Program-made: the position numbers and the translations under genes | Shown: piece by piece, positions 1 to 64,000 of the stretch | Layout: each line of letters opens with the position of its first letter | How positions within the stretch are numbered: position 1 is the stretch's first letter | The notes under the pieces: generated by a model | Database searches by the model: none | Seen by the model: the letters and a program-made list of their open reading frames with translations, nothing else | What the model was told of the DNA's origin: nothing | Source of the DNA: an uncultured Verrucomicrobiae bacterium | GTDB taxonomy: Bacteria; Verrucomicrobiota; Verrucomicrobiia; Chthoniobacterales; Chthoniobacteraceae | DNA: 64,000 nt | NCBI GenBank assembly: GCA_963769025.1 | Contig: CAVYKI010000012.1 | Span: 416,001 to 480,000, forward strand | Direction of reading: 5' to 3'

Positions 1-2
1 CC

Positions 3-806
3 GCGGGCATCGGGCGGTTCGTCGTGAACACCCACTGGCGCGCGGAGCGGTATGCGGAATTTTTTCCCGATGGAAAATGGCGCGGCAGGCCGGTCACGTT
101 CGTCCACGAGTCGCCCGAGGTGCTCGAGACCGCCGGCGGGATCTGGAACGCCCGCACGCAGCTCAGCGAAGGCCCGTTCATCGTGTATAATGGTGACATC
201 CTCAGCGACCTCCCGCTCGCACCGGCGCTCGATGCACACCGCGCCGCGGGCAACGAAGTCACGCTCATCCTCCGTTCGCACGGCGGCAACACGAACGTCG
301 CCTTCGACGCCGCGAGCGGCCGCATCCTCGATCTGCGCCGCGCACTGCGTCCGGAAATCGAGCCGCGGCACCTTTTCACCGGCATCTACATCGTCGAGCC
401 GGGATTCATCGCGCGCATCCCTGCAGAGCAGAAACTGTCGGTCGTCCCCGTCTTTCACGACATGATCCGCGCCGGCGCAAGGCTGGGCGGCATCGTGCTC
501 GACGAGGGCGCGTGGTGGGACCTCGGCTCGCGCTCCGAATACCTCGCCGTCCATGCCGCGCTCGCAGGAAGGGGCGCGCCGTGGATTTCCCCGACGGCGT
601 CAGTTTCTCCGGACGCTTCGATCACCGGTGCAACCGCCATTGCCGCGGGCGCGAGCATCGGCGCGGGCGCGGTGCTGCGCGACTGCATCATCTGGGAAAA
701 TGCCAACATCGCGCCCGGCGCTCACCTCACGCGCTGCATCGTCGCGGATGGCATGCACGCCGATGGCGAGCACACGGATGTCGATTTCGCACCGGGCGAG
801 CCGTGA
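3..806 (+). CDS. Sugar-phosphate nucleotidyltransferase (MurU/NTP transferase-like) with C-terminal hexapeptide repeats; 5' end lies before the window
   Basis: Motifs VVNTH, LETAGGI, VYNGDILSD, FTGIY, WWDLG, plus a left-handed beta-helix-like tail. The frame is open from the window start. Confidence 0.8.
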   Translation, partial: AGIGRFVVNTHWRAERYAEFFPDGKWRGRPVTFVHESPEVLETAGGIWNARTQLSEGPFIVYNGDILSDLPLAPALDAHRAAGNEVTLILRSHGGNTNVAFDAASGRILDLRRALRPEIEPRHLFTGIYIVEPGFIARIPAEQKLSVVPVFHDMIRAGARLGGIVLDEGAWWDLGSRSEYLAVHAALAGRGAPWISPTASVSPDASITGATAIAAGASIGAGAVLRDCIIWENANIAPGAHLTRCIVADGMHADGEHTDVDFAPGEP

Positions 807-812
807 CTGCGC

Positions 813-1220
813 TCAGGATTGCAACGGCCGGAGTTTCTGCTCACGGCCGCAGAGGTCCATGATGGTCGGGACGAGCAGCTTGAAATCGAACGGCTTCCTG
901 AGGACAACATCGGTCCCGACAGACTTGAATTCCTGCTCTTCATTCACCGAAACGCTGCCGGAATACATGATGACCTTGCCCTGGAATCCCGCCTTTCGCG
1001 CCTGATCGATCAATTCCTTTCCGGTGAGACGCGGCATGCTGTTGTCCGACACCAGCACGTCGAAACATTCGGGATCCGCCGTGATCCGGTTGAGCGCCTG
1101 ATGGCTGTCCGTGAGCGCAGAAACCGCGTAGCCGGCATCCAAAAGGAACAACGACACGCACTCGGCAACAGCATCATCGTCGTCCACGACCAGTATCCTC
1201 GGGTTCTCCTGCGGTTTCAT
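813..1220 (-). CDS. Single-domain response regulator receiver (CheY-like)
   Basis: RILVVDDDD, phospho-acceptor Asp in SDNSMP, YSG and RKPF motifs. ATG at 1220 follows an AGGAAGG-like RBS. Confidence 0.85.
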   Translation of the reverse strand: MKPQENPRILVVDDDDAVAECVSLFLLDAGYAVSALTDSHQALNRITADPECFDVLVSDNSMPRLTGKELIDQARKAGFQGKVIMYSGSVSVNEEQEFKSVGTDVVLRKPFDFKLLVPTIMDLCGREQKLRPLQS

Positions 1221-1317
1221 CCTTCCTATTTCTACACCGAAAGACATATCCAGCAAAGGCAAATTTAAAATCCACACACCCGGAAAAACCGCCGCACGCA
1301 GCTCAAGTCCGCCCTAA

Positions 1318-2268
1318 ATGCCCTTTTCAGTCGAACCCATCGAAAAAGGCGGCTCCGGCCGCAAGTTCTGGCGCGTCCGGACGGGCAGCGGTGCGTGCAT
1401 CCTCATCCACTACAAGCTCGATCGCGCCGACAACGCCGGCTACGCCGACATCGCGCGCTTTCTCACGGGCATCGGCGTCCGCGTGCCCGCCGTGTTCCTG
1501 CACGACCCGGTCGAAGGTGTCATGGTCATGGAAGACGTCGGCACCGACGACCTTTTCGCCTTTCGCGACGCCCCGGAGCCCGAACGCCGCCGCCTCTACA
1601 AGCTCACGCTCGAGCAAATCGCGCTCCTGCACACGAAGGCGCACCTCGCCAACGGCTGCCCGCCGCTCCAGCCGCCCTTCGACGCCTCGCTCTACGAATG
1701 GGAGCAGGATTACTTCATCGAGCACTGCCTGGGCAGGCATTTCAAAATGCGCGCCAGCGACATCTCCGCGCATGTGGACCGCACGCGCCTCCGAGAAATC
1801 GCCGCCCAGCTCGCCGCCGAGCCGCGCTGCCTCGTGCACCGCGATTTTCAGAGCCAGAACGTCATGATCCGCGACGGCCAGCCCGCCTTCATCGATTTCC
1901 AAGGCCTCCGCCCCGGCCTCGCGCAATACGACCTCGCCTCCCTCCTGCTCGACCCCTACGCGCACCTCCCCGCCTCCGAGCGCGACGCCCTCTTCGCCCA
2001 CTACCTCTCAGTCGCCCGCCCGGAAAACCCCGCCCACTTCCGCGCCCTCTACGACCTCTGCGCCATGCAACGCCTCATGCAAGCCCTCGGCGCCTACGGC
2101 AAACTCGGCCACGCCGACGGCCGCACCCATTTCCTCGATCACATCCCCACCGCCCTCGCCTCCCTCCGCGACGTGCTCGCGAAAATCCCGGGGCTTGAGA
2201 GGCTGGCTTCGCTGCTCGCCGACTTGCGGTCCCCTCGAGAAATGGCGGAGCGCGAAAATCATCCGTAA
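1318..2268 (+). CDS. APH-family phosphotransferase, AmgK-like anomeric sugar kinase
   Basis: GGSGRKFWR, MEDVG, HRDFQSQN, FIDFQG, YDLASLL, QRLMQALGAYG motifs; next to a MurU-like gene. Confidence 0.8.
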   Translation: MPFSVEPIEKGGSGRKFWRVRTGSGACILIHYKLDRADNAGYADIARFLTGIGVRVPAVFLHDPVEGVMVMEDVGTDDLFAFRDAPEPERRRLYKLTLEQIALLHTKAHLANGCPPLQPPFDASLYEWEQDYFIEHCLGRHFKMRASDISAHVDRTRLREIAAQLAAEPRCLVHRDFQSQNVMIRDGQPAFIDFQGLRPGLAQYDLASLLLDPYAHLPASERDALFAHYLSVARPENPAHFRALYDLCAMQRLMQALGAYGKLGHADGRTHFLDHIPTALASLRDVLAKIPGLERLASLLADLRSPREMAERENHP

Positions 2269-3041
2269 TGTCGCTCGCAGAATTGCTCGGGCTCACCGCG
2301 GCGGCGGCAGCCGCGGGGGCCATCAATGCCGTCGCGGGCGGCGGGACGCTGCTCACTTTTCCGGTGCTGATTTTCTACGGCACCGGCGCGGTCATCGCGA
2401 ACGCCACGAGCACGGTCGCGCTCGTCGTCGGCACGGCGGGGAGCATCTTCGGATTCCGCCGGCAGATCGGCGCGGTGCGGGCCTGGCTCGTGCGCTTTGT
2501 GCCCGTGAGCGTGCTCGGCGGGTGGCTCGGCAGCATGCTGCTCACACGCACGGACGAGAAAATCTTCGCGCAGCTCGTGCCGTTCCTCATCCTTTTCGCA
2601 ACGATCCTTTTTCTCGCGCAGGGCGCGTTCCGGCGGTTTGCGGGATTCGGAGAAAAGGGAGCCGCGGAGCCGCATCACCACGCGGTATGGGTCGCCGTGG
2701 TTTTCCAATTCGCGGTGTCCGTGTACGGCGGGTATTTCGGCGCGGGCATCGGCATCCTCATGCTCGCGTCGCTCGGCTTTCTCGGTCTCCGCGACATCCA
2801 CGAGATGAATGCCCTCAAGAACATCCTGAGCTGCCTCATCAATGTCGTCGCCGCGCTGTGGTTCATCCGGTCCGGAATCGTGGACTGGCCGAAGGCCGGC
2901 GTGATGAGCGTCGGCGCGCTGGGCGGCTACTACCTCGGCGCGCACTTTTCCCAGCGCCTCCCGCAGCTCGCGGTGCGCAGGCTCGTGACGGTGATCGGGC
3001 TCACGATCTCCGCCATCATGTTCTACCGGCAATTCCGGTGA
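2268..3041 (+). CDS. Sulfite exporter TauE/SafE family membrane protein
   Basis: AGAINAVAGGGTLLTFP and YGGYFGAGIGI motifs, multiple TM segments. Confidence 0.9.
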   Translation: MSLAELLGLTAAAAAAGAINAVAGGGTLLTFPVLIFYGTGAVIANATSTVALVVGTAGSIFGFRRQIGAVRAWLVRFVPVSVLGGWLGSMLLTRTDEKIFAQLVPFLILFATILFLAQGAFRRFAGFGEKGAAEPHHHAVWVAVVFQFAVSVYGGYFGAGIGILMLASLGFLGLRDIHEMNALKNILSCLINVVAALWFIRSGIVDWPKAGVMSVGALGGYYLGAHFSQRLPQLAVRRLVTVIGLTISAIMFYRQFR

Positions 3042-3069
3042 CAAAACCGGGCGGCACCGATGCAATGCG

Positions 3070-3204
3070 ATCCGCAGATTTCGCAGATTTGCGCAGATTA
3101 TTGGAGAGGGAAGCGCACTCCGATCCGGGTGAATGGAAAATGTTCCCAAGAGTGAACCCGTGCCATTCTCCAAGCCCATGCTCCCCTCTGCGAAAATCTG
3201 CGGA
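3070..3204. repeat. Palindromic intergenic element built from CGCAGATT units
   Basis: ATCCGCAGATTTCGCAGATTTGCGCAGATT (3070-3099) with inverted CTCTGCGAAAATCTGCGGA (3186-3204), between convergent genes. Related copy at 51666-51742. Confidence 0.7.
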
Positions 3205-3223
3205 CCCCTCCGGTCCGTTCCGC

Positions 3224-4285
3224 CTACTGGCCGAGGTTGATTCCGCTTCCGTCGCCTGACGAGCCGAGGATCGTCGGCGGCTGGCGCTCGATGGTGGGCA
3301 TCGTGCCATCCGGCGGATCGAGCGGGGTGATGGTGAACTTCATCTCCTTGCCGCCGCGCGAGACGCGCATGGCGATCGGTTCGGTGGAGGTCACGAAGAA
3401 CGCCGCGTTGAGCACGTCCTCGGGGTTGGTGATCTTGTTTGCGCCGACCTGCAGCAGGATGTCGCCCGCGCGGACGCCGCCGGCGAATGCGGGGCCGTCT
3501 TCGCGCAACGTGAGGATGCGCGCGGAACTGCCGTGCTCAGGCGCATTCGTCGGGCGTACATCCACGCCGACCCAGCCCTGCCGGACACGGCGATGGGTTC
3601 GGAAGTCGTGCAACACCTTCTCCGCCGCCTCGGACGGAAGGGCGAAAATGCCGCTGCCTTCCTCGACCATGCTGATGAGGACGCCGACGACTTCGCCGCG
3701 AAGATTCATCACGGGCGAGCCGCCCTGGCCGCGTTGCACGGTGATGTTCGCGCGGATGTGCCGCGTTGCAAAAAAGCGGCCATCGCATCCCAGTTCGATG
3801 CCGGCGACAAAGCCCAGGCTGGGCGAAAGCGGAAGGTCGAGCGGGTAGCCGAGCGTGACGATGGGCGACGCAACGGCGAGGTCCGCGGACTTCCCGAATT
3901 TCAAAAACCGCACGGGGCGCTCGGCGACGATTTTCAACACGGCGATGCCGGCCCTGGCGTCTGCGACCAGGCGCGTGGCCGGATAGCGCTGCTCGCCGAC
4001 GGCGACGACGATATCCTGCGATGCGCCGCCGATGCTGTAGCTCGTGAGAAGCGTGCCGTCCGCATCGATGAAAAATCCCGTTCCGCGGAGATGCCCATGC
4101 TCGTCGTCCGCCTCGATGCGACAGATCGCGTCGCCGGTCTTGCGCATGACCTCGCGCATTTCGCTCGCGAGCGCCTCCGCCGGGGATGGCGACGGCTTTG
4201 CCACAGCCGGCTCGGCCCCGCGGATTTGCGGGACGACGCCGAGCACGACGGCGGCGAGGCTAGAAGCGAATCTGAGTCGCCTCAT
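3224..4285 (-). CDS. HtrA/DegP-like trypsin fold plus PDZ protein, catalytic triad apparently absent
   Basis: Signal peptide, GTGFFIDADG, GYPLDL, NLRGEVVGV, GWVGV and a PDZ segment (GPAFAGGVRAGDILL). Triad positions read TSYSI / GIAVLK / GQGGSP. Confidence 0.85.
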   Translation of the reverse strand: MRRLRFASSLAAVVLGVVPQIRGAEPAVAKPSPSPAEALASEMREVMRKTGDAICRIEADDEHGHLRGTGFFIDADGTLLTSYSIGGASQDIVVAVGEQRYPATRLVADARAGIAVLKIVAERPVRFLKFGKSADLAVASPIVTLGYPLDLPLSPSLGFVAGIELGCDGRFFATRHIRANITVQRGQGGSPVMNLRGEVVGVLISMVEEGSGIFALPSEAAEKVLHDFRTHRRVRQGWVGVDVRPTNAPEHGSSARILTLREDGPAFAGGVRAGDILLQVGANKITNPEDVLNAAFFVTSTEPIAMRVSRGGKEMKFTITPLDPPDGTMPTIERQPPTILGSSGDGSGINLGQ

Positions 4286-4739
4286 AACTGACGGGCTGCG
4301 TGTCGATGATGAACCGGACGGGGGCATCCGGGTCGCGTGGGGCGCGATGCTCTTCCTGCGTCGCGATGGAAGGCGCGCTGGCCGGCTGGAGGGTGAGCAC
4401 GGGGCCGGCGGCTGCGGCGAGCGGGGAACCGGCGTACGCCACTGCGGAGTGCACCGGGCCGGGCGCACGCTCTGGGATGGCGACGCGGATGGCGAGAATG
4501 CCGGCGACGAGCAGTGCGGCCATCGCGGTCGCATGCCTCAGGTCCAGATGCAACGGCGCGAAGAACGCGCGGATGCGCTCCAAGGCGATGTGCCACGCGG
4601 GACGGCGGAGCAGTTCCTCGCGCTGGCGGCGCTGGACACGATCCAGCAATCCGCTGAAGTATCCTGGTGGCGGCTGCTCGAATCGCTTGATGCGAAGAAG
4701 CGCCTGAAGTTGGGATTCGCTGAGCGGTTGGTCTGACAT
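4260..4739 (-). CDS. Putative anti-sigma factor (single-pass membrane protein)
   Basis: Directly downstream of the ECF sigma gene. Basic cytoplasmic N-terminus, one TM (ATAMAALLVAGILAI), Pro/Ala linker, C-terminus VSYEATQIRF. Confidence 0.6.
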   Translation of the reverse strand: MSDQPLSESQLQALLRIKRFEQPPPGYFSGLLDRVQRRQREELLRRPAWHIALERIRAFFAPLHLDLRHATAMAALLVAGILAIRVAIPERAPGPVHSAVAYAGSPLAAAAGPVLTLQPASAPSIATQEEHRAPRDPDAPVRFIIDTQPVSYEATQIRF

Positions 4740-4741
4740 GG

Positions 4742-5353
4742 CTAGTGGGATGTGGAGTGACTGGCGGGCGCGAACTCGGAGAGCCACGCCTGAAGTTGCT
4801 TGTGTGCGTAGAAAAGCCGCGAACGGACGGTTCCTTCGCTGGTGTTCAAAATTTTCGCGATCTCCGCGTGCGGCATCCCCTGGATGTCGAACATCGTCAC
4901 CACCGCGCGGTGCTCGGGCGTGAGCTGCATGATGGCCTGGTTGATTTTCTGCTGCATCTCGCCGAGGTCGGCCTCCCGCACCGGCGTGCTCGCCGTCTGG
5001 AGTTCGACGAATTCCTTGTCCTGCAAAATCCCGCTGTCCACGTCATCGAGGCTCATCGTCCACCGGCGGCCGCGCCGCTTGAGGAAGTTGATCGTCATGT
5101 TCGCCGCGATGGAATGCATCCAAGTGGAAAACTGCGACTGACCGCGGAAACCGCCGATGCTGCGGTAGGCCTTCGCCCAGATATCCTGCAGAAGGTCGTC
5201 CGTGTCGTCGTGGTTCGACGTCATCGTGTACACGAGCGCGTAAAGCCGGGGGCTGTGCTTCACGAGCAGGGCATCAAACGCCGTCGAGTCGCCCGTCTGT
5301 GCACGGGCGACAAGTTCCTCGTCTTCGCGGCGGCTCTTGTCCTGCTCATCCAT
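4742..5353 (-). CDS. ECF RNA polymerase sigma-70 factor (RpoE-like)
   Basis: DEELVARAQTGDSTAF, FRGQSQFSTWM, region 4 EIAKILNTSEGTVRSRLF. An alternative upstream start at 5452 is possible. Confidence 0.92.
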   Translation of the reverse strand: MDEQDKSRREDEELVARAQTGDSTAFDALLVKHSPRLYALVYTMTSNHDDTDDLLQDIWAKAYRSIGGFRGQSQFSTWMHSIAANMTINFLKRRGRRWTMSLDDVDSGILQDKEFVELQTASTPVREADLGEMQQKINQAIMQLTPEHRAVVTMFDIQGMPHAEIAKILNTSEGTVRSRLFYAHKQLQAWLSEFAPASHSTSH

Positions 5354-5746
5354 TTCGCGCGTCCTTCTACCGGCCAGCGCCGCAGCGGGGAAGGCTGATT
5401 CGGCTGGAAGATGCGAGGACACCAAGGTGAGCAGTGGGAGTGAAGCGGTCATTTAGTCGCGGCCGCGTCCCGACTGGGGGACGGGCCAAAACCGGAGGCG
5501 TGGAGAAAACGCACGTTCAGAACGAAGGCGGCGATGGGAAAAAGGCGTCATAATCTCCCCGAAGGAAGCTCTGTGTGGTTCTCTCTGACACCCCTCCGCC
5601 ACGAATGTTCAAACAAAATGCCGCCACGGACGGCGTGAAGCCGCACGCACTGCGTAATTTGCGCAGCCCGCGACGCCGAAGATGTTTTGCCGCGCCCTTC
5701 AATCGCACTAGCCAACGCACCCCATCGCCTCCACCTTCCCCGTCCA

Positions 5747-7111
5747 ATGTCCCGCACTGTCGCAATCGTAGGCCGCCCGAATGTCGGCAAGTCCGCTCTT
5801 TTCAACCGCCTCGCCGGCAAAAAAATCGCGATCGTGCATGACCAACCCGGCGTCACGCGCGACCGCATCTCCGCGAAGTGCAAGCTGGGCCGCGCCCCGT
5901 TCACCATCTTCGACACTGGCGGCATCGGGGCGGATGTGGACATGTCCTTTACCGAGCAAGTCCGCACCGAGGCGGAAATCGCCATCGAGACGAGCGACGT
6001 GATCCTCTTCGTCGTGGACGGCCATGAAGGCCTCACGGGGGTGGACGACGATCTCGCCCGCAGGCTGCGGCGCGCGCGCAAGCCGATCATTTTGGTCGTG
6101 AACAAAATCGATCACGCGAAGCACGGGCCGAACGCGAACGAGTTCACCAAGCTCGGCTTCGATCGACTGCTCACCATCAGCGCCGAGCACGACCTCGGCA
6201 CGAAGCGGCTCGTCGAGGAAATCGAGAGCCTGCTCCCGCCGCCGGAGGAGGAAACCGAGTCCGGCGAAAAGAAGGAGCTGCCGCTGCGCATCGCGATCGT
6301 CGGCAGGCCGAATGTCGGCAAGTCCTCGCTCACCAACGCCATTCTCGGCGACGAGCGCACGCTCGTCTCGCCCATCAGCGGCACCACGCGCGACGCGGTC
6401 GACATCCTCTACGCGCTGGGCAAGCACGACTACATGCTCATCGACACCGCCGGCATCCGCCCGCGCGGGAAGCGCGACAACTCGGTGGAGATTTTCAGCG
6501 TCATGCGCAGCGAATCGAGCATCGGCCGCGCGGACCTCTGCTGCCTCGTCATCGACGCCACGGAAGGCGTGACCGCGCAGGACAAAAAAATCGCCGGCCT
6601 CATCCAGGAGGCGAAAAAACCGTGTGTCGTCGCGGTGAACAAGTGGGACCTCATCAAGGAAAAGACCGACGACAAGGAGAAGCTCAAGGCCGTGCTCGCG
6701 GGCATCGAGGCCGAGCTTTTCTTCATCAGCTACGCGCCGCTCGTGCTGCTCAGCGCGAAGACCGGCGAGGCGCTGGATCGGCTTTTCAAAATGATCGAGA
6801 AAGTGCGCACCGGTGCGAAACAGCGCATCACGACCGGGAAGCTGAACCGCATCATCGCCGAGGCCATGACCGCGCATCCGCCCGCAGCGCGCAGCGGCAA
6901 GCGGCTCAAGATCCTCTACGGCACGCAGCCCGAGCCCAAGCGCTTCTGCTCCATCTCCATCCCGGAGGTCGTCTTCTTCGCGAACGACGGAAGCCTGATC
7001 GACGACACCTACCACCGGTATCTCGAAAACCAGGTCCGCCAACTCGTGCCCTACGTCGGCCTGCCGATGAAGTTCCATTTCCGCAGCCGGGAAAAACGCG
7101 CGGGCAAATGA
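5747..7111 (+). CDS. der: Ribosome biogenesis GTPase Der (EngA)
   Basis: Two tandem GTPase domains (GRPNVGKS twice, DTGG/DTAG, NKID/NKWD) plus a KH-like tail. Confidence 0.97.
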   Translation: MSRTVAIVGRPNVGKSALFNRLAGKKIAIVHDQPGVTRDRISAKCKLGRAPFTIFDTGGIGADVDMSFTEQVRTEAEIAIETSDVILFVVDGHEGLTGVDDDLARRLRRARKPIILVVNKIDHAKHGPNANEFTKLGFDRLLTISAEHDLGTKRLVEEIESLLPPPEEETESGEKKELPLRIAIVGRPNVGKSSLTNAILGDERTLVSPISGTTRDAVDILYALGKHDYMLIDTAGIRPRGKRDNSVEIFSVMRSESSIGRADLCCLVIDATEGVTAQDKKIAGLIQEAKKPCVVAVNKWDLIKEKTDDKEKLKAVLAGIEAELFFISYAPLVLLSAKTGEALDRLFKMIEKVRTGAKQRITTGKLNRIIAEAMTAHPPAARSGKRLKILYGTQPEPKRFCSISIPEVVFFANDGSLIDDTYHRYLENQVRQLVPYVGLPMKFHFRSREKRAGK

Positions 7112-9643
7112 CCGACGCGCTCCTGAAGCTCTGCGGCCTCAGGGTGGAAAATGCGGCGCACGTGAGCGGCGCGGAGTTTGTCCTCCGCAACAAGCAGTGG
7201 CTCGGCTGGATCATCGGCATCGGCCTCGTGCTCGCGGTGCTCACGTGGGCTTCGTATCGGCGCGATGCGGCGGAGATGCTCAGCAAGGGAAAACGCCGCG
7301 TGCTCACGACGCTGCGCATCGTTCTCCTCGCGCTGCTCGGGCTCGTGCTGTTGCGGCCCGTCGTCGCATTCACCGTCGAGTCGGCGATCCGGCGCACACT
7401 GCTCACGCTCGTGGATACGAGCGGCAGCATGAAAATCCAGGACCCGCGCGTGGACTCTGCTGACCTCAAGCGCGCCGCCATCGCGAAGGGCATCCTCGAT
7501 CCGGGCAAGGGCCTCGACCAGCCACTCGACGCCACGCTCGCCGCAAATGTGAAGCTCGTCCCGCGCGTGGAAATCATGCGCGGCATGCTCGGCAACGAAC
7601 ATCTCCAGCTCTGGCCGCAGCTCGCGAAGGAACTCGATCTCGCCGCGTTCAGCTTCGGCGCGAACGCTCGGTGATGCCGGCGAGATCGGCGATTCCGCCG
7701 AATGGCTCGCGCACCTCGATCCCGTCGCCACGTCCACCGCCATCGGCGACGCCGTGCGCGACCTCATCCAGCGCAAGCGCGGCCAGCCGCTCGCGGGCAT
7801 CTTCCTCGTCACCGACGGCGCGAACAACCACGGCTCAGCGCCGCTCGACGCCGCGCGCCTCGCGAAGCAGGAGGGCATCCCGCTTTACATCTACGGCGTC
7901 GGCATCACGTCGCCGCGCGACATCATTGTCGGCAGCCTGCTCACGCAGGAGGTCGCGTTTGTAAAAGACGAATTGCCCGTGACCGTCCGCGTGCGCGGCC
8001 AGGGACTGAAAGGCGAGAGCGCGAAGCTCGTGGTGCGTCTCGTCCCCGTGAACTCGACCGGCGAAGGCGAGGTCGTCGCGACAAAGGAGATCACATTTGG
8101 TAGGACGCTTTCGCCGAAAGCGCCCACGCTTGAAAACGACACCTCCGGGAAAGACGGAGCGGCAAAACATGGGGCGGGTTCGGCGACCCCGCCCTACCTT
8201 GGCGACGATGAGGATCTCGTGGTCGCCGTGCCGTTCACGCCAAAGGCGACCGGCGACTTCGAGCTGCGCGCCAGCATCGCGCCGCGCGCCGACGAGGCGT
8301 CGAAGGACAACAACGCCGTCGCGCAACGGCTGCGCGTGATCGATTCCAAGGTGAAAATCCTCTACGTCGAGACCACGCCGCGCTGGGAATTCCGCTACCT
8401 GCAAAGCGTGCTCCTGCGCGACCGGCGCGTGGATTTGAAATGCGTGCTGCTCGAAGGCGACGAGAGCATCGCCGCGGGTGACGCGTCGCCATTCCTCGCG
8501 AAGGTGCCCGCGAAAAAGGACGACCTGTTCAAGTTCGACCTCATCATCATCGGCGACGTCGAGCCGCGGAATTTCACGCCCGAGCAGTTCGCCGCGTTCG
8601 AGGAATTCGTGCAGAAATTCGGCGGCTCGATGCTCTTCATCGCCGGCCCGCGCGCGAACCCCGCCGCGTATCGCACCACCACGCTGGAAAAGCTTTTGCC
8701 CGTCGAACTCGACCCCGCCGCCGCCACGCAGCAGCCCGCGCCTTCGCAGGGCGTCACCGTCGAACTCACCCCGCAAGGCCGCGCCAACCCGATGCTCAAG
8801 CTCGCCGCCACCGACGACGAGAGCGCCGCGATTTGGAAACGCTTCGGCAAACTCTACTCGGTCGCGCGCGTCCTCCGCGCCAAACCCGCCGCGCAAGTCC
8901 TCCTCGTGGACGCCGACCAATCCCGCGCGAATCGCCACGGCAAGCAGGTCCTCGCCGCCTTTCACCAATACGGCCTCGGCCAGGTGCTCTACATGGGCAC
9001 CGACAACACGTGGCGCTGGCGGCGCAACGCAGGCGATCAATTTTACCCGCTGCTCTGGGGTCAGATTGCGCAGAAACTCGGCCTGCACCACCTCCTCGGC
9101 GGCTCGAAGCGCACGCAGCTCACCGTGAATCGGCAGAACTACACCACCGGCGAGCGCGTCACCGTCTATGCACGCCTCTACGCGTCCGATTTTTCCCCCG
9201 TGAAAGAGCAGATCGTCGCCGCGGGCTACACCATTCGTGTGGCAGGCGCACCCGGCCCCGTGCGCGAAGTCCCGCTCCGCGCCGTGCCCGAACAGGCCGG
9301 CATGTATCGCGGCGATTTCGTCGCGCTCGAGCCGGGCGCGCACCAGTTCAGCGTGAAAAACGATCCCGCCACCGTGCTGGAGTTCAACGTCGCCGAGCCG
9401 AAATTCGAAACCGGCGAAACCGCGATGAACGAAGTCCTGCTCAGGCAAATGGCCGAAGCCAGCGGCGGCGCCTACTTCCGCGAAGAAACGCTCGCGCAAT
9501 TCCCCAAAGCCATCTCCGCCAAAGCCGAGCGAATCCAAGGCACCCTCGACGGCGAACTCTGGTCCTCCCCCCTCGCCTTCATCCTGCTGCTCACCGTCGC
9601 GACGATCGAGTGGGCGCTGCGGAAAAAGTGGCAGCTCAAGTGA
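7108..9643 (+). CDS. Membrane-anchored VWA / glutamine-amidotransferase-like domain protein (PVC type); frameshift near 7670
   Basis: N-terminal TMs, MIDAS-like DTSGSM, TDGANN, PRWEFRYL, TWRWR, C-terminal EWALRKK. The protein continues across two frames. Confidence 0.8.
8099..8200. repeat. GTAG-type REP doublet inserted in-frame in a CDS
   Basis: Left arm GGTAGGACGCTTTCGCCGAAAGCGCCC; right arm reverse-complemented GGTAGGGCGGGGTCGCCGAACCCGCCC. 100 bp plus duplicated TT = 102 bp. Confidence 0.85.
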
Positions 9644-9684
9644 GGCGCACGACTCGCGACGCGCTTGGTAATGGCTCCATTTGC

Positions 9685-9775
9685 ACCGCCAAGGCACCAA
9701 GACGCCGAGGTCGGAAAGTGGCAAGACAAGCCGCCCCGAGGTCCTGCGGCTTCCTTCCCTTGGCGCCTTGGCGGT
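9685..9775. repeat. Palindromic intergenic element, ACCGCCAAG family
   Basis: ACCGCCAAGGCACCAAG ... CTTGGCGCCTTGGCGGT inverted arms. Confidence 0.75.
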
Positions 9776-9839
9776 CTCTTCAAGCTGAGCCACTACCAAG
9801 TGCTTGCGTGCTTCGCGCGGAGCGCGTCGTATGCGGGGC

Positions 9840-10634
9840 ATGATCCGCCCCCTCGTTTTCCTGTGCGCCCTCCTTTTTGCAAACATCGCTGCTGCGCAGG
9901 AGGCGAAGCTGCCGCCGCGGGAAAAGTTCCATCTCTTCCTGCTCGTCGGACAGTCGAACATGGCGGGGCGTGGGACGGTGGAGGCTCAGGACAAGACGCC
10001 GCATCCGCGCGTGCTCATGCTGAACAAGGCGGAGACGTGGGTGCCCGCGGTCGATCCGCTGCACTTCGACAAGGCGGCTGCGGGCGTGGGGATCGGGAAG
10101 ACGTTCGCCACGCTCTACGCGGAGGCGCATCCGGGCATCACCGTGGGGCTGATTCCGTGCGCGGTCGGCGGGTCGCCGATTGATTCCTGGAGGCCGGGCG
10201 AATTTTACAAGCCGACGAACAGTCACCCGTGGGACGATGCGATTCGCCGCGCGCACGTGGCGCAGAAATCCGGCACGCTCACCGGCATCCTGTGGCATCA
10301 GGGCGAATCGGATTCCAACGAGAAGCTCGCGCCGGGCTACGAGGCGAAGCTGCACGATCTCATCGCGCGGATGCGCAAGGAACTCGAGGTGCCCGACGCG
10401 CCGTTCATCGTCGGGCAGATGGGGAAATTCGCCGAATCGCCTTGGAATGAAGCGAAGCTGCAGGTGGACAAGGCGCATCAGGATCTGCCGAAGAAGGTGC
10501 AGCGCACGGCATTCGCCAGCGCGGAGGGGCTGAAGCATCGCGGCGACAAGGTCCACTTCGACTCGCCGTCGTTCCGCGAGTTCGGAAAACGCTACTTCGC
10601 CGCATTCCAATCGCTGGCGAAGTCGGGACAGTGA
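9840..10634 (+). CDS. Sialate O-acetylesterase / CE6-like SGNH esterase (SASA domain), secreted
   Basis: Signal peptide, LLVGQSNMAGRG, PCAVGG, LWHQGESD, DKVHFD. Confidence 0.9.
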   Translation: MIRPLVFLCALLFANIAAAQEAKLPPREKFHLFLLVGQSNMAGRGTVEAQDKTPHPRVLMLNKAETWVPAVDPLHFDKAAAGVGIGKTFATLYAEAHPGITVGLIPCAVGGSPIDSWRPGEFYKPTNSHPWDDAIRRAHVAQKSGTLTGILWHQGESDSNEKLAPGYEAKLHDLIARMRKELEVPDAPFIVGQMGKFAESPWNEAKLQVDKAHQDLPKKVQRTAFASAEGLKHRGDKVHFDSPSFREFGKRYFAAFQSLAKSGQ

Positions 10635-10769
10635 TCTCCATTTGCCCATCGCCGCAATCCAAGGACAAGAGTGTCCATCGGCGAAAAAAGCATTGCTCCT
10701 TCATCGGCGAACGCAGGGCCGCTTTTTCACGCCGATGTATGAACTTCCCCGTCGATGAGACATTTTGCG

Positions 10770-11238
10770 CGACGCTGCGGGAGGTCCGGCGGCTGGCATT
10801 GATGAAATCCATCTGGGCAAGAAGGCGAAGTTCCTCACGCTGGTCATCGATCTGGACACCGGTCGCATCCTCTGGGTGGCCAAGGGGCGCGGCGGGGATG
10901 CACTGCGCAAGTTCTGGCGGCGGCTGCGGCTGGCCAGGGCACGCGTGGAGGCGGTGGCCTGCGACATGAGTGCCGCCTACTGGAGCGCATCCTCGAACAC
11001 CTGCCAGGGGCGGCCATCGTCTTCGACCACTTCCACATCATCAAACTGGCCAATGAAGATCGACGACCTGCGGCGCGCCTCCAGCGCGAGGCCGAGGTGC
11101 TCGGCTACCAGACCTCAAAGGCTCCCGCTACCTGCTGCTCACGGCAGCGAGAAGCTCACCGAGGACAAACGCGACAGACTCGCCGAGGCCCTGCGCTTCA
11201 ACAACCGCTCTCCACCGCCTACTATCTCAAGAGCTGTC
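10770..11238 (+). mobile_element. ISL3-family transposase internal fragment (frameshifted, no ends visible)
   Basis: IDEIHLGK, TLVIDLDTGRILWV, VEAVACDMSAAY, IVFDHFHIIKLAN and TAYYLK across frames. Confidence 0.8.
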
Positions 11239-11239
11239 A

Positions 11240-11711
11240 TTACTAGAGGGTTCTGGGCTTGAGTTGGTTGGCTCTGGTTTGGGTTCCAGCCGGTGAGCCG
11301 GCAGATACGGCGTTGCGAAAGCCCGAAGCGCGAGATGACCTCATTCATGGGGAATGGCGTGCTTTGGGCTTCAGGATCCTTTTTGGAGCCACTCCTTGAG
11401 GACCATCGCGTCCAGGGCCTGATCCGCCACAAGCTTCTCGAGCTTGCGGTTCTCCTCTTCGAGCAGGCGCACCCGCCGGGTGTCGTTGACCTGCAGCCCG
11501 CCAAACTTCTGCCTCCACTCGTAATAAGGTGGCCTTGCTGATGCCGTGGCGGCGGCAGAAATCCTCAACAGCGGCGCCGGCTTGCGCTTCATTGAGAACC
11601 TAAAAGATCTGTTCTTCGATGTATCGTTGTCGTTTCATGGATCGAGGATGTTGCGCCGCTTTCACGGCACTCCCTCAACCCAGCTCCGGCCAAATCTACG
11701 GGAGAAGCTCA
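11240..11711 (-). mobile_element. IS3-family (IS407-like) remnant: left end, degenerate orfA and start of orfB
   Basis: orfA from ATG 11638: MKRQRYIEEQIF*...CRRHGISKAT / YYEWRQKFGGL...LEEENRKLEKLVADQALD, then SQRRICRL. TG-initiated terminus at 11711. In-frame stop and frameshift. Confidence 0.8.
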
Positions 11712-11777
11712 GGTGCACTCAAAAACCATTGCTTTTCGGATGACCCATACTCTTCAACGGCACTACAGATGAGAGCT

Positions 11778-11817
11778 AAAAAAAAGAGCCCGTTTCAGCT
11801 TTCGCTGAAACGGGCTC
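11778..11817 (-). terminator. Rho-independent terminator of the rRNA operon
   Basis: 14-bp stem GAGCCCGTTTCAGC / GCTGAAACGGGCTC followed by a T8 run on the minus strand. Confidence 0.92.
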
Positions 11818-11822
11818 GTAAC

Positions 11823-11938
<116 letters not shown>

Positions 11939-12125
11939 GACCGGATTTTCCGAATTAAATCCGGACCTCTAGCGATTAAAGTCCGAGCTGCCGGACATTT
12001 TCACGTCACTGTATTCCTAAAGAACGGCTGGTTCCCTGACATCTGCATACATGTAGTTTGTGCAACTTCGCACTGAGTTTTTTCAGATCGCAAGATCCTT
12101 CTTCCTCGCGAATGTGAGGAAAGAG

Positions 12126-14979
<2,854 letters not shown>

Positions 14980-15230
14980 AATCTGTTCCTCAAACGGGCT
15001 TGCGCCCGTATTGGAAATTTGTGATAACTGAATTCCCTGTGACTGCATTTGACTGCGGCCACGTCAGATATTCAGACTCAGCATTTTGAAGTTGCATTTA
15101 TTACTACCATGTATGCAGATGTCAAAGAACCAGCAAGGCCATCTAGTGCAGCCTGCTGCGGTTTGGTTTCCGGGGTCTCCCCCTTTGTCGCCAATCTCAA
15201 AAAAGTCCATTTTGCTTGCCTTCCCTAGGC

Positions 15231-15307
15231 TGGTGGGCGTGGCAGGATTCGAACCTGCGACCCTGCGCTTATCAAGCGCATGCTCTAACCAACTGAGCTA
15301 CACGCCC
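15231..15307 (-). tRNA. tRNA-Ile(GAT)
   Basis: Cloverleaf GGGCGTGTAGCTCAG...CTTGATAAG...GGTTCGAATCC...CCA. Confidence 0.97.
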
Positions 15308-15354
15308 GGATTGCAGTTCCGGCACTCCCGGATGGGAGGTGGATGCGAGCCCGT

Positions 15355-15430
15355 TGGTGGAGGTAAGGGGACTCGAACCCCTGACCTATAGCTTGCAAAG
15401 CTACCGCTCTACCAACTGAGCTATACCCCC
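15355..15430 (-). tRNA. tRNA-Ala(TGC)
   Basis: GGGGGTATAGCTCAG...CTTTGCAAG...GGTTCGAGTCC...CCA. Confidence 0.97.
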
Positions 15431-15614
15431 AATTGTGTGTGATTCGATGTCCATCTTACGCCCGCTTGTGCGGGAAGTGAAGCAAAAACTGAATTGTGCG
15501 CTGCCGTTTCAAATTGTTTGAACCATGTCTTCTTTCGTCAACGTGGGTTTCAACGCATGACCATTGCTGGTTTTAGCGTTCGACCTATGCCGCCCCGTGA
15601 GGGGCGATGCATTA

Positions 15615-17179
<1,565 letters not shown>

Positions 17180-17496
17180 AAGTTAGTGCTGAGGCAGCAA
17201 GCCCCAGCGTCTGGCCGTTTTGGCCCGCCGTTTTACGGGCAGGCCTCGGCACTTTTCTTAAAATCAAAAATTTGACGTGCAACGCACAATTCAATTTTTG
17301 CTGTATGGACTGTTTTGAGTTTGTGTCCGCCACCGCTTCCACGAGGGATGCGGCGACGGGCGACTCGAAACCAAACTGTCAAAAAACTTGCAGCGCTTGC
17401 GAGCCTGCCGGCAACCAGACTTTCGTCTGCGCCAGCCGCTCTCGCGAGCAACTGTCCCGCACCTTTCGGCGCGTCCCTTGTTTCAGCGGGAGGGAC

Positions 17497-17631
17497 ACCC
17501 TATTCAGGTCTTCGTCATCGTCAACAGCTTTTTGCAAATTTCTTTGCTCGCTGCAACTTTGCCGAAGACCGCTTTGGACGGCCTCCGCACTTGCGGGGCG
17601 GTGTAGATAGCGGGTTCGTTTTTTGGGTCAA
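17497..17631 (-). promoter_or_regulatory. Tandem sigma70-type rRNA promoters (P1/P2)
   Basis: TTGACG-16 bp-TAGGGT (17524-17497) and TTGACC-16 bp-TATCTA (17631-17604), each with an A-rich upstream tract. Confidence 0.6.
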
Positions 17632-17879
17632 CAATCTTTTTGAAAAAACTTTCGTCCCCCACAGTGAAACCCCTGCGCCACGAGTGAAAACAGCATGCCC
17701 GCAAAATTCGTTTCCCCTTGTGAGAGCACGTGCAGCACGGGACTGCCCCGCCCTCTCTTTCAGCCGATCAAGAGCGCCTCGTGCACGCCACAGATCGCTG
17801 CGGTAGCAGCGAGTGCCGACTGCGCTTACGTCGCCCTTCACTCTCGCCACGCCCGCCCATTCCCGCTACGCCAGTCGCC

Positions 17880-20128
17880 ATGACTTCCCCGCAGACCGAG
17901 GTCCTCATCACCGTGGATGGACTTGAGCAAGGGCGCTTCGTCGTCGAGCCGGGCGAATTCGTCATCGGGCGCAATGCCGACTGCCACCTCCGCGTGGACG
18001 CCGAACTCGTCTCTCGTGAGCACGCGAAGCTCATCCTCAACTACGACCACGCGCTCATCGAGGATCTCGGCTCCGCGAACGGCACCTTCGTGAACGACAA
18101 GCCGGTCACCGAGCGCACGCGGCTCTGGCCGGGCCAGAAAATCTGCATCGGCGAGGCGACCATCACGCTCCGGCGGCTTGCAAGGTGAAGCGCCCACGGA
18201 CATGTCGCTCGCCCCTGCGCAGCGGGCACGTGCGCCGGCATGCTGCCCGCGGAGATGCTGCGGGAGAAAAAGTATGACATCGGCGCAGTCGTCGCGCGCG
18301 GCGGCATGGGCGCGATCCTCGATGCGCGCGAGGCGGCCATCGAGCGCAAGGTGGCGATGAAGGTGATGCTCGACACGAACGACGCGGACGACGATCGCGC
18401 GCTTCGTCGCCGAGGCGCAGATCACCGGCCAGCTCGAGCACCCGAACATCGTGCCCGTCCACGAGCTGGGCGTGGATGAAAACGGGCAGCCTTTTTACAC
18501 GATGAAGATGGTGCGCGGCATCACGCTGAAGAAGGTGCTCGAGCTGCTCGCGCAGGGCGTCGCCGAGACGGTGAAAAAGTATCCGCTCGCCGCGCTGCTC
18601 ACCATCTTCCAAAAGGTCTGCGACGCCATCGCCTTCGCGCACAGCAAGGGCGTCATCCACCGCGACCTGAAGCCGGAGAACATCATGCTCGGCGACTTCG
18701 GCGAGGTGCTCGTCATGGATTGGGGGCTCGCGAAAGTGCTCGGATCGCCGGCGCGGATGCCGCCGCGAGCGTCGCACTCGGGCAGGACCTGCGTTCCGTC
18801 GTCCACAGCGCGCGCTCCGGCGATGCGAGCATCCGGCATCGATGACGCTCGCCGGCACGATCATGGGCACGCCGCAGTACATGACCCCCGAGCAGGCGCG
18901 CGGCGAGGTCGAGACGCTCGACGCGCGCACGGACATCTACGCGCTCGGCGCGATCCTCTACCACATCCTCGCCCTGCGCCCGCCGGTGAGCGGCACGGAC
19001 GCGATGGAGATCGTCGGCAAGGTCGGGCGCGGGGAGATCGAGCCGTTGGATTCACCGCGGCCAAGACGGCGCAGGACGCCAAGGACGCCGGGCAGCCATC
19101 GGACTCGGCTTGGCGCCTTCGCCGTCTTGGCGGTCATCTCCCCGGAGGCACGCATCCCCGAGAGCCTCGCCGCCGTGGTGAACAAGGCCATGGCCCTCGA
19201 CCCCGCGGCAGCGCTACGCCGCGCGTCGAGGACCTGCAGGCCGACGAATCCTCGCCTACCAGAACGGCTTCGCCACCGGCGCGGAACGGGCCGGCTGGGG
19301 CAAGCGCGCCCTGCTCGCCATCAAGCGCAACAAGGCCGCCTCCATCGGCGCCGCCGTCGGTGCTGCTCATCGGCGGCGGCTTCGGCACGAAGGCGTCGTC
19401 GAAGGCCGCCGGGCCGAGCGGGCGCTGACGGAATTGAAAAGCACCGCGCCGGTGTTTTTTGCTGAATCGAAGCGCCTCATGCTCGATCTGAAGTTCGACG
19501 AGGCGTTCGCCCGGCTGGATATCGCTGTCGCCCTGCAGCCGGATAACGGCGACTACCTCCTCGGACGCGCACACATGAGGCAAGGAAGCGAGCGCCTAAG
19601 CGAGGCGATTGCCGACTACGCTCGCGTTCTCCGACTGAGACCGTCCGATGATCTGGCCAAACAAAACCTCGCTCTTTCACAGCGCATTCTCGCACAAAGC
19701 GGCGGTCAGACTCCGCTCGACCCCGAGGCACGGGCCGAACTTTACGCAGCGATAAAGAAGCTAGGTCGTGAAATGGACATTCTCCCGCTGGCGCTCCTGC
19801 TCGGCAAGGAAGGCGACGCAGCAATGGAATTGCTGAATGCGCGCATCGCACCGTTGATGACGCATCCCAAGTGGAATGCTGCACGTGTGCAGCGTTTCGC
19901 CGACGGCACGCTGCAAGTGTATCTGGACGGCCTCCCGGTTCCCGACCTCTCGCCGCTCGAAGGGCTGCCCATCTCCAATCTCAATATCTCAGGTACCGGC
20001 GCAGCCGACCTTGCGCCGGCTTTCCAATCGTGGAGTCGGCTTGCTGGATTCCGACTGGGCAAAAGCTCCCACCGTAGCCGAATTCTGGCGCGCCTATGAC
20101 GCCCAACGTGCGGTTCAGCAAAAAGTAA
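17880..20128 (+). CDS. FHA domain + Ser/Thr protein kinase + TPR/LRR protein; multiple frameshifts
   Basis: FHA ([17 protein letters not shown]); kinase ([40 protein letters not shown]); TPR-like helices; LRR-like [10 protein letters not shown]. Spread over several frames, end approximate. Confidence 0.82.
19054..19134. repeat. ACCGCCAAG-family palindrome inside the kinase CDS
   Basis: ACCGCGGCCAAGACGGCGCAGGACGCCAAG ... CTTGGCGCCTTCGCCGTCTTGGCGGT, 81 bp, same family as 9685-9775. Confidence 0.75.
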
Positions 20129-20144
20129 GCCGCAACGGAAGTGG

Positions 20145-21953
20145 CTACACCGCCGCGACGGGCACTGGCTCGACCCATTTGCCGTGTTCGCGGATGAGGT
20201 CCTTCAGACGGTCCACGGCCTCGGCCTCGGGGATGTTGAACTTCACGGCCTGCTTGCCCACGTAGAGGTTCACTTTTCCCGGCGCGCCGCCGACGTAGCC
20301 GAAGTCGGCATCGGCCATTTCGCCGGGGCCGTTCACGATGCAGCCCATGATGGCGATTTTCACGCCCTTGAGGTGCAGCGTGGAGGCTTTGATTTTCGCC
20401 GTCGTGCTCTGCAGGTCGAACAGCGTGCGCCCGCAGCTCGGGCAGGCCACGTAGTCGGTCTTGAAGATGCGGGCGCCGGCGGCCTGCAGGATGTTGAAAG
20501 CGAGGCGCAGCGACTGGCCGGGCGCTTCCTCGCCCTGCACGAGGATGGCGTCGCCGATGCCGTCGCAGAGCAGCGAGCCGATGTTCACGGAGCTTTCGAG
20601 CAGCGTGTCGAGGAAGGGGCGCTGCGCGTCCTGCGAGGGCGTGAGCGTGTCTTTCAGCAAAATCGGGTGCGGAGCGGTGATCCGCGCGGCGAGGAGGCGG
20701 AAGGCGGCGATGACGGGCATCCCGAGGCCGTCCTTCACGGTGATGAGGTGCGGCTCGTCCGCGGCGTTCAGCTCGGCGATGCCCTTGGTGTCGCGCGGGT
20801 CCACCTCGATGACGCCGGAACGCTCGAAAACAAAATCGGGCTGAAAATCGCCGAGCGAACGGACCTTGTGCGCGATCTGGTCGAACTTCGCCTGGCGGAT
20901 CGCGACGCGCGGGACTTCCTCGCCGCCAATGTGGGACGGGCTTCCAGCCTGTCCATCCGCAGCCGGGACTGCGGACGGCACTTCGATGCGGGAAGTGACC
21001 CTGCGGGCGTAGCTGAACGGATCGAATGACACTGCAGGAAGATTTTCCCCGAGCGCGTCGCCGCCACGCTTCAGGCCAGCGAGCGCCTTTGCCACCGGGA
21101 TCTCGTGGACGCTGTCCTCGGTGAGCGAGACGCGGATGGTGTCGCCGACGCCGTCGTTCAGCAGCGCTGCCGATGCCGATGGCGCTCTTGATGCGGCCAT
21201 CCTCGCCGTCGCCGGCCTCGGTGACGCCGAGGTGGATGCGGGTAATTCCAATCCGGCCCCTCCTCCGCGAGCCGCGCGACGAGCAGGCGGTAGGCCTCGA
21301 TCATCACCTTCGGGTTCGACGACTTCATCGAGAAGATGAAGTCGTGGTAGTCGAGGTCGCGGGCGATGCGGACGAATTCCAGCGCGCTCTCGACCATGCC
21401 GAGCGGCGTGTCGCCGTAGCGGTTCATGATGCGGTCGCTGACAGCGAGCCGTGGTTCGTGCCGATGCGCATCGCGACGCCCGAGCTCCTTGCAAAGCTCG
21501 CACGAGCGGCGAGAAACGCTCGTGGATGCGCTCGCAGTTCGGCGGCGTACTGCTCGTCGGTGTATTCCTTGACCGCGAATTTTTTCGAGTCGGCGTAGTT
21601 GCCGGGATTGATGCGCACTTTCTCCACCCACTTCGCGGCCTCCATCGCGGCGCTCGGGCTTGAAATGGATGTCCGCGACAATCGGCACGTCGCAGCCCGC
21701 GCGCGCGCAGGCCGGCGACGATGTACTGCAGATTCGCCGCGTCCTTCACCGTCGGCGCGGTGATGCGCACGATCTCGCAGCCGACCGCGGCGAGGTCGAT
21801 CGTCTGTTTGATGGACGCCTCGGTGTCCATCGTGTCGCAGGTGATCATGGACTGCACGCGCACCGGATTGACCCCGCCGACTGCGACTTTTCCGATTTGG
21901 ACGACACGTGTTTTCCGCCGCCGGTATTCGTAGAAGGATTCGCAGTAGGTCAT
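20145..21953 (-). CDS. ispG: (E)-4-hydroxy-3-methylbut-2-enyl-diphosphate synthase (long form); internal frameshifts about 21170-21700
   Basis: [60 protein letters not shown]. Confidence 0.95.
20931..20981. repeat. REP-like doublet in-frame within ispG
   Basis: GTGGGACGGGCTTCCAGCCTGTC hairpin plus opposed GTGCCGTCCGCAGTCCCGGCTGCGG hairpin; 51 bp = 17 codons. Confidence 0.75.
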
Positions 21954-22029
21954 GCTTTGGAAGTGCTCCGTGCCCGTCGCACAGTCAAGATTTCAGCCGC
22001 GGAATGCGGCGCACCGCACGCCGACGCGG

Positions 22030-23682
22030 CTACTTCTGCTCGGCCGCAGGGGTCGTGTAGCGGAACTTGTTGCTTCGGTCCTTGCTGCCGAAAAGATCCT
22101 GCACGTCGAAGAACGTCACAAACAGCATGAAGCCGATGATGAGCAAAGCGCACGCGGTCTGTATCCACTCGACGACCTTGAGATTCGCAGGCTTGCGGCG
22201 GATCGCCTCGATGATGGCGAGCGTGATGTGGCCGCCGTCGAGCACGGGCAGCGGGAGCATGTTGAGCAACGCGAGATTCACATTCAGCAGCACGCTGAAC
22301 CACAGCGCCATCTTCCAGCCCTCGGGCTGCTCGAAGAGCATGTAGTAAATGCGCATCATCATGACCGGGCCGCCCATGTGCTGCACGCTCACGTCGCTCT
22401 TCGAGGAAGTGACCGCCCCGAGCGTGTTCACGATGGCGCCGACGCTGAGCTTGATCTGCTCCGCGACGGGCGGGTGGCGCGTCTGGCCGCGTCCGTAGGA
22501 ATCGAAGGTGATGCCGGCCTGCTCGTCGAACGCCAGGCCGATCATCGGGCGGCGCTCGTCGGCATTGAGCGCGGGCGTCACGGAAATGGGATCGAGTTTC
22601 TTGCCGTCGCGCTCGACGACGAACTCGATGGGTTCGCTCACTTTCCCGCGGATGTGCCCGATGAGGGCGCTCGCGGAAATGAAGGACTTCCCGTCCACCG
22701 AGATGATCTTGTCCCCGCCTTTCAGCCCGGCGCGCTCGGCGGGGCCGTCCTTGATCGGCGTGCCGGTGACCAGCGTCCGCGGCTTGAATGGCAGTTCGAC
22801 CGTGCCGGTCTTGCGCTCGACGGTGAGCGTGTATTCCTGGCCGGGATGCGCCTGCGCGAAATCCCACATGCCCCCGATGCTGTAGAGCTGCTGGCCGTTG
22901 ATCTTCGCGATGAAGTCGCCCTTTTGCAGCCCGGAGTCGGCGCCCACGCCTTTCGGCGCGACGCTGTCCACCAATGGCGTGAGGCTTGGCGCGATGCCGA
23001 TCTGCCGCGTGCCGCGTCGCTCCCAGGCGTTCGTCGTGGGAATGTTCGGCTTTACGTCGAAAGGCTCCAGCAGCTTGCCATCGCGCTCGACCACGAGACG
23101 GATCGTTTCTCCCTCGCTGCGGACGACACGCCAGATGATGGCGTCGTCGCTCTGGCCCACAAAACGGCTGACTTTTTGCCCGTCGATTTCGACAATCTTG
23201 TCCCCTGCCTTCAGTCCCGCCCTTTGAGCCGGGCCCGCGGGATCCAGCGCGCCGATGTGGACGCTGCTTTCCTGCTCGCCCATCGGCCGCCCGATCTGGT
23301 GGACCAGCACCGCAAACACGATCGCCAGCAAAAAGCTGAACAGCGGCCCCGCGAAAGCGACGATGATTTTGTCGAGCGCCGAAATGGGCTTGAGCTGGTC
23401 CTTCGGAGCCTCGGTCTGCCCCTCGATGGCCTCCATCGGCGCGAGTTGCGGGAGTTTCACAAAGCCGCCCGCCGGGATGCACCCGAGGCTGTAAGTCACG
23501 CCCCCGATCTTCTTTTTCCAGATCGGCTTCCCGAACCAGATGCCGAAGCCCTCGATGTAGAGCCCGCGCCATTTTGCCGCGAGGAAGTGGCCCAGCTCGT
23601 GGACGATGATGAGCAGATTGAAAATGAGGACGACCTCGAGGAGGATGCCGATGAATTTCAGGACGGCGAAAAGTGTATCCAT
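22030..23682 (-). CDS. rseP: RIP metalloprotease RseP (M50) with multiple PDZ domains
   Basis: HELGH zinc motif, GGFVKL, AFAGP, NMLPLPVLDGG, three PDZ-like repeats. Confidence 0.95.
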   Translation of the reverse strand: MDTLFAVLKFIGILLEVVLIFNLLIIVHELGHFLAAKWRGLYIEGFGIWFGKPIWKKKIGGVTYSLGCIPAGGFVKLPQLAPMEAIEGQTEAPKDQLKPISALDKIIVAFAGPLFSFLLAIVFAVLVHQIGRPMGEQESSVHIGALDPAGPAQRAGLKAGDKIVEIDGQKVSRFVGQSDDAIIWRVVRSEGETIRLVVERDGKLLEPFDVKPNIPTTNAWERRGTRQIGIAPSLTPLVDSVAPKGVGADSGLQKGDFIAKINGQQLYSIGGMWDFAQAHPGQEYTLTVERKTGTVELPFKPRTLVTGTPIKDGPAERAGLKGGDKIISVDGKSFISASALIGHIRGKVSEPIEFVVERDGKKLDPISVTPALNADERRPMIGLAFDEQAGITFDSYGRGQTRHPPVAEQIKLSVGAIVNTLGAVTSSKSDVSVQHMGGPVMMMRIYYMLFEQPEGWKMALWFSVLLNVNLALLNMLPLPVLDGGHITLAIIEAIRRKPANLKVVEWIQTACALLIIGFMLFVTFFDVQDLFGSKDRSNKFRYTTPAAEQK

Positions 23683-23739
23683 GTGATTTGGGGTTGGGAC
23701 AGTAGGCGGCGCGGCGCGTTCAGCAACACGAACCTGCGG

Positions 23740-24142
23740 CTATCGCAGTTCCTCGAGCGAGTGCACCACGCGCAGGCCGGGGATGGCGTCGAAGTGGCGG
23801 TCGTACGTGAGCACCGCGGCGTCCGCACGGATGGCGCACGCCGCGATGATGATATCCTGCGCAGGCATGCTGTGGCCTTTCCGGGTGACCTGCCAGCCGA
23901 GTTCGCAAGCCGCGTCCCATAGCTGCGTTGTCCGTGGGCACGTTTTGCATCACGTCGAAGAAGGCGTCCACGTGTGCGCGCACTTTCGGCAGGGCGATCC
24001 CTCGGGTGACTTCCAAACGCACCATCCCGCAAGTCGCGATGTCCACCAGTTCGAGCCGCCCCATCAACTCCCGGGAGGGATCGAGGCCGCGCTTCGAAAG
24101 CGTGATGTAAATGCAGCTATCAACGAGAACGGGGCGGTCCAT
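23740..24142 (-). CDS. VapC-like PIN domain toxin; frameshift near 23930
   Basis: VLVDSCIYI, VRLEV, QDIIIAACAI, VLTYDRHF. Confidence 0.85.
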
Positions 24143-24380
24143 CAGGAGTTGGAGGCGGCGGTTCGGCCACGCACAAAGCCAACGGATCGTAATCCGGGTA
24201 AAACGCATTCGCCAATTCGTCGGGCGTGAGGCCGAGGCCGGTCTTGCCAAACTCGCGGAGCTTCCTCTTGCGCACCAATTCGCGCAGGGCAAAGTCCACG
24301 GCTTCAGTCTTGGTGACGCAGCCAAATGTTTCCATCACCTCTTCGAGGATCTTCTCGTCAATGTGCATGGTCATCTTCAT
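24120..24380 (-). CDS. VapB-like antitoxin (DUF2191 type)
   Basis: MKMTMHIDEKILEEVM...TKTEAVDFALRELVRKRK, overlapping the PIN gene start. Confidence 0.82.
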   Translation of the reverse strand: MKMTMHIDEKILEEVMETFGCVTKTEAVDFALRELVRKRKLREFGKTGLGLTPDELANAFYPDYDPLALCVAEPPPPTPDGPPRSR

Positions 24381-24419
24381 GCCATACCGTGTATGGCAAG
24401 CTCCGTGCCGCGTCAAATC

Positions 24420-25578
24420 CTATTTCCCGCCGGCCCCGATTTTCTCCGCCGCAATCGCTCTGGCCCATGAGTCGGCGGCGATGATTTCCTCGAGCGAAGC
24501 GTGCGGCTTTGCGGTGTGCGCGCGCATGACGCTCTCGACCGTCCGCCAGATCGCGGGAAAGCCGCATCGTCCATCGAGGAAGGCGGCGACGGCGACTTCG
24601 TTCGCGGCGTTCAGCACGGAAGGCAGTGTGCCGCCGTCGGTGCCGGCCCAGCGCGCGAGATCGAGCGCGGGGAAATCGGCAGTGCGCGGCGCTTCGAATT
24701 CGAGCTTGGTCAGCTTGGTGAAATCGAGCGGCGGGAGGCGGTTCGGCACGCGCTCGGGCCACGTGACTGCGAACTGGATCGGGAAGCACATGTCCGTCGC
24801 GCTGAGCTGCGCGAGCACGGAGTTGTCCACGAATTCGACCATCGAGTGGATGATGCTCTGCGGATGCACGACCACGTCCACGCGCGCCATCTCCACATCG
24901 AACAGCCAGCGCGCCTCGATCATTTCCAGGCCCTTGTTGAAGAGCGTCGCGGAATCGATCGTGATCTTCGCGCCCATGACCCAGGTCGGGTGCTTCAGCG
25001 CCTGCGCCTTCGTCACTTTCTCCAAATCCGCCGCCGGCAAAGTGCGGAATGGTCCGCCGCTCGCGGTGAGGATGATGCGCCGCACCTGCTCCGGGCTGCG
25101 ACCTTCGATGCACTGGAAAATCGCGTTGTGCTCGCTGTCCACGGGCAGCACTTGCACGCCCTTTTTGCGCGCGGCGGTCATCACGGCTTCGCCGGCCATC
25201 ACGAGGATTTCCTTGCTCGCGACGGCGATATCCTTGCCCGCCTCGATCGCCGCGAGCGCAGGCCGCAGGCCTGCGGTGCCGACGATGGCGATGAGCACCA
25301 GATCGGCCTCGGGCAGCGTGGCGAGTTCGCAGAGGCCTTCATCGCCGGCAAAAACCGGCAGGCCCGTCGCCGACGCCACGTCCTTGACCGCGCCGGCGTC
25401 CGCGACTGAGACGGCCTTCGGGCGAAATTCCCGCGCCTGCTCGATGAGGCGAGCCGCATTTTTCCCGGCGGCGAGGCGCGACGACTTCCATCCGTTCGGG
25501 GATGTCGCGCGCGACTTTCAGCGCGCTTTCGCCGATGCTCCCGGTGGAGCCGAGGATGACCACGCGGCGCTTTCTCAT
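24420..25578 (-). CDS. dxr: 1-deoxy-D-xylulose-5-phosphate reductoisomerase; frameshifts near the 5' end
   Basis: ILGSTGSIG, PVDSEH, LTASGGPF, HPTWVMGAKITIDSAT, NAANE. Confidence 0.95.
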
Positions 25579-26456
25579 CGGGGCAGGACGAAGCGCAGGT
25601 AGAAAAACATCATCGGCGCAGTGAAGAGGATGCTGTCGATGAGGTCGAGCGCACCGCCGATGCCGGGGAGAAAGCGCCCGCTGTCCTTCGCCCCGCAGCT
25701 TCGCTTCAGCAGCGACTCCGCGAGGTCGCCGACGATCGCTGCAAAGCCAAGAATCAGCCCGAGAATCACCGCATCCGACTGCTGGAGGTAGTGCAATTTT
25801 TCCGGCATCAGCGCGAGCAGCCCGCACCCGCCGCCGACGCTGAAGACGAGCGCTCCGAAAAATCCCTCCCACGTTTTCTTCGGCGAGATGTGCGGCACGA
25901 GCGGATGCTTGCCGATGAGCGAGCCGGTGAGGTAGGCGCCCATGTCGCTGAATTTCGTCACCAGCACGAGGAACAGCACGTACCAGTGCCCCGTCACGTG
26001 CCCGTCGATCCGCGGCGTGAGATACACGATCTTCGCCACAAAGCTGAACGGCCACGGCACGTAGAACAGTCCGAAAAGCGTCAGCGCCATCGTCTCCAGC
26101 GGCACGAGTTCCACCACGCGCACGAACATCTGCCGCGCGAAAACCACGAGCAGGAAGAGCAGCAGCGTGCCGATTTCAAAGTCGTAGATCGCCTCCGGCC
26201 GCGCCCCGCGTCCCCAGAGCCAGTAGAAGCTCCCGCCGAGCATCAGCGCCCCGCAGAACATGCCGAACATTTTGAAGTTCGGCAGCTTCTTCACATCGAG
26301 CATCGAGTAGTACTCCCACAGCCCCACGAGCCCGAGCCCGGAAACCAGCAGCACAAAGCCCGGCTCCGAGCCGGTGAAGATCGTCCACAGCGCGACCGTC
26401 CACAGCACGGCCGTGCTCGCGAAGCGGCGGAGAAAAGTGAGCTTCCTGTCAGTCAT
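25575..26456 (-). CDS. cdsA: Phosphatidate cytidylyltransferase
   Basis: SDMGAYLTG, ISPKKTWEG, GDLAESLLKR, KDSG..LPGIGGALDLIDS. Confidence 0.93.
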   Translation of the reverse strand: MTDRKLTFLRRFASTAVLWTVALWTIFTGSEPGFVLLVSGLGLVGLWEYYSMLDVKKLPNFKMFGMFCGALMLGGSFYWLWGRGARPEAIYDFEIGTLLLFLLVVFARQMFVRVVELVPLETMALTLFGLFYVPWPFSFVAKIVYLTPRIDGHVTGHWYVLFLVLVTKFSDMGAYLTGSLIGKHPLVPHISPKKTWEGFFGALVFSVGGGCGLLALMPEKLHYLQQSDAVILGLILGFAAIVGDLAESLLKRSCGAKDSGRFLPGIGGALDLIDSILFTAPMMFFYLRFVLPR

Positions 26457-26561
26457 TGGCATCGGCAGCCGCGGAAGGTGGCGGGCACGGGGACATGTGT
26501 CGAGTTCGGAGCGAGGGCTTGCTACCCGCGCGCCGGAATCGGTAGCGTCAGTGTTTACGCA

Positions 26562-28868
26562 ATGAATATCCGCAGCACCGTCCTCGCTTTCGCCGCGCTG
26601 TGCATCAGCGCGCACGGGGAACCGATGCGGCCGCTGACCGGCGGCGATCCGGTGGGCAGGTTCAGCGACATCCCGATCGATATCGCGGCGGAAAACCTCG
26701 ATGCCTCCGGGATTCTCGCCACGGCCTCCGGCAACGTGCAGATCTCCTACGGCTCGACGACGATCTTCGCGGACGAAGCGCAATACGACCCCACGACGCG
26801 CGACGTCATCGCGACGGGAAATGTGCGCATCTACCGCGACGGCCAGCTCGTCACCGCCGAGCGCGCGGTGTACAATCTCGAGACCAAGGACATCATGAGC
26901 GCCTCGGTGAACGGCGAGACGTTTCCCTACCTCTATTCCGGCAATTCGTTCCAGAACATCGTCGGCAGCAATGGCTACCTCGTCAAAGGCGGGGTCTTCA
27001 CCACGGACGACTCCATTCAGCCGGGCTGGTCGCTCCGCGCACGCCGCGCACGCATTTATCCCCAATGACAGCGTCATCCTCTACGACGTGGATTTCTACG
27101 TCGGCGAGACGGCGGTGATGCGCCTGCCGTACCTCTACCAGTCGTTGAACCGGGAGAACTCGTTCAGCCTCACGCCCGGCTATCGCTCCGTGTGGGGCGG
27201 CTACCTGCTGACCACCACCACCTTTCCGCTCACCGACAAGCTCGGCGCGACGCTCCGGCTGGATTACTACTCGAATCGCGGCGCGGCCGTGGGATTGGGC
27301 CTCCAGTGGCCGTCCAAGCGCGACAGCAAGAGCTGGGGACGCTTCACCGCCTACGGGCTCCACGACGCCAACCCGGACGAGAACGAAACCGCCCTGGCAC
27401 GCGAGGCGATCTCGTCGGAACGCTACCGCGTCTCGCTGCAGGCACGCCAGTACATCACCGACGACATCTACGCCTCGGTGAACATCAACAAACTCAGCGA
27501 CACGCGCTTCCTGCAGGACTTTTTCGTGTCGGAGTTCGTCAAGAATCCGCATCCGGACAATTCGCTCAGCGTCACGAAATTTGCCGACGATTACACGGTG
27601 ACGCTGCTCGCGCGAAAGCAGGCCAACGAGTTCTTCGACGGCACCGAGCGGCTGCCCGAGGGCGCGCTGGACATCACGCGGCAGTCCGTGTTTGGCAGCA
27701 AGGTCTTCTACGAAGGCGAGACCACCGGGGGCACCTACCGGAAGAATTTCTCCAAGGGCTCCGCGTTCCCGGACTACGGCTACTCCCGGCTCGATACGTT
27801 CCACCAGTTCCTCTTCCCGCGCACCTACATGGGCTGGCTCAGCGTCGTTCCGCGCGTCGGCTTCCGCGGCACGTGGTATTCGGAAACGGGGAACACGATG
27901 GCGTTCCCCGCGACCACCGCCGAGACGCTGAACACCGAGGTCGCGAAGAACGCGGACGGGACCATCAACCGGCTGATGAAAACCGGCTCGGTCTTCCGTC
28001 CCGTGTTCAACACCGGCGTCGAGACGTCCTTCAAAATCTCGAAAGCCTACGAGACCGTCCAGAGCCGTGCATTGGGCCTCGACGGCCTGCGCCACATCAT
28101 CCAGCCGTACGCCAACCTCAGCTACGTGACCACCGACTCGAATGGCAAGGAGCTCTTCCAAATCGACAGCCTCCAGAACTCCTCCCAGCTCCCGGCGATC
28201 GACTTTCCCGTCCTTCAACGGCATCGACTCGATCACCAACTGGAACATCCTCCGCGTCGGCGCTCGCAACCGCCTCCAGACGCGCCGCGACGACTCCACC
28301 TTCAACTGGCTGGAGATGGACAGCTTCTTCGACATCCGCCTGGAGGAGCCAAACTTCGGCTCCCTCAACCCCGACACCGGCAGCTACTCGAACATCGTCA
28401 ACCGCATCCGCTTCGCGCCCGTCCCGTGGGTGAACCTGTCGCTCGACTCGCAATTGCCCCTGCTCGACACCGGTTTCTCGGAGGTGAACACGAACCTCAC
28501 CTTCCTGCCGAACGACCACATGAGCTTCACCGTCGGCCACCGCTATCTGCAGACCAATTCGCTCATCCAGGACAGCTCGCTGCTCACGCTCGGCACGCAT
28601 CTCCGGTTCAACGAAAACTGGGCCTTTTCCGCGACCGGGCAGCTACGAATTCCACGATCGCGTCCTGCAGTCGCAGACCTTCCAACTGCATCGCGACCTC
28701 ACGAGTTGGATCGCCAGCGTGGGCTTCACCGCGCTCGACAACGGAACCGCCACCACCGCGCAAAAAAGCTACGGCGTGTCGCTCACCTTCACGCTCAAGG
28801 ATCTCCCGAACGTCCGCCTCCCCGTCAGCGTGAACCCCGGCCTCGGCGGCGACAGCACCAGTCGCTGA
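26562..28868 (+). CDS. lptD: LPS-assembly protein LptD-like outer-membrane protein; several frameshifts
   Basis: Signal peptide, OstA-like N-domain (ATASGNVQI, ATGNVRI), beta-barrel-like segments (RLPEG, RLDTFHQ, LRHIIQPY, RNRLQTRR). Confidence 0.8.
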
Positions 28869-30218
<1,350 letters not shown>

Positions 30219-30229
30219 CCTGAGCTGCG

Positions 30230-30452
30230 CTAAAAGAGATCCTCTGGGTTATCGAATTTGAAGAACTCAAGGTCGATATCGATCAGATGAATCGGCTGTC
30301 GTCGAATGCCGATGCCATTGCGGATCATGTTCTCCACGATCGCGTCGCCATCGAGAAGGAGGATCGTAATTGCCCCCTTCTTTATCGAAGCAGCCTCAGC
30401 GTCCGACGTAAATCGACCGGTCGTGAGAAAGACACCGTGGTCGTAGTCGCCG
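30230..30452 (-). pseudogene. Mrr-like restriction endonuclease, C-terminal fragment
   Basis: DYDHGVFLTTGRFTSDAEAAS...ILLLDGDAIVENMIRNGIGI matches the end of the Mrr catalytic domain; lower GC than neighbours. Confidence 0.75.
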
Positions 30453-30647
30453 CCGCGAAGACGAGCTGATGAAGCAGACCACCGAAGCAACAACAAGGCG
30501 TTCTTCAAGCGGATGCCGCGAGCTGACCATCGCCGGCTATTTCACCTCCGAGATGGCTCGACGAAGGCGCTCGAATATCTGCCGATCTCTGGCCGCTTTG
30601 AAGGCGATGTCCCGATGCAGCCGGGCCAGAAGGCGTGGGCCACGTAA
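30453..30647 (+). pseudogene. Gluconate 2-dehydrogenase subunit 3 family, C-terminal fragment
   Basis: AFFKRM / ELTIAGYFTSE / KALEYLPISGRFEGDVPM...AWAT*; no 5' part present. Confidence 0.7.
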
Positions 30648-30700
30648 GCATCGACCGGCAAACTCACGATCCGACTTGGCGAACACCAATCCACACGCTC

Positions 30701-32077
30701 ATGGCACGTCTGACCATCGATTCCATCAAGGAACTGACCTACGACGCGATCGTCATCGGCTCGGGAGTTTCCGGCGGATGGGCGGCGAAGGAACTGACCG
30801 AAAAAGGCCTGCGCGTGCTGATGCTGGAGCGCGGCAAGCAGCTCGAGCACGTGACCGACTACGAGAACGCGCTGAAGGCGCCGTGGGAGCTGCAAATACA
30901 ACGCGACGCTGACCACCGCGCAGATCGAGTCGCACCCGAAGCTGGCGCGCGACTATCCGTACAACGAGATGACGGAGAAGTACTGGTTCAAGGACTCCGA
31001 TTCGCTCTACCGCGAGGTGCAGCGCTTCGACTGGTTCCGGCCGAACATCGTCGGCGGAAAATCGATCATGTGGGGCCGGCAGTCGTATCGGCTGAGCGAT
31101 CATCGATTTCGAGGCGAACCTCCGCGACGGCATCGCCGTGGACTGGCCGATCCGCTACGCGGACATCGCGCCGTGGTATTCCTACGTCGAGAAAGTTCGC
31201 GGGGATTTCGGGCGAGAAGCTCGGCCTGCCGCAGTTGCCGGACGGCGAGTTCCTGCCGCCGATGGAGATGTATTTCGTCGAGAAGGAAGTGCGGAAGCGG
31301 ATCGAGAAAACTTCCCCGGCCGCGTGATGACGATCGGCCGCGTGGCAAATCTCTCGAAGGCCGCGGAGGAGCAGCTCGGCGTCGGCCGCGCGCCGTGCCA
31401 TGTACCGCAACCGCTGCTCGCTGGGGCTGTCCGTTCGGCGCCTACTTCAGCACGCAGTCTTCCACCCTTCCGCGGCGGCGAAGACGGGCCGGCTCACACT
31501 GCGGCCGGATTCCGTCGTCACGAGATCACGTACGACGACAGCACCCAGCGCGCGACCGGCGTGCGCGTGCGCGACGCGTGACGCATGCAGGATCGCGAGT
31601 ACTTCGCGAAGATCGTCTTCGTCTGCGCGAGCTCGATCAGCTCCACGGCGCTGCTTGATGAATTCCACCTCGGCGCGTTTCCCGAATGGCCTCGGCAACG
31701 ACTCCGGCCAACTCGGATCGAAATCTCATGGATCACCACTTCCGCGCCGGCGCCACCGGGCGTCTGGGAAGGCGGCCTCGATCGCTACTACTACGGGCGC
31801 CGGCGCGCAACGGCATCTACATTCCCGCGCTACCGCAATCGTCAACGGCGACAAGCGCGACTACGTGCGCGGCTTCGGCTACCAGGGCAGCGCGAGCCGC
31901 GGCAAGGCTGGCAGCGCGACGTGGCCGAGCTCTCCTTCGGCGAAGAGCTCAAGAACGAGCTCACCGACGCCCGGCGAGTGGACGATGGGCCTCGGCGGTT
32001 TCGGCGAGACGCTGCCCTACCAGCGACAACCGCATGTGGCTCGACAAAACGACGCGCGACAAATGGGGGCATGCCCG
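30701..32077 (+). pseudogene. GMC family oxidoreductase, heavily frameshifted and 3'-truncated
   Basis: YDAIVIGSGVSGGWAAKEL, GGKSIMWGRQ, DWPIRYAD, NLMDHH, GFGETLP. Ends abruptly after DKWG(M)P with no C-terminal catalytic His region. Confidence 0.82.
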
Positions 32078-32078
32078 C

Positions 32079-32120
32079 AAGCAGTGGAATCTCTATCTCA
32101 TGCTGTTTTGGAAAAGCCAT
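32079..32120 (-). pseudogene. Mrr-like N-terminal stub
   Basis: MAFPKQHEIEIPLL resembles Mrr N-termini (MAIPxxxxxxLPLL); same strand and composition as the fragment at 30230-30452. Confidence 0.6.
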
Positions 32121-32189
32121 TTTGGAAGCCAACCAGCTACATTCTTGCGAAACTGCTGGCGAGCCGGAACGCCGTTCAATTTTTCCGGC

Positions 32190-33681
32190 TCACTCCTTCG
32201 GAATCCGGTTCAGCGTGTAGTATGCATCCGCATGGTCGAGCTTCGCGCCTTTCGCTGACTTGATTCCGTCCGCGCGCAGTTCGTGGACGTACAGTTCGCG
32301 GAGCCCGTCCACTTTCAGACGAACACTCAGACCGTCGGCGCTGACGGTCGCGGCGGTGATCGGCGCGGGCTTCATGTCGATCTCATCGCTGCCGTATGCG
32401 CCGGAGTAGAAATACGTGAAGGTCTTCATCGAGTAGGAGGCGGGATTCCCTGCGGCTGCGGCATCCACGGGTGAAGAAAAGACCAGTTCGAACCCGTCCG
32501 GCTTCGCACGCATCTCGCGGATGGCGAAAGGCGTCACGCCTTTCCAGCGCACACGCTGCAAGCCGTAGGACTTCGTGCCAAGGGACGACCAGCCGCGGCT
32601 CGTCATCCCGACCATGAGGCTTCCATCCGGTGCAAATTGCAGCCGCACGATTCCGGACGCGAAACCCGCGAGAAACGGAAACGTCGCACCCTGGTATTCG
32701 CCGTCCACTTTTTCGAGGAAGACGCGGCTCACCTTCGCGTCGGTGAATTCCGCGACCATGAACTGCCCGTCGAACGGCCCGAATTTTCCGCCCGCGGGGA
32801 CCACGGCGAGGTCGGTGCCGCTGCGGCCCATCTTGTTGTATGGCAGCCACACAGCGGGCGGGCGCATCTCGGGCAGCGCGCGCACGGCCTCGGGATACGG
32901 CACTTTCTCCGGCACCTTCGCGGAGAGCTTCAGCGGCGAGCCGGGGAGGTCCTGCGACGCGATGCCCTCGGGGTTCAGGAAAAACGCGCCTTTGCGCAGA
33001 TGGTAGATCGGCGTGGAGCAGATCCACGTCCCCTGCTGGTCCACGCAGAACATGTCGCCCGCGGCGTTCGCGCCGAGTCCGCACGGCGAGCGCATCCCGG
33101 CGACCATCGGCTGGAATTCACCGCCCGGCGTGATGATGCCGCCCCAGCCGCGCCACGGTGCCTTGTTATCCGCGTGGTCGCCCATGTCCACATTCAGCGC
33201 GACCCACAGATTTCCGTTCCCGTCGCGCTTCGGACCGTACGTGTAGCCGTGATATGAACCGGAGACGTTCCAGCCGCGCCCGGCGGTGAGATACTCGTCC
33301 GCCATGCCATCGCCATCCGTGTCGCGTAGCCGCGTCATCTCCGTGCGCTGCGTGACGAGCAGCGAGTCGCCATCGCGCAAAAGCCCGAGCGGCTCGTGCA
33401 GGCCGGATGCGAACACCTTGTAGTCCACCTTGTCCGCGGGACGCGTGAGCACGCCGTCGAGCAGCCACACCTCGCCCTTGCGGATCGCAATGGCTAGCTT
33501 TCCATCCGCGGTGAAATCCATGCCGCTGACTTCGAGCGCGATCCCCTCGCCCGGCTTCCAGTCCGTTGCTGCGCGAGGCCGAGGGCGAGTTCGCCGTGAG
33601 GATGTCTGTGATCTCGTAAGGCGAATCCGCCGCGAGAAGCGCGCCGGTGAAACAGAAAAGTGCGAGCGAGGCGGTTTTCAT
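32190..33681 (-). CDS. Secreted beta-propeller protein (PVC-type, sorbosone-dehydrogenase-like/DUF7133-like); frameshift near 33570
   Basis: Signal peptide, FASGLHEPLGL, DTDGDGMADEY, GMRSPCG, PPAVWLPY, GPFDGQ, YYTLNRIP. Confidence 0.7.
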
Positions 33682-35752
33682 TTCCACGAGTAGGTGAAGC
33701 TGCGTTTGCCCGGTGCAGCGGAGCCTTCGGTGACCGTGACGCCTTCGGGATGTGCGATCGGGAAATTCTTCATCACCTGGGCATCCGCCGAGATGGTCCG
33801 CTGAAGGCCGTTCTCGATTCCGGCAAAGCGCTCCTCCACGCGCGCACCGCCGATGCTCAGCAGGAATGTCGGCAGGCCCTCCGGGTCGAGGCGGTAGCCG
33901 TCGAAACGCACATCGCTCGTGCTCGCCGACGGCGCAGGCCATTTAACGACCGCATCGCCCAGCGGCTTCTCAAACGGCGCGAATCGGGAGAACCATGTGT
34001 TGTATGCGTCGAAGAATTTTCCCTTCCACGCCAGCGCGGGCCGCGCGTTTTTCCCGTCGTACGCCAGATGCACGCCGCTCGGAAAGCCGACGAGAATCGC
34101 GTGCGTCCCGACGCCCTCCATGAACGTCCGCTGCACGACCGGACGCTCCTTCGGGATGATCTCAAACTGCCCCGCGGTATTCGCAGGGTAGCCCTCCGGC
34201 TCGCCATTCGCGCTCTTCGCGAAGGAATAGATGGACGCGATCTGCCTGTCCGTGTCGCCCCCGAGAATGTCGCGGTTCGCCGCCTTTCCCTCCGGCCAAA
34301 AGACGGCATCAGCGTGCCCGCGCGATACGCTGCGGGATTCACGAGATACTCGCGCAGCCAGCCGGGCTGGATGCGCTGGCCGAGATTGCTGAGGTCGAGC
34401 GCCTGGATGCCGAGCGACGCGCGCTCACCCCAGCGGTGACACGTGATGCATCCGAGCCCGCCGAGCGTGCCCATGAGCTTGCGCCCCGCGGTGTCATCGC
34501 CGCCGGGTAGCACCGTTTCTGTTTTCGCATCAGCCTTCGCGAGCAACACACCGAGCGTCGCGGTCGCCGCGCCATACACCGGCATCTTCGTCTGCAAATA
34601 CGGGCGCACGCGGAACTCGCCGGTGAGCACTTTCGCGAGCCAGTCGGGTTGCAGCTTGCGCCCCGCGCCCGTGAGCGGCGGAGCGTAGCGGCCCGTGTCG
34701 CCGAGGTTATGGTCGCCGAGAAAATAGGGCTTCCGTCCCGCATCGGGGCCGCCGCGTCCGTCGCGTTCGTGGCACGCGAGACAGTTCAGCGCCTCGAGCG
34801 TGGATGACGCCACATTCGCCGGCGAGGCAGGCTCCGCGGGATCCACGAGGAAAAGCCGGAGCGCCTCGCGCTGCGGCGCGGAAAGCTCGTACCGCGGCAC
34901 GCCCGTGACAGCCGCATCGCCGAGGCATCCGCCGGAGGTCTGCTTCAACGGCACGCGCTTCACCGCCACGTCCTTCGGCAGATCGTGACACGCCGCACAG
35001 CGCAGGGATGCGACGATTCCGCGTCCCCGTTCCACGAGCGCGGTGTCCGCTTTGAAGCGGGCAATCTTCGGGGCCACCGTCCCGTCACTGCCCTCGAAAT
35101 TCAGCAGCCAGCCCGCGATGTCCACCGCGTCCTGCTCGTCCATCGCAGTGCGCGGCATGCGGCCGTCGGCACGCACCTTCAGCGGGTCCCGGATGAAATC
35201 AGCCAGCGTTGAAAGCGCGTACTTCGAGGCGAGCTTCGGAAAGGCGACGGAGCGATGCGTGAAGTCCGATTCCTTCGGCATTCCATCCGGCGGCTGGAAA
35301 TCCTTCCCCGGCGCATGGCACGCGACGCAGCCGACCGTGTGAAACAGTTCTCCGCCCCGCAAGGCGTTCACATGGCGCAGCAGTTTCGCTTTCGGCACCG
35401 CGCCCGGCTTCAGCGAGGCGAGGTAATGCAGCACCGGCTCCACCTCCGGCTGCGCGAGCAAATGCGGCATGTTCGTGCCCCCGTGCGCCTCTGACGGGTT
35501 CGCGAGAAATGCCTTCAGCCACTCCGGCTGCAGGCGCTGCGTCACGTTCACGAGGTCCGGACCGCGCCGCGCCGGCAGCCCGGTCTCGCCGCCGTGGCAG
35601 TTCGCACAGCCGAGTTCATTGAAAAGCAGCCGCCCGCCCTCGGCCGAAGGCTTCGCAGCGTGGAAACGATCAAACGCCACCACCAGCGGTTCGGCCCGCA
35701 ACGCCGCCACGTGCAGCAGCACGACGACAAACGCAGCGGCTCCCGCACGCAT
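33678..35752 (-). CDS. Multiheme c-type cytochrome (five CxxCH); frameshift near 34300
   Basis: CANCH, CVACH, CAACH, CLACH and CITCH motifs, several followed by distal Met-Pro motifs; signal peptide. Confidence 0.85.
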
Positions 35753-36658
35753 CACGCGATATCCTTCAGGCACTTCTCCACGTACGCGCGCGACTTGTTG
35801 ATCGCCGCGGTGATCTCCGCGACCGTCGGGAGGATCGGGATGCCGCGCGGCGTCGGGTGCATGAAGATTTCCACGTAGCCCGCGTAGCCGATGTCGCGCA
35901 GCGCCTTCACGATGAGCCGGTAGTCGAGCGTGCCGAGGCCGGGCATCTGCTGCATTTCGATCTCCTTGCTCGTCTTTTTCATCATGCCCTCGGAGTGCTC
36001 CTGAAAGTAGATGAACGGAGATCTGCGCGCGCCGAGATCGCGGAGCAGCTTCGGAATCTGCGTCCGGCCAGCGGAAAAGATGATGCGGCGCGAAGGCGAT
36101 GCCGAGATTCGCCGAGCGGTTGAACTCCGCGAAGTAGCGCAGCGAGTCCGGGTGATAGATCGCCTGGCCGATGTGATTCTCGATGGCGATGGTCACGCCG
36201 AGTTCCTCCGCCTTCGCGACGTGCGGCTTCATGTCCTCGAGGAATTTCTTCACCGCGTCCTTCGCCGCCTCGCCCTCGGGATCCTTCGGCCCCTTGCTGC
36301 CGCTGAGGACAATTTTGCCGCCGAGCTTTTTCACCCACGCCATCTCGTCAGCGAGCCCGAATGGCCCGAGCGGATACCGCGTGCTCACGCCGAGCTTCAC
36401 GTCGTGCTTTTTCAAAAGCGCCGCAAACGCATCGTCGCCCATCTCCGCGATCTGCTCGCGCTGGTTGCCATGCACCTTGCACCAGATGTCGATCGCCTCG
36501 CACCCGGCCTTCGCGACTTCGGGCAGAATCACATCGAGCGGCATCTCGCCATACATCGCGGAGGAGAGGACGTAGCGCAGCCTGAATGGCTCCGGCGCTG
36601 CGAATGCGGGAGCGGCGGCCGCGGCTGCGAGTGTCTGGAGGAATGTTCTGCGCTTCAT
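35752..36658 (-). CDS. Tat-exported sugar phosphate isomerase/epimerase (AP-endonuclease-2 TIM barrel); frameshift about 36020-36060
   Basis: MKRRTFL signal, IAIENH, PGLGTLDY, GYAGYVEIFMH. Confidence 0.8.
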
Positions 36659-36692
36659 TGTGGATGGGGCGTTGGTTTGAAGATTGTCGCGC

Positions 36693-37259
36693 CTATTTGC
36701 CGCAGGCGGCATCGAGCATCTTGATCCACGGGCCGACGTAGTGCCCGTTGTCGTGAAAGGTGCGGCCGCTCACCATGTGGCGGTCGATCACGCACGGCTC
36801 ATTCACGTAGATGCCGCCGCATGCTTCGAGGTCGAATTTGCACTTCGCCACCGTCGCCATGCGCAGGCCCTTCACGATGCCTGCCCGCGCCGGGATCTCC
36901 ACGCCGTGGCACACGCTCGCCATCGGCTTTTTGTTTTCCCAAAACCACCGCGTGATGCGCAGCAGGTCCTCGTCCTCGCGGATGTATTCCGGCGCGCGGC
37001 CGCCGCTGAAAAAGATGCCCGCGTATTCCTCGGGCTTGATGTCCTTGAACGCGATCTCCGCATCGATCGTGTAGCCCTCCCATTCCTTCGTGATCGTCCA
37101 GCCGGGCTTCACCTCGTGCAGCACCATCTGGTATTTGCGCTTCTCCGGCGCGGCGACGACGGGCTGGTAGCCGCCCTCGATGAGCCGGTAATAGGGATAG
37201 AGCGTGTCCACGGTCTCCGTGGCGTCGCCGACGATGACGAGGACTTTGGGTTTGTTCAT
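36693..37259 (-). CDS. DJ-1/PfpI family protein
   Basis: GDATE, SGGRAPEYIR, nucleophile in ASVCHG. Confidence 0.9.
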   Translation of the reverse strand: MNKPKVLVIVGDATETVDTLYPYYRLIEGGYQPVVAAPEKRKYQMVLHEVKPGWTITKEWEGYTIDAEIAFKDIKPEEYAGIFFSGGRAPEYIREDEDLLRITRWFWENKKPMASVCHGVEIPARAGIVKGLRMATVAKCKFDLEACGGIYVNEPCVIDRHMVSGRTFHDNGHYVGPWIKMLDAACGK

Positions 37260-37321
37260 AGGCGCAGTCTTGAAAATTCGATCCGGACAACCAAGGAAGA
37301 ATGCGTCCGGGAGGCGCAGAC

Positions 37322-38761
37322 TCAGGCGAGGATTTGCCGGATCACCTTGCCATGCACGTCGCTCAGCTTCCTGTCGAAACCGTTGTAGTAAAAACCGAGC
37401 TTGTCGTAGTCGAAGCCGAGGATGTGCAGCACGGTGCTGTAAAACTCCCACACGTTCGTCACGTCCTGCACCGCACGGCGGCCGAAGTCGTCCGTCGCGC
37501 CGTAGCTGCCGGGCTTCACGCCTGCGCCCATCATCCACGTCGTGAATGCGTCGGGATTGTGATCGCGTCCGGTCGTCGTCGCCTGGTGCGTCGGCATGCG
37601 GCCAAATTCCGTCGTCCACAGCACGAGCGTGTCTTCGAGCAGTCCGCGTTGCTTCATGTCGGTGAGCAGCGCCGCGGTCGGCTGGTCGAAAATGGGGCAG
37701 TGGCGCTCGTAGTCGGACTTCAGCGTGCGGTGCGCGTCCCAGTTCAGCAGGCCGTCCACGCCGCTGGCGCGCGAGGCGCAGTAGAGGTTCACGTAGCGCA
37801 CCCCGCGCTCGAGCAGACGCCGCGCGAGGATGCAATTTCGCGCATAGCCGACGACCAGCTTGTTGCTGCTGTCCGTGCCGTAGAGGCGGTGGACGTGCTC
37901 CGGCTCGGATTTCAGATCGGAGACCTCCGGCGCGGAGACCTGCATCTTCGCGGCGAGTTCGTACGCAGCGATGCGCGCCTGCAGCGAACTGTCGCCGGGA
38001 TTTGCCGCCGCGTGCCTCTCATTGAGCTGCCGCATGAATTCGCGCGACGCCTTTTCCTCGGCAGGAGAAATGTCCGCCGGCAGCGCGATGTTGCGGATGT
38101 CCTGATGCGCCGCCATCACGATCGCCTGATGCCGCGCGGGCAGAAATCCGTTGCTCCAGTTCGCCTTTCCGTTCGGCGGCTCGCCGCGCAGGTCGGGCAG
38201 CGCGACGTAGGTCGGCAGGTTGTCGTTCGCGCTGCCGAGGGCGTAGCTCATCCACGCGCCCGCGCTGGGAAATCCCTCCTGCACGTGGCCCGTGTTCATG
38301 AACACGCAGCCGGGGCCGTGCGTGTTCGTCTTCGACTGCATCGAGTGGATGAATGCGATGTCGTCCGCGTGCTTCGCCATGTGCGGCAGCAGCGTGGAGA
38401 TCATCTTTCCGCTCTTCCCCGCCGGAGCGAAGTCCCACGGCGGGCGCATGAGGTTCCCATTCTTCCCCTGGAACGACGAAAAGTTTTCCTCGCCCGGCAG
38501 CGGCTGTCCGCTGCGCTTGAAAAGCTCCGGCTTGTAGTCCCAAAGATCGATGTGCGACGCCGCGCCGGGGCAGAAAATCTGCAGCACGCGCTTTGCCTTC
38601 GGCGGGAAATGCGTGATGCCCGCCTCGGGCCGCCAGCCGGGAAATGCCGCGTGGGATTCACGACCGAGCAGCGACGCGATCCCGACGCCTGCGAGGCCGC
38701 TGAAGACATTCCCGAGGAAACCGCGGCGGCCGAGGACGTGCTGGAAAGGGTGCGTGTGCAT
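37322..38761 (-). CDS. DUF1501 family protein (Tat signal)
   Basis: RRGFL, PKAKRVLQIF, YELAAKMQ, ARRLLERGVR, WDAH, TEFGRMP, GRDH. Confidence 0.9.
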   Translation of the reverse strand: MHTHPFQHVLGRRGFLGNVFSGLAGVGIASLLGRESHAAFPGWRPEAGITHFPPKAKRVLQIFCPGAASHIDLWDYKPELFKRSGQPLPGEENFSSFQGKNGNLMRPPWDFAPAGKSGKMISTLLPHMAKHADDIAFIHSMQSKTNTHGPGCVFMNTGHVQEGFPSAGAWMSYALGSANDNLPTYVALPDLRGEPPNGKANWSNGFLPARHQAIVMAAHQDIRNIALPADISPAEEKASREFMRQLNERHAAANPGDSSLQARIAAYELAAKMQVSAPEVSDLKSEPEHVHRLYGTDSSNKLVVGYARNCILARRLLERGVRYVNLYCASRASGVDGLLNWDAHRTLKSDYERHCPIFDQPTAALLTDMKQRGLLEDTLVLWTTEFGRMPTHQATTTGRDHNPDAFTTWMMGAGVKPGSYGATDDFGRRAVQDVTNVWEFYSTVLHILGFDYDKLGFYYNGFDRKLSDVHGKVIRQILA

Positions 38762-38767
38762 GGCGGT

Positions 38768-41638
38768 TCAGTTCACGGTGATGAGTTCGTTCGTGTTCAG
38801 CATCGCGCGGCAGAATGCGCGCAGGCCGAAGCTCTCGATCAGCTTCACGCCACCGGCGATTTCCTCCGCGCCGGCATCGCGCGCATAGCAGAGTGCAAAG
38901 GCGCGGCGGACGCGCGCGGCGGAGTCACCGGCGTCCTTTTCAAGCCGCGCGGCGAGCGCCGCAGCCACGTCGAGCGCGAAACGGTGATTCATCAGCGTGA
39001 GCGCCTGCAGCGGCGTGGTGGTGCTCGCGCGTCGCGGCTCGGAAAATGACGGGTCGGGGCAGTCGAAATCCGTCATCACATCCACGCGCGCGGCGCGTGC
39101 ATTGTGGTGATAGACCGCGCGCCGGTAGGTCTCCGGCCCGTGCGCGTCGAGCGGCACGTAGGTGGCGACATTGTCCTGCTGGTACTCGTAGAGCTTGAAG
39201 CCCGGCCCTCCCATCGTGAGGTCGAGCTTTCCTGCGACGCTCAGCACCGTGTCGCGCACCTCCTCGGCGGAGAGCCGCCGCGGCGGGAAGCGCCACAGCA
39301 GCCGCGAGTCGCCGTCCACATGCGCGGCGGATTCATTCCACGCGGCGCTCTGGCGATAGGCCTGCGAGGTCATGATGAGCCGGTGCAGCGGCTTGAGTTT
39401 CCATCCGTTCGACTGGAGCTGGCGCGCGAGCCAGTCGAGCAATTCCGGGTGCGTCGGCCGCCCGCCCATGTAGCCGAAATCGCTCGGCGTATCCACGATG
39501 CCCGTGCCGAAATGGTAATGCCAGATGCGGTTCGCGAGCACGCGCGCAGGCAGCGGATTGTCCGGCGCGGTGAGCCACTTCGCCAATGCGACGCGACGCT
39601 CACTTTCCGGCGCAGCCGGATCGATGCGGTAGCTCGACTTTGCCCCGTCAAAGACGCTCAGGCTCGAGGGCACCACCGCGTCGCCCTTGCGCTGCGGACT
39701 GCCACCGATGAACACATGGAACGGCCCCGGCGCAGCCCGGTGCGTGCCGACCCACCACACTGGCAGCGGCGGGATCTTCGCGAGTCCCGCATCCACGCGC
39801 GCGAGTTCACGCGTGAGCTCCGCGAGGCGGGCGGAGTCGTCCTTCGACGTGACATGACGCAGCAGCCGCGCCTGCTTGCGGGCGGGTGTGACGGGCTCGC
39901 GATCGCCGGAATCTGCCACCTCCTGCCACTGCTTGCCGTCGAGCGACACCTCGATCCGGTAATCGCCGACGAATGTGGTGATGCCATTGCCCTCCGCGAG
40001 CTGGCGCGTGCGGTCGCTGGAGAAAAACACGCGCGCGATGCGCTCCGGTTTTGCGAGCGTGATGACGAGTTCGTTCCCCGCGGCCTGCCAGCGCTCGCCG
40101 AATTTCCCATCGATCGTGAGCGCCGCCGAATACGCGCCTGCGAAGTCCTTGATCTCCCGCGCCGCGCCGCGCGCCTGCCCGCCGTTTGCGGCGAGCGCGA
40201 CGTTGCGCGGCGTTTCTTCCGCTGTCCACACCTCGAACTCGTCGAGCTTGAATCCCTTCGCCTTCTCGTCGGCCGAATTATTCCCCTCCACCAGCAGCCG
40301 GACGTGACGGGCCTCGACGGGCGCGAAATTTTCCTCGGTCCCGTAGCCGCTCGATTTCGGCCGCGTCCACATCTTCGTCAGCTCGGGCTCGGCGGCTTTG
40401 GCGCGCGCGTCCAGCGCCTTCTTCAAGGCTTCGCTCTCGCCCGCGAGACGCTTCTTTTCCGCTTCCAGCGGCTTCAGTTTTTCCGCGTGCGCCTTTTCCT
40501 CCTCGGCCTTTGCGACCGGGCGTTCACCATGCACGGTCCCGGCGAAAGTGGCGGCCATCGCGTAATAATCCTTTGTCGCCAGCGGATCGAATTTGTGGTC
40601 GTGGCAGCGCGCACAGCCCAGCGTGACGCCGAGGAATGCCTCGCTCGTCGTGCGGACCATCTCGTCCAGCGTGTCGGCGCGGATCTGCGCGGCGGCGAAG
40701 GGATCCTGGTTGCCCACATCGTCGTACGGACCGGCGACGAGAAATGCGGAGCCGACTTCGACGTCCGGCTGATTCCTGCCGATCACATCGCCGGCGAGAT
40801 GCTCGCGGATGAATGCATCGAACGGCTTGTCGTCATTAAACGCGCGAATCACGTAGTCGCGGAACGGCCAAAGGTTCGTGATGATCTGGTTGCGTTCAAA
40901 GCCGCGGCTCTCGCCGAAGCGAACGACATCCAGCCAGTGCCGCCCCCAGCGCTCGCCGTATTGCGGGCTGGCGAGCAGACGATCCAGGAGCGCGCTCATC
41001 GCGGCCTCCGGATCGCGATTCGAATCGGACACAAACGCCTCCACTTCCTCCGGAGTCGGCGGCAGGCCGGTGAGGTCGTACGTCGCGCGGCGGATGAAGG
41101 CGCGCGGCTCGGCGGGCGCGTTGGGCTTCAGCTTTTTCTCCGCGAGCTTCGCGAAGACAAAGCGGTCGATCGGGTTTTCCCGCCACGCCGCGGGGGCGTC
41201 GGTCGCGAGCGGCGGCTCCGCGACGGAGAGCGGCAGGAAGGACCAGAATGTCCGATCGGCTTTCGCCTTCTCCTTGAGGACGAATTTCTCGGGCCATATC
41301 GCGCCGGCAGCGATCCACTCGCGCAGTGCTTCCGCTTCATCGGGTGCGAGCGCCTCGCCCTTCTTCGGCATCTTCGGCTTTTTGCCGTCGTGCGAGATCG
41401 AGCGAGTGAAAATCTCGCTGGCCTCCGGCTTTCCCGGAACGAGGTCGCTGCCGTCGTCACCGCCGGTGAGGATCGCCTCGCGCGTGGTGAGATCGAGACC
41501 GCCCTTTTGGTTGTCTGGCCGATGACACGAGACGCATTTCGCCTCGAGCGCGGGGGCGACCTTCGACCTGAATGAGTCAGGCTCCGCCGCGAGCGCGCAG
41601 CCGGAGCCGAGGAGGAAGATGGCGAGGGGTGCCTTCAT
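38768..41638 (-). CDS. Planctomycete cytochrome c + DUF1549/DUF1553 (PSD1) protein with a discoidin-like insert
   Basis: CVSCH, NPIDRF, YGERWGRHWLDVVRF, CARCHDHKFDP, PTHPELLDWLA, TTPLQAL. Confidence 0.92.
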   Translation of the reverse strand: MKAPLAIFLLGSGCALAAEPDSFRSKVAPALEAKCVSCHRPDNQKGGLDLTTREAILTGGDDGSDLVPGKPEASEIFTRSISHDGKKPKMPKKGEALAPDEAEALREWIAAGAIWPEKFVLKEKAKADRTFWSFLPLSVAEPPLATDAPAAWRENPIDRFVFAKLAEKKLKPNAPAEPRAFIRRATYDLTGLPPTPEEVEAFVSDSNRDPEAAMSALLDRLLASPQYGERWGRHWLDVVRFGESRGFERNQIITNLWPFRDYVIRAFNDDKPFDAFIREHLAGDVIGRNQPDVEVGSAFLVAGPYDDVGNQDPFAAAQIRADTLDEMVRTTSEAFLGVTLGCARCHDHKFDPLATKDYYAMAATFAGTVHGERPVAKAEEEKAHAEKLKPLEAEKKRLAGESEALKKALDARAKAAEPELTKMWTRPKSSGYGTEENFAPVEARHVRLLVEGNNSADEKAKGFKLDEFEVWTAEETPRNVALAANGGQARGAAREIKDFAGAYSAALTIDGKFGERWQAAGNELVITLAKPERIARVFFSSDRTRQLAEGNGITTFVGDYRIEVSLDGKQWQEVADSGDREPVTPARKQARLLRHVTSKDDSARLAELTRELARVDAGLAKIPPLPVWWVGTHRAAPGPFHVFIGGSPQRKGDAVVPSSLSVFDGAKSSYRIDPAAPESERRVALAKWLTAPDNPLPARVLANRIWHYHFGTGIVDTPSDFGYMGGRPTHPELLDWLARQLQSNGWKLKPLHRLIMTSQAYRQSAAWNESAAHVDGDSRLLWRFPPRRLSAEEVRDTVLSVAGKLDLTMGGPGFKLYEYQQDNVATYVPLDAHGPETYRRAVYHHNARAARVDVMTDFDCPDPSFSEPRRASTTTPLQALTLMNHRFALDVAAALAARLEKDAGDSAARVRRAFALCYARDAGAEEIAGGVKLIESFGLRAFCRAMLNTNELITVN

Positions 41639-41671
41639 GCCGATGAGACTCACCAGAGCGCCGTACCGCCC

Positions 41672-42721
41672 TCACTTCAAGCCCATGAGATGCTTGAGCA
41701 CGTGCAACTCGAGCGCCTCGTAGTCGCGCGCGTCGCGGAACTGCTGCACGAGCTTCGCGTCGAGCGTGCGCACCTTCTCCACGAGGTGCAGAAAAAGCTC
41801 TCGGCTGTTTTTCAGATGGTCGGTCACCGGGCATCCGCGCTGGGTGCGGATTGCCTTCACATCGAGCCCGATGAATTCGCCGCGCTGACCGTAGCCGGCT
41901 TCCTCGAGCACGCGGACCTGATTGAACGCCGCGCGCAGGTTCGCGCCGCCGAAATTTTTGTCCTGATCGTATTTGAGCCCGTTCTGGTCGTTCAGGTGCA
42001 CGCTGCCGAGTTTGTCATGCGCGAGCGCGAAGGCCATCTCGTCGCTCGGGTCGAGTCCCGCGAGCAGCGCGTGCGCGCTCTCGATGAGACCCTTCACGCG
42101 CTTGTGATCCTTCGAGGCGAAAGAGAGCGCGATCGCGTGACCAATCGTCGGCACGTAGGCCTGGTCCGTCGGCTCGTTCGGCTTCGGCTCGATCCAGATT
42201 TCGACATTCGGATCGTAGTCAAGAATCGCATTCACCGTTTCCAAAATGCGCTGGTAGGCGAGGCGCGCGTCCTTTGCCTCGCGGATGTAGCTGCCCTCGC
42301 GGGCGAGCCAGAGCACGATGGCCTTGCAGTCGATTGCCCGCGCGATGTCCACGCACTTCTTCGTGCGTTCCCACGCGTAGGCGCGGTCGCTCGCGCTGTT
42401 CGAGGTGTAGCCGCCGTCGGTGGTTTCGTCCGCAAACCACAGCCGCGGCGCGACGAACTCGGGCGTGAGGCCGTGATTGCCGAGCATCGCCTTCACCTCG
42501 GCGGCCTTCTTCGCGATCTGCGCGGGGGATAACGCGTCCATGCCGGGCACCACGTCATCGTCGTGAAACTGCACGCCCTCGAAACCGAGCGGGCGGTAAA
42601 GCGCGAACTTCTCCTCGTGCGGGAAAGCATTGCGTGTTTCGCCGCCGAACGGGTCCGCGCCTTCGCTGATATTCCAGGGGCCGAAAGAAAAGCGGTATTG
42701 GGTGGGTGCGGTGTTGCTCAT
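41672..42721 (-). CDS. Xylose isomerase-like protein (class I-type)
   Basis: FSFGPW, QFHDDD, WLAREG, IEPKPNEP, ESAH, HLNDQ, YDQD metal-binding motifs. Confidence 0.82.
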   Translation of the reverse strand: MSNTAPTQYRFSFGPWNISEGADPFGGETRNAFPHEEKFALYRPLGFEGVQFHDDDVVPGMDALSPAQIAKKAAEVKAMLGNHGLTPEFVAPRLWFADETTDGGYTSNSASDRAYAWERTKKCVDIARAIDCKAIVLWLAREGSYIREAKDARLAYQRILETVNAILDYDPNVEIWIEPKPNEPTDQAYVPTIGHAIALSFASKDHKRVKGLIESAHALLAGLDPSDEMAFALAHDKLGSVHLNDQNGLKYDQDKNFGGANLRAAFNQVRVLEEAGYGQRGEFIGLDVKAIRTQRGCPVTDHLKNSRELFLHLVEKVRTLDAKLVQQFRDARDYEALELHVLKHLMGLK

Positions 42722-42794
42722 GTGCGGAGGTGGTTTTTCAAAGCGCGGGCGACGGGGTTTCTTAGCCGGGAGGCTGCGCTCCGGATCATTTTGA

Positions 42795-42891
42795 AACGCA
42801 GAGACGCAGAGAGGCGGAGAAAAAACAGCCAAAATCTCAATGCACCGTCCGCAGGTGTCCATGCCTCCCCGCCGCCTCTTCAGCTCAGCGT
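42795..42891. repeat. Degenerate palindromic element (ACGCAGAG units)
   Basis: AACGCAGAGACGCAGAGAGGCGG ... CCGCCTCTTCAGCTCAGCGT imperfect inverted arms. Confidence 0.5.
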
Positions 42892-43068
42892 CAATTTCTC
42901 CCTTCCGTCGCAGCGTTCGGCGTTTTCCATGGGCCATCGGCGGCAAGACATCGCGCATGAAACCCGCGCGGACTTGCGCCCAAAGAAGCGCCCAGAATGC
43001 GGCTTGTCACGGGGCGCGGGGCGCGCCGATGCTCCGCACTTTCCCAACCCGAACCGCACCCACACCCC

Positions 43069-44397
43069 ATGAATCCTCCATTCAATCCCACCCGTCGTGA
43101 TTTTCTGAAAACCTCCGGAGCATTCGCGCTCGCCTCGGCGATCATCTTGCCTGACCACGTGCGCGCCGCCGATCTTGCGAAGGACAAAATCAAGGTCGGC
43201 TTCATCGGCTGCGGTGGCCGTGGCACCGGCGCGGCGAACCAGACGCTGCAGGCGGACAGCAACGTGGAGCTCTGGGCGATGGGCGACGTGTTCCGCGACA
43301 AGATTGATTCCTCGCTCGAGATCCTGAAGAAGCAGTTCCAGGATCAACCGGACAAGATCAACGTTCCGGACGAGCGGAAATTCGACGGCATTGACGCATA
43401 TCAGAAGGTGATCGATAGCGGCGTGGACGTGGTGCTGCTCACGACTTCGCCGGGCTTCCGTCCGCAACACATCAAGGCGGCGGTGGATGCGGGCAAGCAC
43501 GTCTTTTGCGAGAAGCCGATGGCCGTGGACGCGACCGGAGTGCGCTCGGTGATCGAGAGCGTGAAGAAGGCAAAGGAGAAGAATCTCGCGCTGGTGGACG
43601 GCTACGTCTGGCGGTGGACGAAGGCGAACCAGGAGGCGTACCGCCGCATTCACGAAGGCGCGATCGGCGACATCCTCGCGATTTATTCGAGCTACTACAC
43701 GGGCGCATCGGACCGCTACCCGAAGTGGAACCGGCAAAACACAAAGACGGATCTCGAATGGATGATCCGGCGCTGGTACTACCACACGTGGCTGAGCGGC
43801 GATCACATCGTCGAGCAGGCGGTGCACAGCCTCGACAAGATGCTCTGGACGATGAACGACGTGCCGCCGGAGCGTGTCATCTGCACCGGTGGCCGCCAGA
43901 CTCGCCCGAACGATCCTCCCGGCGAATACGGGAACATTTACGATCACTTCTCCGCCGAGTACCACTGGGAGAAAGGCGTGAAGGGCTACCACTTCACCCG
44001 GCAGATGGGCAACTGCTACCAGGCGAACACGGACACGGTCATCGGCACGAAGGGCACCTACGAGGGCGAGAGCGGCGGCAAGCGGCACGTCTTTGTGCGG
44101 ACGGAAAACCCGTGGCGCTACAAGGCGCCCGAGGGAATGAAGGACGACGGCTACCTCACTGAGCATCAGGAAATGTATGCGTCGATCCGCTCCGGGCGTC
44201 CGATCAACACCGGCGACCGCTTCACGAAGACCACGATGATGGCGATCATGGCGCGCATGTCGGCCTACACGGGCAAGGAAGTGACGTGGGATTTTGCGAT
44301 GAACTCGAAGGAGGATCTTTTCCCGAAGGACCTCAAATGGGACATGAAGCTGCCCGTCGCCCCCGTGGCCATGCCCGGCTCGACGCCACTGATCTGA
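43069..44397 (+). CDS. Gfo/Idh/MocA oxidoreductase, Tat-exported
   Basis: TRRDFLK, GFIGCGGRG, HVFCEKP, EQAVHSLD. Confidence 0.92.
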   Translation: MNPPFNPTRRDFLKTSGAFALASAIILPDHVRAADLAKDKIKVGFIGCGGRGTGAANQTLQADSNVELWAMGDVFRDKIDSSLEILKKQFQDQPDKINVPDERKFDGIDAYQKVIDSGVDVVLLTTSPGFRPQHIKAAVDAGKHVFCEKPMAVDATGVRSVIESVKKAKEKNLALVDGYVWRWTKANQEAYRRIHEGAIGDILAIYSSYYTGASDRYPKWNRQNTKTDLEWMIRRWYYHTWLSGDHIVEQAVHSLDKMLWTMNDVPPERVICTGGRQTRPNDPPGEYGNIYDHFSAEYHWEKGVKGYHFTRQMGNCYQANTDTVIGTKGTYEGESGGKRHVFVRTENPWRYKAPEGMKDDGYLTEHQEMYASIRSGRPINTGDRFTKTTMMAIMARMSAYTGKEVTWDFAMNSKEDLFPKDLKWDMKLPVAPVAMPGSTPLI

Positions 44398-44428
44398 GCG
44401 GCGGCTGCTTTCCCAGCGACGGCAGCAC

Positions 44429-44872
44429 ATGAAAGGCATGACCGTCGCGCCATTCGTGGACGCGGACCATCGCGACCAGGTGATGGCGCTGTGGAAGACA
44501 GTTTTCGGCTACGACGCCGCGCACAACGAGCCGGGTTTGGTCATCGACCGGAAGGTTGCTGTTGCGGATGGGCTCTTCTTTGTCGGTCTCGTCGGCAGTG
44601 TGGTCATCGGCACGATCATGGCCGGGTACGACGGACATCGGGGGTGGATTTACTCCCTCGCAGTCTCCCACACGCACCGGAGGCAGGGCATCGGCTCCCG
44701 CCTTGTCATGCATGCCGAGCAGGCCCTGACCTCCATGGGCTGCATGAAAATCAATCTTCAGATCATGGAAGGCAACGAAAGCGTCGCGGCGTTTTACTCA
44801 TCGCTCGGTTACTCGGTGGAGAAACGCATCAGCATGGGCAAACGGATGATGGCGGACGTCGCGGGCGTCTGA
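44429..44872 (+). CDS. GNAT acetyltransferase (YpeA-like)
   Basis: MAGYDGHRGWIYSLAV, RRQGIG, KINLQI, FYSSLGY, SMGKR. Confidence 0.9.
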   Translation: MKGMTVAPFVDADHRDQVMALWKTVFGYDAAHNEPGLVIDRKVAVADGLFFVGLVGSVVIGTIMAGYDGHRGWIYSLAVSHTHRRQGIGSRLVMHAEQALTSMGCMKINLQIMEGNESVAAFYSSLGYSVEKRISMGKRMMADVAGV

Positions 44873-44981
44873 GCGCCGGAGAATGCGCGGCGTTGACGGG
44901 CATCAGCCGGAGAGCGGAAAAATTTCCCTTTTGCCAAGAGCGCCGCGGCGTGCCGATACTTCGCCTCCCAATCCCACCACC

Positions 44982-46325
44982 ATGAACCTCCCACGCACTT
45001 CCCGCCGTTCCTTCATCCGCACCACACTCGCAGCCGGCGTCGCGCCGATGTTTCTGCCGGGCCGCATCTGGTCCGCGGATGTGAAACCCAATGACAAACT
45101 TTCCATCGCCCTCATCGGCAATGGCAAGATGAACTCCGGCCATCTCGGCGACTGGATGAGGCGCGCGGATACGCAGGTCGTCGCCGTGTGCGACGTGGAC
45201 ACGACGCGCCGCGAGAACGCGAAGAAGACCGCGGAGGCGCATTACGCAAAGGCGACGGGCACGGACTACAAGGGCTGCGCGGCATTCGCGAATTTCGAGG
45301 ACGTGCTCGCGAGGAAGGACATCGATCTCGTGTGCATCGCGACCCCGGATCACTGGCACGCGTTCATCGCCATCGCGGCGGCGAAGGCGGGCAAGGACAT
45401 CTACTGCGAGAAGCCGATGACGAACACCATCCACGAGGCGTGGACGCTGGTGAAATCCATCCGCGACACGAGCCGTGTGTTCCAGACCGGCTCGCAGCAG
45501 CGCAGCTCGCGGGAATTCCGCGTGGCGTGCGAACTGGCGCGAAACGGGGTCATCGGCAAGGTCTATCACGTCGCGGTCGGCATCGGCGGACCCGGCAAGC
45601 CGTGCGACCTGCCCGAGGAGGCGATGGAACCCGGCCTCGATTGGGATCGCTGGCTCGGGCCCGCGCCGATGCGCCCCTACCACAGCGAGCTCTCCCCGCG
45701 CGGCGTGCATAATCATTTCCCAAACTGGCGCCGCTACTGGGAATACGGCGGCGGCATGGTGACGGACTGGGGCGCGCACCATTTCGACATCTGCCAGTGG
45801 GGCTTGGGCGAGGACGGACGCGGGCCGATCGAGATCAACCCCGCCGCCGAAGCGAACGCCCAGCAAGGCGCGAAGCTGAAGTACAACGACGGCGTCGAGG
45901 TCACGCATGTGTCGGAGAACGGCGTCACCTTCCACGGCGACAAGGGGATGATTTTCGTGAACCGCGGACGTTTCATCCTGAAGATCGGCGAAAAGGAAGT
46001 GGCGAACTACAGCAAGCAGGACAGCAAGCCGCCGCTCGGGCAGCAGCTCGATCTCGTGGAGAAGGAGTACCTCGCCGATGCGAAGGTGAAGCTCGAGGCG
46101 ACGAGCGGGCATAAGGACAACTTCATGGACTGCGTGCGCTCGCGGAAGCGCCCGATCGCCGACGTGGAAATCGGCGCGCGCACCGTGACCACCTGCCATC
46201 TCGTGAACCTCGCCTACCGCCACGGCCAGAAAATCCAGTGGGACCCCGCGAAGCTCGACTTCGCCGGCGGCACCGGGAAAGCGGACTGGCTCACGCGCGA
46301 GTATCGCGGGCCTTGGAAGGTGTAG
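44982..46325 (+). CDS. Gfo/Idh/MocA oxidoreductase, Tat-exported
   Basis: SRRSFI, IATPDHWH, YCEKP, QTGSQQRS, DWGAHHFD. Confidence 0.92.
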   Translation: MNLPRTSRRSFIRTTLAAGVAPMFLPGRIWSADVKPNDKLSIALIGNGKMNSGHLGDWMRRADTQVVAVCDVDTTRRENAKKTAEAHYAKATGTDYKGCAAFANFEDVLARKDIDLVCIATPDHWHAFIAIAAAKAGKDIYCEKPMTNTIHEAWTLVKSIRDTSRVFQTGSQQRSSREFRVACELARNGVIGKVYHVAVGIGGPGKPCDLPEEAMEPGLDWDRWLGPAPMRPYHSELSPRGVHNHFPNWRRYWEYGGGMVTDWGAHHFDICQWGLGEDGRGPIEINPAAEANAQQGAKLKYNDGVEVTHVSENGVTFHGDKGMIFVNRGRFILKIGEKEVANYSKQDSKPPLGQQLDLVEKEYLADAKVKLEATSGHKDNFMDCVRSRKRPIADVEIGARTVTTCHLVNLAYRHGQKIQWDPAKLDFAGGTGKADWLTREYRGPWKV

Positions 46326-46347
46326 CCACGGCTGCCATCCGGCCTTG

Positions 46348-46433
46348 ATCCTCATCTTATTCTTAATCGTAATCCCTCCGCCAGCCGCGGCCGGCGGAGG
46401 GGATTAAGATGGGGATTACGGATAAGATTGAGA
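46348..46433. repeat. Palindrome with ATCTT/AAGAT hexamer-like arms and a GC hairpin; overlaps the nth 3' end
   Basis: ATCTTATTCTTAATCGTAATCCCTCCGCC ... GGCGGAGGGATTAAGATGGGGATTACGGATAAGATTGAGAT, between convergent genes. Confidence 0.7.
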
Positions 46434-47090
46434 TCCCACCTTCACGCCCACGCGCGGGCAGAGCGTCGCGAGTTCGCATTTCGCGCAGTCCGGCTTGCGG
46501 GCGTCGCAACGGCGGCGTCCGTGCCAGATGAGCCAATGGCTGAATAGCGCCCAGCGGTCACGCGGGATCAGCTTCATCAGCTCGATCTCGATTTTCTCCG
46601 GCGTGTCGCTGCGCGTGAGGCCGAGCCTCCGGCTGAGGCGCTGCACGTGCGTGTCCACCACGACGCCTTCGTTCATGCCAAATGCGTTTCCCAGCACGAC
46701 GTTCGCGGTCTTGCGTCCGACACCTGCGAGCTTGGTGAGTTCGTCCATCGTGCGCGGGACTTCGCCGCCGTGCCGCTCGACGATGGCGGCGCAGCACGCC
46801 TTCACGTTTCTCGCCTTCGCGCGGAAAAAGCCGGTCGTGTGGACAAGTTCCTCAAGCTGCTCCTGCGGCAGCGCGACATAGTCGGCGGCCGTCTTGCAGA
46901 CACGGAAAAGCTCCTTCGTCACGATGTTCACGCGCTTGTCCGTGCATTGCGCGCTGAGGATCGTGGCGATGAGCAGTTCGAGCGGCGTCGAATAATCGAG
47001 TTCGCAGTGTGCGGTGGGATACGTGCGCGAGAGAGCGTCGAGAATCTCCAGGGTCCGCGCGGCGCGTGCCGCGGCACTTTCGCGGGCCAT
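46416..47090 (-). CDS. nth: Endonuclease III
   Basis: LIATILSAQCTD, HhH LAGVGRKTANVV, VDTHV, C-x6-C-x2-C-x5-C Fe-S motif. Confidence 0.96.
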   Translation of the reverse strand: MARESAAARAARTLEILDALSRTYPTAHCELDYSTPLELLIATILSAQCTDKRVNIVTKELFRVCKTAADYVALPQEQLEELVHTTGFFRAKARNVKACCAAIVERHGGEVPRTMDELTKLAGVGRKTANVVLGNAFGMNEGVVVDTHVQRLSRRLGLTRSDTPEKIEIELMKLIPRDRWALFSHWLIWHGRRRCDARKPDCAKCELATLCPRVGVKVGSQSYP

Positions 47091-47327
47091 CTACTTTTTC
47101 GGGGCGAGCGCCTCGAGCGCGGCGGCCTTCTGCTTTGCCTCGGCCGCCTTCGGGTCGTCGGGATATTCCTTCGCGAGCGTCCTGTACACCTCGATCGCCT
47201 TCTTCCGGCGCTCCTCGCGGATCGCAGCGCGTTCCTCTTCGGCCTTTTCCGCCTCGCTTTTCTCACTGCATGCGGGGAGCAGCAAAGCCGCGGTGAGGGC
47301 AGTGAGGAGAATGGATTTGCGGGACAT
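47091..47327 (-). CDS. Small lipoprotein with a TPR/YbgF-like helix
   Basis: Lipobox LLLPAC; AIEVYRTLAKEYPDDPKAAEA. Confidence 0.65.
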   Translation of the reverse strand: MSRKSILLTALTAALLLPACSEKSEAEKAEEERAAIREERRKKAIEVYRTLAKEYPDDPKAAEAKQKAAALEALAPKK

Positions 47328-47402
47328 GGAAGGGTGGATGGGCATCACTGCCGGGAGCGACGACGCGGCGGGTGTTTTCCGCATACGCTGGCGGCTGCCA
47401 AG

Positions 47403-50400
47403 CTATTTCTGCGGCGGGTTTGCGGCGGCGGTCTTGGGAGCGGGCGGCGCGGGGGCCTTTTTGGGCTCGCCCGGCTTTTCATCGCCGGGTTTCGTTTCCG
47501 CGGGTTTTGCCTCCTCGGGTTTCTCGGCGTCCTTAGCGGCTTTCAGCTCAGCGGCCCGCGCCTCGGCGGCGGCACGCTTTTCCTTCTTCGTTTTCACCGG
47601 GTAGCCCGACTCCCCCTTCGCCTGCTTTTCCGCCAGTTCGGCGGCCTTCCAAAGCCCCGCCGCGGCGACCTTCGGCGCGCTAGCGTAACGGATGTTGATT
47701 TTTTCGTAGGTCTCGATGGCACCGTCGAAGTCCTGCTTCGCCTCCTGAATCCTGCCGATGAGGAAGAGCGCCTTCGCCTGCAGTTCAAAACTCTTTCCGG
47801 TCTGCGTATTCACAACCTTCGAGAGCCGCTGGATGTAGTCGTCCTTCACCTGCCCCGTCTGCTCGAATTCGCCGACGATCACGCCGTAGTCCGCCTCAAG
47901 GGCCTTCGTGGATTTCGGGAATCTCGCTTTCAGATCGGCGAATTTCGCGCCGGCCTCCTTGGTCTTCCCCTGCTCCTGCAGCAGCTTCGCCTCCCAGAAA
48001 AGCGCCACGGCCTGTGCGTCCAGGACGTTGTGAGGGACTTTTGTCACCTCATCCTTTTCGCCGAGCGGATACTCCTCCCGGATGCGCGCGATGGTCTTCG
48101 TGAGATCGTCATTCCGCTTCGCGTCGAAAAGTCCGCTCATGTAACGGTCGAAATCCGACGGCGTGAACGTGGCCGCGATGCGCTCGGTGCCATCCGCGTC
48201 CTTCACCTTCTCCGACACAGGGACGGCCTTGAACGAATCGTCCATGACCTTGAACGCCCGCTTCGGATCGTTCTCGTTGAGGAACGCCGCGAGCGCCACC
48301 TGGAGCTTCGCCTTCACCAGCGGCGTCGTGCCGAACTGCTCCGTGAGCTTTGCAAAGTACGCCTCCACCTGCGCCGCGTCCGCCTGCTGGGCCTTGCGGC
48401 GGACGTTCTGCACGGTCACGAGCCGTTCGAGCGCCTCGGCGATTCGCTCGCTGCCGGGGTAGTCCTTCAGCATCCGCTCCACCGCGGCGGTGACGCCATC
48501 CACGCCCTTCTGCCACGTCTGCTTCTGCGCTTCGGCGAGGCTGATGTAGGTCGGCAGCTTCGCGAGTTCCTTCAGCCAGCGGTCGGCGATTTTGATGAGC
48601 GACCCGTCGCCACGCTTTCTCTCGAGGTTGTTCGAGATCTCGTAGTCCACGTAGTCGAGCAGCTTCTTCGCCCCAGCCGCGACGTTATCGACCGAGGACT
48701 GTCCGCCGGGAGTGCCCTTCTTGGCGTCGAGCACGCCGGAAAAGAGGAACTCCGCGATGTTGTTGTAGGCAAAGTACACGTTCTCGTGCTTGGGATACTT
48801 CGTCACGAAGTCGTCCATCAGTTGCAGCGCGGCGGGGTAGTCCTTCCTCTCGTTATACACGTCGAACACCTTGAAGTACGCGCCGGGCGCAGGGTCGCTC
48901 TCCGGATACGCCTCGTACACCTTCTTCCACGCCTCGGCCGCCTTGTCGCGGTCGCCCACGGTCGCGAGCGCGGTGCCGAGGAGATACTGCGCCGCCGGCA
49001 CATTCGCCTTCGTGTTCTCACTCTTGCCGCCGCCCGCGGCGTATTTGGAGAGGAATGCATTCAGTTCCGTGATCGCAGTTTTCGGATCGAGCCCTCCGAG
49101 GATTTGGCAGGACATGAACCACGCATCCTCCGACTGCGGGTTGGCCGGGAACTTGTCGCGCAGCGACTTGAAAGTCTCGAGCGCCGCACGCGCCATCGCC
49201 ACATCGCCGCCGGCTTCCCGCATCTGCGCCTGCTGCACGCTGCCCTTGATGAACAGCGTCTGCGCCTCGATCTCGGGCTTGGGATTGCTGGAGAGCAGCT
49301 TGTCGCAAAGCTCGAGCGCCTTCTTGTAATCGTTCTTCTTCAGCGCCGTCGCCGTGAGGATCTGCATCGCCTCGGTCGTGAAACGCCAGTCCTTGTAGTC
49401 CGCCTGCCCCTCGGCCACGATTTTCTCCGCCTGGTCCGCATCGCCCTTTTCCACGAGCAGGTTTGCCACCAGCAAGGCGAGGTTGTCGCCGGCGGGGTTG
49501 CCTTTGAAGTCCTTGCGGAACTCCTGGTAGGTCTCCAGCGCCTTCTCCGCGTTCTTCTGCTCCGCATAGGTGAGGCACAGGAGCGCCGCGATCGTCGCCT
49601 GCGCGTCCTTGTCCTTTTCAAAAAGCTCCTTCTGCGTGAGCAGATGGCGCATCAGCGTCCGCGCCTCATCCGTCTTGTGCAAAAAGAGGAAGATGCGCGC
49701 GATGGCCAGCCGCGCCGCGAGGAACTGGTCCTGCCCGCTCTTGTATTTCTCCCGCTTCTCGTCCTCGAAATTGATGAGGCTTTCGATCCGGTTCTTCATC
49801 GGCAACCAGTCCACCGTCCCCTTCGGCAGCAGGGTGATCTGCTGCTCGAGTGCGGCAATCTTCGCGGTCTGCGCCTCGACGACTTCTTCCACGCTCCGCA
49901 CTGCGCGGAAAGCCTCCAGCGACGCGTTCAGCAGCGCCGCCTGCTGCTGCTTGAGCTGCTCGCCGTCCGGATTCGTCACGTGCTGGCTGCGCGTGAGCTG
50001 CATCTGGCCGACGAAAAACACCGCCTCGTTCATCAGCGCAACGTCGCCACTCTTCTGGTATGCTTGGGTCAGCGACGGCTCGGCCTTGTCGAAAAGGCCC
50101 AACGCCTTTTTCACATCCTCCGGCGGGGGTTCCTTGCCGGCCTTTGCCTGCAGCAGCGTGTTCGCCTCGATGAAAAACGTCTTCCCGATCCACATCAGTG
50201 CCTCCCACGCGTACGGGCTGGTCCCGATGCGCGCCACGACTGCAAAACCCTTGATGGCCTCGTCGTACATGTCCGACTGGAGGAGCAGCGTCGCCCGGAG
50301 GAACTGCGCGCTGTCCATGTCGCGGCTCTTGGGAAAGGAGGCGATGAACGCATCGTACTCCTTGATGCCCTCGTCGAAGATTTTCTTCTGCATCGCCTTC

Positions 50401-50822
50401 TGCTGGTCGGTCTCGCCGGGCAGCTTCGAAGCCTTGAGCGTGAGCGACTTTGCCACGAGGAGCTGAGCCATTTCACGCGCAGGCGCCTCGATCTTCTGGT
50501 TGCCGATCAATTCCCGCAGATGGCGGATCGCATCGTCGTATTGCCCCTCCTGCACCAGCGCGACGGCGAGGCGGAATTTTGCGTCGAGCGACCGCGGCGA
50601 GAGCATCTTGTATTTCGCGAGAAACTTCTCGAATGCGGCGGCGGCCTCCTTGTATTTGTTCGCGCGGAACAGCGCCTCGGCTTCGTCGTATTCCCTCGCG
50701 TCAGGGGCATTCACGGCCGGGGCGGCCGGCGGCGCCTGCGCCCGCAGGGCTGGCGTGGCTGCAAGCAGCGTGGTTGCGACAAGGAGGAGCCTGCCGGCTC
50801 GCATGGGGTTTGGAGCGTTCAT
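47403..50822 (-). CDS. Large secreted TPR-repeat protein (BamD/YbgF-like repeats)
   Basis: Signal peptide; repeated A...F..F..KYP motifs over about 1140 aa; Lys/Glu/Pro-rich tail. Confidence 0.85.
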   Translation of the reverse strand: MNAPNPMRAGRLLLVATTLLAATPALRAQAPPAAPAVNAPDAREYDEAEALFRANKYKEAAAAFEKFLAKYKMLSPRSLDAKFRLAVALVQEGQYDDAIRHLRELIGNQKIEAPAREMAQLLVAKSLTLKASKLPGETDQQKAMQKKIFDEGIKEYDAFIASFPKSRDMDSAQFLRATLLLQSDMYDEAIKGFAVVARIGTSPYAWEALMWIGKTFFIEANTLLQAKAGKEPPPEDVKKALGLFDKAEPSLTQAYQKSGDVALMNEAVFFVGQMQLTRSQHVTNPDGEQLKQQQAALLNASLEAFRAVRSVEEVVEAQTAKIAALEQQITLLPKGTVDWLPMKNRIESLINFEDEKREKYKSGQDQFLAARLAIARIFLFLHKTDEARTLMRHLLTQKELFEKDKDAQATIAALLCLTYAEQKNAEKALETYQEFRKDFKGNPAGDNLALLVANLLVEKGDADQAEKIVAEGQADYKDWRFTTEAMQILTATALKKNDYKKALELCDKLLSSNPKPEIEAQTLFIKGSVQQAQMREAGGDVAMARAALETFKSLRDKFPANPQSEDAWFMSCQILGGLDPKTAITELNAFLSKYAAGGGKSENTKANVPAAQYLLGTALATVGDRDKAAEAWKKVYEAYPESDPAPGAYFKVFDVYNERKDYPAALQLMDDFVTKYPKHENVYFAYNNIAEFLFSGVLDAKKGTPGGQSSVDNVAAGAKKLLDYVDYEISNNLERKRGDGSLIKIADRWLKELAKLPTYISLAEAQKQTWQKGVDGVTAAVERMLKDYPGSERIAEALERLVTVQNVRRKAQQADAAQVEAYFAKLTEQFGTTPLVKAKLQVALAAFLNENDPKRAFKVMDDSFKAVPVSEKVKDADGTERIAATFTPSDFDRYMSGLFDAKRNDDLTKTIARIREEYPLGEKDEVTKVPHNVLDAQAVALFWEAKLLQEQGKTKEAGAKFADLKARFPKSTKALEADYGVIVGEFEQTGQVKDDYIQRLSKVVNTQTGKSFELQAKALFLIGRIQEAKQDFDGAIETYEKINIRYASAPKVAAAGLWKAAELAEKQAKGESGYPVKTKKEKRAAAEARAAELKAAKDAEKPEEAKPAETKPGDEKPGEPKKAPAPPAPKTAAANPPQK

Positions 50823-50951
50823 AGATCTGGGTCGGACTCTGGGGGGCACCCTACGGAGGCCCGCGCGGCTAGCCAACGAAAACCGTGAGAAAATCGCCGT
50901 GCTCGCCGGCACCGCCGCCACCCCCTCCACGGCCCCGCTCGCAAATGAGTC

Positions 50952-51662
50952 TTGAGTCCCGTCCCTTTCAGGCCGGAGTGTCGGCCCGCATTGTCCACTG
51001 AACCCGCCACCAATCCGACCCCGCCTGTAGCCGTGACCTTTGCACGCCCCGAGGAAAGCGGCGCGTTCCGAAGGAAACTGGACGGCGTCCGGAAGGGCAA
51101 GTGCGGGGCGCTCCCGGCGTGGCGCGGGAGCATCGGGAAGGTCAGCGTCACCGTCATTCACACCGGCATCGGCCCCGCCTCGGCTGGAAGCGCGATCCGC
51201 GAATTGCTCTCGCTCGAAAAGCCGCGCCGCGTGATCAGCGCCGGCTTCGCAGGCGGCCTCGATCCCGCGTTGCGCGCCGGCGATACGCTCAGCGCCGATT
51301 TTCCGACACCGCTGATTTTCTCCAAAGCCATCCCTCTGGAAACGCCCGCGGAGAAAATCGCCGCATTCCGCGAAACCGGCGCACGCATCGTGGACATGGA
51401 AACCGACATCATCGGTGCAGCCTGCGCAGCCGCCGGCATCCCGCTCACCGCCGTGCGCGCAGTGAGCGACACGGCGGATGAATCGCTGCCCGTGCCGTTC
51501 GACGTGTGGTTCGACACCGCGCGGCAACGCGCCCGCCCGCTCGCACTCGTCGCACACCTCATCCGCCATCCCTCGCGCACCGCGCCGTTTGCACGCTTCG
51601 TCCTGCGCCTCCCCCGCGTCGCCGAGGCGCTCGCGCGTGCCATCGCCGCCGCGCTGCGTTGA
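50952..51662 (+). CDS. Nucleoside phosphorylase / MTA-SAH nucleosidase superfamily protein (HpnG-like); start uncertain
   Basis: HTGIG, ISAGFAGGL, VDMET, VRAVSD. Confidence 0.75.
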   Translation: MSPVPFRPECRPALSTEPATNPTPPVAVTFARPEESGAFRRKLDGVRKGKCGALPAWRGSIGKVSVTVIHTGIGPASAGSAIRELLSLEKPRRVISAGFAGGLDPALRAGDTLSADFPTPLIFSKAIPLETPAEKIAAFRETGARIVDMETDIIGAACAAAGIPLTAVRAVSDTADESLPVPFDVWFDTARQRARPLALVAHLIRHPSRTAPFARFVLRLPRVAEALARAIAAALR

Positions 51663-51665
51663 GAT

Positions 51666-51742
51666 CCCGCGGAGGGATTGCGATCCGCGGAGCTTTGCAG
51701 AGGCCCCGTCTTTTCTCTGCGCAAATCCGCGGCATCTGCGGA
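51666..51742. repeat. CGCAGATT-family palindromic element (degenerate)
   Basis: CTCTGCGCAAATCCGCGGCATCTGCGGA resembles the reverse complement of 3070-3099. Confidence 0.6.
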
Positions 51743-51801
51743 AACCCTCGGCTTCTTCGGCATTGCCTCGCGCTGTGCGATTCGCCATTCGGCATGCGCC
51801 C

Positions 51802-53124
51802 ATGGCGCTCCTGCTTTACCGCCTGCTCTTCCCGTTCGCGTTTCTCGTCGCGCTGCCGTTCTACGCGCTGCGGCTCCTGCGCCGTGAAAAGGGCCGCGCT
51901 GCGCATGCGAAACCGCCCGGCTATCAGCTCGGGCTCGGCCAGCGTTTCGGCCGCTACGCCCCGGAAATCCGCGAACGCCTCGCACGGCAGCCCGCGCCCG
52001 TGTGGATTTGCTCCATCAGCGTCGGCGAGACGCTCGTCGCGCTGAAGATCGCCCGCGCCATCCGTGCCCGTGACCCGCACGCACGCGTGGCCCTCTCCGT
52101 GACGACCAGCACCGGCTACGAACTGCTTTTGCGCGAAGCCGCCGCGCTCGACTGGCTCGTCCCGCTCTACAATCCGATCGATTTCGCCTTCGCCGCGCGC
52201 TCCGCCATTTCCACGATCCAGCCGCGCGTCCTCGTCCTCACCGAGGGCGGCATCTGGCCGAACCTCCTCTCAGCCGCGCGCGCCGCGGGCATTCGCATTG
52301 TCCTCGCCGGCGCGCGCCTCTCGCCGCGCAGCGAACGGCGCTGGCAGCGCTTCCGCGGAATCGCGCGGACCGTTTGGGATTTCTTCGACCTCGTCTGCGT
52401 GCCGGAAGCGGAGGACGTCGCGCGCTTCGAGTCCATCGGCGTCTCCCCCGGGCGCATCCGGCATATGGGCAGCGTGAAATTCGACAATGCGATCGCGACC
52501 ACCAGTTCGCGCGAAGCCGAGTTCCGCGCGCTCGCGCAACCGCTGGGATTTTCCGGGCCGATCGTCGTCGGTGGCAGCACGTGGGCGCCCGAGGAGCGCG
52601 CGCTCGCGGACGCCGTGCAGAAGCTGCGCGCCGAATTTCCATCCCTGCGCCTCATCCTCGTCCCACGCCACGTCGAGCGCGCCGCGGCCATCGCGGATGA
52701 ACTCACCCGCGCCGGCTTCCGCGTCGCGCTGCGAAGCAAACTTCCGGCTACTGCCGAAGCCGATGTCCTGCTCGTGGACACGACGGGCGAATTGCGCGGC
52801 TGGTACGCGCTCGCGACCATCGTCTTTGTCGGCAAGAGCCTCCCCGGCATCGCGGAAATCGGCGGCCAGAATGCCGGCGAACCCGCCGCGCTCGGCCTGC
52901 CCGTGGTCTTCGGCCCGCACATGGAAAACTTCGCCCCGCTCGTCACCCATCTGCTGAAGGACAACGCCGCGGTGCAAATCGCAGGCGCCACGGAATTGCA
53001 CGACGCACTCCTCGCATTGCTCGCCGATCCGGATAAACGCACCGCGATCGGCCAGCGCGCCAGCGCAGCCCTCGCCGTCCATCAGGGCGCGACCGCACGG
53101 ACCGCGGAGTGCATCCTAGGCTGA
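51802..53124 (+). CDS. waaA: 3-deoxy-D-manno-octulosonic acid (Kdo) transferase
   Basis: WICSISVGE, TTSTG, IWPNLL, GSVKFD, LVPRHVER, DTTGEL, GGQNAGEP, GPHMENF. Confidence 0.93.
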   Translation: MALLLYRLLFPFAFLVALPFYALRLLRREKGRAAHAKPPGYQLGLGQRFGRYAPEIRERLARQPAPVWICSISVGETLVALKIARAIRARDPHARVALSVTTSTGYELLLREAAALDWLVPLYNPIDFAFAARSAISTIQPRVLVLTEGGIWPNLLSAARAAGIRIVLAGARLSPRSERRWQRFRGIARTVWDFFDLVCVPEAEDVARFESIGVSPGRIRHMGSVKFDNAIATTSSREAEFRALAQPLGFSGPIVVGGSTWAPEERALADAVQKLRAEFPSLRLILVPRHVERAAAIADELTRAGFRVALRSKLPATAEADVLLVDTTGELRGWYALATIVFVGKSLPGIAEIGGQNAGEPAALGLPVVFGPHMENFAPLVTHLLKDNAAVQIAGATELHDALLALLADPDKRTAIGQRASAALAVHQGATARTAECILG

Positions 53125-53195
53125 CGCGCATCGCCGCGCCCGCGAAAATTGCTTTTCCCTTTTCGCCGCGGTGCGCTTTGTTAACCGCCCTGCCT

Positions 53196-53744
53196 ATGGC
53201 CAACACCATCACCAGTCCTGTCTTCGTCGTCCGCGACAACATCGACACGGACCAGATCATCCCCGCGCAATACCTCACGCTCGTGCCGACGAAGCCGGAC
53301 GAATACGAGAAGCTCGGCACCTACGCGCTCATCGGCCTTCCCGACGACGCCTACCCGGAGAAATTCGTCCCCGCCGGGCAGACGAAGACGCCGTATAAGA
53401 TCGTCATCGGCGGCAAGAATTTCGGCTGCGGCAGTTCCCGCGAGCACGCGCCCATCGCCCTCGGCGCGGCCGGCTGCGAGGCCGTGGTCTCCGAATCCTT
53501 CGCGCGCATCTTTTTCCGCAACTGCGTGGCCACCGGCGAACTCTACCCCTACGACGCCACCGAGCGGCTCTGCGAGAAAATCAAGACCGGCGACATCGCC
53601 ACGCTCGACCTCGACGCCGACACGCTCACCGTGAACGGCACGACCTACCCGCTCAAGCCGCTCGGAGAAGTCCGCCCGGTGATCGATGCCGGCGGAGTCT
53701 TCGACTACGCGCGCCAGACGGGAATGCTCCCGGCGCAAAAGTAG
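53196..53744 (+). CDS. leuD: 3-isopropylmalate dehydratase small subunit (LeuD/HacB type)
   Basis: DNIDTDQIIPA, NFGCGSSREHA, SFARIFFRN. Confidence 0.88.
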   Translation: MANTITSPVFVVRDNIDTDQIIPAQYLTLVPTKPDEYEKLGTYALIGLPDDAYPEKFVPAGQTKTPYKIVIGGKNFGCGSSREHAPIALGAAGCEAVVSESFARIFFRNCVATGELYPYDATERLCEKIKTGDIATLDLDADTLTVNGTTYPLKPLGEVRPVIDAGGVFDYARQTGMLPAQK

Positions 53745-53862
53745 GCCGCCGCGCGCACGGCGCGCAAATCGGCACGCGCAAGCCGCGCGAATTCGATAAG
53801 CGCAAGCCGCGCGAAATCTGCCTTGAGTCCTGGCCGCGATCCGATCACCTTCCGCGCGCAAC

Positions 53863-53933
53863 GCGGGTATAGCTTAATGGTAAAGTTCCAGTCTTCCAAA
53901 CTGGCCATGAGGGTTCGATTCCCTCTACCCGCT
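53863..53933 (+). tRNA. tRNA-Gly(TCC), CCA not encoded
   Basis: GCGGGTATAGCTTAATGGT...CCAGT-CTTCCAA-ACTGG...GGTTCGATTCC...TACCCGCT. Confidence 0.95.
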
Positions 53934-54065
53934 CTCCCCTCCCGGCGCGCGTTTGGTCGCGGCGTCGGCCATGGCGCACCCTCGGAACCACGCCCGCTCC
54001 CACCATTGCGAGGACAAACCGCTGGGAGATCACGCGGATGAAACGACGCGTCTTCCGGTGATCGG

Positions 54066-55325
54066 CTACACCTCGCTCACGACGCCAGTGCTGGCGCCGA
54101 ACGACTTCGCCTCGACGCCCATGTGGTGCAGCATGCGGACGTAGAGATTCGCGAGCAGCGTGTTGTTCTTCGTGTCGAAGGCGACGTGGCCCTTGTGCTT
54201 GAAGCCGCCGCCGGCGAGGAGAATCGGGAGGTTGTTGTTGTCGTGCGAGGACGAGTTGCCGAGGTTGCTCGAGTAGAAGATCGCGGTGCGGTCGAGCAGC
54301 GTATGGTCACCTTCCCTGCTGGCTTTCATCTTCTCGATGAACTCGCCGAGCACCTGAATCTCCGCCTCCTCGATCAGGGCGAGCTGCTCCAGCTTTCCGG
54401 GATCCTGTCCGTGGTGCGAGGCGTCGTGGTGGCCAAGATTCACGCCGGTGATGTCCGGGCGCTCCTGCGTGCTGAGCCACAGCGAGACGACGCGCGTGGA
54501 GTCGGTCTGCAGAGCGAGATGCACGATGTTGTACCACTGCCGCGAGCGCTCGACGAGTTGCGGGCCGCCGAAGTCGCTCGTCGGAAGCGGAAAATCCACG
54601 CGGGGCTTCGGCGTCGTGCTCCAGACTTCGTCCTGCTGCAGCGTGTGCTCGGCCTCGCGCACCGAGGTGAGGAACAGGTCGAGCCGCTGGCGATCACTGC
54701 TGCTGACCTTCCGGTTGAGCGCTTTGATCTGCTCGCCCACGTCATCGAGGATGCTCTGGCCGTCCTTCACGCGCTGGAGTTCGCGCGCCTCCTCCTCGGC
54801 GGTGCCGGCGATGAAGAGCTTGCGGAAGACCTGCGTTGCGCGCTGCTCCGAGGGAATGCGCACGCCGCGCCGGTTCCACGCCACGTCGCCGCCGCCGAGG
54901 ATGAGCGATGGAAAGCGCGTCTGGTTGCCGATGTGCGAGGCGACTTCCTGGTCGAGCGAGATGCCGTTCTTGATGTCCTTGTCGCGGATGAATTCCGACG
55001 CAACGCCGGTGAAAAGCCCGACCTCGGCGAAGTGCCCGGCAGCGTAGCGATGCGACATGCCGGAGAAGACGGTGAACTGATCGCGGTGCTCCTGCAGGTT
55101 CTTCAGATAACGGCTCGGCTCGTAATCGCGTCCGGTCTTCTCGGGGAAAAAATTCGGCGCGTACATGCCGAGCGGCTGTCCGATGAGCACCATGCGTGGC
55201 TGCTGGCCGAGCGCCTTTTTCGCCTCGGCGGCGCCGGCTGGGATCATCGCTTCGAGGAAAGGCAGCCCGATTGCCACGCCGGAGGCGCGGAGGAAGGTGC
55301 GGCGGTCGATTCGTCGGGAGAGCAT
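54066..55325 (-). CDS. DUF1552 family protein (Tat signal)
   Basis: [50 protein letters not shown]. Confidence 0.9.
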
Positions 55326-55366
55326 GGGCGTGGGTTGGAGGTTGGGTTGCTGCGCGTGCGGAGCCG

Positions 55367-57934
55367 CTACTTGTTCAGGAAGACCCGGCTCTGGACGATT
55401 TCGTGGATGAGAGTTCGGAATCCGTAATTCTTCGCGCGCACCTTCGCGACGATCTGCTCGACGATTTCGCGGTCGGCGAACTGGATGTCCGCGCCAGTCG
55501 CATAGACAATGAGCTTCTGCGTGAGGCTGCGCGCGAGCTGGTCCTTGTCCTCGAGCAGCAGCTTCTTGTAGTCGTCGATGTCCTTGAAGGCCTTGCCCTC
55601 GGGTGTGACGCCGCCCTGCTCGACATCGAGTCCGCGATACACGCCGCGGCCGTTCGTCGGGAAGAGCGCGACCGGGAACGCTTTCGAGCGTTCGGTGACT
55701 CGGTAAAACTCGCGCCAGTTGCCGATCGGATCGAAATTTTCCAAGGCAAAGCCGGGCGGATCGATGTGGATGTGGCAGGTGGCGCACGCTGCGGATATTG
55801 CGGTGCTTGTCGAGCTGCTGGCGGATGGTCGTCGCTCCGCGGATGTCGGGCTCGATCACCGGCACATCGGCCGGCGGCGGAATTGGCGGTTTGCCGAGGA
55901 TGCGCTCAAGGATCCATTTGCCGCGCAGCACGGGCGACGTGCGCGTGCCGTCGGCGGTGACTTTCAGCACGCTCGCGTGGGTCATCACGCCGCCGCGATG
56001 GGAATCCGGCGGCAGCTTCACCTTGCGGAAGTCATTTCCGATCGACGCCGGGGATGCCGTAGAGCGTCGCGAGCCGCTCGTTCAGCATGCTCCAGTCGGA
56101 GTCGATGAAGTTGAGCAGGCTCAGGTCGTGGCGCAGCACTTCCTCGAAGAAGAGCTGCGTCTCGCGCGGCATCGCCCAGAGCAGCAGGTAGTCGAAGTCG
56201 CTGTAGAGCTGCGGGTCGGGAATCGTGAAGTCGATCTTGCGCAGGTCGAGCCACTGGCCGGCGAAATTCTCCGTGAAGCGATGCGCGCGCGGTGCGTTCA
56301 GCATGCGCTCGACCTGTGCGCGGAGCACGGCGGGCTTGCTCAGTTCTCCCTTGGCGCGCGAGGGCGAGCGAGTTCGTCGTCCGGCACGGTGGACCAGAGG
56401 AAATACGAGAGCCGCTCGGCCAGCGACTAGTCGTCGAGCTTCGGGGAAATGAGGTCGCCTTGCGCAGTCACCGTCGCGTTCGGTGAGTCGGTGAGGAACA
56501 GGAAGTCGGGCGAGGAAAGGATGAGCTTGAAGCCATACATCATCGCGTCGCTGAAGCTGTATTTCTGGTCGAGCTTGGCGTGCACGAGTTTCACGAAATG
56601 CTGCTGCACCTCCTCGCTCACCGGCCGGCGGAATGCCCGCGGCAGGAACGCGCGGATCAGGCGCTCCGCATCCGGCTTCGGATTGGCCGACGCCGGCACG
56701 CAGCGGATCGTCGAACCACTGCGACTCAGGCCGCTTTTCGCTGATCACCGGCACGCGCGTGCCCGCCATGCTCGGCCTTCACGACGGACCGCGCCTTCAG
56801 CGGCACATCGCCGAACAGGTTCTTGTAGCTCGCCGGCGGGAAGGCATCGAGCGGGCCATCCACCTGCATCCACTCCACCATCAGGCCCGGGCCGGTGTAT
56901 TCCTCGATGGGCTTCTTGAAGATCGCGGATGTCCCAAGTCGTCAGCAGATTCATGACGAACGCCTGGCGTTCGTCCGAGATCGAACTCGAACTCGATGAC
57001 TTGCGGCTTGCCGTGCGGAATCTCGCGCACCTCGCGCAGCACCGGCGATTCGCGTCCGCTCTGATTCACCACCATGAGGCCGACCGGGACCGGCTTGCCA
57101 TCCCCGCCGACGGAGCACGCCGACATGGTGATGCGATAACGCCCCGCCGCAGGCACCGCAGCCGTCGAGCAAAGTCCGTAGCGCGGCAGCTTGCTGTAGA
57201 AGATGAGCGTGTCGCCCTGCAGCTTCGAGTTGCGGCCGAGGCCTTGCTGGAAATTCGGCCCCTTCTTCGTCATCTCCAGACCGGTGCGCCGGTCGCTGAA
57301 CGGAATCGGCGGGCTGATCGGGATCACCGACTGCACCGCCTTCGCCGCCGCTTCCTGGAAGAGCAGGAAGTGCGTCGCCGACAGATCGAGCCCGCTGCTC
57401 ACATTGTCGAATCCCGCCGTCGTGCTGTCCTCCGGCAGCATCTCCTTGAGCGCGACGTTCGTGCCCAGCAGATCGCGCAGCGTGTTCTCGTATTCGGTGC
57501 CGTTGAGCCGGCGGACTGTCACGCGCCCGTCCTTCTGCTGGCGCTCGAGCGACGCCGCTTGGAGTTGCGCATGGAGGAATTGCGTCGTCGCAGCGATGTC
57601 CCTGCTGCGGCGGCCGCTCGCGCTTCTTCGGCGGCATCTCGCCGGAGACCAGTTTGTCGAAGACATGAGCCCACGTGGACGCCTCCCTTTCATCGCGAAA
57701 ATCACCCGCCAACGTATCCAGCCGCAGCCCCGCCTTGTGCGTGTCCTCGCCGTGGCAATCCACGCAATGCGCCTCGATGAACGGCACGATCGCGCGCTTG
57801 AAGAAATCCGGCGCGCTCTGGATTCGCCCCGGCGGCGGCGCCTTCCCTTCACTGCGGGCCGGCAGCCCACCCATGCAGGCGAGGAAAAAACTCACGAGCA
57901 GCGAGGATGATTGGATGATGACTCGGGTCGTCAC
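55367..57934 (-). CDS. Cytochrome c + DUF1587/1595/1592/1588/1585 (PSD) protein; multiple frameshifts, start uncertain
   Basis: [60 protein letters not shown]. Confidence 0.85.
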
Positions 57935-58006
57935 AGGCGGGTGTGTGGAGAGCCCATTGAATGCCGGATTGTTTGAAACATTAAGCGGCACGCCGCCGCT
58001 TGCGAT

Positions 58007-58876
58007 TCACTTTCTCAGCGCCTGCGCGACAAACTCGGACAACGCCACCGTCGCGGGATCGTCGGCCCGGCCAAGGTCGTTGTTGAGCTTGCTGTGGTTG
58101 GTCTCCCTTCCGCCGAAAACCCTGGTCGGGACACCGGCGTCTTTCAGCACCGCACCGAGCCGCTGCGCCTGCGCGCTGGTATCGGGGTGGTCGGCGACAT
58201 GCAGGATGAGGAATGGCGGGATGCCCTTCCCCTTCGCCACATGCGTGACGGCGGAGAAGTCCTTGTGATTCTCGGGAGTGTTCCCGAATTTCTCACGGTG
58301 CCCGTTCTTCCGCGACGGAAACCCGTGCACACGCAGGCGCGTCTCCGCCGTCTCGATGATCGCCGGCACGTCGTACGTGTCGCCGTCCACAGGCACGCAG
58401 CCGATGAGCACGTCGAACGAAACACCCTCGGCCTTCAGGTAGCGTTCGTCGGTGCAGAGAATGGCCGCGAGCTGCGCGCCGGCCGAGTGCCCGCCGACGA
58501 GCACGCGTTTCGGATCGCCGCCGAACTCGGCGATGTGCTTCTCCACCCATCCGAACGCCTTCGCGACATCGCGGATGAGCGTACCCATTTCCACCTCCGG
58601 CAGCAGGCGGTAGTTCGTGGAGACAAAGACGAACCCCTTGTCCATGAACCATTGCGGCTTGAGCTTTACGTCGCCCTTGTCACCCGCCTGCCATCCGCCG
58701 CCGTGAATCCAAAAGACCACCGGCAGATTCTTCGCGCCCGGCGGCGAGTAAATGTCGAGCACGTGGCGCGCATGACCGTTCTCGACGTAGGGGATGTTGC
58801 CCTTGGTGGGTGCGAGGCTCTGAGCGTGGGCTTGGACGAGAAGCGTGGCGGCGATGAGGAGGCGCGGGAGTTTCAT
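58007..58876 (-). CDS. Secreted alpha/beta hydrolase (esterase, BD-FAE-like)
   Basis: WIHGGGW, NYRL, GHSAG nucleophile elbow, C-terminal His (TNH). Confidence 0.9.
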
Positions 58877-59017
58877 GGGGGAGCTGGGGATGATTGCTGC
58901 CACCGGCGAGTCAGCCGGCAGCGCGCGTCAGGCAGTTCACCACCGGATGCGGTGGAAAGCGAGCGTCGCATCCGAAACTTGAAGCCTTCGGTGCACGCGG
59001 CAACCGGGCATGCGCGT

Positions 59018-60259
59018 TCACCGCGGCTGCGACTTCGGCCCGAAACGCGCCACCGCCGCCTTCATGAAGCCTCCGTACATCACCTTCTGCTGCTCGCCTG
59101 GCATGTCGAAGCGCTCGACGAGGATCACCATCGCCAGCCCGTTCTCCGGGTCGATCCACATCGCCGTGCGCCGTGCGCCCCGGTGCCCGAAGCTGCCCGC
59201 GGCCGGCCCTTCCTCGTCGGTGAGCTTCACGCTCCAGCCGATGCCGTAGGTTTCCTGCGGACTCAGCTTCACGTCGCCGATCTGCGGCGCGCTCATCTCG
59301 CGCACGGCCTTTTCGGAAAGGTAGCGTTTGCCGTCGAGTTCGCCGCCCCGCAGCAGCATTCGGCAGAACTGGCCGAGATCGCGTGCCGTGGAAAAGTAGC
59401 CGCCCGCAGGCATCGCGTAGCGTTTGCCATAATCGAAGGCGATGCCGAAGCCCATGTCCTGCGTGACCGCCCGCGGCACGGGCAGGCCGCCGCTGAACTT
59501 GAGGATGTGCTCCGGCTTCGCGTTCGCGTCCTGGACGATCTCGACAAGGTCCTTCTTGTCCTCGGTGAAGCGCGCCGTGTGCGCGAGCCGCGCGGCCTGC
59601 TCCTCGTTCGGCCAGCACGTCGTGTCCTTCATGCCGAGCGGATCAAGGAGCCGCTTTTGCATGAACTCCGCATACGTCATCCCGCTCACGACCTCGATGA
59701 TGCGCGCGCCGGTGTTGATGCCGCAGTTGTTGTATTCGTATTTCGTGCCCGGCTCCTGCCGCAGCGGATGCTTCGCGTATTCGAGCACGTCATCCTTCAG
59801 CACTTGCGTGCGTTTCAAAGTCTTCTCGCTCGCGAGCACGAGGCCGCTCGTGTGGCTCATGATCTCGCGCACGGTGATCGGATGCCCCGGCGGATGCATC
59901 TCGATGCCCTCCTGCTCGACCCGCTGCCCCTTGAACTCCGGCAGATGTTTCTCCACCGGATCGTCGAGGCTCACCTTGCCCTCATCCACGAGCATCATGA
60001 GCGCGGTGCCGGTGAGCGATTTGCTCATCGAGGCGATCCAAAACACCGCGTCCTCCCGGATCGGCACCTTCCTCGCGAGACTCGCGTAGCCGGCCTTCTC
60101 CAGCGAGACAACGCCGTCCCTGTTCGCCACAAGCGCAACCACGCCCGGCGCGATGCGCCCAGCCACGAACGACTGCAGGACGGTCGCAATCGGCGCCGGC
60201 GCGTCAGTGGCCAACAAAAGGCAAGGAACCAGCAGCAGGGTAACGAGCGTTCGTTTCAT
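59018..60259 (-). CDS. Serine hydrolase, beta-lactamase (AmpC/esterase) family
   Basis: SxxK (SMSK), SHTSG, YxN (YEYNN), PLGMKDT, FGHRGA. Confidence 0.9.
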   Translation of the reverse strand: MKRTLVTLLLVPCLLLATDAPAPIATVLQSFVAGRIAPGVVALVANRDGVVSLEKAGYASLARKVPIREDAVFWIASMSKSLTGTALMMLVDEGKVSLDDPVEKHLPEFKGQRVEQEGIEMHPPGHPITVREIMSHTSGLVLASEKTLKRTQVLKDDVLEYAKHPLRQEPGTKYEYNNCGINTGARIIEVVSGMTYAEFMQKRLLDPLGMKDTTCWPNEEQAARLAHTARFTEDKKDLVEIVQDANAKPEHILKFSGGLPVPRAVTQDMGFGIAFDYGKRYAMPAGGYFSTARDLGQFCRMLLRGGELDGKRYLSEKAVREMSAPQIGDVKLSPQETYGIGWSVKLTDEEGPAAGSFGHRGARRTAMWIDPENGLAMVILVERFDMPGEQQKVMYGGFMKAAVARFGPKSQPR

Positions 60260-60286
60260 GTTTGGGAAGGTTGAATCCTGAGCCGT

Positions 60287-60994
60287 TCAGCGCGCCGGCC
60301 ATTTGGCGCGGACCGTCCGCTCCCATTCGTCGGCCATCAATTGGTGGCCGGAGTAAGTCGGATGCACGCCGTCCCAGATCCAGTGTTCGGCAGGAGCCGC
60401 TTTGCACGCAGCTTCGAAGACGGGCTGGAAACGCACCAGCGCCCCATCGTGCTTCGCAGCCAGCCTGGCGACCACATCCTGCCGCGCCTGAATGCCCGCA
60501 CGCCACTCCACATAGCCGTCCTTCCGTCTGCCGACGGGCAGCGTGAATGGCTCGCAAAGGACGAGCCGCAGCTTGGGATTCGCCGCCCGCGCCTGCGCGA
60601 TGAGTCCGTCATACGTCCGCTCGTATTCGTCGAGCGGCACGCCATGCGACTGATCGTTCACGCCGATGAGGATGCTCAGCACATCGGGTTTCAAATCGAT
60701 GGTGTCCTTGTCCCACCGCTTCTGGAGTTCACGCACCGTATTGCCCGACGATCCGCGATTCAAAAAATCGAGATTCATCGCGGCAAACGCAGCGCCGTAT
60801 TTGGCGGCGATGATGAAGGCGTAACCGTGGCCGAGAATGTGGTTCGGATCAGCGCTGCGCCCGCGATTGCCATCCGTGATCGAATCGCCCTGAAACAGAA
60901 TGCGAGCACCTGCCGTAAACGCGGCGATGGATTCCGTCGCCTGGAGCTTCGCGGTCAGCAGCACGCACACGAAAAGCGCTATGATTGGGTTCAT
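60287..60994 (-). CDS. SGNH/GDSL hydrolase
   Basis: FQGDSITD, NRGSSGN, LIGVND, DGVHP. Confidence 0.92.
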   Translation of the reverse strand: MNPIIALFVCVLLTAKLQATESIAAFTAGARILFQGDSITDGNRGRSADPNHILGHGYAFIIAAKYGAAFAAMNLDFLNRGSSGNTVRELQKRWDKDTIDLKPDVLSILIGVNDQSHGVPLDEYERTYDGLIAQARAANPKLRLVLCEPFTLPVGRRKDGYVEWRAGIQARQDVVARLAAKHDGALVRFQPVFEAACKAAPAEHWIWDGVHPTYSGHQLMADEWERTVRAKWPAR

Positions 60995-61283
60995 GGCAGG
61001 AAACACTGCGGGGCGGATCGAAAGACATCAATGCAGCACCGCATCCGCGCACGGGACGGCGGCCTGCCCCAGCACCGCTCCCCGAATTTCAGTTTTCCCC
61101 GAAGTGCGATCTGCCAATGCCACGCCGCGGCATCCATCACGCTTCGTGCATGGAATTTCGGGCGTGCGTTTCGGTCGCAACTCGAACGATAAGAGGCAGC
61201 GATTTTCGCACCGCAAGAACGCTGCCACGCTTGTCCACCGAAACGGATTCAGCCGGGTCAGCACCGCCCCCTTTTACCGCACC

Positions 61284-62399
61284 ATGAATGTCCCGCCTGC
61301 TTCGCCCAAACTGATCTTCGACTGCCACCTCGACATCGCGATGAATGCGATGGAGTTCAACCGCGACCAGCGGTGGACCCTCGAGAAAATCCGACGTGCC
61401 GAGACCGTCGCGAATGCGATCCATCCCGATGGCGTGCGGGGTCGGATGCGCAATGCGGTTTGTTTTCCCGAACTGCGCCGCGGCCGCATCGGCATCATCG
61501 TCGCCACGCAGATCGCGCGTTACGTGCCGCCCTTTGGCAAACTGCCGGGTTGGCAGAGCCCCGAGCAGGCGTGGGCGCATACGCAGGGGCAGTTCGCCTA
61601 TTACCGGGCGATGGAGGACTGCGGGGAGATGCTCCAGCTTCGGACTTGGGCGGATGTCGAGACGCATGCCGCGAAGTGGCTCGCCGCATCCGATGCCGAG
61701 GCGGCGACGCTGCCAATCGGCTACCTGCTGAGCCTCGAAGGCGCGGATTCGATCCTGAGCTGGCGGCATTTGGAAAAGTCGCGCGCGGACGGGCTCATCG
61801 CGATCGGGCCCGTGCACTACGGGCCAGGAATCTACGGCCATGGGACGGACGACGAAGGCCCGCTGACGCCGAAGGGCCGCGAGCTGCTGAAGGAAATGGA
61901 GCGGCTCGGCCTCATCCTCGATGTCACGCATCTCTGCGATGAGAGCATGCGTGACGCTCTCGACCGTTTCAGCGGCCCCGTCTGGGCGAGCCATCATAAC
62001 TGCCGCGCGCTCGCGAACTGGAACCGCCAGCTCAGCGACGGGCAAATCAAGGAACTGGTCGCGCGCGGCGCCGTCATCGGCATGGCGTTCGATGCGATCA
62101 TGATGGTCCACGGCTGGCGGCATCGCGTTTCGACGCCGCAGGAATTCCATCTGCGCATCGAGAGAATCTGCGACCACATCGATCACATCTGCCAGCTCGC
62201 CGGGAACGCGCGGCACGTCGGCATCGGCACCGATCTCGACGGCGGCTACGGCACCGAGCAGACGCCGCTCGATCTCGACAGCATCGCGGACATCGCAAGT
62301 CTCGACGGACTCCTTGCCCATCGCGGCTACAGTGCGGAGGACATCACCGGTATCCTGCGCGGGAATTTCTTCCGCTTCATGCGCGAGCACCTGAAGTAG
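61284..62399 (+). CDS. Membrane dipeptidase (peptidase M19)
   Basis: FDCHLD, SLEGAD, LDVTH, ASHHN, HVGIGTDLDG. Confidence 0.9.
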   Translation: MNVPPASPKLIFDCHLDIAMNAMEFNRDQRWTLEKIRRAETVANAIHPDGVRGRMRNAVCFPELRRGRIGIIVATQIARYVPPFGKLPGWQSPEQAWAHTQGQFAYYRAMEDCGEMLQLRTWADVETHAAKWLAASDAEAATLPIGYLLSLEGADSILSWRHLEKSRADGLIAIGPVHYGPGIYGHGTDDEGPLTPKGRELLKEMERLGLILDVTHLCDESMRDALDRFSGPVWASHHNCRALANWNRQLSDGQIKELVARGAVIGMAFDAIMMVHGWRHRVSTPQEFHLRIERICDHIDHICQLAGNARHVGIGTDLDGGYGTEQTPLDLDSIADIASLDGLLAHRGYSAEDITGILRGNFFRFMREHLK

Positions 62400-62415
62400 C
62401 CCGCGCCTGGCTACC

Positions 62416-63849
62416 TCACGCGAGCAGGCCTTTCACGAGCTTGCCGTGGACGTCGGTGAGGCGGTAGCGGCGGCCTTGGAATTTGTAGGTGAGCCGCTCG
62501 TGGTCGATGCCGAGCAGGTGCAGCATCGTCGCGTGGAAATCGTGGATGTGGACGCCGTCGCTCACGACGTTGTAGCCAAACTCGTCCGTCTCGCCGAACA
62601 CCGTGCCGGCCTTGATGCCGCCGCCCGCCATCCATGCGGTGAAGCAGCGCGGATGGTGGTCGCGGCCAAAGTTCGCCGAGATTTTCCCCTGGCAGTAATT
62701 CGTGCGGCCGAACTCGCCGCCCCACACGACGAGCGTGTCATCCAGCAAGCCGCGCTGCTTGAGATCGCGCACGAGCGCAGCCGCGGCTTGATCGGTTTCC
62801 TTGCAGAGCTTTGGCAGCGCGCCGGGCAGTCCGCCGTGGTGATCCCAGTCCTGATGATAGAGCTGGATGAACCGCACGCCGCGCTCCGCGAGCCGTCGCG
62901 CCTGCAGGCAGTTCGCGGCGAAGGTTCCGGGCGTGTTCACATCTGGCCCGTAGGCTTCCAGCGTTTCCTTCGATTCGTTCGAGATGTCCGTGACGTCCGG
63001 GATGCTCGTCTGCATCCGGAACGCCATTTCGTAATTGTCGATCCGGCTCTGAATCTCCGCGTCCGGCGTGCCCTCGAGCTGGTGCTCGTGCAATTCGCGC
63101 AGCCGATCGAGCATCAGCCGCCGTCCATCGGCGCTCACGCCCGCGGGATTGCCGAGGTAAAGCACGGGATCCTTCGCCGCGCGGAACTGCACGCCCTGGT
63201 GCCGCGTCGGCAAAAATCCGCTGCCCCACAAGTGCGACCCGAGCGGCTGCCCGCCCTTGCCCTTCGTGATGAGCACGGTGAAGGACGGCAGGTTCGCATT
63301 CTCCTGGCCGAGCCCGTAGCTCAGCCACGCGCCGATGCTCGGCCGTCCCGCAATCTGCGTGCCCGTCTGCATGAAAGTGACGCCCGGCCCGTGGTTGATC
63401 GCCTCGGTGAACATCGAGCGCACGAAGCACAGATCATCCGCCACGCCCGCCGTGTGCGGCAGCAGTTCGCTCAGCCACGCGCCGCCCTTGCCGTGCTGCG
63501 CAAACTTGAACGGCGAGCCGACGAGCGGGATGGAAGACTGGTTGCCCGACATTCCCGTGAGCCGCTGCCCGCCGCGCACCGAGTCGGGAAGCTGCTCGCC
63601 GTGGCGCTTGTTCAGCAGCGGCTTGTAGTCGAACAGATCGAGCTGCGAAGGCCCGCCCGACATGAAGAGGTAGATCACGCGCTTCGCCTTCGGCGCAAAG
63701 TGCGGGCGTCCGAGCACGCCGAAGTCCCTGCCCGGCGCGCCGTGTGCCGCGCCGGCGAGCATCTCCGCGAGCGCGACACCGCCGAGGCCCATGCCGAAGC
63801 GGTTGAGGAAATGGCGGCGGTTGAATGCGGGTGGGAGCGGGTCGTTCAT
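62416..63849 (-). CDS. DUF1501 family protein (Tat signal)
   Basis: NRRHFL, PKAKRVIYLFMSGGPSQ, YEMAFRMQ, WDHH, GEFGRT, GRDHHP. Confidence 0.92.
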   Translation of the reverse strand: MNDPLPPAFNRRHFLNRFGMGLGGVALAEMLAGAAHGAPGRDFGVLGRPHFAPKAKRVIYLFMSGGPSQLDLFDYKPLLNKRHGEQLPDSVRGGQRLTGMSGNQSSIPLVGSPFKFAQHGKGGAWLSELLPHTAGVADDLCFVRSMFTEAINHGPGVTFMQTGTQIAGRPSIGAWLSYGLGQENANLPSFTVLITKGKGGQPLGSHLWGSGFLPTRHQGVQFRAAKDPVLYLGNPAGVSADGRRLMLDRLRELHEHQLEGTPDAEIQSRIDNYEMAFRMQTSIPDVTDISNESKETLEAYGPDVNTPGTFAANCLQARRLAERGVRFIQLYHQDWDHHGGLPGALPKLCKETDQAAAALVRDLKQRGLLDDTLVVWGGEFGRTNYCQGKISANFGRDHHPRCFTAWMAGGGIKAGTVFGETDEFGYNVVSDGVHIHDFHATMLHLLGIDHERLTYKFQGRRYRLTDVHGKLVKGLLA

Positions 63850-63904
63850 GACAGGAAGCAAGGGAGGAAAATGGCTCTGATCATCAAGTGAGGATGCTGA
63901 AACC

Positions 63905-63992
63905 CGTAGCCGCCGACGGCAGGAGGCGGGCTGATTTCTCGCACGGAGCAGTCGAGGAAAAGCGTGCCCGCCTCCTTCCGTCGGCGGCTACG
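63905..63992. repeat. GTAG-type REP doublet (REPIN-like)
   Basis: CGTAGCCGCCGACGGCAGGAGGCGGGC ... GCCCGCCTCCTTCCGTCGGCGGCTACG, near-perfect inverted arms. Confidence 0.85.
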
Positions 63993-64000
63993 AGGAAACG

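What the first reader, a model, noticed from the sequence alone, without database searches (positions are those of the whole stretch)
8099..20981. Protein-coding palindromes: three REP-like families translated inside three genes
Seen: within 13 kb, a VWA membrane protein (102 bp), a Ser/Thr kinase (81 bp) and IspG (51 bp) each contain a palindromic element whose length is a multiple of three and that has no stop codon. Similar elements are also intergenic here. Known: in-frame palindromic insertions are described for Rickettsia palindromic elements, whereas REPs are normally extragenic. Inference: this lineage may routinely gain new protein loops from several REP families, even in an essential enzyme. 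This is my best candidate for an undescribed system in the window; I cannot confirm novelty without a literature and database search.
Basis: partly seen in the sequence, partly recalled or inferred. Interest (0 to 1): 0.8.

Follow-up and report, generated by a model that had tools for sequence, protein, structure and literature searches.

The report
REP palindromes translated inside genes
Small selfish hairpin-forming DNA repeats have landed in frame inside several ordinary genes of this soil-type bacterium and add floppy loops to the proteins, a real but already described behaviour of such repeats.

Summary
They belong to three repeat families that recur in this genome. F1 is a GTAG-headed REP doublet with 42 units. 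F8 is a GTGG/GTAG REP. F7 is a CGCCAAG-heptad inverted-repeat element.

- **VWA-like protein:** 11 of 11 same-genus orthologues show a clean 34-residue gap.
- **Kinase:** the closest orthologue lacks the insert.
- **IspG:** the true element is a 24-nt REP shared by four species.

Genome-wide, 12 of 167 repeat loci lie in frame inside genes such as QueA, MetG, UvrA, UvrD and a PBP, and none breaks a frame.

The lineage does gain protein loops from several REP families. It is not an undescribed system. Di Nocera et al. 2013 (PMC3733652) reported intragenic GTAG REPs, most numerous in the verrucomicrobium Opitutus terrae, in uvrA and uvrD, plus tRNA-synthetase genes in other species. This scan has also met the phenomenon in other genomes.

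Caveat: the kinase and IspG frames in this assembly are broken by many single extra bases, probably consensus errors.

The parts
8099..8200 (+). F1 REP doublet (REPIN-like, GTAG heads outward). Adds 34 codons to the VWA-like protein.
   Evidence: Sequence read. 42 family units at up to 4 mismatches. 11 of 11 orthologues have a 34-residue gap. The empty DNA site is ATCACGT|TTGGCGAC. Environmental contigs of relatives skip exactly these 102-103 nt.
7754..9643 (+). Host ORF: DUF7408 protein with a weak VWA signal and a C-terminal hydrophobic tail.
   Evidence: Orthologues 68-96% identical.
19051..19131 (+). Degenerate F7-type palindromic element (CGCCAAG-heptad inverted repeats) in a C-lobe loop of a Ser/Thr kinase.
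   Evidence: Frame read. The right arm matches the F7 terminal repeat at 24 of 26 positions, with a 12-14-nt exact terminal match. The closest orthologue L030 lacks it.
17881..19430 (+). FHA-domain plus Ser/Thr kinase gene. Its frame is broken at least 5 times in this assembly.
   Evidence: Single extra bases relative to orthologue L030.
20931..20954 (-). F8 REP unit (GTGG-headed, stem GGACAGGC/GCCTGTCC). Encodes GQAGSPSH in IspG.
   Evidence: The same unit sits at the same site in L014, L015 and L016 and is absent in L020.
20955..20981 (-). It is not part of the repeat.
   Evidence: Not conserved in the three other REP-bearing orthologues.
20145..21953 (-). IspG (GcpE) ORF, long form. Out of frame over about residues 85-260 in this assembly.
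   Evidence: Pfam. Alignment. Eight sites with extra bases, 9 nt in total, relative to two orthologues. Only one IspG match in the genome.
9685..9775 (.). Intergenic F7-family palindromic element between the VWA-like gene and a SASA esterase gene.
63905..63992 (.). Intergenic F2 GTAG REP doublet.
42794..42819 (.). Intergenic F4 repeat copy.

Best explanation
These are copies of several small, non-autonomous palindromic repeat families that spread through the genome.
- **F1, F2 and F8** are GTAG/GTGG-tagged REPs, single or as inverted doublets.
- **F7** is an inverted-repeat, MITE-like element.

Most copies sit between genes, typically just after stop codons.

**What is shown.** The elements are family members. 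Orthologues have empty sites. The reading frame is kept. Copies are depleted from genes.

**What is inferred.**
- When a copy lands inside a gene it usually destroys it and is lost.
- A copy survives if the net change is a multiple of three, the reading frame through the G+C-rich palindrome has no stop (about three quarters of frames do not), and it falls in a tolerant surface loop or linker.
- Survivors are then translated as a Gly/Ala/Ser/Pro/Arg-rich, probably disordered loop.
- They persist through speciation and decay by point changes and deletions.
- The mobilising enzyme is a Y1/HUH tyrosine transposase acting on hairpins in single-stranded DNA.
For: **Family membership**
- The F1 motif has 42 hits at up to 4 mismatches, many as inverted pairs with variable spacers.
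- A second scan of a degenerate F1 pattern at up to 2 mismatches found 42 in G000 and 16 in G014, with 0 for the reversed control.
- F7 has 7 loci and F8 has 3 plus IspG.

**Empty sites in orthologues**
- VWA-like protein: 11 of 11 orthologues lack the insert. At DNA level the net gain is 102 nt.
- Amidohydrolase: 2 of 2 orthologues lack a 26-residue insert.
- Kinase: orthologue L030 lacks the insert.

**Location**
- Of 167 repeat loci, 12 (7.2%) have both flanks coding in one open frame. The same caller scores 40.6% of 3000 random positions that way.
- 13 loci lie between convergent genes and 1 between divergent genes.
- Of the 6 loci whose flanks are in different frames, 5 are ordinary gaps between co-directional genes and 1 is a chance-like 18-mer. 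No frame-breaking insertion was seen.
- 744 of 1002 element-by-frame readings are stop-free.

**Persistence and decay**
- The IspG REP is shared by 4 species.
- Among 27 QueA sequences, the loop is intact F1 doublet in 3, a degenerate 19-residue form in 4, other expansions in 3, and a short loop in 17.

**Hosts and structure**
- Hosts are QueA, MetG, UvrA-like, UvrD, a PBP, kinases, PSCyt and DUF7133.
- In a low-confidence model the insert is coil with pLDDT 26-28 between two strands.

**Same behaviour in print**
- PMC3733652.
Against: - **No linked transposase.** The only Y1_Tnp hit (C9:555357-555686) scores 58.8 bits against the 80-bit cut-off of the REP-associated transposase model, and its flanks carry none of these repeats.
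- **Not all sites are clean.** In QueA and the amidohydrolase the element replaces about 20-27 nt of the ancestral loop.
- **Phylogenetic conflict in QueA.** The F1 doublet is present in G000, G014 and G004 but absent in G012, G015 and G112, which by identity of the aligned part (86-91%) are the nearest. This needs either loss or transfer.
- **No expression evidence.** No RNA or peptide evidence shows the inserts are expressed in this organism.
- **Weak structural support.** The model is poor, with mean pLDDT 47.8.
Confidence: 0.85

Rival explanations
1. The palindromic loops are kept because they do something. They might be selected protein loops, or mRNA hairpins that pause translation or set RNA stability inside these genes.
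For: - The IspG REP is retained in four species, with a pairable stem in all four.
- The same loops are occupied in several species.
- The published authors also wondered about the excess in DNA-repair genes.
Against: - Hosts are unrelated proteins.
- The closest relatives do without the inserts.
- Copies decay.
- Copies are about 5.6-fold rarer in genes than random positions.
Confidence: 0.1
2. The segments are ancestral loop sequence that relatives deleted, and they only resemble repeats by chance.
For: - QueA and MetG loops vary in length across the genus.
- Some sites are not clean insertions.
Against: - The VWA insert matches a 42-unit family. It matches the commonest 27-mer at 26 of 27 positions and is missing in 11 of 11 orthologues.
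- The reversed-pattern control gives 0.
Confidence: 0.03
3. Assembly artefact: repeats were mis-joined into genes in an error-prone assembly.
For: This stretch of the assembly has many single extra bases. The genome is 83% complete in 13 contigs.
Against: - The same inserts occur in other assemblies. IspG carries it in three other genomes and QueA in two.
- A near-identical public contig covers 8122-8400 without a difference, although it may be the source sample.
Confidence: 0.02

Closest known systems
Intragenic GTAG-tagged REPs, especially of Opitutus terrae (Di Nocera, De Gregorio and Rocco 2013, PMC3733652; passages read)
   Same: - GTAG or GTGG head followed by a G+C-rich hairpin.
- Single units and inverted dimers.
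- Mostly 3' of genes, with the TAG of the head serving as a stop codon.
- A minority of copies entirely inside ORFs, encoding 20-30 residues.
- Hosts include two uvrA genes and uvrD; tRNA-synthetase genes are hosts in other species of that study.
- Same phylum.
   Different: - Different order (labels of REP-sharing records point to Chthoniobacteraceae) and different family sequences. The published consensus figure was not available to me.
- A non-GTAG family (F7) behaves the same way here.
- IspG, QueA and kinases as hosts were not seen in the passages I read. The supplement listing hosts could not be opened.
Rickettsia palindromic elements, RPE (Ogata et al. 2000; known to me from recall and from citations in PMC3733652 and PMC3184786)
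   Same: Palindromic repeats inserted in frame in functional genes, presumably in surface loops. Several families occur in one genome.
   Different: - Different phylum. A free-living genome of 5.3 Mb with 64% G+C, not a reduced A+T-rich one.
- The units here are shorter, 24-102 nt.
- Sequence relatedness was not tested.
REPIN/RAYT systems (Bertels and Rainey 2011, PMC3116915; search listing and abstract only)
   Same: Two inverted REPs with a spacer, forming a long hairpin and dispersed in tens of copies.
   Different: No REP-flanked RAYT was found here. Copy numbers are low. 7 of 51 F1 loci (14%) are intragenic.
BRE of Bordetella and other in-frame small repeats reviewed by Delihas 2011 (PMC3184786; section 15 read)
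   Same: Small repeats fused internally and in frame into about 9 protein genes.
   Different: Unrelated taxa and sequences.

Membership tests
GTAG-tagged REP | 20-40 nt imperfect palindrome with a G+C-rich stem | tested here: met
   F1 is GGGCGC-TTTCGCCGAAA-GCGCCC and F8 is GGACAGGC-TTCC-AGCCTGTCC. Fold z-scores range from -2.4 to -8.8.
GTAG-tagged REP | GTAG (or GTGG/GYRG) tetranucleotide at one end | tested here: met
   F1 has GGTAGGG, F2 has GTAGCC, and F8 has GTAGGAC or GTGGGAC. F7, the kinase family, has no such tag, so F7 is not filed here.
GTAG-tagged REP | Many dispersed copies, mostly extragenic and downstream of genes | tested here: met
   - 167 loci from 14 seeds.
- 7.2% intragenic against 40.6% for random positions.
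- 13 convergent against 1 divergent.
- F8 has only 4 loci.
GTAG-tagged REP / REPIN | Inverted dimers with a spacer | tested here: met
   F1 and F2 doublets. There are 23 and 21 non-intragenic loci of 50 nt or more.
REPIN/RAYT system | A single-copy RAYT gene flanked by the same REPs | tested here: not met
   There is one Y1_Tnp hit. It scores 58.8 bits against the 80-bit cut-off of NF047646, and its 400-nt flanks match no repeat family. The genome is 83% complete, so a RAYT may be missing from the assembly.
Rickettsia RPE | Sequence relatedness to RPE-1 to RPE-8 | not tested
Rickettsia RPE | In-frame insertion in genes that stay functional | tested here: inconclusive
   Frames are kept at 12 loci. 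Function and expression could not be tested.
MITE (for F7) | Terminal inverted repeats plus a target-site duplication | tested here: inconclusive
   Terminal inverted repeats of about 25-27 nt are present in 5 of 7 loci. A duplication cannot be read from the two filled/empty comparisons. The F1 site shows a possible TT or TTGG duplication.

The most novel reading that the evidence does not exclude
In this genus, insertion and decay of palindromic repeats may be a main source of loop-length change in housekeeping enzymes. The same few permissive loops (QueA, MetG, IspG, the kinase C-lobe) are colonised again and again by different families, including a non-GTAG inverted-repeat family. This would point to targeted landing sites or repeat-for-repeat replacement rather than mere survivorship.
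Probability: 0.3. Interest if true: 0.45.

Novelty: new member of a known kind. Interest (0 to 1): 0.3.

Why it matters
- **Annotation.** Annotators and structure predictors should expect repeat-derived, probably disordered loops inside essential genes of Verrucomicrobia, and should not call such genes broken or novel.
- **Evolution.** The genus offers many filled, empty and decayed alleles of the same loops. These could be used to measure how long selfish insertions survive inside proteins.
- **Scope.** It does not open a new kind of system.

Tried and rejected
- **De novo repeat discovery by k-mers.** 13-mers seen 8 or more times were far too permissive, giving 21,543 loci. 16-mer components were dominated by conserved coding motifs of gene families. 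I therefore used 14 hand-picked seeds taken from the top 14-mers. The catalogue is incomplete. For example, the IspG copy was scored 'one flank coding' and the kinase copy was missed.
- **Tip-to-tip element length modulo 3.** This is not meaningful, because the inserted length includes junction bases.
- **Density of same-strand frame switches as a measure of assembly errors.** About 5-6 per 10 kb everywhere, which cannot be told apart from ordinary gene boundaries.
- **RNA evidence.**
  - The two RNA-library runs that were laid hold only contigs about 90-95% alike that skip the element. These are empty alleles of relatives, and a DNA run shows the same joint.
  - Nothing can be said about expression of the insert in this organism.
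- **Structure mapping.** The model of the VWA-like protein is poor (mean pLDDT 47.8, pTM 0.29, 12-row alignment). I did not run fold searches on it.
- **Linking the repeats to a RAYT.** No link was found.
- **Intron- or intein-like removal.** Considered, but nothing in the 24-102-nt hairpins suggests it.
Full report
**Setting.**
- The window is G000:C12:416001-480000, about 64% G+C.
- An rRNA operon lies at 11822-17179 on the minus strand.
- Public records that hold the exact 27-nt F1 repeat are labelled Chthoniobacteraceae or Verrucomicrobia. One metagenome-assembled genome (MAG) is labelled Hydrogenedentota.
- I therefore take the organism to be a verrucomicrobium of the Chthoniobacterales. 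This is an inference.

**The three elements.**
- *VWA-like gene.*
  - Window 8099-8200 begins at codon 116 of the + ORF 7754..9643 and reads GRTLSPKAP...GAGSATPPYL without a stop.
  - It is an inverted pair of GTAG-headed hairpins.
  - Pfam finds DUF7408. It also finds a sub-threshold VWA match just upstream of the insert.
- *Kinase.*
  - Window 19051-19131 is a long imperfect palindrome (fold z = -5.4).
  - It lies in the frame that reads a Ser/Thr kinase C-lobe before and after it.
- *IspG.* Window 20931-20981 lies in codons 325-341 of a long-form IspG.

All three fold better than shuffles.

**They are copies of repeat families.**
- *F1.*
  - The first arm of the VWA element recurs 42 times at up to 4 mismatches. 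It usually has an inverted partner ending ...CGCCCTACC after a variable spacer.
  - A separate pattern search at up to 2 mismatches gave 42 in G000, 16 in G014, 1-2 in three other genomes, and none in the other 116 of 121 genomes of the order. The reversed control gave 0.
- *F8.* The IspG unit matches CAATGT[A/G]GGACAGGCTTCCAGCCTGTCC at three other loci, one of them an inverted doublet.
- *F7.*
  - The kinase element is a degenerate member of a 7-locus family. Its terminal inverted repeats are built of CGCCAAG heptads.
  - The right arm matches at 24 of 26 positions, with an exact 12-14-nt terminal match. Blast at E 1e-3 or better had found only itself.
  - An intergenic F7 copy lies at 9685-9775 in the window.

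**Orthologues.**
- *VWA-like protein.*
  - 11 of 11 same-genus orthologues (68-96% identical) have a clean 34-residue gap.
  - At DNA level the empty site is ATCACGT|TTGGCGAC and the net gain is 102 nt, with TT or TTGG present at both junctions.
  - Public contigs about 90-95% alike, one from a DNA run and two from RNA libraries, join exactly across the element. These are empty alleles of relatives, not splicing.
- *Kinase.*
  - The closest orthologue (L030, 87% identical over the first 67 residues) has a short loop without the element.
  - This loop, between GRGEIEPL and IPESLAAV, is 4 to over 40 residues long among paralogues and orthologues.
  - A G000 paralogue (C3:251885-251978) carries an F1 doublet at the same place.
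- *IspG.*
  - The 24-nt REP, which encodes GQAGS[L/P]S[H/Y], is at the same site in G000, G003, G015 and G010.
  - It is absent from G011 and from more distant species.
  - G003, G015 and G010 carry a second, inverted copy about 40 codons upstream. G015 and G010 have a further palindrome-like insert earlier in the protein.

**Genome-wide.**
- Fourteen seeds gave 167 loci.
- A codon-usage caller trained on this genome found both flanks coding in one open frame at 12 loci. It found 0 in the same frame with a stop, 6 on the same strand in different frames, 13 convergent, 1 divergent, 72 with one coding flank and 63 with none.
- The same caller scores 40.6% of 3000 random positions as in-frame-open. 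The repeats (7.2%) are therefore strongly depleted from genes.
- Of the six different-frame loci, five are ordinary gaps between co-directional genes, two of them using the TAG of the GTAG head as the stop codon. One is a doubtful 18-mer.
- The 12 intragenic loci lie in the VWA-like protein and 11 further ORFs:
  - QueA
  - an Amidohydro_1 enzyme (I read it as urease alpha from recalled motifs; not tested)
  - MetG
  - a PBP transpeptidase
  - a PSCyt1/PSCyt2 protein
  - a second kinase
  - a DUF7133/HEAT/cytochrome c protein
  - UvrD
  - a cytochrome c protein
  - two UvrA-like ORFs
- About three quarters of element-by-frame readings are stop-free (744 of 1002). Roughly one random intragenic hit in four would therefore keep an ORF open.

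**Other hosts compared with five close genomes.**
- *Amidohydrolase.* The insert of 26 residues is missing in both genomes that have the gene, out of 5 searched.
- *MetG.* One loop carries different palindrome-like segments in G000, G015, and G010/G003, and none in G012/G014.
- *PBP.* The QSG[R/S]GLPQSK unit is shared with G010 only.
- *QueA*, across 27 sequences from 26 genomes (three fragmentary loci, L102, L104 and L105, were left out):
  - 17 have a 5-7-residue loop.
  - 3 have an intact F1 doublet (G000, G014, G004).
  - 4 have a degenerate 19-residue form.
  - 3 have other expansions, including a 45-residue segment of another family in G010.
- In QueA and the amidohydrolase the element replaces about 20-27 nt of the older loop, so these are not clean additions.

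**Mechanism.**
- The anatomy is that of REPs and REPINs.
- I found one Y1 transposase-like gene. It scores below the curated cut-off for REP-associated transposases and is not flanked by these repeats. The mobilising enzyme is therefore inferred, not shown.
- The structural model of the VWA-like protein is poor (mean pLDDT 47.8). In it the insert is coil with pLDDT 26-28 between strands 106-114 and 154-158. This fits a loop but carries little weight.

**Assembly quality.**
- Compared with two orthologues, the G000 IspG has eight sites with extra bases, 9 nt in all, between nt 255 and 789 of the gene. These garble residues about 85-260 while the frame stays open.
- The kinase has at least ten single extra bases compared with L030.
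- IspG has only one match in the genome. I therefore think these are consensus errors next to the rRNA operon, not pseudogenes.
- They do not touch the inserts' local frames.

**What is known.**
- Di Nocera et al. 2013 (PMC3733652; passages read) sorted REPs into GTAG and CGTC superfamilies. From those passages:
  - REPs lie entirely within ORFs.
  - A GTGG variant is described.
  - Inserts are dimers encoding 20-30 residues.
  - Both O. terrae uvrA genes are interrupted.
  - UvrD and, in other species, tRNA synthetases are among the hosts.
  - TAG of the head serves as a stop codon.
  - Different REPs occur at about the same site of recB in two Xanthomonas species.
- Delihas 2011 (PMC3184786; section 15 read) reviews RPE, BRE and others fused in frame.
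- A search for 'Rickettsia palindromic element' together with 'Verrucomicrobia' found nothing. Three other searches found no paper on this genus.
- Earlier notes of this scan report the same phenomenon in other genomes, with the same conclusion.

**Verdict.** It is a new example of a described behaviour, in a new lineage, with one extra non-GTAG family.

Noticed in passing
window 17881-21953: There are many single extra bases relative to orthologues: 8 sites in IspG and at least 10 in the kinase. All are insertions in G000, and they break or garble both genes. IspG has only one match in the genome. These are probably consensus errors beside the rRNA operon.
   Followed up: partly
window 7553-7754 and upstream: Orthologues of the VWA-like protein have open frames of 821-1031 residues, but G000 has only 696. 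The N-terminal part, including the first half of the VWA domain, may be cut off by a frame error near here.
   Followed up: no
G000:C9:979979-980052: An F1 doublet lies in frame between the C-terminus of one UvrA-like ORF (...HTGRYL) and the N-terminus of a second one, with no stop. This gives a 1336-residue open frame.
   Followed up: no
L014-L016 (IspG of G003, G015, G010): These species carry a second, inverted copy of the same REP about 40 codons upstream of the shared one. G015 and G010 have a third palindrome-like insert after ...RLDEE.
   Followed up: partly
L069, L070, L075, L078: The exact 27-nt F1 repeat occurs four times in a MAG labelled Candidatus Hydrogenedentota, a different phylum. 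This could be mis-binning or real cross-phylum sharing.
   Followed up: no
G000:C3:388287 and C4:20284: The TAG inside the GTAG head of F1 serves as the stop codon of the upstream gene, as described in PMC3733652.
   Followed up: partly
window 10765-11262: An ISL3-family transposase fragment (Pfam 5.2e-15) lies between the SASA esterase gene and the rRNA operon.
   Followed up: no
G000 genome-wide: Further abundant repeat families were not studied. Examples are CTGGACTGCGGCAGCTCGCTGCCGCTTTG (57 hits), CTCCGCGTCTCTGCGTTT (71 hits), and a family of about 645 nt present at four loci.
   Followed up: no

What the first reader, a model, noticed from the sequence alone, without database searches (positions are those of the whole stretch)
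8099..8200. 34-codon REP doublet with a TT target duplication in the VWA protein
Seen: the element runs GGTAGG...CCTACC (8099-8198) with TT on both sides. Removing 102 bp restores ACA TTT GGC GAC, giving KEITF-GDDEDL. The insert encodes GRTLSPKAPTLENDTSGKDGAAKHGAGSATPPYL and uses codons atypical for the gene (AGG, CTT, GGA). Both arms share GGTAGG, a TCGCCGA core and CGCCC, but differ in stem bases (CTT/AAG versus GGG/ACC), so hairpin structure is kept rather than sequence. Inference: a precise, recent insertion into a loop of an Ig-like domain.
Basis: seen in the sequence. Interest (0 to 1): 0.75.

Follow-up and report, generated by a model that had tools for sequence, protein, structure and literature searches.

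The report
In-frame REP doublet inside VWA gene
Two small palindromic DNA repeats, from a family of about 90 copies in this freshwater Verrucomicrobia genome, sit inside a membrane-protein gene without breaking its reading frame and add a floppy 34-residue loop; such events are already known, so this is a clean new example.

Summary
Window 8099-8198 is a tail-to-tail pair of GTAG-headed REP hairpins. The family has about 92 copies at 59 loci in this genome, against 1 in a shuffled control. With 2 more bases it makes a 102-bp in-frame gain that is missing from all 41 orthologous loci examined, including one 94% identical in DNA. Models place the 34 residues as a disordered loop between two strands of a CARDB/Ig-like sandwich.

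The "TT target duplication" is not a family trait: 2 of 30 doublets have matching flanks, which is chance level. It is probably an assembly error, because 5 of 21 compared gene regions show frameshifts.

The kind is already published. Di Nocera et al. 2013 list intragenic GTAG REPs, most of them in the verrucomicrobium Opitutus terrae, including QueA, UvrA and a kinase. Here 8 other loci are also in frame, in QueA, UvrA, UvrD, Hsp70 and a kinase among others.

The likely transposase is a RAYT cassette with the same GGTAGGG ends. It lies in frame inside the only thrS found. This scan has noted such in-frame RAYT cassettes before, on other DNA. I found no paper describing them.

The parts
8099..8125 (+). 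Left REP: GTAG head (GGTAGG) followed by a stem of up to 10 bp with loop GCC; one A.C mismatch at stem position 7
8126..8171 (.). 46-nt spacer between the two REP tails; no other copy in the genome
8172..8198 (-). Right REP in inverted orientation with its head outward; one G.A mismatch in the stem
8099..8200 (+). Net 102-bp (34-codon) gain relative to all orthologues; its placement is ambiguous by 2 nt (8097-8198 to 8099-8200)
7108..7674 (+). N-terminal part of the host gene (predicted membrane-spanning stretch and the start of the VWA domain with DTSGS), ending at a TGA created by the frameshift
7660..7666 (+). Site of one extra base (GCGCGAAC here, GCGCAAC in the closest relative, G012) that shifts the frame by +1
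7662..9643 (+). Remainder of the host gene in the second frame: end of VWA, CARDB/Ig-like sandwich carrying the insert, GATase1-like alpha/beta domain, second beta-sandwich, C-terminal membrane helix

Best explanation
A non-autonomous tail-to-tail dimer of GTAG-headed REP hairpins (REPIN-like) inserted into the coding sequence of a membrane VWA protein in the lineage of this genome. Shown: the net gain is 102 bp, with no stop codon in the frame used, so the gene reads through and gains 34 residues (GRTLSPKAP...TPPYL). Predicted: these residues form a disordered surface loop between two strands of a CARDB/Ig-like sandwich. Inferred: the element is selfish DNA with no function of its own, and it survived because it kept the frame in a tolerant loop. 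Inferred: it was moved as single-stranded DNA by a REP-associated tyrosine (HUH/Y1) transposase, which makes no target duplication. The best candidate is the RAYT cassette inside thrS, whose inverted-repeat ends carry the same GGTAGGG head. Inferred: the upstream frameshift is an assembly error, so the gene is probably intact.
For: REP family: 100 positions score at least 18 of 21, against 1 in a shuffled genome. That makes 92 copies at 59 loci, 30 of them doublets of this orientation. Stems covary: 328 of 348 cells are paired against a shuffle mean of 228, though pairing was part of the selection. Insertion: orthologues in 16 congeners align to residues 1-116 and 149/150-629 only. The DNA alignment shows one 102-column gap. 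41 of 41 loci covering the site lack it. A contig of run X10 joins 8094 to 8201 across the site. Loop: residues 117-152 have pLDDT below 50 and no secondary structure, between strands 106-114 and 154-158; the domain model agrees. The best fold match is the CARDB domain 3idu_A, E 0.014, probability 1.00. Same behaviour elsewhere: 9 of 12 loci with coding signal on both sides on one strand keep the frame, in QueA, Hsp70, UvrA-like, UvrD and a kinase. Six use the same GGT-AGG frame. Published precedent: PMC3733652 (passages and supplement 3). RAYT: 4 matches to NF047646 in the genome. The thrS cassette has 61-nt inverted repeats, 98% complementary, ending in GGGTAGGG / CCCTACCC. G012 and G046 have no REP copies; G012 has no RAYT match and G046 has no RAYT in thrS. 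Frameshift as error: 5 of 21 gene regions (7 sites in 29 kb) are frameshifted relative to relatives. Every contig from other runs that crosses 7662-7663 lacks the extra base.
Against: The insertion is attested by this one assembly only. As assembled, the gene is broken upstream, so expression of the 34 residues is not shown. No copy of the doublet with the same spacer exists in the genome, so no donor is known and movement as one unit is inferred. The link to the thrS RAYT rests on a 7-8-nt shared head. Its flanks are long inverted repeats, not REP hairpins. G003 has the same cassette, with decayed flanks, and 0 strict REP copies. G014 has 25 REP copies but its RAYT sits in recG without GTAG ends. 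The structure models are of modest confidence (mean pLDDT 60 and 66).
Confidence: 0.8

Rival explanations
1. The host gene is a real pseudogene. The frameshift at about 7661 is genuine, and the REP doublet landed in, or drifted within, a dead gene; being in frame is a 1-in-3 coincidence.
For: The assembled sequence has an extra base that gives TGA at 7672-7674. Long open frames are cheap at 64% GC: the antisense frame 7835-9961 is open for 708 aa and has no Pfam hit.
Against: Frameshifts relative to relatives occur in 5 of 21 compared gene regions, three or more in one UvrA-like gene. That rate fits assembly indel errors better than decay. Genome completeness is 83% in only 13 contigs. GC3 stays at 0.78-0.91 downstream of the shift. 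The rest of the gene is 94% identical in DNA to G046 with no other gaps.
Confidence: 0.15
2. The insert has been co-opted. Either the hairpins act in the mRNA (stability, translational pausing), or the new loop gives the exposed Ig-like domain a new property.
For: REP doublets at the same sites in QueA and the UvrA-like gene persist across species (G000, G004, G014), with a compensatory stem change in QueA.
Against: This copy is unique to one genome, uses rare codons, is predicted disordered, and each hairpin already carries a mismatch. The host genes are unrelated to one another.
Confidence: 0.07
3. The doublet arose without a RAYT, or with a different one: template switching, gene conversion from another locus or strain, or mobilisation by one of the other Y1 transposases.
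For: The spacer is unique, and the spacers of all 30 doublets are unrelated. Three other Y1/RAYT genes exist. RAYT and REP presence do not match cleanly across species.
Against: The RAYT copies at C10:513349 and on C13 are flanked by arrays of a different palindrome. The 347-aa Y1 gene has no REPs within 4 kb, and its homologues occur in genomes without these REPs. Only the thrS cassette ends in GGTAGGG.
Confidence: 0.2
4. Assembly artefact: repeat-containing reads were placed wrongly in the gene.
For: Only this assembly shows the insertion, and the assembly carries indel errors.
Against: The junctions are exact to the base on both sides of a conserved codon pair. The spacer occurs nowhere else in the genome, so there is no source for a misjoin.
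Confidence: 0.04

Closest known systems
Intragenic GTAG REPs and REP dimers, above all in Opitutus terrae (Di Nocera, De Gregorio and Rocco 2013, PMC3733652; I read passages and supplement 3)
   Same: GTAG-headed hairpins, with dimers encoding 20-30 residues in frame inside known proteins. The phylum is the same. Some host genes are the same too: QueA (Oter_2037), the 1995-aa double UvrA (Oter_2709), a Ser/Thr kinase and a WD40 protein. Tail-to-tail dimers there also have variable spacers.
   Different: The REP consensus and encoded peptide differ (GRALSPKAP here; GTGVPPV, VAGVADPG and VGPALAAG there). The order and host gene (VWA protein) differ. Here the empty site is documented in many orthologues.
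REPIN-RAYT systems (Bertels and Rainey 2011, PMC3116915: listing and abstract only; structure of TnpA-REP, PMC3479197: listing only)
   Same: Two inverted REPs form the unit. A Y1/HUH RAYT is present in the genome. The copies are dispersed and mostly extragenic.
   Different: There is no conserved spacer and no second copy of this doublet. The candidate RAYT is not a free-standing gene but lies in frame inside thrS.
Rickettsia palindromic elements (RPE; as described in the text of PMC3733652; primary papers recalled, not read)
   Same: Palindromic repeats inserted in frame in genes that stay functional; they add surface peptide segments.
   Different: According to PMC3733652, RPEs carry a CGTC tag, not GTAG, and have no dedicated transposase. 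The phylum is different.
In-frame RAYT cassettes in housekeeping genes
   Same: The thrS cassette here has the same layout: inverted repeats, a RAYT with no start or stop of its own, and translation through the host frame.
   Different: That concerns the autonomous partner. The finding itself is the non-autonomous doublet.

Membership tests
GTAG-type REP | GTAG tetranucleotide at the 5' foot of the hairpin | tested here: met
   GGTAGG heads both arms and 60 of 60 strict copies by construction; the 27-nt consensus is GGTAGGGCGCTTTCGCCGAACGCGCCC
GTAG-type REP | 20-40-nt imperfect palindrome that folds as a stem-loop, with subfamilies differing by complementary stem bases | tested here: met
   Hairpins of -7.5 and -10.7 kcal/mol. 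Pairs 10-22, 11-21 and 12-20 each show 2-3 Watson-Crick types (selection included pairing)
GTAG-type REP | Many dispersed copies, singly and in inverted pairs, mostly outside genes | tested here: met
   92 copies at 59 loci against 1 in the shuffle; 50 of 59 loci are not in-frame intragenic
GTAG-type REP | A RAYT gene in the genome flanked by the same REPs (REPtron) | tested here: inconclusive
   4 RAYT-like genes. One has inverted repeats ending in GGTAGGG, but these are not REP hairpins. Another is flanked by a different REP family
GTAG-type REP | Binding and cleavage by the RAYT | not testable with these tools
   Needs biochemistry
REPIN | Two REPs in inverted orientation | tested here: met
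REPIN | The doublet replicates as a unit: several copies share the spacer | tested here: not met
   The spacer is unique; the 30 spacers are unrelated in sequence and length (4-104 nt)
MITE with target-site duplication | Direct duplication of a fixed length flanking each copy | tested here: not met
   2 of 30 doublets have equal flanking dinucleotides, about the chance expectation
Rickettsia palindromic elements | CGTC tag and RPE consensus | tested here: not met
   The head is GTAG; the CGTC tag is taken from PMC3733652
VWA-domain membrane protein (host gene) | Pfam VWA above its cut-off | tested here: met
   Intact orthologue: 26.3 bits against a cut-off of 23.8. In the window only a partial match, 16.8 bits, because of the frameshift. 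The DTSGS motif lies in the N-terminal frame

The most novel reading that the evidence does not exclude
The REP doublets and the RAYT cassette are one transposon family adapted to live inside reading frames. The autonomous copy (inverted repeats, RAYT, no start or stop of its own) is translated as part of the only threonyl-tRNA synthetase found. Its non-autonomous doublets, read mostly in the same GGT-AGG frame, colonise loops of QueA, UvrA, UvrD, Hsp70, a kinase and this VWA protein. This would be an intein-like refuge without protein splicing. This genome would be a case where both partners, and a datable new insertion with its empty site, are seen together.
Probability: 0.35. Interest if true: 0.75.

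Novelty: new member of a known kind. Interest (0 to 1): 0.45.

Why it matters
On its own this is a clean, well-dated example of a known process: REP dimers adding peptide loops to proteins. The empty site is preserved in dozens of relatives, which is rarer than the bare observation and is useful for working out how RAYT-type elements insert. The wider value lies in the genome. The candidate transposase is itself embedded in frame in an essential gene. About a thousand long proteins in public data carry the same domain inside ThrRS, AlaRS, RecG or MetH. I found no paper on this arrangement. The genome therefore offers a test bed for whether such cassettes are active and mobilise the doublets.

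Tried and rejected
1. Independent support from reads. The best run held 0.39 of the sampled words. In the four runs laid, no contig covers 8117-8197. They hold relatives, not this strain, so this says nothing about the insert.

2. Exact scans of metagenome contigs with a 31-nt piece of the spacer and with the left junction gave 0 matches each.

3. TT as a target duplication was rejected. No strong preference for the preceding dinucleotide either: of 92 copies, AA 14, CC 13, GA 8, TT 7.

4. A master or donor copy of the doublet: none found.

5. The 347-aa Y1 protein at C9:554685-555725 as the cognate RAYT. It has no REP within 4 kb. Its close homologues are in G011, G016, G022 and G007, which lack these REPs, and it is not found in G014 or G004, which have them.

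6. Folding the whole 122-nt region as DNA: z -1.49, not distinctive. Only the single arms stand out.

7. The empty site for the doublet in the UvrA linker: the fetched loci did not cover that junction.

8. An empty site for the thrS cassette: the site is hypervariable in relatives, so no boundary could be set.

9. C3:1057221 and C10:191049 are low-scoring REP-like matches inside a TPR gene and a PAP2 gene. I treat them as probable chance matches, not insertions.

10. The search of earlier findings for 'frameshift' in this genome returned nothing.

Full report
**Observation.** Window 8099-8198 reads GGTAGG...CCTACC with TT on each side. The left arm and the reverse complement of the right arm share the GGTAGG head, the TCGCCGA core and a CCC tail, and differ in complementary stem bases. 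Each arm folds alone as a hairpin with one internal mismatch: -7.5 and -10.7 kcal/mol, z -2.5 and -3.0. The whole 122-nt region is not distinctive (z -1.49). Of the 34 insert codons, 11 are rare in the host gene, against 23 of 595 host codons. GC3 is 0.65 against 0.86.

**A repeat family.**
- The window is contig C12:416001-480000 of a 5.34-Mb, 13-contig genome.
- I scored 15 conserved positions plus 6 stem pairs. 100 positions reach 18 of 21, against 1 in a block-shuffled genome; at score 17 the counts are 56 against 30.
- After removing double readings of the palindrome, there are 92 copies at 59 loci: 30 doublets with heads outward like this one, 3 with heads inward, and 26 singles.
- The unit is GGTAG followed by a 10-bp stem with loop GCC.
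- Stem positions covary. For example, pair 11-21 is GC 23, TA 17 and CG 14 among 58 distinct sequences. In all, 328 of 348 cells are paired against a shuffle mean of 228. Pairing was part of my selection, so this overstates the effect.
- This matches the published GTAG class of REPs.

**The insertion.**
- The frame 7754-9643 matches orthologues in congeners as two pieces, residues 1-116 and 149/150-629, which abut in the subject DNA.
- A DNA alignment with six congeners shows a single 102-column gap. The empty site is ATC-ACN-TT(C/T)-GGC-GAC.
- I gave 44 orthologous loci to tblastn. 41 cover the site and all 41 lack the 34 residues. The two collections overlap, so there are fewer distinct genomes: 27 named loci plus handles.
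- The nearest relative, G046, is 94% identical in DNA downstream and has the empty site.
- A contig of an unrelated public run also joins 8094 to 8201.
- The titles of the related records place the organism in Chthoniobacteraceae, Verrucomicrobiota, among freshwater MAGs.

**No target duplication.** With an empty site of ACATTTGGC, the 102 extra bases can be placed in three ways without any duplication, or as 100 bases plus a TT repeat. Across the family, only 2 of 30 doublets have the same dinucleotide on both sides, which is what chance gives. No preceding dinucleotide dominates. This fits a Y1/HUH mechanism, which by established knowledge of IS200/IS605 elements makes no duplication. It does not prove that mechanism.

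**The host gene.**
- Upstream, the gene starts at ATG 7108 in another frame. That frame carries a predicted membrane-spanning stretch and the DTSGS motif of a VWA domain, and it runs into TGA at 7672.
- Against four relatives, the window has one extra base near 7661. Contigs of three other runs that cross the place also lack it.
- The intact orthologue passes Pfam VWA: 26.3 bits against a cut-off of 23.8.
- I compared ORFs from relatives' loci with this genome at 75% identity or more. 5 of 21 gene regions (7 sites in 29 kb) are frameshifted here, with three or more in one UvrA-like gene.
- Completeness is only 83% for 13 contigs. I therefore read the shift as an assembly indel error (about 0.8), not decay.

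**Where the 34 residues sit.** Two AlphaFold models were made, one of the 629-aa frame (mean pLDDT 66) and one of a 166-aa domain (mean pLDDT 60). Both place the insert as a stretch without secondary structure and with pLDDT below 50. It lies between strands 106-114 and 154-158 of an all-beta domain. The best fold match is the CARDB domain 3idu_A (Foldseek E 0.014, probability 1.00, TM 0.54 on the target). The same entries appear weakly by sequence profile (E 0.08-0.11). An alpha/beta GATase1-like domain, a second sandwich and a C-terminal helix follow. "Loop of an Ig-like domain" is therefore supported at modest confidence.

**Not a lone case.**
- By a GC3/GC2 test, 12 of the 59 loci have coding signal on both sides on one strand. 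9 of these 12 keep the frame, where 4 are expected by chance. One of the 9 is a doubtful REP-like match.
- The hosts are an Hsp70, a Ser/Thr kinase, a UvrA-like protein (within it and in its linker), UvrD, QueA, a cytochrome c protein and this VWA protein. A tenth locus, in a WD40-PSCyt protein, came from the earlier open-frame screen only.
- Six of them read the REP as G-R-A-L-S-P-K-A-P. The third forward frame contains TAG.
- In QueA and the UvrA-like gene, the doublet is shared with G004 and G014, is decayed in G003 and G015, and is absent in G012. One compensatory stem change separates species in QueA.

**Already in print.** Di Nocera et al. 2013 (PMC3733652; passages and supplement 3 read) describe intragenic GTAG REPs. 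They report the highest number in the verrucomicrobium Opitutus terrae; supplement 3 mentions that species 70 times. Their list includes QueA, a 1995-aa UvrA, a kinase and a WD40 protein. They also note that tail-to-tail dimers have variable spacers. The finding is therefore a new member of a known kind.

**Which transposase.**
- The genome has four RAYT-like matches.
- Two identical copies, at C10:513349 and on C13, are flanked by arrays of a different palindrome.
- A 347-aa Y1 gene has no REPs nearby, and its distribution across species does not follow these REPs.
- The fourth lies in frame inside the only thrS found (849-aa frame, C10:13437-15983). It is flanked by 61-nt inverted repeats that are 98% complementary, and their outer ends read GGGTAGGG and CCCTACCC.
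- G003 has the same cassette with decayed flanks. G014 and G015 carry a related RAYT in frame in recG.
- Strict REP counts are 60 in G000, 25 in G014, 9 in G004 and 0 in G012, G003 and G046. The correlation is imperfect, so I give the assignment about 0.5.
- The RAYT segment matches 1059 long proteins at E of 1e-10 or less. Among the 120 listed are ThrRS, AlaRS, RecG and MetH hosts from Verrucomicrobiota.
- Four literature searches found no description. Quentin et al. 2018 state that they discarded unexpectedly long proteins.
- This scan has noted such cassettes before in other genomes.

**Verdict.** The element is real, precisely bounded and lineage-specific. It is most likely neutral selfish DNA tolerated in a disordered loop, and it is ordinary for this phylum. 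The surrounding genome is the more interesting object.

Noticed in passing
L097:397-2943 (-) = G000:C10:13437-15983, outside the window: The only thrS found in the genome carries, in frame, a roughly 205-residue RAYT cassette. The HUH motif (PDHVHFL) and the Tyr motif (YICNNP) are intact. It has no start or stop of its own. It is flanked by 61-nt inverted repeats, 98% complementary, that end in GGGTAGGG / CCCTACCC.
   Followed up: partly
L103:2347-2640, L100:1210-1530, L101:1147-1530 (thrS of G012, G014, G004): At the same thrS site, between MFPPM and YYLKAMNCP, three relatives hold unrelated inserts of 80-110 residues and lower GC, each different. The site looks like a hotspot for in-frame cargo.
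   Followed up: no
L092:430-3258 (-) and L095:160-3024 (+) (G014, G015): A RAYT about 51% identical to the thrS one lies in frame inside recG, between the helicase motifs. It is flanked by 48-72-nt inverted repeats (79-81% complementary) without GTAG ends.
   Followed up: partly
P0003-P0121: 1059 proteins of 318-2000 aa match the RAYT segment at E of 1e-10 or less. The listed hosts include ThrRS, AlaRS, RecG, MetH, a DNA methylase and an aminotransferase, mostly from Verrucomicrobiota MAGs. JGI names them as host protein plus 'RayT'.
   Followed up: no
L091 (G000:C10:511849-515253) and L094 (C13:34126-37530): Two identical copies of another RAYT, flanked by arrays of a different palindrome (core CTGCGGCAGCTCGCTGCCGCAG). 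This is a classical REPtron of a second REP family.
   Followed up: partly
G000: C12:423660, C3:46500, C4:39820, C9:37240, C9:978340/978580/979500: Frameshifts relative to relatives in 5 of 21 compared gene regions. The assembly probably carries many single-base indel errors, which matters for any gene call in this genome.
   Followed up: partly
L029 (G000 QueA), L032 (G004), L034 (G014); L025 and L074-L076 (UvrA-like): REP doublets at identical sites are shared across species. In QueA there is a compensatory stem change (GCGTCC/GGACGC against GCGCTC/GAGCGC) and an 18-nt spacer indel. They are decayed in G003 and G015 and absent from the closest relative, G012. This species pattern is unexplained.
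   Followed up: partly
G000:C3:92720-92885: An element of about 165 nt whose ends resemble the thrS cassette repeats (GGTAGGGTGGGCGTCCCGCC ... CGCTACCC) but which has no RAYT. It may be a miniature derivative of the cassette.
   Followed up: no
window 11779-12524 and 16290-17654: Several 1-2-nt indels relative to G046 within stretches that are 91-95% identical. I did not check whether these stretches are coding.
   Followed up: no
window 7835-9961 (-): A 708-aa open frame antisense to the host gene, with no Pfam match. It is a shadow frame of the high-GC coding strand, not a gene.
   Followed up: partly
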